Of a stretch of 64,000 nt of DNA, positions 1 to 64,000 are shown one piece after another. The stretch is taken from assembly GCA_023920165.1 (NCBI GenBank), contig CP089277.1, positions 1,984,001 to 2,048,000 on the forward strand, in the 5' to 3' direction. This DNA comes from Curvularia clavata (taxonomy: Eukaryota). Position 1 is the stretch's first letter. Every line of letters begins with the position of its first letter. Made by a program: the position numbers and the translations under genes. A model generated the notes under the pieces. It saw only the letters and a list, made by a program, of their open reading frames with translations. It was not told the origin of the DNA and ran no database searches.

Positions 1-80
1 AACTATAATAAAGAGGGGACCCCAGATGTTCATCTGATGCTTGTTGTTTTTATGACCGCTGCAGAGGGAAGCGCGTTGGC

Positions 81-1995
81 ATGATGGCGACACCGTACGA
101 GAATGAGAAGATTTCCGCCCACGATGCGGCGCAGATTTCCGAACACCACACCAAGCCCAGCGCCGCAGCCACCATGGACCCTGAGAGGAGAAAGCAGGTC
201 GAGAAGTCGCTGAAGCGCAAGTTGGACGCGCGATGCTCGCTTTTTGTGTTGATTTACATCATGAACTGTAAGATAAGCCATCAAATTCAAAAATCTGCAC
301 GCAAGCTTGGATCGCCAAGATTATGTATCTGTTCTTCATTCTAATCTTGACTATCAGATCTCGATCGAAACAACATTGCAGCAGCGCGTCTCGGCGGCCT
401 TGAGGCAGACCTTGGTCTCACCCCTACACAATACTCGACCTGTCTGAGTATTCTCTACGTTGGCTACATTTTGATGCAAGTCCCGTCGAACATGATTATT
501 AACATCATCCCTCGGCCATCACTCTACATCTCGGTTGTTATGCTGGTATGAAAAAAAATCTAATCCATGAAATATCCTTAATCCGATTTGCTGATATTGG
601 CTATTTTGAACAGCTCTGGGGAATGATCAGCACACTCAGCGGCAACGTGAACGACTTTGGCGGCATGGTGGCCATTCGATTCTGCATTGGATTCGTCGAG
701 GCAGCCTTCTTGTAAGATTTGCCTTTGCCGTACCTGCGTATTCTAAGCAAAGATCTAACATGGTGTATTTAAGGCCCGGAGCGTTGCTCATCCTCTCCAA
801 ATGGTACACTCGACGCGAACTCACGCTCCGAAACGCCATTCTTTTCTGCGGCAACCTCATCTCGAACGCCTTTTCATCTCTTGTAGGCGCAGCTGTTTTG
901 GGTAACATGGAGGGAACTCTAGGCCACCAAGTAAGTTGAAAAAGTTATTCCAGACACTTGACAAAAAACTAACAAATGCCAGGCTTGGAGATGGCTGTAC
1001 TGGTAAGAATCAAAACTTGTTTAGAAAAAAAAAGCATGTCTATATACTAACAAACTCCCCAGGATCGAAGGCGCCGCAACCATGGCCATCGCTATCTCGG
1101 CCGCATTTATCCTCCCCGACCTTCCACACAACACCCGTGGCTTCACCGAAGAAGAACGCGCTGTCGCCGTCCTCCGCATGACCGAAGACGTAGGCGAAGC
1201 CGACCAGGATTCCGCCGAGCAATCCCCCTTTGCAGGTCTCTTCATGGCCATCAAAGATGTAAAGATTTACGTTTTGATGCTCACTTTCACTGCCTACGTG
1301 ACGGGTCTCTCCTTCAACGCCTACTTCCCCAGTCTAACAAAGACACTCGGTTTCGGCTACATCACTACGCTGCTCATGAGCGCCCCTCCATGGGCTTTCG
1401 CCTGTATCGTCAGTTTGGTCAATGCATGGCACTCGGATCGTCAGCAGGAGCGTTGCTGGCACATTGTCGGCCCCATTTGTGTGGGTATTGTTGGATTTGT
1501 GATTTCCATGGCGACCGCCAACACGGCTGCTCGCTATGTCGCGCTTTTCCTGCAGGCCTCGTCGTACGCGGGATTCATTGTTTTTTACTCGTGGATCTCG
1601 TCGTCTTTCCCACGTCCGCCTGCGAAGCGCGCCGTCGCAATTGCTATGATTAATGCGTTTAGTCAGCGTAAGTTTCCATTCCTCTCCCTTGTGTCGTCAT
1701 GTAAAAGACTGGTTTACTAACTTTCACAGTTGGCAACATCGCCGGTTCTTACGTCTGGAACATGTCCGCCAACGGATACCGCAACAGCTATGGCATTGTC
1801 ACCGCCATGTTTGGCACCACGATTATCGGATGTTTGATTTTCAGGTTCATCCTTAAGCGGCTGAATAAGAGGCTGGATGAGGGTGTCGATGCGTGGGTTG
1901 TGCATGGTGATGTGGCGGAGCAAACTGCTGCGATGGAGGGTGTGAGCGTAGAAGAGGGCAAGAAGATGATGGGTGGATTTAGGTATCTGGTTTGA
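81..1995 (+). CDS. MFS transporter, anion:cation symporter (Dal5/Tna1-like) family, 7 exons
   Basis: Introns 268-357, 546-613, 712-773, 931-982, 1003-1062 and 1668-1729 restore MNYLDRNNIAAARL, GFVEAAFLPG, WYTRRELTLR, AWRWLYWIEG and SQLGNIAG, which are typical ACS-family motifs. Confidence 0.92.
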
Positions 1996-2342
1996 GAGAT
2001 TGGAGCGGGAAATAATTGAGAGATGAGGGTAGATTGCGTAAAGCAGAAAGTTAAAAATGAGGAGCTTGAGATATGACATGACCTATTTGTTTTGATGAAG
2101 TTATTCAACATTTTAAGCTGGTGGCCAAAAACAGCCAAACATTATTTGGTGTCTTGATCATTGATAAGTACCTCGGAAGCTAATGACGACTAAGTATCTA
2201 ACTAGAATGTGGCTATTTCAATATGGCTAGTATGTACGTATCTCAATTAACCTAAATATAGTCTAGACAGAAGCTGTGCATATGACGCATATCCAGCACC
2301 TTCACCGGAACCAGTATGTCCAGCCTACACAGTACCACAATC

Positions 2343-4084
2343 TCACAAGCCTTCCTGCTCATTGAGCTTGGTGCCCTTCTCAACAAGAGCCTCAACCCAT
2401 CCATTGAACTCTTGTCTCATCTCAGCCGGAATGACATGGCCCTGTCCCTTGATAAAGTGCTTCTCGATTTCGCCCTGCTGCCAGACGTCGTCTTCTTCCT
2501 CAATACCTAGCCAATTCTCCTTGCCAGTCACGCCTTCGCCCTTCTCGAGACCCCTCCACAAGACGACGCCCAGTGGGAAAGTCAGCATGCGATCCTTTGA
2601 GCCATGAACAACCATGATTCTGTTTTTGCCAACCGTCTGCGCAATTTGCTGCAGCTGCTGTGGACTCTTGTGGTGCCAGCCGGCTGCAATGGCCTGCAGG
2701 ATGAAGGGCTTCTTGGAGAAGTACTCTGGGTGCTGGCGTTTCCACAGCTCGTTTGCAGCAAAGCGGTCACCATTGGTGGGGAAGGCTTGTACGACGGGTT
2801 CAAGCGTATCAGGTGCATCCAGCCACTCCTGAGTATACAAGTTCTTCTTGACACCTTCAATCTGCGTATCAAGCGACTTGGGGATAAAAAGGTTGGCACG
2901 GTTCCAAAGATTTTCCAAAAAGCCCTGCAGGGGTCAATTAACGTCAGTTTTCAATGAAGTAGACTAGGGGTAAGTCCGAAGCAAAGATACGACTCACCGT
3001 GGTTCTGAAGAGCTGTGCAGCCGTTGATACAAGTGATAAGGTGCATATGCGTTCCGGTATCAACATTGCCTATACCATGGTCAGCACCAAACCAGCTTGA
3101 AGTGCATACGTCATGATCGGAATCACGACTATGTTTTCATGACTCTTGTGCGCAGGTTCGGAAATACAAATGTAATATGCACGGCGAATAGGTCAGCGTG
3201 CCGCAAGGTAGAAAGCCGGGCGAAAAACGGAACTGTGGCTTAGATTGCAGGGCCAAACATGGTGTCAGAAAGGTAAATGTTCCTTTTCTTGACGCGCTTG
3301 GTGTCTGCAGTTTGGGTGTTTGTGTATCGGTTGGCGGAACGTCGAGTATCCGGCCCCTGCACTTGAAAGGGCGGTAGTTGAGTGCCGAGGATAGAGGACG
3401 GAACTTACCATTTCTTGGGCGATCATACCTCCCATGCTGATACCAATAATATGCAGCTCGCGTTTTCCGGTCCAGCCAATGTGGTCAATGACCTCAATCA
3501 AGTCCTTTGCCATTTCGGACGTCGAGTATCTCGATGTGGGCTTGTCAGAATCACCAATGCCGCGATTGTCGGTGACGAGCGACGAATACTGATGGCCTTT
3601 GGTATGGGCAAAGTCCTTTGTCTGGCGCTGCCAGGCGTACTTCATGCCGCCGAGGCCTGAACAACGTTCAGCGGTCTTGTCTTGCCTCGACAGGGCTCTA
3701 CTTACCCATGACCCACTACATGATGTTAATTTGGGGTTTCAATGTGTGCGTATTCGGACAACGAGAGGGAAGCGTGGTCAGCAAGGTGAGACGCCGGGCA
3801 GATGGTTGAGACGGCCAATGCAACCGAAACGAAACGGTTACAGGAGAGAGGTGATGATGGCTGCATGCCTCAGGTGCAGCAGACGGCGAAATAGTCATAG
3901 CAAAAATGGGACCACTCACCACAAGGTGTCGATGGCCGTTGCCATGAAGCTCGTATGCGATATTAAAGGGACCGCCCCGATCTTTGGCCACGGGCACCTT
4001 GCCCTGGCTGTGGGGCTTAAGGTCCCAGATGGTGTGGGGGTACTCTGGGTGCTGGAGCAGCTCGTCGACCGTCATGGGTGCCAT
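2343..4084 (-). CDS. alpha/beta-hydrolase fold protein, 5 exons including a 10-nt microexon
   Basis: Exons 4084-3920, 3715-3706, 3656-3409, 3069-2998 and 2924-2343 give IAYELHG..WVMGLGG (oxyanion), DNRGIGDS, GISMGG (nucleophile elbow), HGSKD and GQGH. Confidence 0.88.
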
Positions 4085-4806
4085 GGTTGGTACTGGACTG
4101 GTGGGCGTGGTAGCGAGTTAGCACTGTACGGGTAGTGCTTTGGGTGTACCTAGTGCAGCCGTCTGAAAGGCTACGGGATGGGAAGGTGGCGCAGCAACGC
4201 GTTTGTGGCGTCATCAAGGAACCAAGTCGCGCGTTGGGGCCCAAGCGCCAACCCAATCAGGATAAATAAGCGAGCGGGTGGTGATACGGGGCAAGCGTGC
4301 CGTACGCGTAGTCCGTCTTGGGCGCAGGGAGCTTGGCGCCGCTGCAGCTGCAAGGGCGTCTACACTGGCCTTTTCTCTGAGTGGCAGGCAAAAGACGCGG
4401 CGGGTGAGCGGCCGAGCAAAGCAATGGTTAGGGGCACACGCAGTCGGGGATTTTCAGCGGTCGGCGGCGGGGCGGGTGCGAGTGTGGGACGTCATTGGGG
4501 GGGGGAGGGCCGGGGCAAAGGCATGGTGGCTAGGCCAGTCTGCGACAGTCAGCCTCAGGTCCCCGGGCATGCCATGCGCAGTTGCGTTTCATCTTTCTCG
4601 AGCAACGCTGGGCCCCTCCGCATAACCCGACGCAGATCCCCCCTCGCACCGCTGTAGACAATCTTCACCACCCCTCTCACGGTGTCTACCACCACCGCAT
4701 CGACGCCGACGACGCTGCCGAAGCCGCCGCTGTCGCTGCTGCTGCTAACGGCCACAGCCACACTCGCTCTCACCACTACCACCACCACGACTCCAACGAC
4801 ATCACC

Positions 4807-7800
4807 ATGGACCCCTCCCATGCTGGCTTCTATGCCACCGGCCCGTCAATGATGAACCCTCCACCTCAGGTATTCGGTAACGGCACCTTCGACGCTTCGC
4901 AACTGCCGCAGGGCAACATGTTCGCCCACGATGACCTCGACGACCACAACGACGGAGGCGACGCCAAAAGGCGGCGCATTGCACGGGTACGCACACCCGG
5001 CCGCTGGACAGCCATGCACATGGCCGTACATAGCAGCCCGCCCTGGTGCTGACAAGTGCTGTAGGCATGCGACATGTGTCGCAAGAAGAAGATCAAGTGC
5101 GACGGCAAGATGCCCTCGTGCACACACTGCCAAAACTACAAGACCGAGTGCATCTTCACTCAAGTGGAGAAGAAGCGCCAGCCGCCAAAGGGGTGCGTGT
5201 AGCCACTGCATTGCTGCTTGTCCGCCAACACCCAACTGACTGTCTCTAGCGCAAAGTACATCGAGGGCCTCGAGAACCGCCTCGCACGTATGGAATCCCT
5301 TATGCGCCTTTCAGGTGTCCTTCCCGAAGACGACGACGGCAGCACCGATCTGGCGACGCTCGAGAAGCGTCTCGAGGCAAGAGCCGGCCGTTCGGCTACA
5401 CCCAGAACCAGCAGTGTCCACGAGAGGAGAGTGTCAGTAGCCCCCCAGCCCACGACTGAAGACGCGGCAACACAACCGTCTCTACCCAGCCCCACAAGCG
5501 GTGTTGCATCTCCGACCCCGGATGACCAGTCAGGCGAAGCCAAGGATAAGGAGGAGGATGCTCTGGCCGAGATGATGTGCTCCTTGGTCACCAACAACTG
5601 CGGCGAGACTAGATACATTGGTACGTCCTCGTGGCTACGCTCACACTATACTAGACTAACCCCACCCAGGCTCCTCGTCCGGCTTCTCCATCTTCTCACC
5701 CAAGGGTATCCAGTGGGTCAACGAGAAGACAGGCGACAACTCATTCCGTGACATGATTTCCACAGCTGCCGTCGAGGACAACAAGTGGATACAATGGCGG
5801 CCAGACGTCTTCCAGGACATCTTCAAGCGACGTGTGTACAAGCAATTACCACCCAAGCATGAGGCTCTGTCACTGCTCAAGGACTACTTTGAAAACTTCA
5901 ACTGCATGTTCCCGCTATTTCACGAACCCACCTTCATGCATCTCGTGGACAAGCACTACTCCAAAGATCCGTATGAAGGCTCCGGCTGGTGGGCCAGTTT
6001 GAACGTGGCTCTGGCCTTCGCCCATAGGCTGCGTGTCATGAGCAATCTTGTGCCTGCTGAAGAAGACGAAAAGGCTTGGCAATATCTCAAGAATGCCATG
6101 AGCGTCATGGTTGAACTTACTATGCGCAATACGGACCTCCTCAGTGTGCAGGCTTTATTAGGAGTGGTAAGACCTGGAAAATTCAACCCCTCCGTACATT
6201 AGTCGCCTAACAACATATAGGGCCTCTTTCTGCTAGGAACACCCAACCCCCAGCCCACCTACTTCTTCGTTGCTACTGCCATGCGGCTGGCGCATAGCAT
6301 TGGTCTTCACAAGAAGGGCTCTAACTTCAGCCTCAACGCCGCAGAAGTAGAGCAGCGGAGACGTGTCTTTTGGATTGCATACATGCTCGACAAAGAGTGA
6401 GCCACAGATTACCCTCCACACTCTTCTTTTTTCGTTCTTCTACTGACCCTGCCAAGCATCTGTCTGCGTTCCGGTAGACCCCCTGTACAGGACGACGATG
6501 ACATGAACGTCGAGCTCCCAAGTGAGACACCGCCCGACAACATCGGCAACATCCCCCTCGCCGACGGCAAGGGCACCATGAACCTCTTCCGCCTGATGTG
6601 CACCTTCTCTGTAATCCAGAGCAAGGTTTACAAAGGCTTGTATTCTGTCAAGGCTTCTAAGCAGACCGACGGCGAACTTCTCAACACCATTGGTGAACTG
6701 GACAAGGAGCTCGAGGCCTGGAAAGACGGCATCCCCCTCGAGTTCCGCCCAGAACACGACATCAAAGCATCCCATACGCCGCTTATCCTTCAGGTTGCCG
6801 TACTCCATCTCGGCTACTACAATTGCTTGACTACCATCCACCGTATGAGTGTCCACCATGGATACTGGACCAGCCGACTGTCGAATTTTGCCATCCAAGG
6901 GTTGAACGCACGACCTCTGAATCCCAGAGTGTTCATGTCGGCTCAGCTCTGCGTGCAGGCCGCTCGAGCTTCGATCCACCTGCTCAAGTACATACCAAAG
7001 GGTGACTTGTCATGCGTTTGGCTAGTCATTTACTTCCCCGTTACCGCCCTTGTCACGCTTTTCGCGAACATCCTACAGAACCCACAAGACACACGGTCAC
7101 GGTCGGACCTCAAGCTCATGAAGTTGGTTGTCAACTTCTTAAATATGCTTAACGACGACCAGGGAAGTGGCAGCGTAAAGCGAATGTGCACTGTCTGCGC
7201 CGAATTCGAGCGAATTGCGTCCCAGGTACTAGAAAAGGCCGATCGCGAGCACGCATCTCGACGCAAGAGGAAGCAAGGCGATAGCGAACAAGATGCGCAG
7301 ATTGAAGCGACTGCTGCCGAGTTGCTCTCTACTGGGAACCGTAACAATTCGCACTCATCGCCACAACAGGTCGCCACACCACAAAACAACAACGCCTCAG
7401 AAGGCATGATCTTTAACCCAGACTTCCATGGATTTAATGAGGTTTGTTCGCCTAGCCTTTGGAGATTCTGACGCTGACATTGCTAGCCATTCCCTTTTTC
7501 ACCAAACTTTACACATGCATCGTTACAGCCTAACGTCCAAATGAGCCAGTATGGCTCACCCGGAATCACTGCGCAAATGCTTCAGCAACAACAGAGTCTT
7601 CCGATGACGACTAATTCCGATGTGAATGGGATAAGCTCCAACATCAATGCCATGGCTGCCATGGGTCAGTTTGAACAGACCTTCAACAACGTCCCACAAG
7701 ACCTCTGGAAGATGCCCATGACGCTTGAGTGGGATTGGGCAGATATGACTGGTGGCTTTTCAGGCTACGAGGATGGTATAAGTATGAACGGTGTTCTTCC

Positions 7801-7873
7801 CGACTTTGCCAACAACACGGGCCATGGAACGAGTGAATTCAACCAAAGCGCTATGAATGGTGGACGTCGCTGA
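4807..7873 (+). CDS. atrR: Zn(II)2Cys6 fungal transcription factor, AtrR-like (ABC transporter/cyp51 regulator), multi-exon
   Basis: Spliced [62 protein letters not shown] matches my recollection of Aspergillus AtrR. The fungal TF middle-homology region ([18 protein letters not shown]) follows. About 6 GT-AG introns. Confidence 0.85.
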
Positions 7874-8424
7874 TGGAGCTGTTCCGACTCCGTTGCCATG
7901 CAGACTTGCTTTTTTGCCAACAATTGTACAACATACACGATTACGTGGCCTAGATGGATGCCACAAGGATGCTTGCCATGAATCAATATGGCGCGCATCA
8001 TGACCAAGTTTTTACTGTTTAAGCCTTGCCATGGATTCCTGTTGGCATGGGTTGTTGAATTCTAATATAACGGACGCTTTGTAGTACGATATTTCGAGGT
8101 CCAAGTACACAGCTATTGTAATGATAAAGCTTACTCGCCATGCTCGATACTTGCCCAAGTGGGGCACATGCATATGCTCAGCTCACACCTTCGACGAATA
8201 TACGCCTGCGGTTTTCGTTGGCGCCAGACTAGAGACGGGCGCTATCAAGTCATGTAGTCATAGGATCTTCACTGTACAGTTTCGTAGTTATGATGCTGCA
8301 GATCAACTCAACCTACTTCTTGTCCTTCTATCCACTGTGAAGTAACTATATCTGCCTCAGATTTGACTTTTTCGGCACTCCAATCACAAACGCACAGTCT
8401 GGTGTGACTGTTCTTCCAGACATA

Positions 8425-9305
8425 ATGGTCAACATCACAGCATTGTTATCCACCTTAATCACGGCGAACCACATCTTGTCATACCACGACGTACTCGACT
8501 CATTTGGCCACGTCAGTGTCCGCAACCCCAAAACAAATACAACCTTCTTCATCGCATTGCAACTCGGTATGTAAAGCTCGAAACCGGCGTCATAGGTCTG
8601 CTTTTTCAGTCTAAAATTGCGTATCCTTACACATGCCCAGGCCCAGCAGTAGTCTCTGGCCCCTCGGACATCGGCGAGTATCTAATTTCCGATGGGTCAC
8701 CCGTGAATGGCACAGTAGGCGGTTACGCTGAGCGCTACATTCATAGCGAGATACTCAAAAGATATCCGGATGTGAATGCAGTCGTACACAGCCACGCCGA
8801 AGATGTCCTCCCTTATACCATCATCGACACGCAGGTTCAGCCTACTTATCACATGGCGGGCTTCCTTGGCTCTTCAGTCCCCGTCTTTGATATCGAGGAG
8901 GCATATGAAGAAAATGATCCGCGGGATTTGCTTGTCAATAGCCCTAGATTAGGCGCCGCACTCGCACAGACACTGGGTGTCAACGAAACGCAGCCTACCA
9001 GCCCAGCTCACAGCACAGTTCTGCAGCGCGGTCATGGTTTCGTTACCGTCGGAGAAAACATAGAACAAGTCACGGACTTTGCATACTATGTTGCGAGCAA
9101 TGCTCGTGTTCAGACCAAGGCGGTTCTGCTGGCGAATGCGCAGGGGTGTGGTGGGGTCAAGTATTTGAGTGCGCAGGAACGAATGGCTACGGCCGAGATG
9201 AATAGGTGGATTGTGTTCAAGCCATGGAATCAGTGGGTTTTTGAGGTGGAGAGGAGTGGTAGGTTTGTGAACACTTTGGGAACACCGCCGACGGGGGATG
9301 CGTAG
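8425..9305 (+). CDS. class II aldolase/adducin-head domain protein
   Basis: ATG 8425, intron 8567-8640. Motifs ANHILSYHDVLDSFGHVSVRNP, ERYIHSEI..VVHSHA and VLQRGHG (Zn-binding His set). Confidence 0.88.
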
Positions 9306-9821
9306 AATGGAGATTTAGAGAGGAGGCTAGTTGAACTTTCCTGTATTGTGTATCTACAATATGTTGATTTAGCAATGATCGATCCATACAATGTCAAATA
9401 AGTTTTTGGGACAGACTGTTCCCCAACTTGCTATGACATCATAATTGCTTTCCGAGAACAAGGGTTCACGATGCTGCTCTGGTGTTGAGATTTAGTCCAC
9501 AACGCACGTGGCGCTAGCGTCCCGCTGCCCCATCCAACGACGTCAACGCACTGCAAACCCCGGATCGCGCCTTTGAATCTCTTTGCCTTGTTTCCATCTC
9601 ATCGCGTCCTTTTTCCCAGACCCGCTTTACGATTTATGAAGCTGTGCTTCCAAACGACATATTTAGCAGTCTTCCAGATAACGCCCCGGCGCACGCGACC
9701 ACTTACAGCACTAGCGGCGTGATCTGCCTCCGCGTGCCTGCTACAAGGCTGGTTTGAGGCCAGGCGACACCATCTTTCCCTCACACTCTCTTTCTCTCCC
9801 GCATACATACAGACTGCCAAC

Positions 9822-10979
9822 ATGCCGCCACTCAAACTATCGATTCCAGAGGTGCACGAAGAGACACCGGACCAAAGCAAAGCCTACACAGCGTACACGA
9901 TCAAGATCGAGCATCCGTTTCCACGCGCAGCAACTACAACGTCCAAGCGCTACTCCGAGTTTTGTGCCCTCGACAGCGCGCTGCGCTCAGAAGTCGGCTC
10001 TCCACCGCCCGCAGCGCTGCCACCTAAATCATGGCTTGGTGGCTTCCTGGGCCTGGGCAGCACCGGCAGCTCCCCAGAAAATATTGAGAAGCGTCGTGCG
10101 GGTCTCGAAGCCTACCTGCGCGCCATCGAGACAGCAGAAGACGGGCGATGGCGAGTCTCCAAAGCATACAAGGCATTTCTGGGGTTGGGCGATAAGGAGG
10201 GAAGCAACGGAAAGAAAGTCAGCAGCCTACCGGGTTCGCAATTTGGCAAGGACAGAGTGAGGGATAGTTCGGATTGGCTGGACAAGCACGCCGAATTAAA
10301 GAGCAACCTGCAAGATGCACGACGGTGGTTGACGAAGCGCGAACAAGCCACAGCCGCAACGGCGCAACACGAAGCCGCCGCGAACGCAAAGAAGAGCTTA
10401 GTCAGAGCCAGCACCCTCATCTCCGCCTTAGACGAAGGACTCGCGCGCCTAGGCGGAAACAGCAGCACCGCCGACGACTGGAGCGGCGAGAAACTCGGCC
10501 AGGGCGAACTTCGTCGTCGCCGCGACGTTGTCAGTGGCCTGCGCAAGGAACGCGACGGCCTCGAATCCGTCCTCAACAGCATGGCCGTCAAAGCCGCCAT
10601 GTCCGGCTCCGGCTCCTCCGCTACACCCTCGACCTCCTCCGCCGCAGTCACAGAATCCCAAAAAGCAGGCCTTTTTAAGGGCGCCTCATCAGCTAAACCC
10701 TCCACCCGCCGCGTTCTCGGCGCTCCCGCACAAGAAACCGAGCGAACAAGGGAACTAGATAATGAAGGTGTCTTGCGCCTCCAACAACAAATCATCAAGG
10801 AACAGGACGAGGACCTCGTCGATTTAACCACCGTTGTGCGCCGCATGAAGGAAATGGGCGTGCAGATTAACGCTGAGCTGGTTGAGCAGAATGCGCTGCT
10901 GGGACTTTTCGAAGAGGATATCGAGCGTGTGGATGGCAAAGTCAAGATTGCGAAGAAGAGGATTGAGAAGATTAGATGA
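9822..10979 (+). CDS. VAM7: vacuolar soluble Qc-SNARE with N-terminal PX domain
   Basis: PX signature (YTAYTI..KRYSEF..LPPK..IEKRRAGLEAYL), C-terminal SNARE helix (EQDEDL..INAELVEQNALL) and no transmembrane anchor. Confidence 0.88.
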   Translation: MPPLKLSIPEVHEETPDQSKAYTAYTIKIEHPFPRAATTTSKRYSEFCALDSALRSEVGSPPPAALPPKSWLGGFLGLGSTGSSPENIEKRRAGLEAYLRAIETAEDGRWRVSKAYKAFLGLGDKEGSNGKKVSSLPGSQFGKDRVRDSSDWLDKHAELKSNLQDARRWLTKREQATAATAQHEAAANAKKSLVRASTLISALDEGLARLGGNSSTADDWSGEKLGQGELRRRRDVVSGLRKERDGLESVLNSMAVKAAMSGSGSSATPSTSSAAVTESQKAGLFKGASSAKPSTRRVLGAPAQETERTRELDNEGVLRLQQQIIKEQDEDLVDLTTVVRRMKEMGVQINAELVEQNALLGLFEEDIERVDGKVKIAKKRIEKIR

Positions 10980-11700
10980 GATGGCCTCATTTCACCTCCA
11001 CTGTGATATGTTCAGCGCTTCTTGGTTTGGTTTTTTTTGGGCGGTTTACCCATGTTGCATAGCATGCATGTGTGCATTTTGACTAGAATGCCGTTGTCCT
11101 CTTTTTGTTCGGGGCTATTACATGGCGTTGTCTAGGGGTTTGTCATAACAATTGGGCTAAAGGTATACAAAGCAATTTAATGAATGATACCCCTTCTCAC
11201 TTTTTTTTCTTGGCAACCAGAAAATGTGGTTTGGTTGGAGATTGGTGTCACTTGCATAGAAAGAAAGGAACAACGTCGTGTACGTGATTGAAATGAGGAG
11301 TGAGACGGATGTACGGACTGAGCAAACGAAGCAAACGACCATCCCCCCTACAAGACATGCCCATTTCCATGCTCAAGTCATCACGCCTTCCTCACAAACA
11401 GCGAGCTTCATTTCTTAGTATGTATATACCCCAAAATCTCGTATCATACCATCAAATCACTCCTCTCGGCGTAAGTGAACTGACCTCCTAGCACGGCACT
11501 AACCCGCAGGCGTTCTACTAAATCATGTACTATTAAACCATGCAAGTGCTAACAGCATAGGGAGAATAAAACAAACTACCAGCGTGCTGGGAGAAGCCCA
11601 GTTCGAATCGGTTGGGGGAAGTGGTTTGAGTTTTTGCCCCTTTTTTTTGGTGTGTGTTTTCAGTAGAAGTGAAACGGAGTATAATGAACATGTTTTTTTC

Positions 11701-13258
11701 TTAATCCGTCCCATCACCCAACCTCATGGTACTTAGATTCCCAGCCCTAACCTTTTGGATATGCTCAATTGCCTCAATCAGATGCGGCACAAACTTTGCC
11801 GGGTTCTCTGTGGCAGGGAAATGGCCTAGATCAGGCATGCTCTTGTGCATGGCGCCGGGGATCTTGTCGGCCGTCTTCTGCGACATCTCGGGCGTGTTGG
11901 ACCAGTCGTATTCGCCGGTCAGCATGTATACGGGGCAGCTTTGCGTGTCGATAGATGCGACCCGGGATCGGCCGTCCCAGCCGCCAAAGTAGAAGTCGAG
12001 GTCCCCGTGGAAGATCTGAAGAGGGTTAGATAGGGAGGAGGCGGAAAGCAGGGAGGGGGAGATACGTACACCATAGGCTTGAGCGCTGTATGTGTGCCAA
12101 ATCAGTTGTTTGTTCGCTCGAGGCGCAGTGGGAGCCATCATCTGCGATTTGTCAGCTACGGTTGACTTGGGAAGAAGTGTCGTCTACGCACGCCATAAAC
12201 CCACTCTGGGTTAAACAGTGACTGGTTGACAAAAGGGGAGCGGTCGTGCCACTGGCGTTCCATGTTGAGATATTCGGAACTGCGACAATCAGCATTGAGA
12301 CTCAAGGCATTTTTTTCCCTTTGCACCTACCCTTGCAGAGGAATAGTACCAGCTGCACCAACTTCTCTGTGACGAATGGCGACTGCAAGGCAGACTTGGC
12401 CCGCCATACTTGCACCGCAAATAATCGGTCGACGTAGACCTAGCTTCTTCACAAAAGCCGCAATGATGCCTACGTAACTGTCCTCGGTATTCGTATGCGC
12501 GGTAGCGTTTTTCGTGGGGAAACTGCGTCCATGTCCTGGTAAGTCAAATGCGAACATGGTGCATTTCTTACGCATCCTTATGTCATTCATGACACCGTGG
12601 TACTGTCGGCTGTCGCTTCCAGCAGTATGTAAGAATACGATAGGCTGCTTGCCTTCGCCAGAGTACTCGTAAAAGACCTTGCTTTATTGCCACATTCAAG
12701 GTCAGTATATTCTCACTTATGTGTTTGGTGGAAGAAGTTTACGTACCACCGACCCCATACTGGAGCCTCGAGGTATACATATCTTCCCGTAAGAAAGTCA
12801 TTGTCAGGCTCCACCTGCTCTTCTTGAATTGGCCCGCACTGTGCTTCGTGTAGAAGCTCGAGGACGCGTCTCCAGACATGGGTCCACTGTGCAAAGGCTA
12901 TCTGATCGCCCAGAACCTCGATGCCCTTTTGTTTAATGTTCATACCAAACATTCCCCAGTAGCTTTGATATGGCATAGCAGGAACTGGCTTGAAATGCTG
13001 CTCCCACTGCTCCGGGAGCGCCGAAAGAGTAAACACTGCATCCTTAGAGGTGCCGTGGCTCAGTTTCGCGCTGCCGTTCGTAACAGTGACGAGAATTGTA
13101 TTCTCGGACGAACTCGACTTGATACCAAAAGTCACAGGTTTGTCAATAGCATTCGAGGTCACAAACGCTTTCAATTGGTCGTCAGACTGTAGGAGCTTAG
13201 GTAGCTTGTCTGATACTGCTCCCTTCAAAGCGGTGGTGAGGTCAGACCAGTCCGTCAT
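11701..13258 (-). CDS. alpha/beta hydrolase with N-terminal SCP2-like domain, multi-exon
   Basis: Spliced product has IVFLHTAGSDSRQY, FDLPGHGRS, GASMAG, LTGEYD and LGHFPATENP. The N-terminal ~150 aa has an SCP2-like pattern (DAVFTLSA..W..IEVLGD). Confidence 0.8.
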
Positions 13259-14506
13259 GGTTAGTTTTCAAGATACGATGGATGGGGTCGGTGTGAATCC
13301 TCAAAGTAGACAGAGGCAAAAAAGATGAACAGGAACAACAGTAACTGAGGCACCGATGAACGGCGCGCTCTGTACATATAACCACGCGTAGACCCCCAGT
13401 ATCCTCCGCGCGGACCAGCTAGCTACCAAGCTACAAGGAGGGGTAAGCCTGCAATGCGGGGTTGGTGGTGCACACGTGGGCGCATAACTCGACTATTGCT
13501 CGTCATGATCGCTGAACTCTAACCAGTATCCGCCGCTGACCTGACCGGAATGGGATGATAGATTGATGGAATGTGTTTCGATGGGGAAACGAAGGATGTT
13601 AGATCCCTTAGTGCATCCACCGAATGTAAAGAGAGTCGGGTAGGTAATAGTACGGACTTAACAACCCTAAGCTCCACTGATGTCGACTGATGTCCTCCCC
13701 ACCTCACCTATATGACGTCTGTTGTCTACCTCCTCTTTGGTCTCTCCTGACTCGTCCTCGGGCAAGCGGGTTGTCAGTCCCGTCGCTCTCTCCGCGGCTT
13801 CAGCTCCTATTCAGCTTCCTGGTCAATTAGAATCGTGAGGATCACTTGTTAAAACAGCACAAGACATTGAACTGCGTCGCAAATGGGATATCAGGCAGAG
13901 TGATGAGCATTATGAGACACATGACACGAGGGTGAAATTTCGGTTATACTGAAAGAAAAGAGATGGAACCTGCTATCGCGTTTAGTGAATTACAGTAAAT
14001 ATGATTCACATTTGCAACCGTCCATAAACCACTCCCCATGCACCATCCCATGCGACTCATAACCTCACTCGAATAGTAGGAAGTAAAACCTCCCAGAAAG
14101 TGGTATCCTCGCTCGCGCTTCCAAATGCAAATAGGACGTTCTCCCGTCAGAATGTTTCGTTCTCCAGAGACTCGAGGGACTCAGCAGATAAGGGGGATGA
14201 GATAGACACTAGAGGATGTGCAGGTGTGAACAAACTAGCAGATGTCGTAGACTCTGCAGACGCATACGAGGATGGAGGCGATAGAGATCCCACTGACACA
14301 GAAGCTCGGACAGACTCGTTGACTTGCAGGAATCCAACAGCTTCTGCAGCTTTGATGACTTTGGCACATTTGTTGACTCTGGTAACTCCAGTCGCTCCGG
14401 CAGCGTTAGACTCCACAGATGCCTCTAGCAACGCTTTAGCATCCAAAATGACCTGCTTGAGCTCCCTTCTCATCCTGTCTGGAGCATCAAGAGGACTGTC
14501 GCTCGG

Positions 14507-15563
14507 CTAGAACGTCTCCTCCTCAACACCCTCTGCCTCTGGTGGAATCTCAAATCCTTCTTCAGTCGAGTAGAGAATGGTCTGGATTTGCTTGAGCAGA
14601 CCCTCATCCTTCTCGAGCTCAGGGTCAGCCTCCATTGCTTGCTGAATCAACAGCTCAATGTCGCGAAGTTTGCTGAAGTAAAAGTCTCGCTCACGCTCAA
14701 GGCCAGTGACGGTCTCCTTGAGTGCGTTGTTCTCCTCACGCAGCGCGGCGGAAGCAGCCCCACCACCAGAGGCAAGAGGGGTACGTGTTCGGGGGGCAGC
14801 AGTGTTGCTAGCGGCTGGCGCTCTCCGGGCGGCGGTGGTGGTACGGGATGCAGGGGCGGCTCCAGTGGAAATACCACCCTGGCCCTTGCGACGAGCAACG
14901 GCGTCGTATTCGTGGCCGGGGAAATGCTGGTCCCAGTACTGCTTGACAAACTGGAGGAACTCGAGGTTATCCTGCATCTTGCACTTGACCAGTGACTCGA
15001 CGCGGATGGGCTTGTCGATCTGGTGCTTGGCGAAAGTGTCTACTAGGTCAGTCGGAGGAATGACAGAGGGCTGTTGAACATCTGTAGATGCCAGACACAT
15101 TGTATAAAGTTGACATACTCTGTAATATCTTGAAGTTCTGCAGGTATGCATACTCGGTGTTGGCGTTGAACTTGACTCGACTCATGGGTACATCATCTGC
15201 ACGCTGTTAGGTTTAACGTCGCTCTCTGGACAAGCGGCTTGGAAATCCTACAGAATATGCTGTCGAAGACCTGGCACAATGCCGCTCTGCAACAAACCAT
15301 CAGTATGTGCCCTTGGAAGCGCCTAGGGGCCGTTGCCCCTCGATGTATCCTGTGGATTGACGTACCCGGTACCGCATTGTTCGACCTTTGTGATGTTGAG
15401 CTGGAGAAGGTTGTTCAACCAGGCAACGAGTTCCTGTCTGTACGATTATCGCTGTTAGCCCATGTTCATAGTACGATGCGGCGTCTCGCCCAAGGAATGT
15501 CTGGCAGGTGCCTAAGCCTAAACACGTCCCCCCACTTGGACAGGCGTACCTTGATTCACCCAT
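14507..15563 (-). CDS. BIM1: EB1/Bim1/Mal3 microtubule plus-end binding protein, 5 exons
   Basis: Spliced MGESRQELVAWLNNLLQLNITKVEQCGTGAALCQVFDSIF CH domain, QDNLEFLQF, EBH motif LERERDFYFSKLRDIE..ILYSTEEGF, and acidic-aromatic tail EEETF. Confidence 0.95.
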
Positions 15564-15995
15564 GGCGAGTATCTATATTCGGGCGCTGTTCTGGGGCGAT
15601 CGGCAATGTGCTAAGAGCATGCGAGGGCAAGGGGTGCGAAGGCTTGGTGATGGACAGCAGGTCGTCGTCGAGATTGCTGTTATTTGTTGATGCGCCCTCG
15701 TTGTTCGGCGGCTTGACATTTTGGGCGCCGTTGCCCCACGAAGGTTTTAGCGCCCTGTCGGTGCGTCGAGGCCACGTGATCTGCCCTTGTGATCTGCCCT
15801 TCACAAGCACCATGTATATAGGCAATTGAGATGTCTATAAAAGTCCACACAATAAATGCTACTACGCCATTATGATTCGGCTAGATGGTAATGTGATGTT
15901 TTCTTCTTTCTCATCATCTACGCGCAACGCTTATATTCCACCTGTACGTGCATACACAGCCCTGGATCGCCGCTTGGATCACCTCCACCTTGTGT

Positions 15996-16774
15996 CTACG
16001 CCGCAAATTTGCTCAGCACCGTCCCTGTCGTACCGTTTTTCACCGCCTCAAAAGCCCGTACAACGGCCGGGTACCAGACATTAGCCATCTTGACATCGCC
16101 TGAATCGTTGGGATGAATACCGTCCCTAAGATCCGAATTTGCGTTGAAGCCTGTGTATTGGTCTACGACCCAGATAGGGCTCTCGGTCTTGTTGAGCCCC
16201 TGTGCCCACGGGACAATTGCGCGGTTAAGCTCTTGGATCTTGGTGTTGTAGTTTCCAAAGCCCATGGGGATGATTTGGGCAACCTATGGACATTTGAGCA
16301 CGATTATCCGGTCAGCCTGGTCATGACGAAAGTACGTACAACAATCTTTATTTTAGGATTTGAAGTGCGCATGGTGTTGACAAGCTTGGTAAATGCAGCA
16401 ATAATGTCTGTCACTGCCTTGTTTTGTTGCACAATATCATTAGTCCCTAGATGCATCGTCACAACATCGGCCGAATTCGTCTGCAACCATCCAGCCAGCT
16501 GATTCTTGTTGGCAATGTCTATTGCCAGAAACCCCGAGTGTCCTTCATTGTCGCGGTCATAGCTTGAGTCCCTGCAATTGTTCTCGGTCCTACCGCTTCC
16601 GACGAAGTTCACAGCCGCCCATTCAGTAGACTGGAGACGTTGCCAGAGCTTGCTGCGCCAGCACACGATCTCCGTAATGCTGTCGCCAAAGGGCATGTAC
16701 CGAATTCGTCCGGCGGATTGGGCTTGGCAACTTGCAATAAGCGCAGCGAGTGCGAGGAACGTGAAGGATACCAT
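15996..16774 (-). CDS. secreted SGNH/GDSL esterase, carbohydrate esterase family 3 (acetylxylan esterase-like)
   Basis: Signal peptide MVSFTFLALAALIASCQA, GDSIT block I, NEGHSG, HLGTND, DGIHPN. One intron near 16284-16338. Confidence 0.9.
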
Positions 16775-16996
16775 GTCAGCAATTCTAGGCGCCGAACGAA
16801 ACAGGGAGGCTGGAAAGAGACTGCAGAGAAGCTTGCTCCAATGCACGTCCTACCTCAAAGGCGTGACTGTTTAAAAGCGGTGCTGACATTTCTCAGATAG
16901 CAGCAAGGTCCAAAACTGCCGAATGGATGTTATGCTGTGTTGATTTGAATATGAAATATGTAGAATTAAACATGTTGTGAGCTGCGCTTGATAGGG

Positions 16997-17077
16997 CCGG
17001 GGCAAAGGATCCTATTCATCGCGATCTGCGGCTTGTAGTATCGCGGGGTGCGACTGGGATACTTGATGAACGGCTAA
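16997..17077. promoter_or_regulatory. candidate CreA (SYGGRG) and XlnR (GGCTAA) sites upstream of the CE3 gene
   Basis: CCGGGG 16997-17002, GCGGGG 17043-17048 and GGCTAA 17072-17077 lie 220-300 bp upstream of a hemicellulase-type gene. The motifs are short and could be chance. Confidence 0.35.
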
Positions 17078-18966
17078 GTGCTGAAATCCACTCGCCGTTC
17101 ATATACGGCTTGTGACAGCACATCGAGGATCTACTCAGATGGAGCGGGGTACTCGGCGAGGTTATTGCTAGTAGTGGTGTTTTATGAAATTATGCCTTTG
17201 TAAGGTCATGGGTTTCCCGGTACTTTTAAACGGATATTAATCTCGGGAGGTTGTGCGTCACGACTCGTGCCTGATCTACCCAGTGGAAGTAGACCTTTCT
17301 CGGCATGGTTCGAATTTCTGCTTAGTAAATCGTGGAGAGAGACATTAGTGGGAAAAAGGGTACCCGCGAGAACATCTTGGCTGACGCGATTGATGACGGT
17401 GACTTGTTTTGGTTGCGTATGCAAACGCCGCGCGGTGCCATGCATCCAGACACTGTGTAAAGTTTAATATCCGGGAAAGAAGGTGAAGGAGGAGTCGGCA
17501 ACCGTTTCAGTATTCTAGGCCAGGCCAGATGGCCTATAACTGTGTTGGTGTATACATTTGTACAACTGGGGTAACAGGGCCAGCTCCCAGCGGCAGCTAG
17601 TGGTAAACCTAACCGAGACACGAAGTACAGCCGCGGTTCGTTTAATTTGAGGCGGTGCAACGTCCGGTTCTTGATCATGTTCTGCAGGTAAAAGGGCCGT
17701 TGTCGGTCAAGGATGGTACAAACGAGCACACGGCACGCCCATACAGCCCATTTGGGAAGCTGCTTGCGAAGAGTATCAAGAGTTGGTCTGGCAGCGGGAC
17801 TTGGAAGCGAAATGACCTAGGTGTGCAAAAGCATACGTTGAGCAAGTGTTTGACAGGCACTGGCGGTGCAGAGAGATAATGCAGGGCGACGCGGCTCGAC
17901 AAGCGGAATGCGTTGTTGTAAAACCACCATAGGCTGGGCACATGCAGCCTGCTCCATGACGTGAAGCCTTATCGGCGGTTTGGCCAAGAGAATACCGATG
18001 GTGTCGTTGGAAGCTTGAAAGCGGTTTCGGGTTAGGGTGCCGAGGCGGTATAGTCGCTGAGGCGCTCACCGGAGAAGATCCGACGCCAGAAGCCAAAGTA
18101 GGCAAGTATCAGAAGCTGGAAGAAACAAAATAAGCCACTGTGATGGTCCTTTGCAGCCGGATGTGCACTGTGGGTGTGGAGGAGAATGGCCGTGGAGACC
18201 TGGGGTGTGGGTACAGTCAGAGCCGAGACAGCCACAGGAGGGACGAGACATTGGCGACGCAGGACGTGTAATGGTGACACGGACGATGACCATGGACGCC
18301 CGTCCAAGGTTGGGGACAGAGAGGCGCAGCAGCAGCAGCAGTCAGACAGGCTGGAGACGGTACGGGATGCACAAGATGGCAGCAGTCACAGGGAGTGGGG
18401 GTTTGGCAGTCTGTCATGCATCAGTCAGCCCAGGCCCTAGCCGTCGCTGCCTCGGGGATTTACTTCTTCACTGCATGCAATCACCGCCCCTCCCATTGGT
18501 CCAGCCAGAGGCCTTGCTTCTTTGTCCCTGCAAGCACACGCGAGCCACCACTGCCCGCGTCCAGGCCAAGCCGCAGGATTCCCTTGGACATGACGCGTAA
18601 TTTCAACATCTCATGGCGCTGTCGTCCATCACCTCTACACAGCCCGACCTGAACCTCACGGGTCTCCGCAGAGCCGCCGAGCCCGGCCTTCCCCCTCCAA
18701 TCACATGCCGCCATGCGTTTACATTGGCGAGCCTGCCCTATACCAGACTCACCGAACACCACTGCACCGACTCACTCGGAGGCCACACGTAGACCCAAGA
18801 TTTTTGTCAGCATTCCCTCTTGGGCTCTGGTCGTAACCAAACAAGCACTCATCTCCCCATTTACTTATTATAAGCCCTTGTTCACGCCCTTTGTCCACCA
18901 TCTCAGGCAATTCCCTTCCTCTCCTATCCCCTCCCCATCTCACTACACATATATACACTCAACACA

Positions 18967-20605
18967 ATGAGAGGCTCCACACCAACATCAGCGCTTGGCC
19001 TGTTGGCATTGGGTCCGTAGCTACCATCAACTCCACACAGCCTTGCCGTTCGACTAACACACACTTCAGCTTCCTACGCCTCTGCCCAAGTTTCAAGCAG
19101 CTGTCCATCCCAACAAGTTTGTTTCAAACTGAACATCCCTCAAAACACGGCGTCTTCTGGCACCGGAGATATCTTCTTTCAGATATCGGCGCCTAGCAGT
19201 TATGAGTGGGTTGCACTTGGCCAAGGACGTGGCATGGCCAACTCCAACATGTTCATCGTATACACATCCGGAAGCGGAAACAATGTCACTCTGTCACCGC
19301 GCATTACCACCAGCCATAACCCTCCAAACCCAAACTCGCAGCCCCAAGTCACTTTGCTCGAAGGCTCGGGTGTATCCAATGGCGTCATGACCGCCAATGT
19401 CAAGTGTAAGTTTTGGTACCGAAACCTTGGCTTCTGTTTTCCATGCAGCCAGAACATGCCAAAATCAAAGGGACTTCTCGGCTAACACCCACCTAGGCTC
19501 CAACTGCAACAGCTGGTCCGGTGGTACCATGGACTTCAAGGCCTCAAGCGGTAACTGGATCTACGGCTACCAGACTTCAGGCGGCCCAAAGAACAGTGAC
19601 GATACGTCCGCCCAGATCAGCCAACATTCTTCAGAGGGTGCCTTCTCCTGGGATTTTGCTCAAGCAAAGGGCGGTTCCAGCGTCAACCCACTCATCAGCA
19701 GCACGCCTACTACCAGCGGTGGAACTGGAACCGCATCCTGCAGGCCTCGAACAAGCTCGGCTGCCTCTACTGCCTCTACTGCCTCATCTACTGCTGCTGC
19801 ATCCAGCTCTTCGACCGACAACGACAATGACAATGATGACGACAGCAACACCCCTCAATACGGTCCTCCCGGCAGCCAGTTCACTGGACGTCCCTCAGTT
19901 AAGCGCCAGGCAGAACTCCCCTACTGTGACGAGCTCCCCAACGGCGGTGCAGCCAACGGCAACTCAAACACCTTCAATCCCATCACCGCCACCGGCAGTC
20001 TCAAGAACAGACGCGAGATGCTCATCGCCCACGGTGTTCTCGCTGCTCTGGCCTTTGTCATCTTCTTCCCCGTTGGCGGTATTGCCATTCGTCTAGTCTC
20101 CATGTCCGGCATCGCCTGGCTCCATGGCGCCTTCCAAATCTTTGGCTACGCCGTCTACATTGCTGGCGCTGGTCTCGGTATCTATCTCGCCAAGAACCTG
20201 AACCTGCTCAACACCCACCACCCCATCATTGGCCTGGTCCTCCTTGCTGTCCTCTTCTTCCAGCCTGCCCTTGGATGGATCCACCACCTTTTCTTCGTCA
20301 AGACCCAGGGTCGCACTTTCTGGTCGCACGCACATATTTGGGTGGGCCGTCTTGCCATCACTCTTGGTATCATCAACGGTGGTCTTGGTCTCAGACTCGC
20401 TGATCGCGCCAACTTGAGCTCGCGCGCGGGTCAAATTGCCTACGGCGTTGTTGCCGGCCTCATGTGGCTGGCGTGGGTGGGTGCCATTGTCATCGGTGAG
20501 CGCAGGAGGAACAGGGCGGCGCCCGTGGCTGAAACACCAAAGATGGCAGAAGAAAGGGCTAGCGACTCCGATGGCGCTGGACATTACGCCCCCAGGCGAC
20601 AGTAG
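18967..20605 (+). CDS. secreted DOMON/CDH-cytochrome domain fused to cytochrome b561 transmembrane domain
   Basis: Signal peptide split by an intron near 19013-19069, DIFFQISAP..WVALGQGRGMANSNMFIVY, heme His in ISQH, second intron near 19406-19496. b561 His motifs AHGVL, WLHG, HHPIIG, IHH, HAHIWVGR. Confidence 0.88.
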
Positions 20606-21731
20606 GAGATCAGCGTCAATGACTTCTTTTTGGGTATAATACGCGCTATGCGTCATGATTTGAATATTTTATCGGTATAGCTAGCGCTCAAGTAACGTTT
20701 TCCTCATGTAGTGTTTATAATATCAAAATGATCCAACTTCAAGATCCCCCCAATATTCTTGGTCCCTTCTACCACATTCTTCATCTCTGATACACTAGAA
20801 TCGACGGACGTTCTGCCGCTTCTTTTTTCCGAGTTTTACCTTCTTATTTTTTTTTGGGTGGTAGTGCTGACTGTACAGTACATAGCTGACAGCCACGAAC
20901 TAGAGATTAGTGCGTCTATGTAAAGAAGCAAAATCACATAAGAGCTAAGCTTTCCCCCACCGCCGTACCGTACCACTCACTAGCTACCGAACTCCGTAGT
21001 CACTTCTAGAATAGGTGTAGTCGCCTTCCATGGGGTGAATTTCTTTTTTTGTTGACTTGCCGCTTCGGCAGTTTGGAACTCTAGGGTAGTAAGATCGGCA
21101 TGTAGATCGGAAGAGAAGTAAACACCGGAGACGGGTGCGGAACTAGTTGACTCTTGCAGGGAGAGATTCTGGGTCAGACTATTTAATTATAGCATACATA
21201 TCGTGTGGTATGTATTTCGTCATTAAGAGGTGTCGTAAGCTTGGCGTCGAGTCTGTAGGTATGGTAGTGGGAGTTGTCTGCATAAGTCCTTATCAAGCGG
21301 ATGAATCTTGCATTGATAGCCAGAGACGTCTGTCGAATGTTGATTGATATGCGCCAAGGCGTTCAGTTCCATCATAATTGACACGCAGCAGAAGAAATTC
21401 CTCGTCACGGCCACACTATCTATGCTTACACTCGAACTAGCACGACGCTAGAACTTTGCTCCCATAAGACGCACTGTAACGGCTTCTCAACAAGTGCGGT
21501 AACTAGTGCGCGACTGTACCGTATCATCTGCTAAAAAGACTATGGAGACTACGTAGTACGTGCTACTGTAAGTCCTAGCCTTAGCCCATCTACGACAAGA
21601 TTTTTTGTAGAGACATTAACCTTACATATGCATGCATACAATACATCTACACATACATACCCATACATGCACCCAAACCAAATCCACCCACTTCCCCGCA
21701 CACTTCCATCCCCACACCCTCTCTCTGCACC

Positions 21732-22650
21732 TCATCTCTTCCCCAGTCCACCCAAGATCTTGCTCGCCGCAGCACTAACCTTCAATACATCCCTATACGT
21801 CAAACTAACTCTAGTCTCCCTCTTACTCCGTCCCCCTTCCGCCTCGATCTTTACCTTACTCTCCTCCCTCAACAACCCCCAATTCGCTACCGTCTCCGCA
21901 CAAAGGCCTTCATCGACATCGATGGGCGCGATGCCGTGCATGAGCCTACGATACGCAGCGCCCGTGGTAACGAGTAAGGATCGCGGTTCTTGGTAGATGC
22001 ATGTGGGGATCTTGAATTCTTCCTCTTCTGTAGTCTCATCTGCTACGTCACTGCCGTTTTCCTGGGACGCCGACGGCTTGGGCAGGATATCAAGACACAA
22101 TGATGACCCTAGACTGACGGTCGCAACAACCGGCGCATACGCGTCGCCATCTTCATGTGGCATGATGCCTTCGCCGGACTTGTACTCGTTGATGAGAACA
22201 TGGTTGGGTTGCTGGTGCGGCGTGTGGTCGAATATCCCTAGTGCCTTGAAGCGGTCGACAATCGGGTTGCTAAGGTAGACGGGTAGCGGGGAGGCGAGCA
22301 GCGTGTTGTTCTTGGTTAATGTGGATGGAATGGCTTGGAGTCGACGGTGGGAGAGATGGGTCCATCGTTGAGCTGGGATCTTGCACGAGTCAGGCAGATT
22401 GTGGGATCGTGGGGGAGGTAAGTATGGGGAATGATTTGCGTAGGGAAAGCAGGCCGGATTCATTCCCTACTCTCCCCTCTTCTTCTTGAATCTGGATGCT
22501 GTAGAGCTAGAGTGAGCCTACCTTCTGTAAGATTGATGTTTCCTCCTCTACACTAATGAAATCGGGGATGTAGTAAAAGTCGGGTGGGAGACCAGCAATG
22601 CGAAAAGCTTCTAGGCCTTGCTTTACGCCGGAATGCTCTGAGTCCGTCAT
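21732..22650 (-). CDS. AlkB-family 2OG-Fe(II) dioxygenase, ALKBH6-like
   Basis: Exon 1 ..LPPDFYYIPDFISVEEE spliced to IPAQRWTHLSHRRLQ. Motifs PNHVLINEY..GIMPHEDG (HxD), HGI and RVSLTYR. Confidence 0.88.
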
Positions 22651-23170
22651 TGAGAATAGATCGGTCGCAAAAACAATATATTGTTATCCTCAATATCTAT
22701 TTTTTAACGTTGAAGAAGAGAACATAAAGATGAGGTATTGATAAAGTGGAGCGCACCGCTTATGTAAATGCGACAATGTGTCACGTGAATTTCCTAAACA
22801 GGGTTGCATCCAGATCACTGTATTGCAAGGCTTTGCCAGAGGATTTTTCATCTTTATCAAGCTAGAAAGCTCGAAGAGTGATCCATGTACCTATTCTATT
22901 GCTATAACTGTGTAAAAAACTGGTGCGCTCTCCACCGCAGGCCAGCCCAGTCTCTCTCTTCGTTGCCTGCAACAAAAATCTATACCATCCAAACTCCACG
23001 CAATGCATATCGTGAACTACAAAGAAACCCTCCAACTCCTCAAAGTACCCAAACCGTTGCCTGTAGATCCCATCGTTTACTTCATCCATCAACGAGCCGG
23101 TTCCAATCGGTTGTGGCCTCATTTCCATATAAAAGTGCGCCCCAGACAAGCCGTTCAATCATCATTTCGT

Positions 23171-25267
23171 TCACATCACAGCGCAGCCACCGGGACCACT
23201 TCGCGCACGTCGGCGACGGCCAACACCACCTGTGGAACCTGCTCCACCTTCTTCCTCGTCAGCATGCATGAGTTGCGCCTCTCGCGCTCGCCTCCGCCGG
23301 CGCCTTGCTCCTGCACCGCCGACACCAGCTTCTTCGTTGAGCATCATCCAGTCAGCCCACTTACGCTCCAGGCGCGCAGCGGCAGCAAAGTCACCACGCA
23401 AAACGCGCTTGGTATGCTCCTCGACGGTTGGTTGCCAGTTGTGAAAGCACTTGAGCTTGATGATCTCGCGTGGGTATGTAGGTGTTTGTGAAGCAGATCG
23501 AGAGGAAGGCCGGGTGATTTCTGCATTTCTCGAAAGAACCTCGCGAACACCGGTCCAGGTGACATTGGAGCAGTCGTACGCTTCGATGCGAAGACCCACT
23601 TCGGGTCGCTCAGAGTGTTTCAGTCCACGTGCACTCCTGTTACGGTTACGCAGTCTAGAGGCAGCTTCAGCCAGAACGAGATCAGAAATACGTGTGTTGT
23701 CCATTTCCAGTGAGGCAAGGCGAGGGCAGGCCTTCAGGACAGGGAGCATACCAGCATCGCCCAGGTTCTCACAGTATGATATACAAAGATGCCTCAGGTG
23801 CGAAGCACAGGGAGACTCAGCAAGTGTCTTCAAGACTTCGTTTGTCAGTGCGTCGATCTCTTCGATATCCAGATGGGTAAGAACGGGAACGGTAGGCAGC
23901 AGGCTTTTCAGGGCATCATCAGTCAATCCTCCGCACTTGGAGACTTGAAGGCCTTCAAGAAACGGAACGTTATGGACCATGGTCTTTACACCTGCGTCGG
24001 TAATGCTGCGGCAACGGGTGAGATTCAAGTGCTTGAGCCTCCTAGGTGGGACGATGGGCCGGTCTGTGAGTACGTCAATCTCTTCATCAACGCCTTCAAT
24101 CAAAGCAGCCAGTGCTTCGTCGCTGAGACTGTCACAATTCTTTAGGTCGAGCCTTTCTAGGGTGTTGCGCTTGAACAACTCGACCATAAGATCGACGTCG
24201 TCCCAGCCTCTTACTTCACCGGCCTTGATCTCGCGCAATTTTGGACATCCTTCAACTACTCTCTTGAGCCCTCGATTGTCAATGTTGTTGCACCATGAGA
24301 TGTTAAGAACTTCGACCCTGGGGCAGTTTGCACCAAGAATCTTCATAGCTGCGTTGGTTGCACCTGCAAGACCAGACAGGTTGACGTGTACAAGGCGGCT
24401 ATTCTGAAGCAAGAAGCAGTGAATTGATGCCCGATCAATTCGACAACCTTGTAGTGTAAAGTTCTCCAAGTTCTGACAAGACTCGATGAAGCCGTCTTTG
24501 CCCCAGTGCTCTCTTAGCTGGACGCAGCCTCGCAAGTTCAAGTCCCTGACGAACGGCCCGGCCGAAGTAATGATGTTTACGAGAGCATTGGCTGAAATAT
24601 CGCGATAGAACTTGGTGGTGTCGAGGTCGCACCATAGCTGGCCGTCGAAGCACATGGTATACCATGACTTGGAGACACGTGAGCAGCGCACAATCTCTTT
24701 CGGTTCGAGGTACCTGAGGATCTGTATGCGCAGCTCGGCAGGCATCTGTTGCCAAAAGTTGAAGTTGGCCCGTTTTTGGATCTTGTGAATGGGGCGCGAG
24801 AAATAGTCGCCCTCAGCCTCGAGGCCATCTCTGGTGATTGGTCGTCTGGAGGACGGGAGCGGGACCGACGATGGGATGTCGGGCGTCTTCATGCGCAGGC
24901 GGGTTCTCTCGTCCCAAAAAGGCGTACCGGGAGGGCTATTGGCGACGGAGGTAGGAGCTGTAGAGAAGCCATTGGACAACTCGGACGAGTATGAGCTGCC
25001 AAAGGAGGTACCGTAGGGCGAGCCTGGCGATGCCAGCGAGACACAGGACATTGAAGCCTTGCCTCCGCCTCTCAGGCTGTGTGAGCGGGTCCGGCCAAAC
25101 CCCGCCAGGCTTGGAGAGGAGCCCATACGTTGGAGTCCGTTGAGCAGGCGCTGCCTCCCTTTGAGCTTGGGCTGCTCCATGACCATGGGCTCTGGGGAAG
25201 GAGTAGTGGGCGTAGTCTGCGTGTCGTTGTGGTCGACAACCACGGCGTCAATCGAGACTGGTTCCAT
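23171..25267 (-). CDS. F-box/leucine-rich-repeat protein (SCF adaptor)
   Basis: F-box MPAELRIQILRYLEPKEIVRCSRVSKSW followed by cysteine-containing LRRs (LNLRGC, LNISWC, LNLTRC, LCISYC). Intronless, 698 aa. Confidence 0.92.
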   Translation of the reverse strand: MEPVSIDAVVVDHNDTQTTPTTPSPEPMVMEQPKLKGRQRLLNGLQRMGSSPSLAGFGRTRSHSLRGGGKASMSCVSLASPGSPYGTSFGSSYSSELSNGFSTAPTSVANSPPGTPFWDERTRLRMKTPDIPSSVPLPSSRRPITRDGLEAEGDYFSRPIHKIQKRANFNFWQQMPAELRIQILRYLEPKEIVRCSRVSKSWYTMCFDGQLWCDLDTTKFYRDISANALVNIITSAGPFVRDLNLRGCVQLREHWGKDGFIESCQNLENFTLQGCRIDRASIHCFLLQNSRLVHVNLSGLAGATNAAMKILGANCPRVEVLNISWCNNIDNRGLKRVVEGCPKLREIKAGEVRGWDDVDLMVELFKRNTLERLDLKNCDSLSDEALAALIEGVDEEIDVLTDRPIVPPRRLKHLNLTRCRSITDAGVKTMVHNVPFLEGLQVSKCGGLTDDALKSLLPTVPVLTHLDIEEIDALTNEVLKTLAESPCASHLRHLCISYCENLGDAGMLPVLKACPRLASLEMDNTRISDLVLAEAASRLRNRNRSARGLKHSERPEVGLRIEAYDCSNVTWTGVREVLSRNAEITRPSSRSASQTPTYPREIIKLKCFHNWQPTVEEHTKRVLRGDFAAAARLERKWADWMMLNEEAGVGGAGARRRRRRAREAQLMHADEEEGGAGSTGGVGRRRRARSGPGGCAVM

Positions 25268-25901
25268 GACGGCGCGTCGATAAAGGTTCCACGCTGGCCG
25301 GCGAGAAGGAGGCTCGAAAGGGAGAAAAGGGAACGAGCTGAGGCGGACCCGATAGTTGGGTGCGCGGTTTTTGGAGGGCCGCGGATAGCGGGATGCTTAC
25401 TGGGGGAACAATGCCGCCACCCTCTACCAAGCCAACAATGGCGGGGGACGATAGGCTTATCCGCGCCCTAGGTCCGATTGGTCCAGGTCATGTGCTGGGC
25501 ACGTCTGGTCGCTTGACCCCAAAACCAACATCGCGTGAGCAGATGGCCGCCGTAATGACTCTCAAAGTCATGCGACACCATGCAAGAGCGTCCATTTTGT
25601 CTCACTCTTATCCGGCATGGTAGCTGTTATCGTTGAAGGCACAATCACTCCTGGGTCCTGCAGAGTAGCGTTATGCAGGGTCTCCTTCTCCTGGTCTTGG
25701 CAGCACTCTCTCTGCCGCCGCACATTCAGCGGCTCGTGAATTGGACGAATCGAAGCATACCATTGTCCCACAACCCCCACAAAGGCACGTGTAGGGCAAA
25801 GCCAGCGGTTTCTTTTGGAGAATTGGCATGCGCATCTATTACGGGTAGTAAATGGGCAGTCCTCACTATGTACTCTCTGCCCACAGACGCCACGCCACTG
25901 C

Positions 25902-26473
25902 CTATGCTGCAGCTGCAGCTGCTTTCAACTGCTCCAGAAATCTGCTGTGCGTGCCTCTCCAGTTGGCCTCGCATTTCCCCTTGACGGTGCTGACCAGCAT
26001 CCGATTTGCCGTGATCTCCACATCCTCCACTAGGCTCCACTCTCCATGCTCGTCGGTCGTCTTCTTGTGTTCGTCTCCTAAGCTCTCAGTCTTCAAGCAC
26101 TTCCACGTAGTCTTCTGCACCAGTCCCAACGGCGCCTTGATCAGCCACCTTATCCCATCATCCAGATCTGTCATGTGTGCCTCGAATTTCACCGTCGTGT
26201 CCCACAGTCCAGCGGGAAGCGCGTTCATATGGTCGGTGATCTTGTAAATCTTGGTCTCGGGAGTAGCCGGGTCTGAGGGTACAGTCTCGTGGGAGACGTA
26301 CTCAGGGTCAAGGCGAATTAGGAGTTCGTGATTATGAAGCTGCTCTACAGCTTGTGCATATGTTATCGACTGCGGAAGGTGGGTTACGTTGCGAATCGTC
26401 GCCGTGGTATTGAGATCTGATTGTGTTAGAACAATCGCATAGCCGTCTGAGTAGGGAGAACTTTACTGAACAT
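25902..26473 (-). CDS. conserved fungal hypothetical protein (possible SRPBCC/START-like fold)
   Basis: 7-nt first exon (26473-26467) and intron 26466-26417, giving MFNLNTTATIRNVTHLP..LHNHELLIRLDP..KAPLGLVQKTTW..VEDVEITANRML. Confidence 0.7.
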
Positions 26474-27070
26474 GGTCGGAACTCTGGAGGTGCCTTGGAT
26501 CCACGATACGTGCTCTGGTAGTTTTCTGGTAGACGGTTGGGTGCAGGTCTATGATTGTGTAGGCCTCGATGGCGAGTCTAGCTGTGCGCAGATCTACTCG
26601 TTGGCCTTATCCTGCTCGGTTTTGTTCGGGGACCGGCTGTAGTGATATACGGAGAGACGTCCGGCACCTTTAACACGTAACTTTGTTAGGCAATGTTGAT
26701 GCTCCAACAGTTTCATGGAAATAAGCGACTTGTCTCGACATGTTCTGACGGCAATACTGCAACACTTGTAGATGACATCAGCCATGCACTCGAAACACAC
26801 ATGCTGTCTGTGAGCCCGAGCGCTCAAGGAAGCGACTCGTCAAAGTTCCGAACCCACCACAAAATACATGAACACTGTGAATGCATTACATCGTTCTTTG
26901 CTCTGCTCGGCGCGGAGATTAGCTGAACGCGACCGGAACCCGCGGGGCGATGGTGCACTAACGCAGCGTGTTAGGGCCTACCACGACTCCACTCCAGGAC
27001 GTCTACAAATAGTACCAACGCACTTGAGACGGAAAGCAAAACATCATCTTTCAAATACCACTCCTTTACA

Positions 27071-27844
27071 ATGGATAATTTGCTGACCCAAAAGACGCCC
27101 ACGGGCATGGTAATTGCCCAAACAATAGGGATCACGGCGAGTGCATTCTTGTTCGGTAGGTCACCACAAAATCTTATACCTATGCATGTGACGGGCATCT
27201 CCGACAATTGCATACCACCAAAGCAAGATTAAATTGACTGCCTCACAGGAAGCAATACATGCCTCTCTGTCGTCGGTATTTCTACAGCAATGCAAGCGCC
27301 AGCTCCCTTAGCTGTGAAGCAATGGTACTCCATCTTCACTCGAGGCGGCGCAATCGCCCGTCCTCTTGCCATCCTCTCCGCTCTAGCAACTGGCTACATC
27401 GCTTATAACCGTGCGTCGCTTTCCCGCTCTCACTCTACCCTCCCGCGAGCTTAGCATACACATACACGGAAAGAAAGAACGATAGACTGAAACTTTAGAA
27501 CAGAAGATCCTAGCTCCACAGCCTTCCGCCTAAACCTCGCTTCCACCATACTGCTCCCCAGTATTGTTCCTTTTACACTGCTTGTAATTGCTCCCACGAA
27601 TGCTAAGCTCATGGCTAAAAAGGATGAACTTGCGTCTGCGGCTCTGGAGGACAAAGCTGTCGAGGCAAATGCTGCCCAAGGAGAGACGGTGCATGAGCTT
27701 ATGGATCGGTGGGCCACACTTAACATGGCGAGAACCTTGTTAGTAGGTATTGGCGCCGTGTGCAGCGTATTGGCAGCTGCGAATAAGAGGGAGGTTGTGA
27801 GGTTTGGGGGCGCAGCTATCAGGGCTGGAGCGGATAGGATGTAG
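27071..27844 (+). CDS. DUF1772 / anthrone oxygenase-like membrane protein, 3 exons
   Basis: Spliced product has LAVKQWYSIF..IVPFTLLVIAPTNAKL..ELMDRWATLNMAR, the family's typical pattern. Confidence 0.78.
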
Positions 27845-28111
27845 AGGAATGGGGAAAGGTAGAAGCTGATGAGACATTGATGTATGGGGTTATTCGCTTG
27901 AGTGGACTTTTGCAACCCCGAAATTGTTGTACTATTATGAGGTCGGTATTTGTTCCAGAGTCAGAAGAGGAGAATCACAGGGTCACTTGAATATACTTAA
28001 GGACTTATGCTTCAGAGCTGCACCAAACAGAGCGGCATACATAAGTTGCCTAGATACATAAATGAAAAGAATTGAAAATAGGAATCTAGATATGAAGCTT
28101 CCCTGGATATC

Positions 28112-29978
28112 TCACAAGCCGTATACGAACGTGATCTTGTCATCGCCCTCTCTGTTAGGCTTCGCAGCTTCCTCAAGCCAACTGGTAAGCCCATCCAGTT
28201 GTCTAATCGGTTTCGTCACAGCAATGACTCTCCTTAGCCACTGATTGTGTGGCGGGAACGACCCACTGCCTTCAGTCCTCTCTACCTCAATTTCCTCTTC
28301 AGTCCACTCCCTCATAATCATGCTGCGTGCCTTGTTCTCCATCTTTATCCTGCGGTAGAACAGCACATACCCCACAGCTGAGAGCGCTACACAGAGAAGC
28401 GTCCACCAGAAAGGTACAATGTAGCCACTTTCAGCATATTTTGGCTTGAACAGCATAGCCGAGATGACACCAGCTAGATTTCCCCAGCCGTTGATGCCGA
28501 GAAGCAGTGCGCGCTTGCCCGGCGACGGCGTGTTACCAGAAATCCAGGCCACAGTGAGTGGGGATGCTACGTAAGTACCTGAGAGTAGGACGTTGAGGGC
28601 TAGATAGCGAGGTATTGCCCATGAGGCTGGGAAGAGCACGACCAAAACTAATCCCAAAACCATGATGAGCAGGCCGATGAAAACTGGAATGAGTCGTATA
28701 CGATGCTTATCACTGTAAGTAGCAAAAACGTACAGTGTGACAGCCCCGCATAAATGGGGCGGCGCAGTGAGCAGATTGACCAAGGCAGGATCCTTGTTCT
28801 CTGTCAAGGGTGCTAGCACAAGAGGAAGGAAGACAGAAAATGCGTAAACAGGAACGGCAGAAAGAATGTTGCATGCCAGAATGTGCCAGATCTTAGTGTT
28901 GAATATTGCCGACACTACATCCTGAGGAGTGAGTCCACGGTCGTCAACGAGTTGTTGTGCTTGCACACCCGCTGCACTCGAGCGCCTCGATGGGTGCAAA
29001 AGATTACGAGATTCGTCGTCGTACACAGCGTCCGTTTCAGCATCGTCTTTCTGGGCCTTGTCTGGCTCGCTCTGCAAATCTCTGTCTTGAATGACGCGCG
29101 AACAGGCGTATCTGCGCTCTTCAGGTGCAAGGAACCAGGCCTTATCTGCGCTATGGGGCAACCAGAAGTATCCGATGACCGCAATGATGACAGTGAGGCA
29201 TCCCTCCAAGAGGAACAATACCTGCCATGGCTTATACCCTGTCTTTGTATCCTGGCGGTCGGCTCCAAATCGCGAAAACACGAGGTAGCTTAGCAGGCCT
29301 CCAAGTGCACCACCCACGGCTGCTTGGCCGTAAAAGAAAGACAAACGTCTCCCAAATTCGAAGCGCGTGTAGAAGAGCGAAAGGTAGGTGACTGTGACAG
29401 GGTAGAAACCAGCTATGTATGGCGTTAGCTCGCAGTGGTCGGCGGGGCGCGCAAAGAGGGAAATGACGCTACACACCTTCCAGAGCACCGATGAGAATGC
29501 GCAGAGTATACAACTGCCATCTTGCTCGCACCCATGCATGGAGAGCAGTGCACATTCCCCACAGAAGCATACAAGAAGGCACCCAAAGCACCATCCCGTA
29601 TCTTCTTCCCAAGGCAGCACCGAGTGGTTGTAGACCGACGAAGAAGGCGAAGAAGAGAGCGACGGCAGTGTTCAGGGCGTCCTTGTCCAGGCCAACATCT
29701 TCAGTAAAGTGAGCAGACTCTGCATTTCCGATCTATCCAACGTCAGGATGTGTTGCCGCAGCGGTCGTGGGGAAGCCTACATTTGTCTTGTCAAGCGCAT
29801 TGAAGAGGAAGAACAAGGCTAGAAACGGGAGTAACAGGCAGTCAAGCTTCAGGAGTGTTCTTTTGTGTAGACGCAGGTTGATAGGCTGCGCGTCTTGCGG
29901 CTCATCTGTCGACATTGCGCTCGCTGTGGCTCGTGAAGCAGGAGCCTCGGTGAGCTCGTACACCTGGTTGTCGGGCAT
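28112..29978 (-). CDS. MFS transporter, anion:cation symporter family, 3 exons
   Basis: KLDCLLLPFLALFFLFNALDKTN|VGNA, LRILIGALE|AGFYP, YLSLFYTRFE, WQVLFLLEG, SDKHRIR. Confidence 0.88.
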
Positions 29979-30665
29979 ACTGTCGGGACGCCAAGACGAA
30001 GTCCACGCGGACGCATCACAAGGCTTATGGTATCGAACAACATATAGTTTGCACAATGCGCATGAGTCGAGAACATGTTGATGATGGCTGAAGACATGTA
30101 AGACGACAGATCAAGAGACAAGGGCGGTTTCGTTTTGGGCCTAAGACCCTGATGAATGACGTTGTTGATCCGGGTGTAATGGAGATGCTGGATTACCGCC
30201 CAAAAAGGGAAGGTGCCCAACGTTATCGATAAATGCATGTCTCCCAGCGTCAATGTCGCCCGGTACCTGCATGACTTGTGGTTTGCACTGCTTATGATAT
30301 GCCGTATGCACCCGCAAAAGTCCCCAGTCTGATGGACGAGTTCTGACTGTCTAGAACCATTGCTACAATAGGGGTCTTGCGACTTCGTTCACATTGCTTC
30401 CTTGACTCATCACCAGCCAGTTACAGATACTGGCATCATGTTTGCTGCGCATTTGTCCAATATGAGAAGCGAGAGTTGTTCCTAATATCCTTGGTTTGCG
30501 AAAAAATATATAAGACTCTTGATTGGTGGAGAAGTGTACGAGGAAAGGGCACTGTCTCGCTTTGTGTAATGCCATTGAATTGTCTACGACCATATGCCCA
30601 CTACTGATACACAGTCATCTTTGACAAAATCCATCCTTCCCTGCCTTCACTCTGGCATCCCTCGC

Positions 30666-31026
30666 TTACAGCTTGCTGATGAAGAGGCGGGCAGCGAACA
30701 GGCGCACGCGCTGGGGCAGGATGTACTTGGAGAAGACGTAGATGAGCGATGGCAGGAGGATGAAAGCCACGGTGGTCTCGTTGACGAAGAAGAAGGGGAT
30801 AAGCTGGGGCATGGCAGACTTGAGGACCATCTATTATTCATACGTTAGTATCCCAACACTCTCTATCCAATGTCCTTGAGCGGGCCACACTCACCATCTG
30901 CTGGGGGTTGACCTCGGTCTTCTTGGTCTGGCTAGCCACGAGAGCAGGGCGTGCCATGGCGGCGGGACGGACGGCCGTCGGGGCACGGAAGGCCCTCGCA
31001 AAGGGACGGAGGAAACGGGCGTTCAT
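30666..31026 (-). CDS. atp8: nuclear-encoded mitochondrial ATP synthase F0 subunit 8 with N-terminal presequence
   Basis: Exon 1 (31026-30895) encodes an Arg/Ala-rich presequence. Intron 30894-30831. Exon 2 gives MVLKSA-MPQLIPFFFVNETTVAFILLPSLIYVFSKYILPQRVRLFAARLFISKL*, with the MPQL start and RLFISKL end of fungal Atp8. Confidence 0.93.
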
Positions 31027-31326
31027 GGTGGGCTATCTGAGCTTTTGCGGGTCAGCGCGCTGCTGCGGGGTTCCAATGGGCGCGCTGGAGCTTTCGGAGG
31101 GGACAATTGACGTACTGAGTCAGGTCTTGGGAGCCCTGGGAGATGAGCGATGATGGCGTTGCGATCGCGGGAGGTTTCGTGGTGGTGGTGTTGGTACTGC
31201 CGGTCCGCAAAAGCTCGCACAGCTGCAGCGTCGGAAGATGCCGCGTCCGTGCACACCGCTTGGCATCATCTCATCCCATCGACATCTGTCCCGGACTGAA
31301 CCATGACTATTCCCGTGCTCATAGAC

Positions 31327-32348
31327 ATGGCTGTTAAAAAGGTCCTTGTGCTCGGTGTAAGCGAGATGTCATGGTTGTTTGAAGATTCGGACACACTGAC
31401 TGCCTGTAGAACGGGAATCTCTGCCGTTCCATCATCACTGCTCTCTGTGCACATCAATCATTGTATAGTACTTGTGATTACAAGATCACCGTGTTAACAT
31501 ATCCATCTCAAACACTCAAGTTATTGTCCGAGATCTCTACGATTCACCTACAGCACAAAACCTCTGACTTCACATCACCTGCACTGCAAGCAGCATTCAC
31601 CGGCCATGACATCGTCATAAGCACAGTTGCTGGAAGCGATTCGGAGCTGCAGATTCGAATAATCAATGCGGTGATAGCCGCAGGTGTTAAGAGATTCATC
31701 CCTCATGAGTTCAGTCACGACAGTCTGAATGGCCAGCTACAAGCACGCTTACCCAAGCATGCAGAACGGGCAAATGTTATCAGTCATTTGAAGAGTCTAT
31801 CAGAAGGAAACCCAAACCTTGAATGGACCGCAATCTCCACAGGATACACGCTTGACGCCAACCTTCTTAGCGGCGATATGGGTTTCGACATGGAGTGGCA
31901 TAGCGTTACCATTCATGGCACCGGTACAGAATTGTTTGCCGCGTCCAGCCTAACAAGGGTAGGTCAGGTCGTAGCTCGTGTGATAGCCAACTGGGAAAAG
32001 ACCAAATATCAGTACATCTACGCAGCCGGCACAGTGACCTCGGCTAATGAGGTTCTGAGGGCTATTGAGAAGGCCACTGGCCAACAATTCGCTGTAGGAC
32101 ACTATGGAGTGGAAGAGTGCATTGAGGAAGGCCAGAAGAGAATCGAAAGAGGCTACCCTGATTCTGGACTTGCGCTGCTCGAGCGAAGTGTGCTCTACGA
32201 CAAGCAACTGGATGCATCGACGCCTTTCAGGACTCATACCACCAATGATATGCTGGGGCTTGCAGCAGAGTCAGTAGACGCTATAGTTACAGAAGTATAT
32301 CACAGCTTTAGGCGCCTTGGAAAACCGTCCTGTGGTTGTTCAGCATGA
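31327..32348 (+). CDS. NmrA-like / isoflavone reductase family NAD(P)-binding protein
   Basis: MAVKKVLVLG|NGNL (intron near 31357-31409), AFTGHDIVIS..IINAVIAAGVKRFIPHEF, WTAISTG. Confidence 0.82.
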
Positions 32349-33651
32349 GAGTAATAGCACTAGGCTAAATGCCTTTCACGAAAACAACGGAACTCAGTTG
32401 ATCCGTCGCATGCGGGTCAGATTGTTCTCCAAGGACGAACTTTGCCGGCCAACTATCGGATAGTCTCGTGAGAATGGAGCCTGCAAAGCCCAATATTCGC
32501 ACCAATCCTATGACTTCGTATTTGACGTTGTCTGACGAATACATCAGTGAGACGAAAACATTAAGGCGCCTTACACCCAATCCAAAGGTACGCATGGACC
32601 AAAAGCCTCTAAAAGTCCGTACGAATATACTTGAGACCAAATAAGGACCTGGATTTTGACGTATTAAGCCGACTGAAGCCAAAAAAAACTCTACCTCCAC
32701 CCCACCCTCTCTATCTCTGACGATCTACCCGAAAACGCTACAAGCATTATACCCACTACTGCTACGACTAGTACCAAAATAACAACTTCAACATGTGTAG
32801 AGATGCACCAGCCCAGCATCTTTCATCGCACCCCTAGTCCCGCTTTTTGTACGCCCAAACTGTCGGTAACATGTATGCTCGTGCACGCCGTGTTTCAGTA
32901 GGTTTTTTCCAGCGTCTGGTATCAGATCCTGTGTCCCGAAACTTGAGGCCATGTAACGCGAATGCGGATGTTTGACATGCCGAACACTCAGCTGACCAGT
33001 CGTTTTGTGGACCCAGCTTATGTCTTTTGTGGCAGCGTGGCTGGAGCAGTTGTAAAAGTGGGTTGCATGCATGTATGTACCCGATTACAGCACCCGTGGT
33101 TCGCATTTGATGCCTGATGCAGGCAGCAAAATATTATATCTCGATAATCTTAATTGTTTGAACGAAACCGCGCACACAAACAAGACATTGAATGAGAAAG
33201 GAGGGAGAAAGTTGTTGAATGATCCTTTAGACGCATTGATTCGCTGAAAAGCAAGTCTATAACATGAACTAGGGGAATCTACCTAATTGTGATGAAGAGT
33301 TCGAAAGGAGGATTTTTTCGAGAACGACAGGGATAGAGAGATGAGTCCCCCAAAGAAACGAGAAACTAATCTACTGAATGCTGGAAGTCATGACCTCGTG
33401 ACTGCCGCTCGCCAGACTTGGCGTACTGAAAACCCAAGGGAACGCTATAAACAAGAACGCTCAGAAAGGGGACACATGCTAGAAAGACGATTCGAGATGC
33501 TTGCAATTACAAGGAACATTTTCGCTGTCGGGGAAACTAGGGTCGCGGTGAGGAAGCCGTACGGGGTAAGGATAAAAGAAAAAAAAAGAATCCACTTAGT
33601 AGGACAAGGGAACAAAAATGCAAGACAACACCTGGTACGCGCCCGTTGACC

Positions 33652-36021
33652 TCATATCATGCTCGCTATCGAGTTTAATGCCACTGTGGTCGTTCGTATT
33701 CCGACAAGCTCCGGCTCACTTACCTGGTGTGCCAGGCTGGGCGAGTACTGGTGATTGGGGAAACTCTGTAGACTTTGTAGTGGGGTTGTGAACATGCCCA
33801 CGACAGGCTCTTGCCTGGTAGTTTGATCCATGTGATTTTGGTTGACAGACGACAACGTGGGCGTGCGAAGCGATTGCATTGTTGGGGTTGCTGAGGAAGG
33901 TGTAGGGTACGCAGTACTGCTTGGATGGCATGCACTGTTGGGCCGGGGGGTTGATGTGGGCGTAGATGTTGGCAAAGACCTATTGGATGGCCCGCTCGAC
34001 ACACCAAACGACTGTAGTGAAGAGCTGCCTGGTATGGGCGTCGGAGTGGAATGGCGATGAGAAGCTGTGTCCGCTTGCAATGTGTCATGCTTGACTAGGT
34101 ACGGAGACGATGTAGCAGAGGCTGATGACGCCGCGCGGACTCGTCCAGCTTGTGTTTCTCGGCGACGCTTAGGGCCATCTTTAACTTTCGGATGTGTATG
34201 ACACTGTGTTCCAGGTTAGGGTGATCTGGTTTGCAGAACGAACAACTGGTCTGGTCAGGTGAACCAGAACCGCAAACAACTTACCTTGTACGCGTGTCGA
34301 AACCATGTCGTTCCTTTCTTCTTGTTGCTTACCAACGCTATCCATTCACCGCAACTTCCACAGAGTCCTTCCCAAACGTCAAGGTTGCCTTCGGTCCGGC
34401 GAGTCTCTTGTGGGCCCTGAAACGCGGCACCTGTAGCTGCGCTAACGCCGTGTGTGAAGGACTTGTCGTACCAGAACGCACTGTTCTTGAGCACTAGCCA
34501 GCGTCCAGGCTTGCAAAGTCCGCACCAGCCTTCACGTTTGTTTCCATGTCCGCGTACCCATCGCGGAGTGTAAAGATCGCCCACAAACCGAAGATCCTGT
34601 TCGTGTGGGACAAGATCTGGGTCTGATGGGTTCATGTCTGACTCGGGTGGGTTCGAAGCTTCCTCATGTAGAGATGAATATAGATCCGGGGGGTCCGAGA
34701 GATCAGCAAAGTGGGATGAGCAGCCTCCATGACGGTCAGCATTGCTCTGGAGCAGACGGAAAAGGCCCTGCGAAGGTAGTGGTCGAGGGACTTCCAGATG
34801 GTAAGGGGACTGATCCTGAGCCGGAAAGAATGGGGGCGTGTTCGCATGCGGGGTGTTTGCCTGTGAGTATAGGACGTTTTGTGGAGTCATGCCGTAATTG
34901 TTGTACGCGCCAGAAGGGTACACTGGCATGGAATGATGTGGATTCAACCTTGGACCGTAGGGCGTGAACTGACTGGGTACTTGGGATACGCTGCGCGAAT
35001 TGGTAGGGGTTGAAGTTGGCGCATGTCCAGTAGACCACCTCTTAAAACGGCTGCTGTCAAGCGTATAGGGTGACGATCGGACGTTGTTGTGCGGCGTTGG
35101 GGAAGCACGCGAGCGACTCCCACTCCGTACAACGCCGTCATACTGAGGACGACAGGGCGATGCCAAAGGCGATAGGAGGTGGCTCTGGCTTGGCTCTGGG
35201 CGGCTCCATGTGTCATACTCGGATGCATACGAAACCGGCTCCGAAGTGCTCAACTCCTCATAAGCTACTGGCTCTGGTAGCACACCACCCGTGCTCGACA
35301 TTGAAAAAGAAGATTCGGATAAGCGCCGCGAAGCGTTCGGGTTCAGGTTTCCCACATTCTCGTGCTCTTGCTGAGGCATACCATTGTACTGGCGCAGGTC
35401 AATAATGGGAGTGTTCTCGTCATGCCCCATTATGCCATGACTGAAGTCGGCGACATCCGAATCCAGGGAGGGGAATGATTCCAGCTCCTCACACACTTTC
35501 TGTCCCCATGGGCCTATACGGCTGTTAACACTACGACCTTGGTTGTTCAATCGTAAATCTTACTTGTATCAATGACACCGGGAAAGAAATTGGTGCTTGC
35601 GAGTGACGTAGGTGGAGCCATGCTGTTACTGTAGTAGTCGCTATTGGTGACAGACGGTTGGGTTGAGTTCACATCTGTCGGTACTAGTGGGTTCGCCGAG
35701 TCTTGTCTGTTGATTACAGCAGGACCTCGCTGCGCGCCATAATATGACGGGTGGGACTGTGGTACGGCCCACGACGGTTGTGGCGGTGAGGGCCGAGACA
35801 TTTGCAGTATATTCTGTGACTGTTGCTGTTGCTGTCCTTGTTGGGGAAGACCACCGTAAGAGTACATCATCTGTGTTCCGGGCGTGGGAGAGGGATGACC
35901 CATCGCAAATTGTCTGTTAGGCGATGGCCGGTATCTAAGGAGTGGGTCAGTCTGTTCGGAAATGCATCATCAGTTGAGTAGTATGGGGCTGAACTTACTG
36001 CTGGACGGTGTTGAAGTCCAT
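33652..36021 (-). CDS. DUF4451/Rua1-type putative transcription regulator, multi-exon
   Basis: ATG 36021, introns ~35998-35914, 35563-35514 and ~34284-34205. Domain EQDLRFVGDLYTPRWVRGHGNKREGWCGLC..WYDKSFTHGVS..CGSC..WFRHAYKCH. The 3' end may be alternatively spliced (strong donor near 33723). Confidence 0.8.
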
Positions 36022-39000
36022 CACCAAACCTGACTGCTATGTACAATCGACTTAGTGAGATCCGATGATACTCTGCCGGACAAGATGGTAAGTAAATGAT
36101 CAAATAGTGTTCGACTTTTACCAGGAGTGGAGTGTTGTTGAGAGGCGTGCCATGGAGTGTCTGCCGAGGAACCCGGGGGGTATATGCAGGACACGGGGCA
36201 CTTACGTTAGTAGCGAGAGTAGAAATGACTAGTCAAATGAACGTGTAAAGTGACAGTTCAGCGCGATTCTGATTGAGCGGCCACGGAATAGAGTAAGATT
36301 TTGGGGTTTCTTAAAAGAGTGTACGAGAACAAAAGTTCCCAACGCAACCAGCGCGGATGGAGCCCGCTCCAAAGAAAGAAAATGTTTACAAAGATAGTTG
36401 GGTAGGGTCCTAAAGAGTGAAGGGCCAAATAGAAGGAAAGACGGTTGGAGGGGTTGTTAGGCTATATGATACGTACGGATTAGCAACATCCGAGAGGAAC
36501 AACAAACAGTGACGATGTCTGCAATGGACGCAACGGGACCAGCGTCGGTTCAGGTTTGAGGGAAGTGTCGCGACGCGCCTTGGCTGCAGGTGATCTGGAA
36601 CGAACAGAGCAGAAGCGTTCACCCAAAAGAGAGTCTGGCGGGGATAGTTGTAGTGGGCGGTGGACCGCGCGCAAGGCTGCTGGGATCCCAAACGGCGATT
36701 AGACGCATCCGGAACGGTCGCACCAGTCACTGTCTCCATCCTCCTTGCGGCTTACTCGGAGAGGCTCCTCGGCTGAGGGCGACAAGCGCCCCATGTCGCT
36801 ATGGCAAAGGCGTCCACATGGATGGCGCACTGCTAACAGCCATCAGACAGGCTCTAACAGGGGCATTCTTGCGAAGCATGCTCAGCTGGGCGGGCAATCC
36901 ATCACTTTGTGCGGCTGGAATTCAGGTTTCAGCGATTGACTGAGATGGTGTAGGGCCACTGAAGAAGGATGGAGTAAGGGAAGACGGTGCTTGGGGAATA
37001 TGCAACTTTGTCGTGTAACAACACGATTGCTGTGGGTTAGCAACCAGTTTCATCGCATCAGAAAGGCTGTGCTGAATTGGGTGGAGGGCCATCCCGAGGG
37101 AGGGCGGACCACTGAGTTGGGGATGAGGTTGGCTCTGTCGCCTGTGGCGCGTAGTTTTGGCGAGGGAGGCGGATGAGGTCAGCGACCAATTCCATCTAGC
37201 CCCACGACTTTTACCGTGTCGCGACGACTGCGAAACACTCCTGACACACTTCCAGGGGCACCTGCGACCCACTCCAACCGCAGCATCTACCGCACCATAA
37301 CCACCACCCTCACCTGTTCTCGTATTGATTCGCCGAAAGGAATGCCCCGTTGTGCCGTGTAGAGGAGCGGTGGCCGAATACCCATCCGCACTCGACGCCC
37401 TCTGTTTAATACCCCTCCCGAGCGGACCTCGTCGCCGCCGAACAATAAAATCCCCATTTGCGACTTACTCAGTCCAGTCAGTCCGCTAAGCCATCATGAT
37501 TGTGCAAAGGATGCATAGCAGCCGTCCGCCAAATGTCCCCATTGTGACCTCATTGCTGGGCAAGCCGTGACAGCTGTTACGCCTGCTATCGAGTCATGTT
37601 GACAAGTGACAGCGGCCGATCACCGAATTGGAATTGCTTCTAACTAGCATGGAGTGGATAGTGGCGCGATGTCTGCATGTCTTTCCCTAGTATTATCCGG
37701 GGCTTGGGCGCATACACACTGACTACATGTGAGCCTAGCCATCACGGGGTAGCCGAGTGGATTGCAGCATCTCTCCAGGCGCCCATACGTCTTTCGCCGA
37801 GCCTGGGCTTGCCATGGGGCACATGAGCCTCGCAGACGCCCTAATTTGATCTTGATGCCGAAGTGCCTGAGAGCATGAACAGGATCTCGTGTAGAACGGG
37901 CCAAGTCAGAGGATGTGCTACAAGGTGCAGCCTGCATGTTATCAGTGCCAATGCCTGGAGGAATCAGATACGCCTTGACCGCTGATATGCTTCGTCGGAA
38001 GATGCTCAAAGTAATCAACCCTGAATTGACCTCCTTAGTCCCCACCCTTCCTGATTTCAGTGAATTGTTACTATTCATGGGCGCAAATCATAGTCTGCAT
38101 AGACATTGCATCAGACCCATTTTGTGCAAAGTGGACATATGGTTCTGCAAATGGTTCGATTGTCTTTTATTGCTTGTGTTTCTCACTGTGCTGCCTTCCT
38201 AACCAAGTCAGATATTTCCAACACGAAAGGAATGTTGTTTTGGGAGTATAATCTGACGACCTGCCAAGATTCCCGAACACGAATGGCACATCGAATTGTA
38301 ACAAAATAGGCCCATACAGACCCTTTCTCGGTTTTGAACAGGTATATTGGTTGAGACTGCAGTGGGCGACGAAGTCGTGTTACGCGTACACCTACACGCC
38401 CGTCTGTTTATTCTACACAGGCAAGCCATGCGCTCCCTGAACACCTTTGGAGCACCAAATCCACAAGTCACGCATACCGAGTCTCCGAGACGATACCGAT
38501 CAATGCACTGATCAAGATGCGGGCATCGTGAGAAACACGCTTCCCGCACTATATGCATCACAGCAACACGTTAAGATCTCCACCAGATCCAATCAGATCA
38601 ATGCGCTTCACAAACAGGATATGCCGCATTCGGTCAGAAAACACGTGCGAGCCCTGTTAAAAGAGCCACAATTAGTAAAAAAGAAAAAAGGTATTTTGTA
38701 GCCGACAGACTGACACCTGGAGGCTTAGTGCCAACCCGCTATCAATATGTGAGATGTCATCTGTTTGCAGCATTGCCCCGATGCGATCAGTGCTCTGGGA
38801 CTGTCTATGTTTGACGTAATTGCTGGGTTTAGACAGGCTACTGCCGATACAATACCAACGTAAACAACGCGGGGCCGACTGTGTACCAAGTGTTTATATT
38901 AGTTAGGGTGTTTGCCGAGATTCGTCAAGTAACACAAGCGTCAAGTATGTAAGACGACAAGACTTTGATATTTATTGTGGATCCTGTCTGTTCGATCGTG

Positions 39001-39252
39001 GAAGCAATGGGCCTTTTGCACTGAGAAGGGAAAGAAAAATGTCAAGTGTGGATATACATTTCATTCATAGTAAAGTAGTTTCGTATGGTATACTAAGCAA
39101 CTGTCAAGCTAACATAAGGACAGTAACAGACAGGTCTCAAGCCTGTATATATAAAAACCGGTATAACTCCAACAGCCTTGAACTCCAGTTCAAATAGGCT
39201 TCGAGGGCCCATCTTTTCATGATATGAGCAACCTCATGATCATCGTTACCTC

Positions 39253-40992
39253 TTACAGCTTTCCGATTTTGATTTCACAGCCTCCGCTCGTAGTGTCGAA
39301 GCTCAGGGTACTAGCACCATTGCCCTTCTTGGCCTCAACATGGTTCTTGCCGGGGGTGTCGTTCTCGTTTAGGAGCTCCAACTCTTTGCCCTGAAGGTGC
39401 AGTGCTCCGCTCAGAGATGTTCCGTCAATATGGCCGGTCCACTCTTCCGGATATGTGACGTCGAGCCCACCGGATGTGCTCTTATGTGTGCTGACAAGCC
39501 CAGTCATCGGGACTTTCTTCGCTTTGTATGGCGCGCGAAGTGTAAGTGATGTCTGGCCGGAGTGTGTCTGTGTGTAGATTTCCGACTGGTAGTCACCAGA
39601 CTTGAAAGGTAGAATGTCTGCGGTTACGAGACCCGCGATAGAGTTCATTTCTGTTCGCGAGCCGTGAATAAAGGTTCCGTCTACTGAACCGACGGTTGTG
39701 TTGATGAACGTCTGATAGTCTCGCTCGGGAATGCGCTTGCGGTTAAAGTCGGTCCGGATGCTACCGGATAGGGAGTCAACCATGAAGACTGCAGGGTTAG
39801 ATGACCCCTGAGCAGCCTCCTGGGGGTCAACATTGATGTTCACCGAGCCACTCTTCGTTGTAACAGAAAGAAGATCGAGAAGGGCAAACTTGCCGCTGAT
39901 GGAGCCAGAGATAGTTTGTAGATGGGTTTGGCGGGAGTAGAGCGCCCCAGAATCCAAAGTGCCAGTGGTAAGAGAGATTTTGGTTGAATCAGTGACAGTG
40001 AAGTTGGCGCCGCTATGAATCTGCATGCCCATGTGGGTGGACGCGATATTCAGTGTCTTTATCGAAGCACCTGGTGCTACGTAGATTACCACTGACATAC
40101 CGAGGCATGCTTTGCCAGCTCGAACGCCGTCAAAACCGTCTGGAAATGAAGGGTCGCCAATGGTCAACCCGGATGGAGTCTGCGCGTACTTGATGCTGTT
40201 GACATCGACAGTCGACGAGACTGCATAGGACATCTTGACCTGAACAGTACCGGGAGCTTGTTCAGCAGGTGCTTCAGCAATATGTATCCAACCCGCCACG
40301 CGCTTGTAAGAACCATCCAGCTGGTGTATCGCCTCTTGAATGTTGAGTTCATCAGGCTTACCAAAGTCGTACCATTCGGTCTTAACACTGTACTCCTTGC
40401 CACATTTTGATGGCCAACGGATTGGGAAAACCGGCGCGGAGGGTTGCGCTGCTGCTGCTTGTCCTGGCCATGGGATGGCAATGAGGTCTGGTCGATCAGA
40501 GTCGGCTTGGGCTGATTGAGCCGAAGTTTCAGGAGCAGTCACTGGAGTCTTTGAAAAGTCAGTATTATTCACGCGGCACCGATTCTGTTCAAAGCAACTG
40601 ACCTTCTTATCCGTTCGCACTGACACTGCTGCTGCCATCAAGGCTAGCATTGTAACAACAAAAACAAAAGAAAAGATTGCTACGAGTAATTTGACCCATG
40701 ACTTCCTCATGCAACGTTGCCTCAGGCTTCGTTTCTCATACTGATCCTCTTTGAATGTGGCCTCCCTAGCTTCGCGGCCATCAAAGGAGAGTAGTCTTGC
40801 GCCCTCCCCTGTGCTCTGCCGACTCGAATAAAGGCCAGGGGTGGTGGCCTCGAGGTAGGTGGGCGGTGCTTCTGACCTTTGGCCGATAAAGTTCTCCAGG
40901 AGCGGCGTCGAACGTTCATTGTATGGCGACGGCGAAATTATAATTTGAGGTCGTAATGACCGGCTGTTGGCAGCTACCGTATCGATATACAT
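39253..40992 (-). CDS. type II membrane protein with adhesin-like (DUF4097-type) beta-repeat ectodomain
   Basis: PPTY motif, one TM helix, then repeated T.SGSI/SGSV/SGGL units. Probable in-frame intron near 40550-40602. Confidence 0.65.
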   Translation of the reverse strand: MYIDTVAANSRSLRPQIIISPSPYNERSTPLLENFIGQRSEAPPTYLEATTPGLYSSRQSTGEGARLLSFDGREAREATFKEDQYEKRSLRQRCMRKSWVKLLVAIFSFVFVVTMLALMAAAVSVRTDKKVSCFEQNRCRVNNTDFSKTPVTAPETSAQSAQADSDRPDLIAIPWPGQAAAAQPSAPVFPIRWPSKCGKEYSVKTEWYDFGKPDELNIQEAIHQLDGSYKRVAGWIHIAEAPAEQAPGTVQVKMSYAVSSTVDVNSIKYAQTPSGLTIGDPSFPDGFDGVRAGKACLGMSVVIYVAPGASIKTLNIASTHMGMQIHSGANFTVTDSTKISLTTGTLDSGALYSRQTHLQTISGSISGKFALLDLLSVTTKSGSVNINVDPQEAAQGSSNPAVFMVDSLSGSIRTDFNRKRIPERDYQTFINTTVGSVDGTFIHGSRTEMNSIAGLVTADILPFKSGDYQSEIYTQTHSGQTSLTLRAPYKAKKVPMTGLVSTHKSTSGGLDVTYPEEWTGHIDGTSLSGALHLQGKELELLNENDTPGKNHVEAKKGNGASTLSFDTTSGGCEIKIGKL

Positions 40993-41642
40993 GACTCGGG
41001 CTCGAGTAGGTTTTGCCCCAAGCTCAAAAGTGAAGGAATTGTAATGAACTGAATAAGTAAAGAGTGTGGCAGGCGAAAGCTTGATTCAACGCAAAGGGTA
41101 TCGGGAAATGTACACAGAGGGAAAAGGAGAGCAAAAAAAGATGTACAGGTCAAGGAGACGAGGCCAGGCAGCGACTCCAAAGTATATCAAGTCCGGCCCT
41201 AGGCATCAAAAACAGCCACCTGCCGTTGCAAGGGCTGGGTCGCCCGATGGGCTGCTACACTTTTGTTTCGGTGGTGGAAACACTGCATGTTTGATATAGG
41301 GCTTGGCAGACAGAGGGTGTATAGAAGCGAGGACCGAGGTAGCGCGACACACGAGCGGATAACTTTTGGACCAGAGGGTTGTTTTTTATCCAACAAGTTT
41401 TAACACAAGGGTTGAATTGCGAGCTATAGGCTGTCGAGCGATCGAGGCGCTGAGAGAAGTGTACGCGTGTTGGCGCTGCACTGTAGAGTTGTATTAAGCG
41501 TGGGAACTGATGTTGAAGTCCAGGCGCACTATCGCCCAGGGGCTAGGGAGCCCGTGCCCGTCGCCTTAGCGCGGTTGACAGATGCTTGGCAATTGACGTA
41601 GCGAACGGTGGTGCATCAGGTTCCCGACGACTCAACCTCGAC

Positions 41643-44488
41643 ATGGCCGCGCTCCAGAAGTTGTCCAAACTCTCAGGCCCGCACTGCGTCCTCCTGGCCG
41701 TGCATTATGCGACTCAGGCGAACGTCCCCGCCCTGCAGGCACTGACAGCGCTGCGGGATGGCGACCTGCCACTGGAGCTTAGCCTGAGCATCCTGCTCAA
41801 CTACCTGCCAGAGGAATATGACCCGGCCTCATACTACGGCTATCTCGCAGGTTTGGCCACAGGCTCCCTCTCTCCTGGCGAGAATCCTGCCGATATTCTG
41901 GATTTGGCACCCGTCGAGCAGCTCTCAGATGCACGTGCAAAGAAGAGGAGGCACACGTTGGCGTTACGACCCATAATTCATCCCCTCTATGCGGCTGACA
42001 GTGACATCGACCTGTTCACCCACTTCCTGATCCACCGCTCCCATCGCATCGATTCTCAGACGGGCTTGTTGGATCTTGTTCCTCAGCTAGTCGTGCCTTT
42101 CCTCGACCACTCCGAACACCTGCGCACATGGTTCATATCCACTGCCCTGCCCCTCCTGCGCCTTAGTTACGAGTACTATCCTCAACTCCCCGCACCCACG
42201 CTCGACGAATTCGCGGCACTGAGAGGGAAACACGCTATACAATCGCAGCTCTCAGGTGCCTTGAGTACCAGTAAAGACAACATACACAACGTCGCGCGCG
42301 ATCTCAAGGGCGTTGTCGCTCCATGGCTATGCGGAGCTCACGACCGGAAGCAGCGGAGCCTCATGATACAAGACCGAAGAGGGTCCATTGGCGAAGAGGG
42401 AGCACGCACGCATGATGACTGGGATTGCCTCTTCCAATGGCTGCTGCACACATCCAAGGATCACTTGGCCCTGGTGACAACAGCCATTTCTGAGTGGGAT
42501 GGACCCGAAGACATGGATTTAGGTGGTTATGAAGAAGGCCGAGACTATGTCGATGATGCTCAGCAACGTCAACTCGAAATCAAGTATGCGCGCGCAGCTC
42601 TTGCGTGTCTCTACCTGGTTGACCAGAGTGACGTTGGCTCCCTGCAAACTGCACATGCGCTTTTAGGCCGGATATATACACTTCTCAATTATGATCCACC
42701 ACCAGATCTTAATACAAGCGTGGAAAAGCTACCTTCTTACGATCTCAAAATCCCTCTGTTGCACGATTCAACGACTGCGCTCTTGAGAGAAGAGCGCCTT
42801 CTCCATCCTGATAATGCCCTTACGCAGCCGGGGCCTGATGCCTTCCGCGTTCTGCAACTCATCATTTTCACTTCATATACCCTTTCTACTTTACATCACC
42901 CTGTGTCTGTCCGAGAGATTGCAAACATGTGTCTGCGAGACGACTACTCCGAGCAATTGTCTATGGTCCAGAAGATACTCCACACGCTCAACAGCGGCTC
43001 CAAGGGTGACAGCGAGCAATGGCGTATTATCCGATCAAAACTGGTGTGGTTATGGAACTGGGGCACCGATCGCCACGACGAGGACCGTAAAGCCCAAGGT
43101 ATCTTCGGTATGCTAGATAGCAGTACGCTGGAAACAGAGATATTGAAAGCGCTTCTCGAGAGCAACCACTTTCATCTCGCAATAGAAATCTACATCAAGC
43201 CGTCATTTGGCCAGCAACCGCTACTTTCTTCCGATGTAGAGAAGGTTGTGCTCGCCGCAGCCATGCATTTCTACGACAATGCAAGCAACGGAAATCGCAA
43301 CAGGGGTGGTGTCAAACGCGCCGCTGATATCTTGGATGCCTTTGCGCCCCATTTCCCCAAATCTCCGCGCTTTCAACGTTTCCAAGCTCTGCTCTCGGCG
43401 ACGCACGCCATGTCCTTTTACTCACTTATCCTCCAACATGGTGTACCCTTCCAACCAGTCAACATCAGGGTCAGCTCAAATCCTTTGTCTTTAGTTAAGA
43501 AGCTGTTGTCGCAAAATGCCGGTAGTTACACGAAGCTGGACGATTTGGTGTCAATTGGACAGAATCTTGTCATTGCGATGCCGTCAACCATTATGGACGA
43601 GGAGGCATGGGAAGTTGAGCTTGATCCCAAAGAGGTTGAAGGGAAAAAGCTTGCTGCTGAAAGACGAGTGATTGGAATGGCGATCGAGGCTGCACTTGAC
43701 GAAGATGATTTCGAGACTGCATACTCATATGTGATGAACCGGCTAACACCAACTACACCATCGGGAACTGTCCCGGTGCCATTTCAATATTTCTCAACTG
43801 GGCCAGATGAGCCTGAGAACCATGAAGACGAAGCTGAGGACGTCGCTTGGAAGGCCGCTTTACATGCTGGGCGTTACAACTCACCATCTCTTTCCAATAG
43901 TTGGTCGCAAGCTAGCAATACCGCGAGACCAGACCTCCGAAGACTCGAACAACGCATGGAGTTGCTTTCTCAAGCGTTGTTGCTGGCTCCGCCTAAACAC
44001 CTTGAAGAAGTCCTTTGCGTATGGCAGCAATGTGAAGCCGAGACAATGCACCTGCTCGCTCAAGAAAACGAAGCAGAGGAGCGTTTCAACGACGCAGCAG
44101 ACAAGAAGCTTCCTGGTGCTTTTGATTTGGAGACGACCGCTGTTCAGCCCCGCCGTGAGGTTGGCAGAGGCGCAGTGGAAGAGGCGCCAATGGGTTTGTT
44201 TGACGTGGCACGTGGTGCAGCAGCAGCATTCTCCAAGACGGCGTTTCCTCTGCGTGGAGGTGCAGAAGCTGCATCGAGTTCAAAGTTCAATTCAAGCCGC
44301 GCCAGCCTTGACGGCAGTGAGACGGGTAGCATCGAAGGCCAAGAACGTGTTCGGAAGAGGGATATGGTTACCAATGCCGCGACGGGGGCTTTGGCCTCCG
44401 GCCTTGGATGGGTACTGGGTATGAGAATTGCTCTACTGGTTAATTTCAATGCTGACAACTCTCAGGTGCGAAGCCAGTTACTGAATGA
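41643..44488 (+). CDS. SEC39: Sec39 (Dsl1 tethering complex) protein
   Basis: Long helical ORF with FYDNASNGNRNRGGVK, ATHAMSFYSL..HGVPFQPVNIR and IEAALDEDDFETAY. Intron 44419-44465 gives the end LGWVLGAKPVTE*. Confidence 0.85.
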
Positions 44489-44954
44489 GGGTAGAATAAT
44501 AGTGCCCATATGGTGGAATGCACTCACTGTTGTTCATGAATCTACTTCACATGCCCATCGCCAAGAGACTAAGTCGAGGACTGTAGTGCTGGACACACGT
44601 ACTACATCTATGATGACATTCCCAAACGCCCTAGCGCCCGATGTTGGTAAACTTTCTGTGAAGCGACTGCTAAACTATAGCAAGTTGCAACCGAAAATGT
44701 ACAGAACTCTGTTTGAACATTCCATAGTTTCCCTTGCTCTCATCGCAACTGCCGTTTGCAGAACCTGTCCCAATTTTACATCTGTGGCGTACTTGCCTCT
44801 TTACATTCATCCCCGATGACTAAATCTCTCTCGCGTACCACCCACAACACATTAAATCCGGTGCTTTCTGCACTCTCTGCCTCCTCCCCTCAACCTTTCT
44901 TGCCTCTGTTCCCAAGCAACAAATCAACAAGCACACGCAACAACCAAGTCAAAA

Positions 44955-45376
44955 ATGTTCACCAAGCTCCTTCTCTTCCTCGGCCTTGCTGCCACTCTCA
45001 CTTCCGCGTTCGCCATCCCCACTGCCACCCTCAACACCAAACAAGTTTGGCTGCACCTGTTCCACGAAGACAACTGCAACAGCGCCCCGGCCTATATGCC
45101 CGTCACAGCCGACACGTGCTACGCCTTTGCTCCAGGTGTCAAGTCTCTCCGCGTCATTGGCCACGACGAGGGTGTCAAGTATAATGCGCGTAAGTTACGT
45201 CCATGGATGTTTGTAGAAGAATGGGGTGTGACAGAACTAACACGGAGGTAGTCAAGGTCTACTCAGCGGTGGACTGCGAGTCTGGTCCTGTCCTGCAGCC
45301 TATTATGACGGATGCGTGCTCGGCTGTTGTCGCATACAAGGGCATCAAGCTTTCTATCAATACGTCGCGTACCTAA
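44955..45376 (+). CDS. small secreted cysteine-containing protein (effector candidate), 2 exons
   Basis: Signal peptide MFTKLLLFLGLAATLTSAFA, intron 45190-45251, about 119 aa with 4 Cys. Confidence 0.8.
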
Positions 45377-46066
45377 TGGCGTTTCCCATGCGTCGATGAC
45401 ATTCGATGATAGAGCCAGGAATAAGAAAAATGAGGTATTAGGAGTGATTAAGAACTAGAGTCATAAAAGTGGAGTGTTGTATGTGTGGCTTTGAGAAGTT
45501 GAAAAGTAAATTTAGACTGGTGTGAGGATATATAGGTCTTACTCTCTTTCTCTCTGCCATAATACAGGGTAGACACAATACATCAATTCAGATTATTCAA
45601 TTCCTTCTCTTCACTCCCTCCCTCTCTCTGTCTCGCACACACATACATATTTTTACGCACAGTTTTTTCTTTAAAGAAGAAAGAAGTGATAGATGTGATG
45701 GTTCATTCTCTCATTCTATGAAATTTTCAACACATCGAAATCTCGTCTAGCCAGTTTGACTCCGTCAGTCATATTTACTGAGGCCCGTAACATTAGAAAG
45801 GTACATGTATTAACAGGAAAGAAAAAAACGCCACCGCTGATGCTCATGTAAAAGACATGTAGACAAAAAAGCTAGTCTGATACACAGGAAAGGGTATATC
45901 AACTCAAGAAAGATTCTTCTCAAGGACATGCGTAAGCTCTCTGTTTTTTTTTTGTTCCGTTTTTGTTTTGAAGCAACTTTTCCATCATTGCGTCCGTGTC
46001 CAGCACTTTTTATACTGATCAACACAGCTCTAGGACTCTCTTATTCACACACGCACGTCGGCTTCC

Positions 46067-48760
46067 TCATACACCCATCGGTGGTACGGCATTGAGCACA
46101 CGAGCCATCTCGTTAGGCGCCATCTGAGCACTCTGCAGACTACGCACTTGGCTGCCCTTGCGGAGACGCTGTAGGCCGAGAGCCAATTTCCAGCTTTCGC
46201 TCTCGTCAATGAGGAAGACGTATTTTTTGCCGTCGGCGTCGCGCACTGATGCACGAAGAATGTGTAGGTTCTTTGTGGGTTGTTTGCCCGTCTGAAACGC
46301 CAAACGTTAGTAGCTGTCTCAAACTGTGGTAGTCAACAGCTTGGTAAGTGGACTTACCTCGATCATCTTCAGCGTCCAGGCTTTCACATCCCACTCGCGT
46401 TGCGGGATGCCTCGCACATCATCATCAATGAAAAGACCTTCAGATTGAATTTTCAGAATTAAACCATCAGTTACCTTGCCCACATTGGCCATAAGCTGAG
46501 CAACCGGCTTTGGGAACAAGTCGTTGAAGAGGTAAACAGCTTTGATGACAATCTTGTTTGGGTCGGCTGTCGAGTATGGCCCAGTTCGGGAGGCTGGTGG
46601 TGTTGTGCGTGCGGTTGACTGGGAGGGTGCGTACGAAGACTCGGAGTACTGGGAAGAAACGTGCGAGCGAGTGGCAGTCGACCGAGGTGGGACATAGGAA
46701 TGTCCATCCTCGCTGCTGAGATAGGACTTTGCAGTGGGTTTCTCATACGACTTCTTAGGTGTAACGGTAGCCTTGATAGGAGACGATTGACCAGAGGCTA
46801 CCGATGCAGGAGGAGGGCTTCTCACGCCTGCATAAGGATCGAGTCGTTCGCCACCACCAACGCCACCATAAGTTGTCGATCTCCGAGTGTTTGTAATCTC
46901 TGGGGCAGCAGCAGCCGCCGCGGCCGCCGCGGCTTCTTCTGCTTTGAGCTTCTCTGCCTCTGCTTTGAGCTTTTCTGCTTTGATCTGCTCTGCCTTGAGC
47001 TTCTCGGCTTTGAGTTGTTCTGCCTTGAGCTTCTCTGCTTCGGCCTTGAGACGAGCCTCACGGTCTCTTTGAGCTCGTTCACGGGCGGCCTTGAGTCGCT
47101 CAGCTCGCTCAGCATCTGCTTTTGCTTTGGCAGCAGCAAGCTCTGCTTCAGCTTTTGCCTTGGCAGCGGCGGCTTCAGCGGCAGCCTTTTCGGCCTCGGC
47201 CTTCTTCGCAGCCTCTTCCTCAGCCTTGGCTCTCTGTTCGGCTTCAAGCTTTTCGCGGATTTCCTTTTCAATCCGAGCTCGTGCCTCGGCTTCGCGTGCC
47301 TCACGCTCTGCCTTTTCCTTCTCCAGTGCCTCTTGTTGCTTGCGGGCTTTTTCCTTGGCCAGGCGCTCCCGAGCCTCGCGTTCGCGCTGCTCTCGTTCTC
47401 GTTTGCGCATCTGCTCCCACTTCTCCTTCTCGGCCTTGGCACGTGCGAGCTTCGCTGCTTCTGCTTTGGCCTTCTCCTCTGCTTCCTTCTTCTGCCGTGC
47501 TTCTTCAGCTCGTTTGAGCTCCTCCCATGCTCGTCGACGATCCTCTTCCTCTTTCTTCTTCTTGGCCTCTTCAGCAGCTATGCGGGCTTCTTCAGCCCTG
47601 CGGCGCTCTTCCTCAGCCTTGCGCTCCTCTTCTGCTATACGCTGTCGTTCGGCTTCTTCTTGTCGCTTCCTCTCTTCTTCGGCAAGCCTTTGTTGTTCGG
47701 CCTCGCGCTTCTTCCGCTCCTCCTCTGCCTTTCGCTTTTCCTCGGCCTCGCGCTTCAGTCTGGCTTCTTCCTTGAGCCTGGCCTCTTCGGCCTGTCTCTT
47801 GGCTTCTTCTGCTTGCCGCTTGACTTCTTCGGCTTGACGTCTGGCCTCCTCAGCTTGCCGCTTGGCTTCCTCGGCTTGCCGTTTGAACTCTTCAGCACGC
47901 TTGCGTTCCTCTTCTTGAGCCTTGGCTATCTTTGCCTTCTCAGCTCGCTCGCGCTCGACTTCCTCTTCCTGCTTCCGCTTTGCTTCCTCTGCTCGTTTAC
48001 GCTCCTCTTCTTGTTTCTTCCTGGCCTCCTCTGCTCGCTTGAGCTCCTCCTCTTGCTTGGCCTTCTTTTCCTTTTCTTCGGCACGCTTCCGCTCCTCTTC
48101 GGCGCGTTTTTGCTCCTCTTGAGCTCGCTCAGCATCTTCGTCAAAAAAAGAATCGTCGTCTTGCGGTGGTGGTGGCGACGAGGCACCATATTGGCGGTAT
48201 CCGCCCCATCCGCCCTGAGGTGGGGCGCCGCCTGGGAAGCCACCGTTGGGAGGAGGGGGTGGAGGTGCACGTTGGTAGCTGGAGCTGCTTCCGGAACCAG
48301 CACCGCCAGCAGCACCAGCACCAGCGCCGGGCCCACCGCGTGATCCGTCGCCATATCCGTTACCACCTCCGCCGTTGACTCGCCTGCCTGCCTGTGTTTG
48401 ACCAAATGCCCATCCTGCAATCAGCATGAGGACAGCTAGCAGAATGACGCCATTGCCGCCAGTCGAGACACCTTGTCTGACAATGAGGAAGTATTGCTTG
48501 ACGTGGGGCTCGGCAGCTTTCCAAAGGACTATGCTAGCTATAGTGCTGAGCACACCGGCTATGAAGCTGTTCTGCTGGACGCCCAGGCTGGGCAGGTATA
48601 TGAAGCCACCGCCTGAGGAGTGTGGTGGGATGATGAAGATGTCGTAGTTGCCTGGCGGGAGGCCACCGGTTCGAGGGGGTTCTGGGGGGGCATGGCTGCC
48701 TCCTGTGGTCTTTGGGTTGGCCCCGTGCGGCGGTGGGGGAGGTGGAGGGCCTTCGTCCAT
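46067..48760 (-). CDS. membrane-anchored protein with long E/K/R-rich helical rod and C-terminal globular (PH-like?) domain
   Basis: Pro-rich N-terminus, NYDIFIIPPHSSGGGFIYLPSL, two hydrophobic segments, ~400 aa EEERKR/KAE repeats. C-terminal domain is split by an intron near 46357-46292. Confidence 0.8.
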
Positions 48761-50552
48761 AGTGGTGGATGCCCTGGAGGGCGGGCGGGTACGGGGTTAG
48801 GCTAATGATTTGCTGCGAGTGCGTTGTCGTGCAGCAGGTACAATGCGTGGCGAAGGAATCGGATGGACGAGGACAGCGAAGCAGAGCAAAAAACCATAAG
48901 CGGAGCTGAATCGGAGCGAAAGGAGAGAGTTTGGGGCGGTGTGAGTGGGTGGGGTAACAATGTTTATTGGATGATTCTTTTTGGCAGCCTCGGGCTCGTC
49001 GCAAACACAGACTCGAGGCCTCTGTCCCGCAAGGTGCAGCGAGCGATTGAGGGTGGATTCAGGACGGAGAAGTTGCAAAGTGTCCTCGTCGAGGCTAGCA
49101 CAATAATTTGCTGGAGAGGCGCCTTCTCGGTTGTTTCTGGGTTTGTTTACGCCAAGCGCCAGGGTTGGCTAGCGGGTACGGCCCGCAGGCGCTGCATGGC
49201 GACGACGCTGCACCGCGCCCTCGCTCAGGCTGAGATTCCATGGCACTGCAAACCCCGATTGCCTCGTCCTGCCCGGCGGGGTTCTGGTTTCCTATTCTTC
49301 TTTTTTTTTCCTTTGCTTGTCTACACGCCGGCCCCGCGATGTTTTATGCAGTCGCTGGGGGCACGAGGCCGAGCGCAGGCGGCCTTCTGTTGCCGGCTCG
49401 ACGGGGGCAGGCAAACAACACGTCACGCGTGGCAGAAGCACAGTTGGCAGGCCAGCAGGGCCGAGCGGTGAGAATCCGTGGCCGAGGACGGACGGCGGAC
49501 GAGAGGGGAGTGGGTAACATGGACGCATGGCACGCGTCAGTGTGCGATTCGACCAGAGCAGCCGCACCGTGTCACTGCGGGGTCGAGTGGTTGGTGTGGT
49601 GTGGATAAGGCGTCTGCGTGCCCATAGTTGGTTGTACTATGTGTGGTATCCACGCGTGGACATGGCAGCAGCAGCAGCAACGCGCTGGTCAGCTGCCCCG
49701 CTGATTTTCGCACATTGCAGCCGATGCAATGGCCACGGGTCCGAGGCTGCCCCGAGACGTGTTCGGTCGTGGTGGAGAGGGCGCTGAGGAGGGAAGAGTT
49801 GGCCATGGGCCGTGGCCTCAACCTCAGGGCATTCTTCAGCCCTGTGTGCGGTGGATCTAGACAGGACCCACCACGTCCACCACGTCATTGCTTCACCATG
49901 GCGCCAGGCCAGGTCTGCATTCGTCCGACGCCGGGACTCTTCGGGATGCGAGACGGCTGCCGTGCACTACCACGACGACCAGATGACGATCCGCATGCAG
50001 GTACAGGGTGTGCAACGCCGTGCAGTCGTGGCCAAATCAGGTGCGCGCGGCAGAGGGTCGGCTCCAGGCTGATTGGCGCCTGAGCAGCCAGAGAGCAGAG
50101 AAAAGCCAGCAGGGCTAATAAAAGGACAGGGTGCAGGGCAGCACAGCGAGGCACGCGGCTAGCCTGCGACAGACTTTTTCACCCGACACACAAAGGATGC
50201 GGAAAATGGCGGTGAAAAGCGGGCACTAGCGCCGGCCGACTCGATCACCCGCAGCTTGTCAACAAGTACTAAAGCTACATGTGCCGCACATCGCGCCCAC
50301 CTGTCCGCGTCCGACAAGACTGTAGAGGGTGACTGTTGGGTACGGCCATCGCACACAGCAGGAACCCTCATCGACGACAACGACGACGATTGCCCTTTGG
50401 ACACGCAGAGTACGAGCAGGCCCGCCGCCAAGTTTGACAATTTCGACCCGCCCAACAAGCCCAACAACACCAGGCACCCTGATAAGCCCGCCCTGCCCGA
50501 CAAGCACCACACACCACGCCACGCCCCAATTGCCAATTGCCCATTGCCCGCC

Positions 50553-51761
50553 ATGTGGAGAACCGGCCTGCTCTACCTCGACCGCGGGGACAGCTCCATC
50601 CTCAATGCCCTGCGCAATGCGGGGTACGACACGCAGAACCAGCCAACCTCGCCCTCGCGCACCCCCCGCCGCTTCTCCATTGCCAGCGACACGGAGAGCG
50701 CTCTCGAGAGCAAGCTCAAGCACGACATGAAAGCCCACCCCGGCGTGCAGCACTGGGTCATGCCCTCGGACGTCAATGGCCTCAAGTTTGCCAGCCCCCG
50801 CGCCAGTCCCCGCGCCAGAGCCATTGACCCCGCAGACGCCCTGGGCCTAGCTACCGATGCCACCCTCTTTGAGGAACCCGTCCTTTATTCGCTGGATCGA
50901 ATAAAAGAGGACGCAAACAACCCCGGCTACTTTCCCTATGAAGAACTGCAAAAGTCGCCTTCGCTCAAGTCGGACAGCGAAGAGCCCGTCCAAGTGCACA
51001 AGCGACGCCCCTCGCACTTGCGTACCCCTTCGACGCCCACCATTGAGTCGCGCCTTGCCAGCGCGCAAAAAGCATCACGCTCGCTACCCCTCCGCGCAAA
51101 GACAAACGAGGGCCTTCTCCAGCTGCAGGCAAATACCTCCAAGCCCCAACGCTCCGCAAACACACATCAGCGCAGAATCTCGCTCGGCCTGCCCATCAAG
51201 GCTGCCAACGCCCCCAGCGAAAACCAACGCCTCTCGAGCCCAACAAACACCCGCTCCCTCCACCCAGCCACGCCCAAACGCCTAACCAAGAAGACGGGCA
51301 CAGCGACCGCCATCCAACAGGAGCGAGATCTCGAGTACAAGCACCGCCACACCTTTATCGGCACCGCCTCGCTCGACGACTTCCTCGAAGTCCTCGACGT
51401 CTCCCCGGATCACATCACCAACAAGGACGCAATCATCCGAGCCTTTATCCTCTTGGCGTCGAGCGAGCGGCTGCTAGCTCGCCAGGCATCACTCAAGCCC
51501 GATGGGTGGAGCGTCCTCTCGCGCACCTCTGCCGAAACCGTCAACAGCGACTACGTCGAACAAGCACATGCAAAGCTCGGCTCCATTGTCCTGCGCCAAT
51601 TCCTGGACCTCATCACCTTCAACGAAGACGAAGAAGCAAACGCCATGAGCGTCGTCGAAGCCTTTACTGCCGCAAGCCATTTGGACACACAAGCGAGCAA
51701 GGCCTCAGGGAGTAAGGCCAAAGCCTTTCGTAAATGGATGGTAAAAGCGCAATCCCAGTAG
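50553..51761 (+). CDS. hypothetical Ser/Pro/Arg-rich protein
   Basis: Open frame of ~400 aa from ATG 50553 (cgccATG context) with C-ending codon bias. The C-terminal part (HRHTFIGTASLDDFLE..) looks globular. Confidence 0.7.
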   Translation: MWRTGLLYLDRGDSSILNALRNAGYDTQNQPTSPSRTPRRFSIASDTESALESKLKHDMKAHPGVQHWVMPSDVNGLKFASPRASPRARAIDPADALGLATDATLFEEPVLYSLDRIKEDANNPGYFPYEELQKSPSLKSDSEEPVQVHKRRPSHLRTPSTPTIESRLASAQKASRSLPLRAKTNEGLLQLQANTSKPQRSANTHQRRISLGLPIKAANAPSENQRLSSPTNTRSLHPATPKRLTKKTGTATAIQQERDLEYKHRHTFIGTASLDDFLEVLDVSPDHITNKDAIIRAFILLASSERLLARQASLKPDGWSVLSRTSAETVNSDYVEQAHAKLGSIVLRQFLDLITFNEDEEANAMSVVEAFTAASHLDTQASKASGSKAKAFRKWMVKAQSQ

Positions 51762-53666
51762 GGACGCTGCTTTTGTTTTTATTTGTTTTCATTTTTGAGT
51801 ACACCTCTCTGCCCTTCTCATGATAATGCGACACGATGATGCCGAATGTCTTATGTTATTACTACATAGCCCATCCCCTTCCCTTCTACCATCCAAAGTT
51901 TTTCATGTTTCTTCTTTCTGCACAACACCCATCCCGCTCAGCCCATTAGTTTAGTTACCCCTTCTCCCAACCCCTCCTCCTCTCCGACACTAGGATAGTC
52001 CCCGCCCTTCCCACCTTGTTGTCAAGGCGCGGCTGCCGAAAAAAGAATAGATGACTTCGAAGCCCATCACCATCCCTTCTCCACCACGTCTCCACTCGTC
52101 TCGTCTTTTCAGATATCAGATACCCGAATACTGTCCTACTACCACAGAATCCAAATGTATATTTAGCCATCTCTTTGCTGCTATCAACCTTGATCTTGCA
52201 TCTGACCGAGTTGTAGTCTCAGCACTCTCGCGCGCTCGACGTAGCCTTTTGCTTTCTGTCCACGACGAAGAATACGAAGCCGTAATTGTGTGTCCCGACG
52301 ACGACGCTATCGACTACGCGACACTACCCCCACATTTTCACCCTGACCACCCCGACTTATCCCCGACCTTACCATGAGCTTATGCCTCCAGGCCTGCTCT
52401 TCATTAGCCATTGTGACCCTGCTGCCGATGTTCAAAGAAATATGGTATCAAGTCTCATGACCCGACGCTGCTCTGGCCATGTTTTGTGTGACGAGCAAGC
52501 ATAGCAGCAACGTGCCGTGGGTGGGAGATGCGGAAATGTTTTCCGACATTTTAAGACTAGCACCCAAGATTGTGTTGGGCCCTACCAAATTCACAAGCGA
52601 CGATAATACCCCAGCAACGCTTGTCTCCAGAAAAGGACTAGCGCCGGGCCTTGTCTGTACGCATCCCTTGGGAAAAAGTTGTCGATTGTTAGCAAAATAC
52701 CTCAGGCTCAAAATACAAGTTGTTAGATGTTCAATGTCAGGTCGAATTTGTTCCCTTTTTCCTCGTTTTCGGTACCGCTTCTCAAGAGAGACACAATAGG
52801 TCATTCAGACACATTGGCTCAGTCATGTGCTCTGTCGTTGACGTCATGGCTCAAAGTCATTGACTTTTGCAAAGCAAGCATCACCATGTTTTACATTTGC
52901 AACTAGAATTGCCAAGACTGTGGTGGTTTTCGTGAGCTCTGTTCTAGAACCAACATTTTTGAGACTACCCCGCCCTCTAAAACTCTCTTCTCCCTAGTTA
53001 TACGTGGATATGGAGTGCCGTACGGTTGGAACGCAATGTCTACATAGATAATGTTCCAGGACAAGCATATGCTGTTGGAACTCGATTCCAGCACGGCACC
53101 TTTTGTAACGAATGATAGAAGAAGGGGTGGGTGTGAAAGGAAAGGCGGTGGGCGTTTATTCGGTGGTTCCAGTGCATGTTGCACACGCCCCTTGCAGGCT
53201 GATTTTCGTCCGGCCCCATGCAGGCATTGTACCGTGCAATCGGCAAGATAGTTTGGTACGCTTTGGATAACTCTGTCATGTGATGTGCTGCACGTGCGGC
53301 TACACTCGGCAGAGTTGTCAATGCAGGGTTGATCACGTGTATGCAAGACTGGTGGTAGACTAGTCGATTAGGTGGATTGAGATATGTTATCCATTTGTGC
53401 GCTCTTCCAATCGATTCGTTTTAACACCCTGACTTCTTTCAACCTACCTTTGTTTATCTTGTGGGTGAAGGAAGGCAGAGAAATTACGGCATTACCCAAT
53501 GCACAATGCGTTTTCAAATCACTTCAAGCGAACTAGGACTGCATAAGAAACAAATAATATTTATAGCGAAGTGAAATCGGTAAGCAGTGCCGCAGCATCT
53601 GCTCATCCTACATATTTACAGAGAAATCCCCCTCCCTGCAACATCATCAATATCCAAGCATCCCAT

Positions 53667-54711
53667 CTAGCAAGTCGAAGCACCGTTGGGCGTACCGCTC
53701 TTGTACGCGCCGGCGCTGTCACCCAGACACTCAGCTATAACAAAATACATTAGCTCCTGAACATCTTGTAAAGACAGGGGAACAACTTACCAACAGTAAC
53801 AAGCTTCAGGCCATTGTTCTTAGCCCAGTTAATCAACCAGGGCGTGAGCGTGTTAACAGTAGAAGCATAAGCTATTTCGCATTAGTCAACTTGTTCAAAA
53901 GCGCCAAAGTGAGGAGAAAAAAAGGGGGGGGTGTTAAAGAACTCACTCTCATGCATCAGCGTAATATGTCCATTACCTCCCGCGCCCGCCTGCTGAAACT
54001 TCTGCTGACTCTGCGCGGGGGTTTTGCCGTTCCAATCCTCGCTATCAATATCGTCTGTGATAACGCGGTAGCCCAAGTTCTTCATCGTGGGCAGCACGTT
54101 ACCGCCAGTGGCAAGGTACGGGGGACGCATGTAGGTTGGCTTTACGCCGATGATGTTGACAAGGGCTTGCTCGAGGCGCGTCATTTGGCTCGTGAGGTCG
54201 TTGGAGGATAGAGAGCCGAAATTCTGCGGGTGAGTCCATGTGTGAGAGGCAATCTGGTGGCCGGACTTGTAGGCGTTTTGCAGCGCCGACTTTTGGTTGT
54301 AGATGCAGCCTGGATGTGGTTTAGGAACAAGAAATTGGGAGAACGAGTATGAACGGCTAGGTTAACGCGTACCGTATAGAGTGCCAGTCACGAAGAAAGT
54401 TCCCTTGGCTCCGCCGGCGTTCAGAGTGTCGACGAGTTTTTGAGTGAGCTGCGATGGCCCGTCGTCGTATGCGAGGGCGATTTGGCCCGGGGCCCTGCAC
54501 TTGGTGATGACCTTTGGAGCAAAACGTTAGCTTCAAGAATGGGCAATATTGGTCCCCAAGCTTGCTTCTCATGTTACATAGAATACTTCAGCAATGCACA
54601 TACCTGTCCTGCGGCAGGTCCACTTTGCCTAATCACATTCAGAGGATCTGGAATAGGTGTTGCAACAGCAACCGTAGCCAAAGCCGCAACGAAGAGTGAC
54701 TTGAGACCCAT
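53667..54711 (-). CDS. secreted polysaccharide/chitin deacetylase (CE4, NodB domain), 5 exons
   Basis: Signal peptide, IALAYDDGP (motif 1), TFFVTG, HQIASHTWTHP (motif 2), MRPPY (motif 3), DSEDW (motif 4), LMHE (motif 5), and VTVAECLGD tail. Confidence 0.93.
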
Positions 54712-55940
54712 TTTGTTTGTTTTTAGTGCTGATTATCGAGTTGTGTTTCGAGAACGATGCTGAGCTGGTACTTTGGCCTCACCAAGCTCCCACCATGTTT
54801 AAGTACAGCGCGCCAAGATACACACAGAGGACTGAGAGCCCCGTTCAGCAGAAGCTTGGAACTTCTTGGCTCGTTTATGGTAAACAGCATGGCTTGACCG
54901 GGCTATCGGAAGCGGCTGTAAAAACCCCTGATCGGTATAGGGTGCTTGTTTTGTGAAACATCCGCTGCTAAAAATTGGTCAGAGTTGAGCCGCTTCGAAA
55001 CACTCTTATCTTGTTGCAGCACCGGATTCATGCAGCTAAGGCATGCCCAGTTGAAAGCATTCAGCAAGAAGGTGGTATCTTTCTCAACCTCCAAGCGACA
55101 GCATCCAGTCAGGGACATGTGCCTTTGGTCCGAACTAGATGCAGATGCAAAACTTCCGTACCTGGGCTTCATGGATTGCCGCCGGCTAATCACGCCCCCG
55201 CTGGAGAAGCTTGGTATTGCGCCATGTGGGACCGTGTAATTGAACATAAAAGTGGCGGCGTATTAAGGTCGTGGCGATCAAACCTCACGATAGTTCTGGA
55301 ATGCCGTTGTGACACTGATTGGGGTTAGGCCGTAAGCATGCGACATGGCCACACATGGCTCAGATCTTGCTTCTTGCAGCTACTTTTGCCGACTGCTATA
55401 ATAAACCAAGTTTGATCATGCACTACAACTTAATTGGACTTGGCATATACAGGATTTTGTACCAGGTGATACTCCATACTGATGTTTGCAACCGTAGTCG
55501 CACCATCTTCGACTGCCAAGCATATACTTTATCCGTGTTTCTCGCGCTCGTTGGATTGGGAAGAACGGATACGTTATCTACAAGCTGTGTGAACAGCATC
55601 TTACCCGAGAGATTCAAGTGTGGATTAAGGTACTGATATGTCGCTGTTCAATTTGTAATATCAGGTCACGTTTGCAAGTCAACGAATATGGTAGCAATCG
55701 GCTCAGCAATCTGAGCTAGGACAATATATCGATTTGGAAGCCCTCAAAACGTAAAGGTACTAGGTATCTAGCGATTGGGGAGCATGAAAAACAGAGCCAA
55801 TATGATACAAGAATGCGTTTCCACCGGAACGAACCCATTCTGCTACCAAGCAACTATCGCCCACGTCTGTTACCAAATTGAGGCTCCCAAGTCGTCTCCG
55901 ACGTTAGAGTCTCAAGTAACCGTGATCAGTGAAGACCACA

Positions 55941-58292
55941 TTACATGCTCAGCATTCTCTTCACCATGCCCTGAGCAAGCTGTGCAACTTTTGCGTCGAC
56001 TCCTCCACTGCAACGCCGTTCATTGCCTCCAATAGCACTAGCTTCACACCCATCAGGATAGAAGAAACTAGCCAATGCAATAATGATGTACGCCGCAATG
56101 AGTAAACTACCTTCGAGGTAATTGCTTCGTCCATCCAGAACTAAGAAGTTCACAACCAGAACGGTCACGAACAGTGCCACAGTCTCGAAGATGTTGAAGT
56201 AGAGCGTCATCTCCTTGCCCATCATCCAGCCAAGGACGACAATCACAGGTGTTATGAAAATGGCGATTTGGATAGACGAACCGACGGCAATACCAATAGA
56301 GAGATCCATTTTGTTCTTCATAGCGACAGTAACCGCCGTTACGTGTTCAGCTGCGTTGCCGACAATAGGGAGAATGATGAGACCGATGAAAGATTGACTG
56401 ATGCCAGAAGTTTCTACCATTGGCTCGATAGCGTCGCTCATAAAGTCGGCACATACAGCCACAAGACCCGTGCTGATCAGAAGCATGAAAATGGCCGCTT
56501 TGATTGACATGTCGGGCTCCTCGTCAGCCTCGTCATCAGTGTTCAGACTCATGGCGGCCTGAGGCGAGACAGCAGGACGTTTACCTGCGTTGGCGTCGGC
56601 GGCTGGGCGGCCAATCTTGTCTGGAAGAGACTTGGAACGGCGGAGGGGTGTACGTAGGGCGGTGCTATCGCGGGGTGCTGCCATGCGGATGTTCGGGGCA
56701 GGACCGCCCAGTGGAGCTGTATTTTGAGGGTTTGAGAAGACGTTGTTGGAAAGCAAGGAGGGAAGAACCGGCCGGTTGTATCTGCGTGAGGCAGCGGGGG
56801 CGGCTGTGCCTTGCTGAACGTCTTGGGCAAAGGTGACCTTTGGTGCGGGCTCGGGCGGCGCAACCTCCTTCTCAGGAATTGTGCTGACCTTGTTGCGGTC
56901 ACGGCGGTCCTTTTTATGCTTTTTATGACGACGCTTTTCCTTCTTAGCGGTTGAATGCGAGGTATGCGAAGCAGCTTCAAAATCACGAACGACTGGGGCG
57001 TATTGGTCGTTGTCAGCTTCATCACCACTCATGACGTCAAATGAGTGGCGGCGAGATGGCATGGGTGCGCTGGTGTTGGTAGTGATGACACTGTTATTTC
57101 TTTCTCTCTCGGCCTCGAAAGGACTCTGAGAAAGCTCACCCTCTGGCGAGCTGAGAGCCGAAAGAGCGCTTCCATCTTTGGAGCTTGCACTAGACTTGCG
57201 ACGAAGCCTCTTTACCATCCGTTTGGCCTTCTTCTTCATGGTGCCGTCGGACTTGGAAGAACCATCACTGTCACTACTGCTGGAGCTGGATGAAGAGTCG
57301 GAACTGGACGAGTCAAACGCACCGGCAAGAACACCAGGATGAGACTCCTCATCGATGATGTGCTGCGGGGTACTGGCATAAAGATATCGGTGGCTCTTGA
57401 GCTGGAAAAGCAAATAGAGACCATAGACGAGCAGCAGGATGACACTGGTGCCACGACTGACGGACAAAGTCTCGTGGTCGGCGATGGCGTAGTCTTGAAA
57501 AGCAGCATGGAATGCCGTTGGGAGCAACAGACTCATGACTGCCAATGCAAGCATGACTCCACTCATCTGAGTGACGGTGTTGTTGTAGACTTGCTCCTGG
57601 TACTTGAGGCCACCTAGCAAGAAGGCCATACCAAGGATGAGGAGAAGGTTGGCAAGAATGGATCCTAGCAATGAAGCCTGCACGACCTCAATCTGGTTTG
57701 AGGCAAGCAGGATGATGAAGAGGATCAGCTCGACGGCGTTACCAAACGACACGTTGAGCAGTGCACCGAGGGCATCTCCGACGCGGGCAGCGACAGCTTC
57801 GGTCGCGTGCGCAAGCAGACCAGCTAGTGGAATGATGGCAATGGCGTTCATGGAGAAGACGACCTCAGGATTCAAGTTGACCAGCTTGACTGCGATGCCA
57901 ACAGGCACGAAGACTAGCAGGACATTGATCCAGCTGTGGGTGATGGCATTCTTAGTGTGGTTGATGAATCGGAGGGTGCCGTTCTTGACGCGCGTGGGCG
58001 AGTAGAACGGGAGCTTGTCGACTGCTATGGCGGAAGCCGCAGTTCCATTGCCCGCGGTATTTGCGCTGCCACTGCTGGAGTCTGTGGTACTGGCATCGTG
58101 GACAGGGGGCTTCTCACTGCTGTTGGTGGTGTTGTCGGAGTGAGTGCCGTCTAGGCCAGCATGGGTCGTTGGGTGGGGGTTGGTGTGGGTCGGGAGAAGG
58201 TCGGCCGGAGTGGCAGTCTTGCGTCCCAAGCCAAGTGCAGACGCTGCCTTAGACTTGAAGCTGCGTATAGAAGGTTCGTCGGGTTCTCCCAT
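55941..58292 (-). CDS. Ca2+/H+ exchanger (CAX/Vcx1 family) with long central loop
   Basis: alpha-1 repeat FGNAVEL and alpha-2 repeat VGNAAEH, GSSIQIA, LDGRSNYLEG. Intronless. First in-frame ATG at 58292. Confidence 0.93.
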   Translation of the reverse strand: MGEPDEPSIRSFKSKAASALGLGRKTATPADLLPTHTNPHPTTHAGLDGTHSDNTTNSSEKPPVHDASTTDSSSGSANTAGNGTAASAIAVDKLPFYSPTRVKNGTLRFINHTKNAITHSWINVLLVFVPVGIAVKLVNLNPEVVFSMNAIAIIPLAGLLAHATEAVAARVGDALGALLNVSFGNAVELILFIILLASNQIEVVQASLLGSILANLLLILGMAFLLGGLKYQEQVYNNTVTQMSGVMLALAVMSLLLPTAFHAAFQDYAIADHETLSVSRGTSVILLLVYGLYLLFQLKSHRYLYASTPQHIIDEESHPGVLAGAFDSSSSDSSSSSSSSDSDGSSKSDGTMKKKAKRMVKRLRRKSSASSKDGSALSALSSPEGELSQSPFEAERERNNSVITTNTSAPMPSRRHSFDVMSGDEADNDQYAPVVRDFEAASHTSHSTAKKEKRRHKKHKKDRRDRNKVSTIPEKEVAPPEPAPKVTFAQDVQQGTAAPAASRRYNRPVLPSLLSNNVFSNPQNTAPLGGPAPNIRMAAPRDSTALRTPLRRSKSLPDKIGRPAADANAGKRPAVSPQAAMSLNTDDEADEEPDMSIKAAIFMLLISTGLVAVCADFMSDAIEPMVETSGISQSFIGLIILPIVGNAAEHVTAVTVAMKNKMDLSIGIAVGSSIQIAIFITPVIVVLGWMMGKEMTLYFNIFETVALFVTVLVVNFLVLDGRSNYLEGSLLIAAYIIIALASFFYPDGCEASAIGGNERRCSGGVDAKVAQLAQGMVKRMLSM

Positions 58293-59620
58293 CGGTTTTG
58301 GTGTTGAGGATATCTGAGGGTTGAAGGAGCACAAGTCAGGAGTGCTCAAGAGCTGTTGATCGGGGCGGACAGGCCGAGAGTGAAGCGGCGGCCGGCCTTA
58401 TCTTTATCATGCATGCTGGCGGCAAGTTTGCCCGGCCACAGTGGCGCACAGACGCTAGCAAACCGGCGAATGACGTCGACAGGCCGCCTCGCACGTGTTT
58501 GCACGCACAGCCTCAGTGGCGCGCTCCCTCTGCTCCTCTCCACCGACGCTGACGCCTTTGCTTGTTTGTTGAGCCTCTCGCGGCTGCAATCCACGCCCAA
58601 GAACGTCCTCGAAGCATCCGGCTTGTGTAGCCAACGAAAGCCATGTGGCACCTTCTGTTTGGCACGTCGCGTCATGGCCTAGGATCGTCATAACAATGGA
58701 CACACAAGCGACAGCATGGTCCGACTCGCCCCAGGTCTGGATTCAGGATTGCAGCCTCGTCTCTGGACACGCAGCCGGTTTGCTTGTGCTGCGCATCCTT
58801 GCCACTGATTCAGGAATATGGCTTCACTTGGCACCGTCATACTAGTACCAAAGCGATGCGACCAGTGCACCAACAAGCTCCACACCGACTCCCCTGGATT
58901 TCTTTTCCGGCAAGCTGTCCGAAGTGCACCAATCAACTCGTCTTGCACGCGCGCCCAAGCATTACAAGCTCTTTGGCCGGGAACTCTTCTCTTTGCTTCG
59001 TCGTCTACGTCTCAAACCTGTGGGCCACGAAAATGATTCTTCCCTACGGCACACGAGCCGTCACGGAAAAAAGCGACTCCAATGAGCCAAGGCAAATAAA
59101 CTAGGACAGTTCCCCTTTAGAATATTATAGTTGGCTTTCTAGGCGGGGGGTAGAAAATGTTCGGTGCACTGCCAGCACACGACAGTGTCAAGTGTGTTCA
59201 ATCCAAGCGCCCTGTATTGAGTCATAGATCTGGGCTAGACAAGATAGCTGGTTTCGTTCCCGCCCGTTTCCCCGCTTAGCTCTGATTGGTTGTATGATCA
59301 CGCCTTGCAGAGGGAATGTCAGAGGATAGAACGAGACATGCGCGCGCGCCATATATGCTATGATACAGGTGGAAAGTACAAAGTAGTATGCTTGCCTAAG
59401 AAGTCACGTGCATCTCAGCTTGCTGTCGTGTGCTACTCAGGTCTGCAGCACCATTGGCCACCACCACCTGTGCTTACATTCCATTGTCGGGAGCGTCTGC
59501 CTTCCTGTTGCACAGCCTCAACCCCGCAGTCGTCTTTAAGCATCGGCACGCTCCATACATGCCAGAGGCATTCATCTCGCAACTAATACTTCCCCTTACC
59601 ACAGCCTTGTACCAGTCATC

Positions 59621-60247
59621 ATGGGCCGGTGGACAGACATGGACAGTGTACGCAAAAGTAACCCTACTTACTTCTGCATGCTCCCACTAATCCCAGGATA
59701 GGATGCTGAACGGCTTCCTTCGGGCTTCGAGCGCGTAGGCTACGACGCCGACACGCAGATCTATAGCTTTCGCGACTCCGACGGCAACATGTACGAGTCG
59801 GAGCCTGGCAATCGCTATGGTGAATTGCGCCTCGTTGGATCACTATCGCGACAACCATCGTCCGACTCCATCGACTCCTTTGACAAGCGGAACACGCATC
59901 CCGCACAAACCTTTGACGAAATATTCGAAGAGCCCGGATATGCTCTGAGAAAGGGCAACAGGGAGGCGGTGCGTATGATGATGCCGTTCGCGCTCATAGT
60001 CCTCGTCTTCTTGATCCTCGTCTTCAAGCTCGTGTACAGAAGCGATGGCGAGTCACTAACTGGTCCCAAAGAGTCGGTTAGCTGCCATCAAGGCAGTCAT
60101 GAAATTCAAATTGAGCAAGGAGATACGTGCTGGGCTATTGCCCAAGCTCGTGGTATCACTGTGGAGGAATTGCTAGGACTAGGCGGAAACGAGAATGTGG
60201 ATTGTGATCAATTAGCGGTTGGAAAGGGCATATGCGTGCCCAAGTAG
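59621..60247 (+). CDS. single-pass membrane protein with C-terminal LysM (CBM50) domain
   Basis: MGRWTDMDS|DAERLPSGFERVGYDADTQIY (intron ~59648-59701), TM PFALIVLVFLILVF, LysM IEQGDTCWAIAQARGITVEELL..N..C..LAVGKGICVP. Confidence 0.85.
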
Positions 60248-60630
60248 ACGAAGGCCGTCTCATGTTTTGTTTTTTCATTTATTGCGATAGGGTTCTGGGA
60301 ACTCCATTTGCACCATCCAAGGCATATCCAAGTGCTGCAGTTCATGCATCCAGCCTTACTTGAGGCCGGGTATCCAACGTGATCTGATTATCGCGCTGAA
60401 CGTAAATGAGCCAATGACACACCGAACGCCACGCCTGTGCCTCAATCAGGCATCCAGCACAGCCACCGGCACCCTGTATCTCAGCCTAAGTTAAGTTGCA
60501 TATGGTTGCGTGTCGTTGTCTGTTCTTCATCCATTTACATTCACCACTCGGTTCTTGTGTCTCGGCCATAGTGACGCGAACGTGGCAACGGACAAATCAC
60601 GATAGAAACGCCTTCTAGTGCCATTTTACC

Positions 60631-62708
60631 ATGATGACACCAAAAGGAAAGAACAAAGCCGCCAGCATCTGGTCCGTTGACTCGGGCTATGCATCGAACA
60701 CTCTCGAGGAAGATGAGGGCTCCCACGTACACACCCCAGAGCCAAAGTACCCACAATGGGTGATTGCTGATCCTGCTAGACCGACCTTCTTGAGAGCATC
60801 TCCCTCACCCAAGAGCCGCCCTCTTCATTTCAGCAGAACTCGTACTCAAGTTTCGGTGATTTCTTCAAGGTCCAGGTTGAAGGCCAGCTACGCTTGCAAA
60901 GGCCGGATTCTCCGACTGCACCAGTGACCACTAGGCTTAATGTCTTCACGACAAAAGTGGATTCCAGGAGCGATGTCGAGCAGGCAGCTGGTGCCGACGA
61001 AGAGTGTGTTTTGTGCAGGCTGTGGGATATCACTAATCCCGGCGAGAACCTTAAATGCGAAAGATGCACTAACAAGTCCACGGTTACATTCGGAGCCGTT
61101 GGACAATCCGAGGCCGTTGAGTATTTCCAGGCTGAGCAAGCATCAATGTCCGTGGAAACCCAGATGGAGATACTTGATACACAGCAACAGCAAGGCCTAT
61201 TTCATTGCAATGGAAAAGGACAATGTTCAGCATGCAACATCTCAGTACTCATCAGCCAGGGCCAGAATGCCAACTGCAATTCTTGCAGTTCAGATTTGGG
61301 CATGTCTTCCCCAGAATCTCTCAGCAATGCGTCCCAAGTCAAGCGCTCTAGTGCTCAACGACCACCTACCAAGCTCGAGTTGCATGCTTTGCGGTGTCTC
61401 AAGACGTGGCTACGTGACAACAGCAGCAACCCATACCCCGATGCGGACACCAAGCGTACCTTGGCGGAAGAGTGTGGCATCACGGAGAAGCAGGTGGCCA
61501 CATGGTTTACCAATGCCAGAGCACGACGAAGAATCTCAGGGTATGCGGAAAGTTCGAGTTCTGGACTAGAAGGAAAAGCACATCCAGCCAGTAGACTTGC
61601 AAAATTAAGAGCGACACCTATACTCAACGGCCAATGGACCTTTGAGACATCTGATCATGTTAGCGATGAGCACCAGAAAATGCCAAAAGCTTCCCGGCGA
61701 GGCAAGAAGAAGGATTACAGTCATTTAACTACCATATGTCCTGCTACCACGGGAGTGTCAGCCTTGCCTTCAATCCCGGCATGGACGAACAGTCCACGCA
61801 ACGATAGCACAACAAGCATATGGCAGTGCACATTTTGCTATCAGAATGTCTCTCCCAAGTCTTGGCGTCGTCACGAGGAGACTCAGCATCGGCCGAAACG
61901 GAAATGGACATGTTTACATACTGGCCCAAGACTTACCACCTCTTGTTCTACTTTTCCCGTATCGTGTGCCTTTTGCATGGTCCAGAACCCTGGTGAAGAG
62001 CACTTTCAGAATTCTCACCGCATCACTGAATGCATGGCCAAGAGCGAAGAGGAGCGAACCTTTCTACGACCCGATCATCTCCGACAGCACGTGAAAAATT
62101 ACCATCAAGCATCCCTCGCCGACGTGGTGCGAGACATGTGGAGAAGAGACGGCGTAGGCAAAGACGGCGCAGAAAGCTGGACATGTGGCTTTTGCGGTCT
62201 GGAAATAACTGCATGGGATACACGACAATCGCACATCGCGGCACATTTCAAAGCTGGTTTGACAATGGCTGATTGGAAAACGTATCCCCCGCACGTTAAA
62301 ACAACTCAGTCAAGCCGGAAGCGGCCAACGTCGAGTGAAGGCCGACCAAATGTGTTTTCAAAACTCGCCAGAACTTTTACCAGTCTCACGACACGGCAGG
62401 ATGACCTGGACGGGTCGCAGAGTGGGCTCGCATATGCGTCTGGGCATGCGACAGAGTATGCACAGATTGGGAGTACACCTGAAATGCCTTTTCTGCCCGA
62501 ACTCATCTTCGACAGCTTCACAACTGGGATGTGCGGCGACGACGTTCATTTTAGCGGCGCAAGTGTTACTGACCTATCTGAAGAGGAGGCTGTGCCGAAG
62601 GATGCTCAAGAGCCGTGTTCAACGGAAACTGAGGATGCGTGGCTGAACTTGGATGACTTGACGGGGCTTGAGTGGAATGAGGAGTGCCTTGGTTTCCTTG
62701 ATTTTTAA
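60631..62708 (+). CDS. TALE-class homeobox + C2H2 zinc finger transcription factor
   Basis: Intron 60727-60779 joins the two frames. LKTWL..NPYP..K..LA..ITEKQVATWFTNARARR, plus fingers CTFC..WRRHEETQH, FLRPDHLRQHVKNYH and CGFC..HIAAHF. Confidence 0.85.
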
Positions 62709-63462
62709 CAAGCATACCTAGACGTTGGTCACACACAACTAGACGAGCTAAGGCAAAATCTGTCGGGCTATTGCATGGTTTCTGAATTGCCAATCTCTAC
62801 GGCGCAAGAGATTTCCTTTCATTAGGCTGTCCTTTTTATGCTATCCAGTCTTGTCCTTAGCCTCGATTGTAGGCTCTCACGCTAGTTTTCTACCCACAAA
62901 GCACCCACTGATACGGAAGAGGGAAATTATGACCTATGGCTGTTCCATAAAGGATTCTCAGTCGCAGGGTATTGAGACTGCGCTTGAATTGTGTGTGGTA
63001 ACATTCCTGATCACAGCCCCCACGTTTCTGCGGTGCAGAGAATGGGCCCAGTCGGGAATAGCACTTTGGGTGTCAGGTTGTACCTAGCTGACGGACTCAG
63101 CCTGGTCAATCTGGCTTGAGTTCGCCTACCTGGATCTTTCACCAAGTTCTTTTGACTTGATTTTCTACTCCTACGAAAGAAGATACAGAGCTTTCATGAT
63201 CAAGATAGGGGTTGACAACAGATCAAACTTCTGTACGATGTGGTAATCATTCGACAAAGACACATGTTGGCCTATCTCACCCATCCACTTAAGTGAAAAT
63301 CGCGCGCCTTGCGCATCAATCTCTCGCTACCCCCAAGACTCAAGCATTAAAGGAGTGCTGGTACTTCATACCAAAGCGTGCAGCTCTCATGATACAAATG
63401 CAGCGACCCTGATTCATATTAGCGCGTAGGGAATGTTTGATCAATGCAAAACTAAAGTTTGA

Positions 63463-64000
63463 TACCAGAGGAACATCTCAGCCCCTAGAACCAAGTGGAA
63501 AAGAGACGGTCGTCAAGTTGTCGACTTAGCTTCAGCGGACTTAGCTTGTGCGAAGGAATGGACGGAGAGTTGTAGGGCAGGTTATGCTTCAGATGGCGAA
63601 GGTTTTGGAAAGACATGTATAGTTCCACAGTTGAAAATGAAGACACCGCTGAGAATCATCAATCGCAAAACACTACGTTTAATGCATTGCTGCCTAATGA
63701 GTCTTATATATGCCTGGGCTATGTCTTGGATAGCAAAAGTTCCGCAAAAGCTCCTGCTAAGTCGAAGCTGGTGCCTGCAACTGTCCCTAAGATTATTTCT
63801 GATCTCATCTATGTATCTGAACAGCTTGGTATCCCTAGACTTTGGGTCGACCAGTAAGCAGTTTTTTCTATCTCTGTCAAACACAATAAACATGTAGCGG
63901 GAGCTAACGAGACATTTCCCCTTCAGGTTCTGCATCGATCAAAAAGACAATAACGCAAGGCATGAATCAACCACATCCATGCACATGATACACGGTAGCT
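63463..64000 (+). pseudogene. degenerate HET (heterokaryon incompatibility) domain gene, runs off the window
   Basis: Frame A reads GRQVV..D..AKEWTESC..PLRIIN. A frameshift near 63685 leads to YICLGYVL (degenerate YxALSYVWG)..LGIPRLWVDQ|FCIDQ..MHMIH. In-frame stops at 63427 and ~63460. Confidence 0.7.

Follow-up and report, generated by a model that had tools for sequence, protein, structure and literature searches.

The minus strand of the window, by which we mean the entire 64,000-nucleotide stretch analysed, carries an EB1/Bim1 gene of five exons with a spliced coding sequence of 732 nt, encoding 243 amino acids (Table 1). The gene model begins at an ATG, contains four GT..AG introns and follows the joints of spliced RNA contigs. 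Its last exon matched the EB1 C-terminal motif PF03271 in Pfam (E 1.9e-16; 60.6 bits at a cut-off of 27), so that the EB-homology motif lies behind a coiled coil as it does in members of the EB1 family. For this C-terminal part AlphaFold2 predicted a long helix followed by a short one. The spliced N-terminus (MGESRQELVAWLNNLLQLNITK...) resembles the calponin-homology (CH) domain of EB1. The acidic-aromatic tail typical of the family was present as well: all 22 distinct EB1 lineages compared have EETF or EEETF immediately ahead of the stop codon. Such C-terminal EEY/F motifs, which are found in EB1, α-tubulin and CLIP-170, are bound by CAP-Gly domains, and those of EB1 act only as a free end.

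Table 1 Features of the EB1 gene and its 3′ region (coordinates refer to the window)
Feature	Coordinates	Strand	Remarks
EB1 upstream exons	15119–15196, 15252–15286, 15366–15437, 15550–15563	−	ATG at 15563
EB1 introns	15040–15118, 15197–15251, 15287–15365, 15438–15549	−	skipped in RNA contigs (runs X1, X5, X13, X14)
EB1 last coding exon	14510–15039	−	coiled coil, EB-homology motif, acidic tail EEETF (14507–15039 including the stop)
EB1 stop TAG, candidate recoded codon	14507–14509	−	its A corresponds to plus-strand coordinate 14508
In-frame extension, 119 codons	14150–14506	−	open frame; homologues behind the EB1 stop of 8 metagenome loci
Extension codons 1–11, PSDSPLDAPDR	14474–14506	−	upstream of the only early ATG
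ATG, extension codon 12	14471–14473	−	start of a 108-aa free-standing ORF according to gene callers
Predicted amphipathic helix, extension residues 7–37, core ELKQVILDAKALLEAS	14396–14488	−	AlphaFold2; best conserved part
Ser/Ala-rich low-confidence spacer	14159–14395	−	pLDDT <50 over most of its length
Second ETF (GAA ACA TTC), extension end	14150–14158	−	from sequence
Second stop TGA	14147–14149	−	from sequence
Remaining 3′UTR to the RNA contig end	13692–14146	−	contig end, not a mapped poly(A) site
Conserved 3′UTR box TGCATTTGG...GGATACCACTTT	14097–14129	−	just behind the stop of the extension; lineage scan

The original prediction had drawn attention to a frame that stays open behind the EB1 stop, and this observation was confirmed. 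EB1 ends GAG GAG ACG TTC TAG (EEETF*), and the same frame then runs on for 119 codons (PSDSPLDAPDRMRRELKQVILDAKALLEAS...SLESLENETF) to GAA ACA TTC TGA; the two ETF tripeptides differ in their Glu and Thr codons, as had been stated. A helix and a Ser-rich spacer had been guessed for the added segment, in agreement with the AlphaFold2 model, in which a helix precedes a tail modelled at low confidence. The predicted helix occupies model residues 90–120 (pLDDT 72–84 over residues 91–110) and appeared in the same place when the short-type locus L008 was modelled. Its consensus across lineages reads ELxxVIxxAxALLE. The spacer varies strongly in length among lineages, whole extensions running from 39 to 119 codons. 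No Pfam family matched the extension, and the ESM Atlas yielded no usable feature match for it, all structure rows falling below the bar (model pLDDT 0.42). In the EB1 frame the codon score of the extension (0.093) was within the range of coding windows (mean 0.139, s.d. 0.113, n = 70), while the other two minus-strand frames over the same interval scored −0.25 and −0.36.

Conservation of the frame was examined in the window and eight metagenome loci (L001, L003, L004, L007, L008, L009, L010 and L011), together representing nine distinct lineages. Behind the TAG, 119 open codons were found in the window, 51 in L001, 50 in L003, 40 in L004, 101 in L007, 41 in L008, 76 in L009, 40 in L010 and 39 in L011. 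The check proposed earlier, whether orthologous 3′ regions keep the EB1 frame, thus came out positive in all nine, with at least 39 open codons in each, and no other frame was stop-free throughout. An empirical null drawn from the same loci gave 0.25 per lineage and 4e-6 jointly, a joint probability that overstates independence since the lineages are related and their tree is poorly resolved. In that tree, built from 528 nt of EB1, one of ten inner branches was starred, so that independent gains and losses of the extension cannot be counted. L006, the only close lineage with a TGA stop, has no extension; L014 has a TAG stop, yet only 10 open codons after it. L001 carries a second in-frame TAG at codon 52, and homology continues beyond it. 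Called homologues of the extension in the databases measured 108 and 89 aa, and a profile search for further ones returned only the same three clusters. P0001/P0004 and the Bipolaris cluster start at the ATG of codon 12, and the 89-aa form found elsewhere starts at the same Met. The Bipolaris homologues, from five named species, comprise exactly 108 codons and align without gaps at 54% identity. The nearest named relatives are Bipolaris.

Homology between the post-stop peptides was found in the EB1 frame only, the peptides being mutual best matches among 4,193 six-frame ORFs. A profile made from database proteins alone ranked L001 (E 1.4e-3) and L007 (E 2e-2) as the top two of these ORFs, and iteration brought in L009 (E 1e-2) and L004 (E 5e-3). 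Pairwise searches connected L003 with L004 (E 2e-3), L008 with L010 (E 1e-2) and L008 with L011 (E 0.16), and the L003/L004 and L008/L010/L011 groups were reciprocal top non-self matches (E 0.07–0.1). All of these top matches were post-stop in-frame ORFs. At the DNA level, identity between lineages was 46–67% behind the stop vs 77–88% in the last 300 nt of the coding sequence. In frame-blind DNA alignments, 9 of 11 gaps were multiples of three, and differences within the extension fell on the three codon positions as 188/145/234. The dN/dS below one that had been suggested as a test was returned by seven pairs (0.31–0.72, with dS saturated in three further pairs), as rough values that are biased downward because the alignments were guided by protein. 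The extension evolves fast, with a mean column identity of 29% compared with 96% for the last 60 aa of EB1. Hand-made tests in nine lineages thus revealed what is expected of readthrough genes, namely a kept in-frame ORF with protein-like substitution. The homology also reaches upstream of the early ATG: the first 11 extension residues have in-frame counterparts in the peptides behind the stop of L001 (PGGGALPDTPEK) and L007 (TGDSAPLDTPVN), neither of which has an ATG at the matching position. No ATG at all precedes the helix in six of the nine lineages (L001, L003, L004, L007, L008 and L010). In our reading, the 119 codons are probably a real, selectively maintained C-terminal extension, and a longer EB1 is probably made by decoding the stop.

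The terminal motif was less uniform. Acidic residues followed by Phe close the extension in 6 of 11 lineages (ETF three times, EMF, EIF and AIF), the individual tails being ...SLENETF in the window, SETF in P0003, SEMF in L007, EETF in L008, EAIF in L010 and EEIF in L011. As background, 2.8% of 3,971 ORFs from the same loci end in F. The terminal F is absent from the other five lineages, that is from Bipolaris (NTL in five species), L001, L003, L004 and L009. Retention of a putative docking motif, as claimed originally, thus agreed with the tails of six lineages and not with those of five, so that of the interpretation offered the selected in-frame extension was supported and the terminal motif only in part. 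Comparison of extension and EB1-tail profiles with hhalign gave a match of only 6 tail columns (E 0.069, probability 0.8%).

RNA contigs from four runs of four studies cover the stop and the entire extension without a joint. For instance, record 2 of X1 spans 13692–15685, with no joint between 13692 and 15039; the mRNA thus carries the extension and is not polyadenylated before 14147, earlier polyadenylation having been named as evidence against the long isoform. Stretches of X13 and X14 without cover (e.g., 13344–13839) were left out of the evidence. Neither the A>G change at 14508 nor the stop-skipping joint that had been envisaged was seen in the four contig sets, which are majority-rule sequences that drop rare variants and come without record of developmental stage. 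The 3′UTR behind the extension contains a conserved box. Its GGATACC core was present in 10 of 11 close lineages scanned (absent from L004) and in the more distant L015, and it lies 31–44 nt behind the stop of the extension in six lineages. In L006, which lacks the extension, the box follows the main stop by 46 nt. Rfam gave nothing at E up to 1 on 13600–14700, and the box showed no consensus fold (−0.08 kcal/mol, effectively nothing).

Of 22 distinct lineages, 17 terminate EB1 with TAG, among them all nine with a homologous extension. A neighbouring synonymous Thr site departs from the majority in 7 of 22 lineages and the stop in 5 of 22, indicating that TAG on its own is not strongly more conserved; we therefore dropped its conservation as a stand-alone argument. 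Known leaky contexts are UGA-CUA(G) and UAG-CAR-YYA. No known leaky context was found in the 17 TAG lineages, nor was a stimulatory structure seen about 8 nt downstream, and MFE z-scores of the ±30-nt window around the stop averaged about 0. Of the 17 lineages, 11 have A, 4 have G and 2 have C immediately behind the TAG; positions 1 and 2 are variable, while the third is G in 16 of 17 and the fourth a purine in all 17. According to the accessible part of one report, basal UAG readthrough is documented in a filamentous fungus, in which UAG is not the leakiest stop (PMC12790415).

Taken together, we consider it likely that, whatever the mechanism, the extension is translated as an in-frame continuation of EB1. 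To near-cognate ribosomal readthrough, which we regard as the most likely route, we give an even chance. Some ribosomes would decode the conserved UAG rather than terminate, producing EB1-long, a protein of 363 aa composed of the regular 243-aa EB1, a single amino acid at the UAG and the 119-aa extension. The added part would start with a short linker, followed by the conserved core, an amphipathic helix some 30 residues long, and by a variable, Ser-rich disordered spacer, which in this genome and about half of the related lineages would end again in acidic residues and a C-terminal Phe. Because the internal ETF of EB1-long would lack a free carboxylate, the protein would present either a new, more distant EEY/F-like tail, as in this genome, or none, as in Bipolaris. 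Database proteins offered no fused EB1–extension product to back translation, neither among 8,000 longer candidates nor among 280 of 162–518 aa, both searches being weak blanks.

The same EB1-long could arise if the tRNA deaminase Tad2/Tad3 edited the mRNA A-to-I, turning the UAG into UIG, which would be read as UGG (Trp). As with stop-loss editing in Sordariomycetes, this would probably happen in the sexual stage only. We regard this route as possible but less likely than readthrough. It would account for the strict TAG of the nine extension lineages and for the missing extension in L006, the one close lineage with TGA. In the accessible parts of the literature, fungal editing favours the UAG triplet with U at −1 and abolishes the stops of hundreds of genes (PMC4817773, PMC11156358), and a conserved TAG with an extension served as the editing signature of DBF2 (PMC13123824). 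The U at −1 and the G at +1 of the candidate A fit, trivially, as they would for any TAG. A small predicted hairpin places this A in its loop in five of nine lineages vs 2.7 expected; a 3-bp core, UUC/GRR, which closes the loop UAGNN, is paired in 14–17 of 17 lineages, and hairpin cells are paired in 75% overall compared with 40–56% when the partners are slid; 10 of 500 shuffles reached the observed pairing. On the other hand, the hairpin is no stabler than shuffles (mean z about 0) and its outer two pairs form in only 8–9 of 17 lineages, so that the hairpin is too weak to carry an editing interpretation. The phylogenetic distribution also argues against this route: in the accessible portions of the literature searched, editing is known only from Sordariomycetes and one Pezizomycete (Pyronema), Aspergillus nidulans and Botrytis cinerea gave no sign of it, the Ame1–Tad3 interaction is said to have originated in Sordariomycetes, and the search returned no report of mRNA editing in Dothideomycetes. 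EB1/BIM1 is absent by name from the stop-loss table of F. graminearum as far as that source was accessible (PMC13123824, supplement file 2). The plain TAG of the RNA contigs points in the same direction, weakly, given majority-rule contigs of unrecorded stage.

Other explanations do without a stop codon that is decoded. The extension might be untranslated, either a tandem copy of the EB1 tail in decay or an RNA-level 3′UTR element, its frame and ETF being leftover or chance. Such an origin would agree with L008, whose 41-aa extension aligns gapless with the C-terminal 41 residues of the EB1 encoded at that locus (z 3.0, p 0.012), and the distance from the extension's stop to the 3′UTR box is about that from the main stop to the box in L006, which fits an old tandem duplication. 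The 3′UTR does contain conserved non-coding sequence, long off-frames occur in some loci (151 codons in L004), and the antisense frame that shares wobble positions nearly equals the EB1 frame in pairwise comparison (mean 31.0 vs 33.2). However, similarity to the own EB1 tail was non-significant in eight of nine lineages, and the profile–profile comparison by hhalign did not support it either; we therefore retained tandem duplication as a hint only. The different ETF codons had been taken as an argument against DNA duplication, which holds for the present sequence and leaves an old duplication conceivable as the origin. A neutral duplicate old enough to have saturated synonymous sites should have lost the frame, whereas all nine lineages keep it with gaps in threes, and conservation at the RNA level would explain neither the single stop-free frame nor the skew among codon positions. 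We thus consider an untranslated extension unlikely. Very unlikely, in our view, is a free-standing 108-aa protein that starts at codon 12, made from the 3′ part of the EB1 mRNA or from its own transcript, even though gene callers predicted this ORF here and in five named Bipolaris species, with the 89-aa form elsewhere starting at the same Met, and the databases hold no fused protein. Since six of nine lineages have no ATG before the conserved helix, a separate small gene cannot explain those six; moreover, in-frame conservation with L001 and L007 extends to the 11 codons ahead of the ATG, and every lineage keeps the ORF in the reading frame of EB1, a constraint to which an independent gene would not be subject. 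An ORF lying internally, about 1 kb downstream of the mRNA cap, would also be in a poor position for initiation, and no separate transcript was evident in the contigs, which cannot reveal transcript ends. We judged it highly improbable that alternative splicing removes the stop or that the coding gene lies on the opposite strand (plus-strand ORF 14028–14510, 160 codons). Rare splice forms do drop out of contigs, but none of the four RNA contig sets contains a joint between 13692 and 15039, and splicing would not need a frame continuous from the stop itself. In the window, the plus-strand ORF stays open over the full length of the extension, and its frame ranks second by score, as is expected from the wobble positions shared with the EB1 frame. 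Stops interrupt this antisense frame within the conserved part in five of nine lineages (L001, L003, L004, L007 and L010), and the first Met of the ORF in the window comes only at about residue 108 of 160, with no Pfam family matching; an antisense gene was thus rejected.

Decoding of the UAG into EB1-long accordingly remains our preferred reading. EB1 is the hub of the microtubule plus-end network. An isoform in which the EB1 end is buried and, in some lineages, a new end is carried at the tip of a long flexible arm would alter the recruitment of partners. We further speculate that the UAG could be a developmental switch, in which stage-specific editing or regulated readthrough swaps EB1 for EB1-long, and the masked internal ETF, the helix and the distant EEY/F-like tail rewire CAP-Gly partners (dynactin, CLIP-170) on microtubule tips. 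No EB1 isoform with a post-stop extension was reported in the literature searched. EB1-long probably also accounts for the 108-aa 'hypothetical proteins' annotated in Bipolaris genomes, which would be its tail. If this reading is correct, a cytoskeletal structural gene would join the short list of fungal genes with conserved stop-codon bypass. The context UAG-NNG-R fits no described leaky motif, and what is at stake is thus a readthrough signal of a new type or else mRNA editing in a further class of fungi; were editing the route, EB1 would provide the first mRNA-editing site beyond Sordariomycetes and Pezizomycetes, namely in the class Dothideomycetes.

Several known systems share features with the EB1 locus. 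Like the EEY/F proteins and the EB1 tail EEETF itself, the extensions of the window and of five further lineages end in acidic residues and a C-terminal aromatic; they differ in that 5 of 11 lineages lack the aromatic end, and the motif of the extension is a putative CAP-Gly ligand. In fungal and animal metabolic enzymes, programmed readthrough appends a cryptic peroxisomal PTS1 behind UGA-CUA. The likeness lies in a conserved in-frame extension, a function set by the new C-terminus and a minor isoform beside the main one. PTS1 readthrough, however, uses UGA in a defined CUA(G) context with short extensions, whereas EB1 has UAG, NNG-R and 39–119 aa with a helix; it also adds a targeting signal, whereas the EB1 extension recreates the protein's own tail motif. 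In Drosophila and mammals, conserved readthrough extensions have been found by comparative genomics (PhyloCSF-type evidence). As at EB1, coding-like evolution behind a conserved stop was seen there without a known stimulatory element, although those studies relied on a calibrated genome-wide score and the EB1 case on nine lineages and hand-made tests. A fungal parallel is DBF2 of Fusarium graminearum and further Sordariomycetes, a case of stop-loss A-to-I editing which, according to the accessible part of the report, combines a conserved TAG with a class-wide, fast-evolving and largely disordered in-frame extension, and which was argued from TAG bias, extension length and a hairpin, the comparative signature examined here as well (PMC13123824). 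Editing of DBF2 was demonstrated by RNA-seq of sexual tissue (PMC13123824, accessible part). For EB1, editing would be a candidate mechanism in a lineage outside the classes with known editing, its nearest named relatives being Bipolaris. The same portion of the DBF2 report describes the DBF2 extension as 24 aa without recognizable structural motifs, acting as a degron (PMC13123824). The EB1 extension, in contrast, is predicted to contain a helix, which is conserved, and ends in an acidic-aromatic C-terminal motif in half of the lineages.

The EB1/Bim1 coding sequence in the window comprises 732 nt and encodes 243 aa; its last exon carries the EB1 C-terminal motif PF03271 (Pfam, E 1.9e-16) and ends in GAG GAG ACG TTC TAG. 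Past this stop, the frame stays open for 119 codons (14150–14506) before terminating in GAA ACA TTC TGA. The original prediction had described exactly this open frame with a second ETF, as well as the use of different codons for the two motifs (GAG ACG TTC vs GAA ACA TTC), and the sequence bears out both observations. RNA contigs over the EB1 stop showed that the extension is present on the mRNA. In the public run X1, a single contig (13692–15685) has the four introns spliced out and runs without a joint from 13692 to 15039. The prediction had depended on the mRNA not being polyadenylated before 14147; this contig spans both the stop and the extension. Contigs bridging the stop were also found in the metatranscriptome runs X13 (14307–14714) and X14 (14068–14684). 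Splicing around the stop was not seen in the RNA contigs, and none from X1, X5, X13 or X14 carried an alternative base at 14507–14509; such contigs, which lack strand and true ends and from which rare variants are dropped, are uninformative against low-level editing of the stop. Measured from the TAG, the 3'UTR extends over ~815 nt (13692–14506, minus strand), which is long for a filamentous fungus. The EB1 contig of X5 continues into the next minus-strand gene (12600–13639), meaning that the two transcripts overlap or read through. Within this downstream gene, all four RNA runs differ from the window in having three extra nucleotides (TCT) after position 12818 and a T>C exchange at 12824; either the strains differ here or the window contains an assembly error.

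Features of the EB1 locus in window coordinates
Feature	Position	Strand	Basis
EB1/Bim1 gene	ATG 15563, TAG 14509-14507	minus	spliced RNA contigs, Pfam
EB1 introns (all GT..AG)	15040-15118, 15197-15251, 15287-15365, 15438-15549	minus	spliced RNA contigs, four public runs
3'UTR box TGCATTKG...GGGATACCAYTTT	14097-14129	minus	conserved across relatives

A metagenome query consisting of the last exon, the TAG read as Q and the extension as a single protein returned 26 loci. Pairs with identical extensions and flanks (L001/L002, L004/L005, L011/L013, L019/L026) were each counted once and L012, which ends upstream of the EB1 stop, was left out, giving 21 loci plus the window, that is, 22 lineages. 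Because ...YSTE is followed by an intron in eight of the loci, the true tail was located by the motif GFE[IV]P...E[ET]F-stop. Partial synteny identifies the loci as orthologous to the window locus: its downstream gene recurs in L008, L010 and L011, its upstream gene in L007 and L009. Nine close lineages (window, L001, L003, L004, L007–L011) share 77–88% nucleotide identity over the 3'-terminal 300 nt of the CDS, and in all nine the EB1 stop is TAG. The expectation that orthologues keep the frame behind this stop was confirmed, as all nine are open for at least 39 codons (window 119, L001 51, L003 50, L004 40, L007 101, L008 41, L009 76, L010 40, L011 39). The null probability that a frame downstream of any stop in the same loci remains open for 39 codons or more is 0.25, corresponding to a joint 4e-6 that overstates independence given that the lineages are related. 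Post-stop DNA identity between them amounts to only 46–67%, close to the global-alignment level for unrelated sequence. The close relative L006, whose tree position is poorly resolved, ends its EB1 with TGA rather than TAG and lacks the extension (5 codons; L006:3529-3600), which looks like a clean absence or a deletion of the whole extension plus a stop-codon change. In L001 (with L002), TAG recurs in frame as extension codon 52 (L001:3688-3690), and the homology of L001 to the window extension runs past this codon to query residue 261 (tblastn); the distal part is thus either decaying, or the second UAG is bypassed as well. In a distant clade (L018, L022, L023, L024), the TAG is followed by 11–12 codons ending in AAF (MEKHDEIVAAF and similar) and by TAG again. 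L018 is set apart by a 3-nt insertion, and the four are mutually too similar for a coding-constraint test.

An exhaustive phmmer search of the 119-aa peptide against 1.84 billion representatives (E up to 0.001) matched three proteins: one of 108 aa with 98% identity, one of 108 aa with 54% identity whose cluster comprises proteins annotated as hypothetical in five named Bipolaris species, and one of 89 aa (P0003) ending in SETF. All three start with the Met at extension codon 12, and the Bipolaris proteins align gap-free with the window ORF, ending in KNTL instead of ETF. A profile search for further database homologues yielded nothing beyond these three, and two database searches found no fused EB1-extension protein. 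Six-frame translation of the 22 distinct loci gave 4,193 stop-to-stop ORFs, about 17 of them post-stop in-frame ORFs. With a profile built from the database proteins only, the top two of the 4,193 came from L001 (E 1.4e-3) and L007 (2e-2), each being the in-frame ORF behind the EB1 stop; upon iteration, L009 (1e-2) and then L004 (5e-3) joined. By phmmer, L003 and L004 matched reciprocally (2e-3), as did L008 with L010 (1e-2) and L011 (0.16), and profiles of L003+L004 and L008+L010+L011 were each other's top non-self matches (E 0.1 and 0.069). All top matches in these searches were post-stop in-frame ORFs, while the extensions of L016, L019 and L021 from other clades, serving as internal control, had no phmmer matches. 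These comparisons indicate that the post-stop peptides are homologous, solely in the EB1 frame. An amphipathic helix with the consensus ELxxVIxxAxALLE, about 15–20 residues past the stop, forms their common core; AlphaFold2 models it with pLDDT 72–84 in the window protein and ~75 in the short-type L008, in both cases flanked by disordered sequence, the EB1 tail on one side and the end of the protein on the other.

On the plus strand, an ORF of 160 codons (14028–14510) lies antisense to the whole extension and ends in a TAG overlapping the EB1 TAG via the palindrome CTAG. Pairwise frame scores averaged 33.2 for the EB1 frame, 31.0 for this antisense frame and 22–26 for the others; the near-equal score and the openness in the window result from wobble positions shared with the EB1 frame. 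The antisense frame contains stops within the extension in five of nine relatives (L001, L003, L004, L007, L010), the EB1 frame in none of the nine lineages. Differences at codon positions 1/2/3 numbered 188/145/234 in aligned codons, and 9 of 11 internal gaps in frame-blind DNA alignments were multiples of three. A dN/dS below 1 behind the stop, as had been anticipated, was obtained in seven pairs (0.31–0.72), with a downward bias from the protein-guided alignments and with dS saturated in three pairs.

The proposal of a conserved terminal ETF held only in part. F after acidic residues ends the extension in 6 of 11 lineages with a homologous extension (window NETF, P0003 SETF, L007 SEMF, L008 EETF, L010 EAIF, L011 EEIF); other ends occur in the remaining five, namely Bipolaris (KNTL in all 6 cluster members), L001, L003, L004 and L009. 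Against a background of 2.8% among 3,971 ORFs in the same loci, this recurrence of terminal F is far above chance, even if it stems from inherited retention in no more than two or three cases. It is the helix that is conserved; whether a tail is regained depends on the lineage.

We consider it probable that the extension is translated in frame with EB1. The annotators' version, a free-standing 108-aa ORF from ATG 14471–14473, conflicts with the relatives: six of nine lack an ATG upstream of the helix (L001, L003, L004, L007, L008, L010), in L001, L003 and L010 the extension has no ATG at all, and L001 and L007 have aligned in-frame counterparts of the 11 codons upstream of the window ATG (PSDSPLDAPDR). 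Most simply, the peptide would be made by ribosomes arriving from EB1.

For the route, we see about an even chance of ribosomal readthrough of the UAG, which would need no special machinery. None of the leaky stop contexts familiar to us is present at the EB1 stop, which counts against readthrough. Behind the TAG (window 14501–14506, minus strand), nucleotides 1 and 2 are variable, G occupies position 3 in 16 of 17 TAG lineages (P 1.8e-8 vs composition), and all 17 have a purine at position 4. To our knowledge this pattern fits no familiar readthrough context; it may reflect a new type of context signal or the pair that closes the small loop at the stop, or have another cause. Basal readthrough has been measured in Neurospora, where it follows UGA > UAG > UAA and is modulated by ribosome composition (PMC12790415). 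A-to-I editing of UAG to UGG would also fit but appears unlikely to us, although TAG is kept in all nine extension lineages and the close TGA lineage lacks the extension. UAG is the preferred triplet of fungal editing, with hundreds of stop-loss sites in Fusarium and Neurospora (PMC4817773, PMC11156358), and DBF2 provides a direct precedent (PMC13123824). On the other side, editing is reported only from Sordariomycetes and Pyronema in the literature covered and was not found in A. nidulans or B. cinerea, and the Ame1-Tad3 interaction is said to have originated in Sordariomycetes. Our literature search found no report of mRNA editing in Dothideomycetes, and the hairpin that editing would call for at the stop is a weak one (5 of 9 lineages vs 2.7 expected; MFE z ~0): its 3-bp core is well kept, with outer pairs in only 8–9 of 17 lineages.

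Always shortly downstream of the last in-frame stop lies a conserved 3'UTR box, detected in the window, L001 (3838–3866), L003, L006–L011 and L014 and not found in L004; its core GGATACC is invariant in the 10 lineages aligned. The box has neither an Rfam match nor a consensus fold, so that it may serve to bind a protein to the EB1 mRNA. It is located 31–44 nt behind the extension stop in six lineages and 46 nt behind the main stop in L006; the extension is thus placed like an insert between stop and box. In L008, the 41 extension residues align gap-free to the last 41 of EB1 (p 0.012), a hint that the extension arose long ago by tandem duplication of the EB1 tail; the other eight lineages lend this origin no support, and profile-profile comparison gave a probability of 0.8%.

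CAP-Gly docking of the EB1 ETF requires a free carboxylate. In EB1-long, the proposed isoform comprising EB1, a residue at the UAG and the extension, this ETF is internal, and the isoform would thus present a new tail or none. In this genome a long flexible arm would carry the new tail, in Bipolaris there would be no such tail, and in all cases the isoform would gain the predicted helix, which might self-associate within EB1 dimers or bend back onto the EB-homology domain. Our literature search, covering stop-codon readthrough of EB1, readthrough of end-binding proteins in fungi, conserved fungal UAG extensions and the Bipolaris locus tag, found no report of such an isoform, and EB1/BIM1 is not named in the F. 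graminearum stop-loss table (PMC13123824). By analogy to DBF2 (PMC13123824), a degron role for the extension is possible, but it would leave the conserved helix and the recurrent acidic-aromatic end unexplained. Conserved stop-bypass extensions are already known as a kind; if true, the one behind EB1 would be a new case from a gene central to the cytoskeleton, at a stop whose context has not been described.
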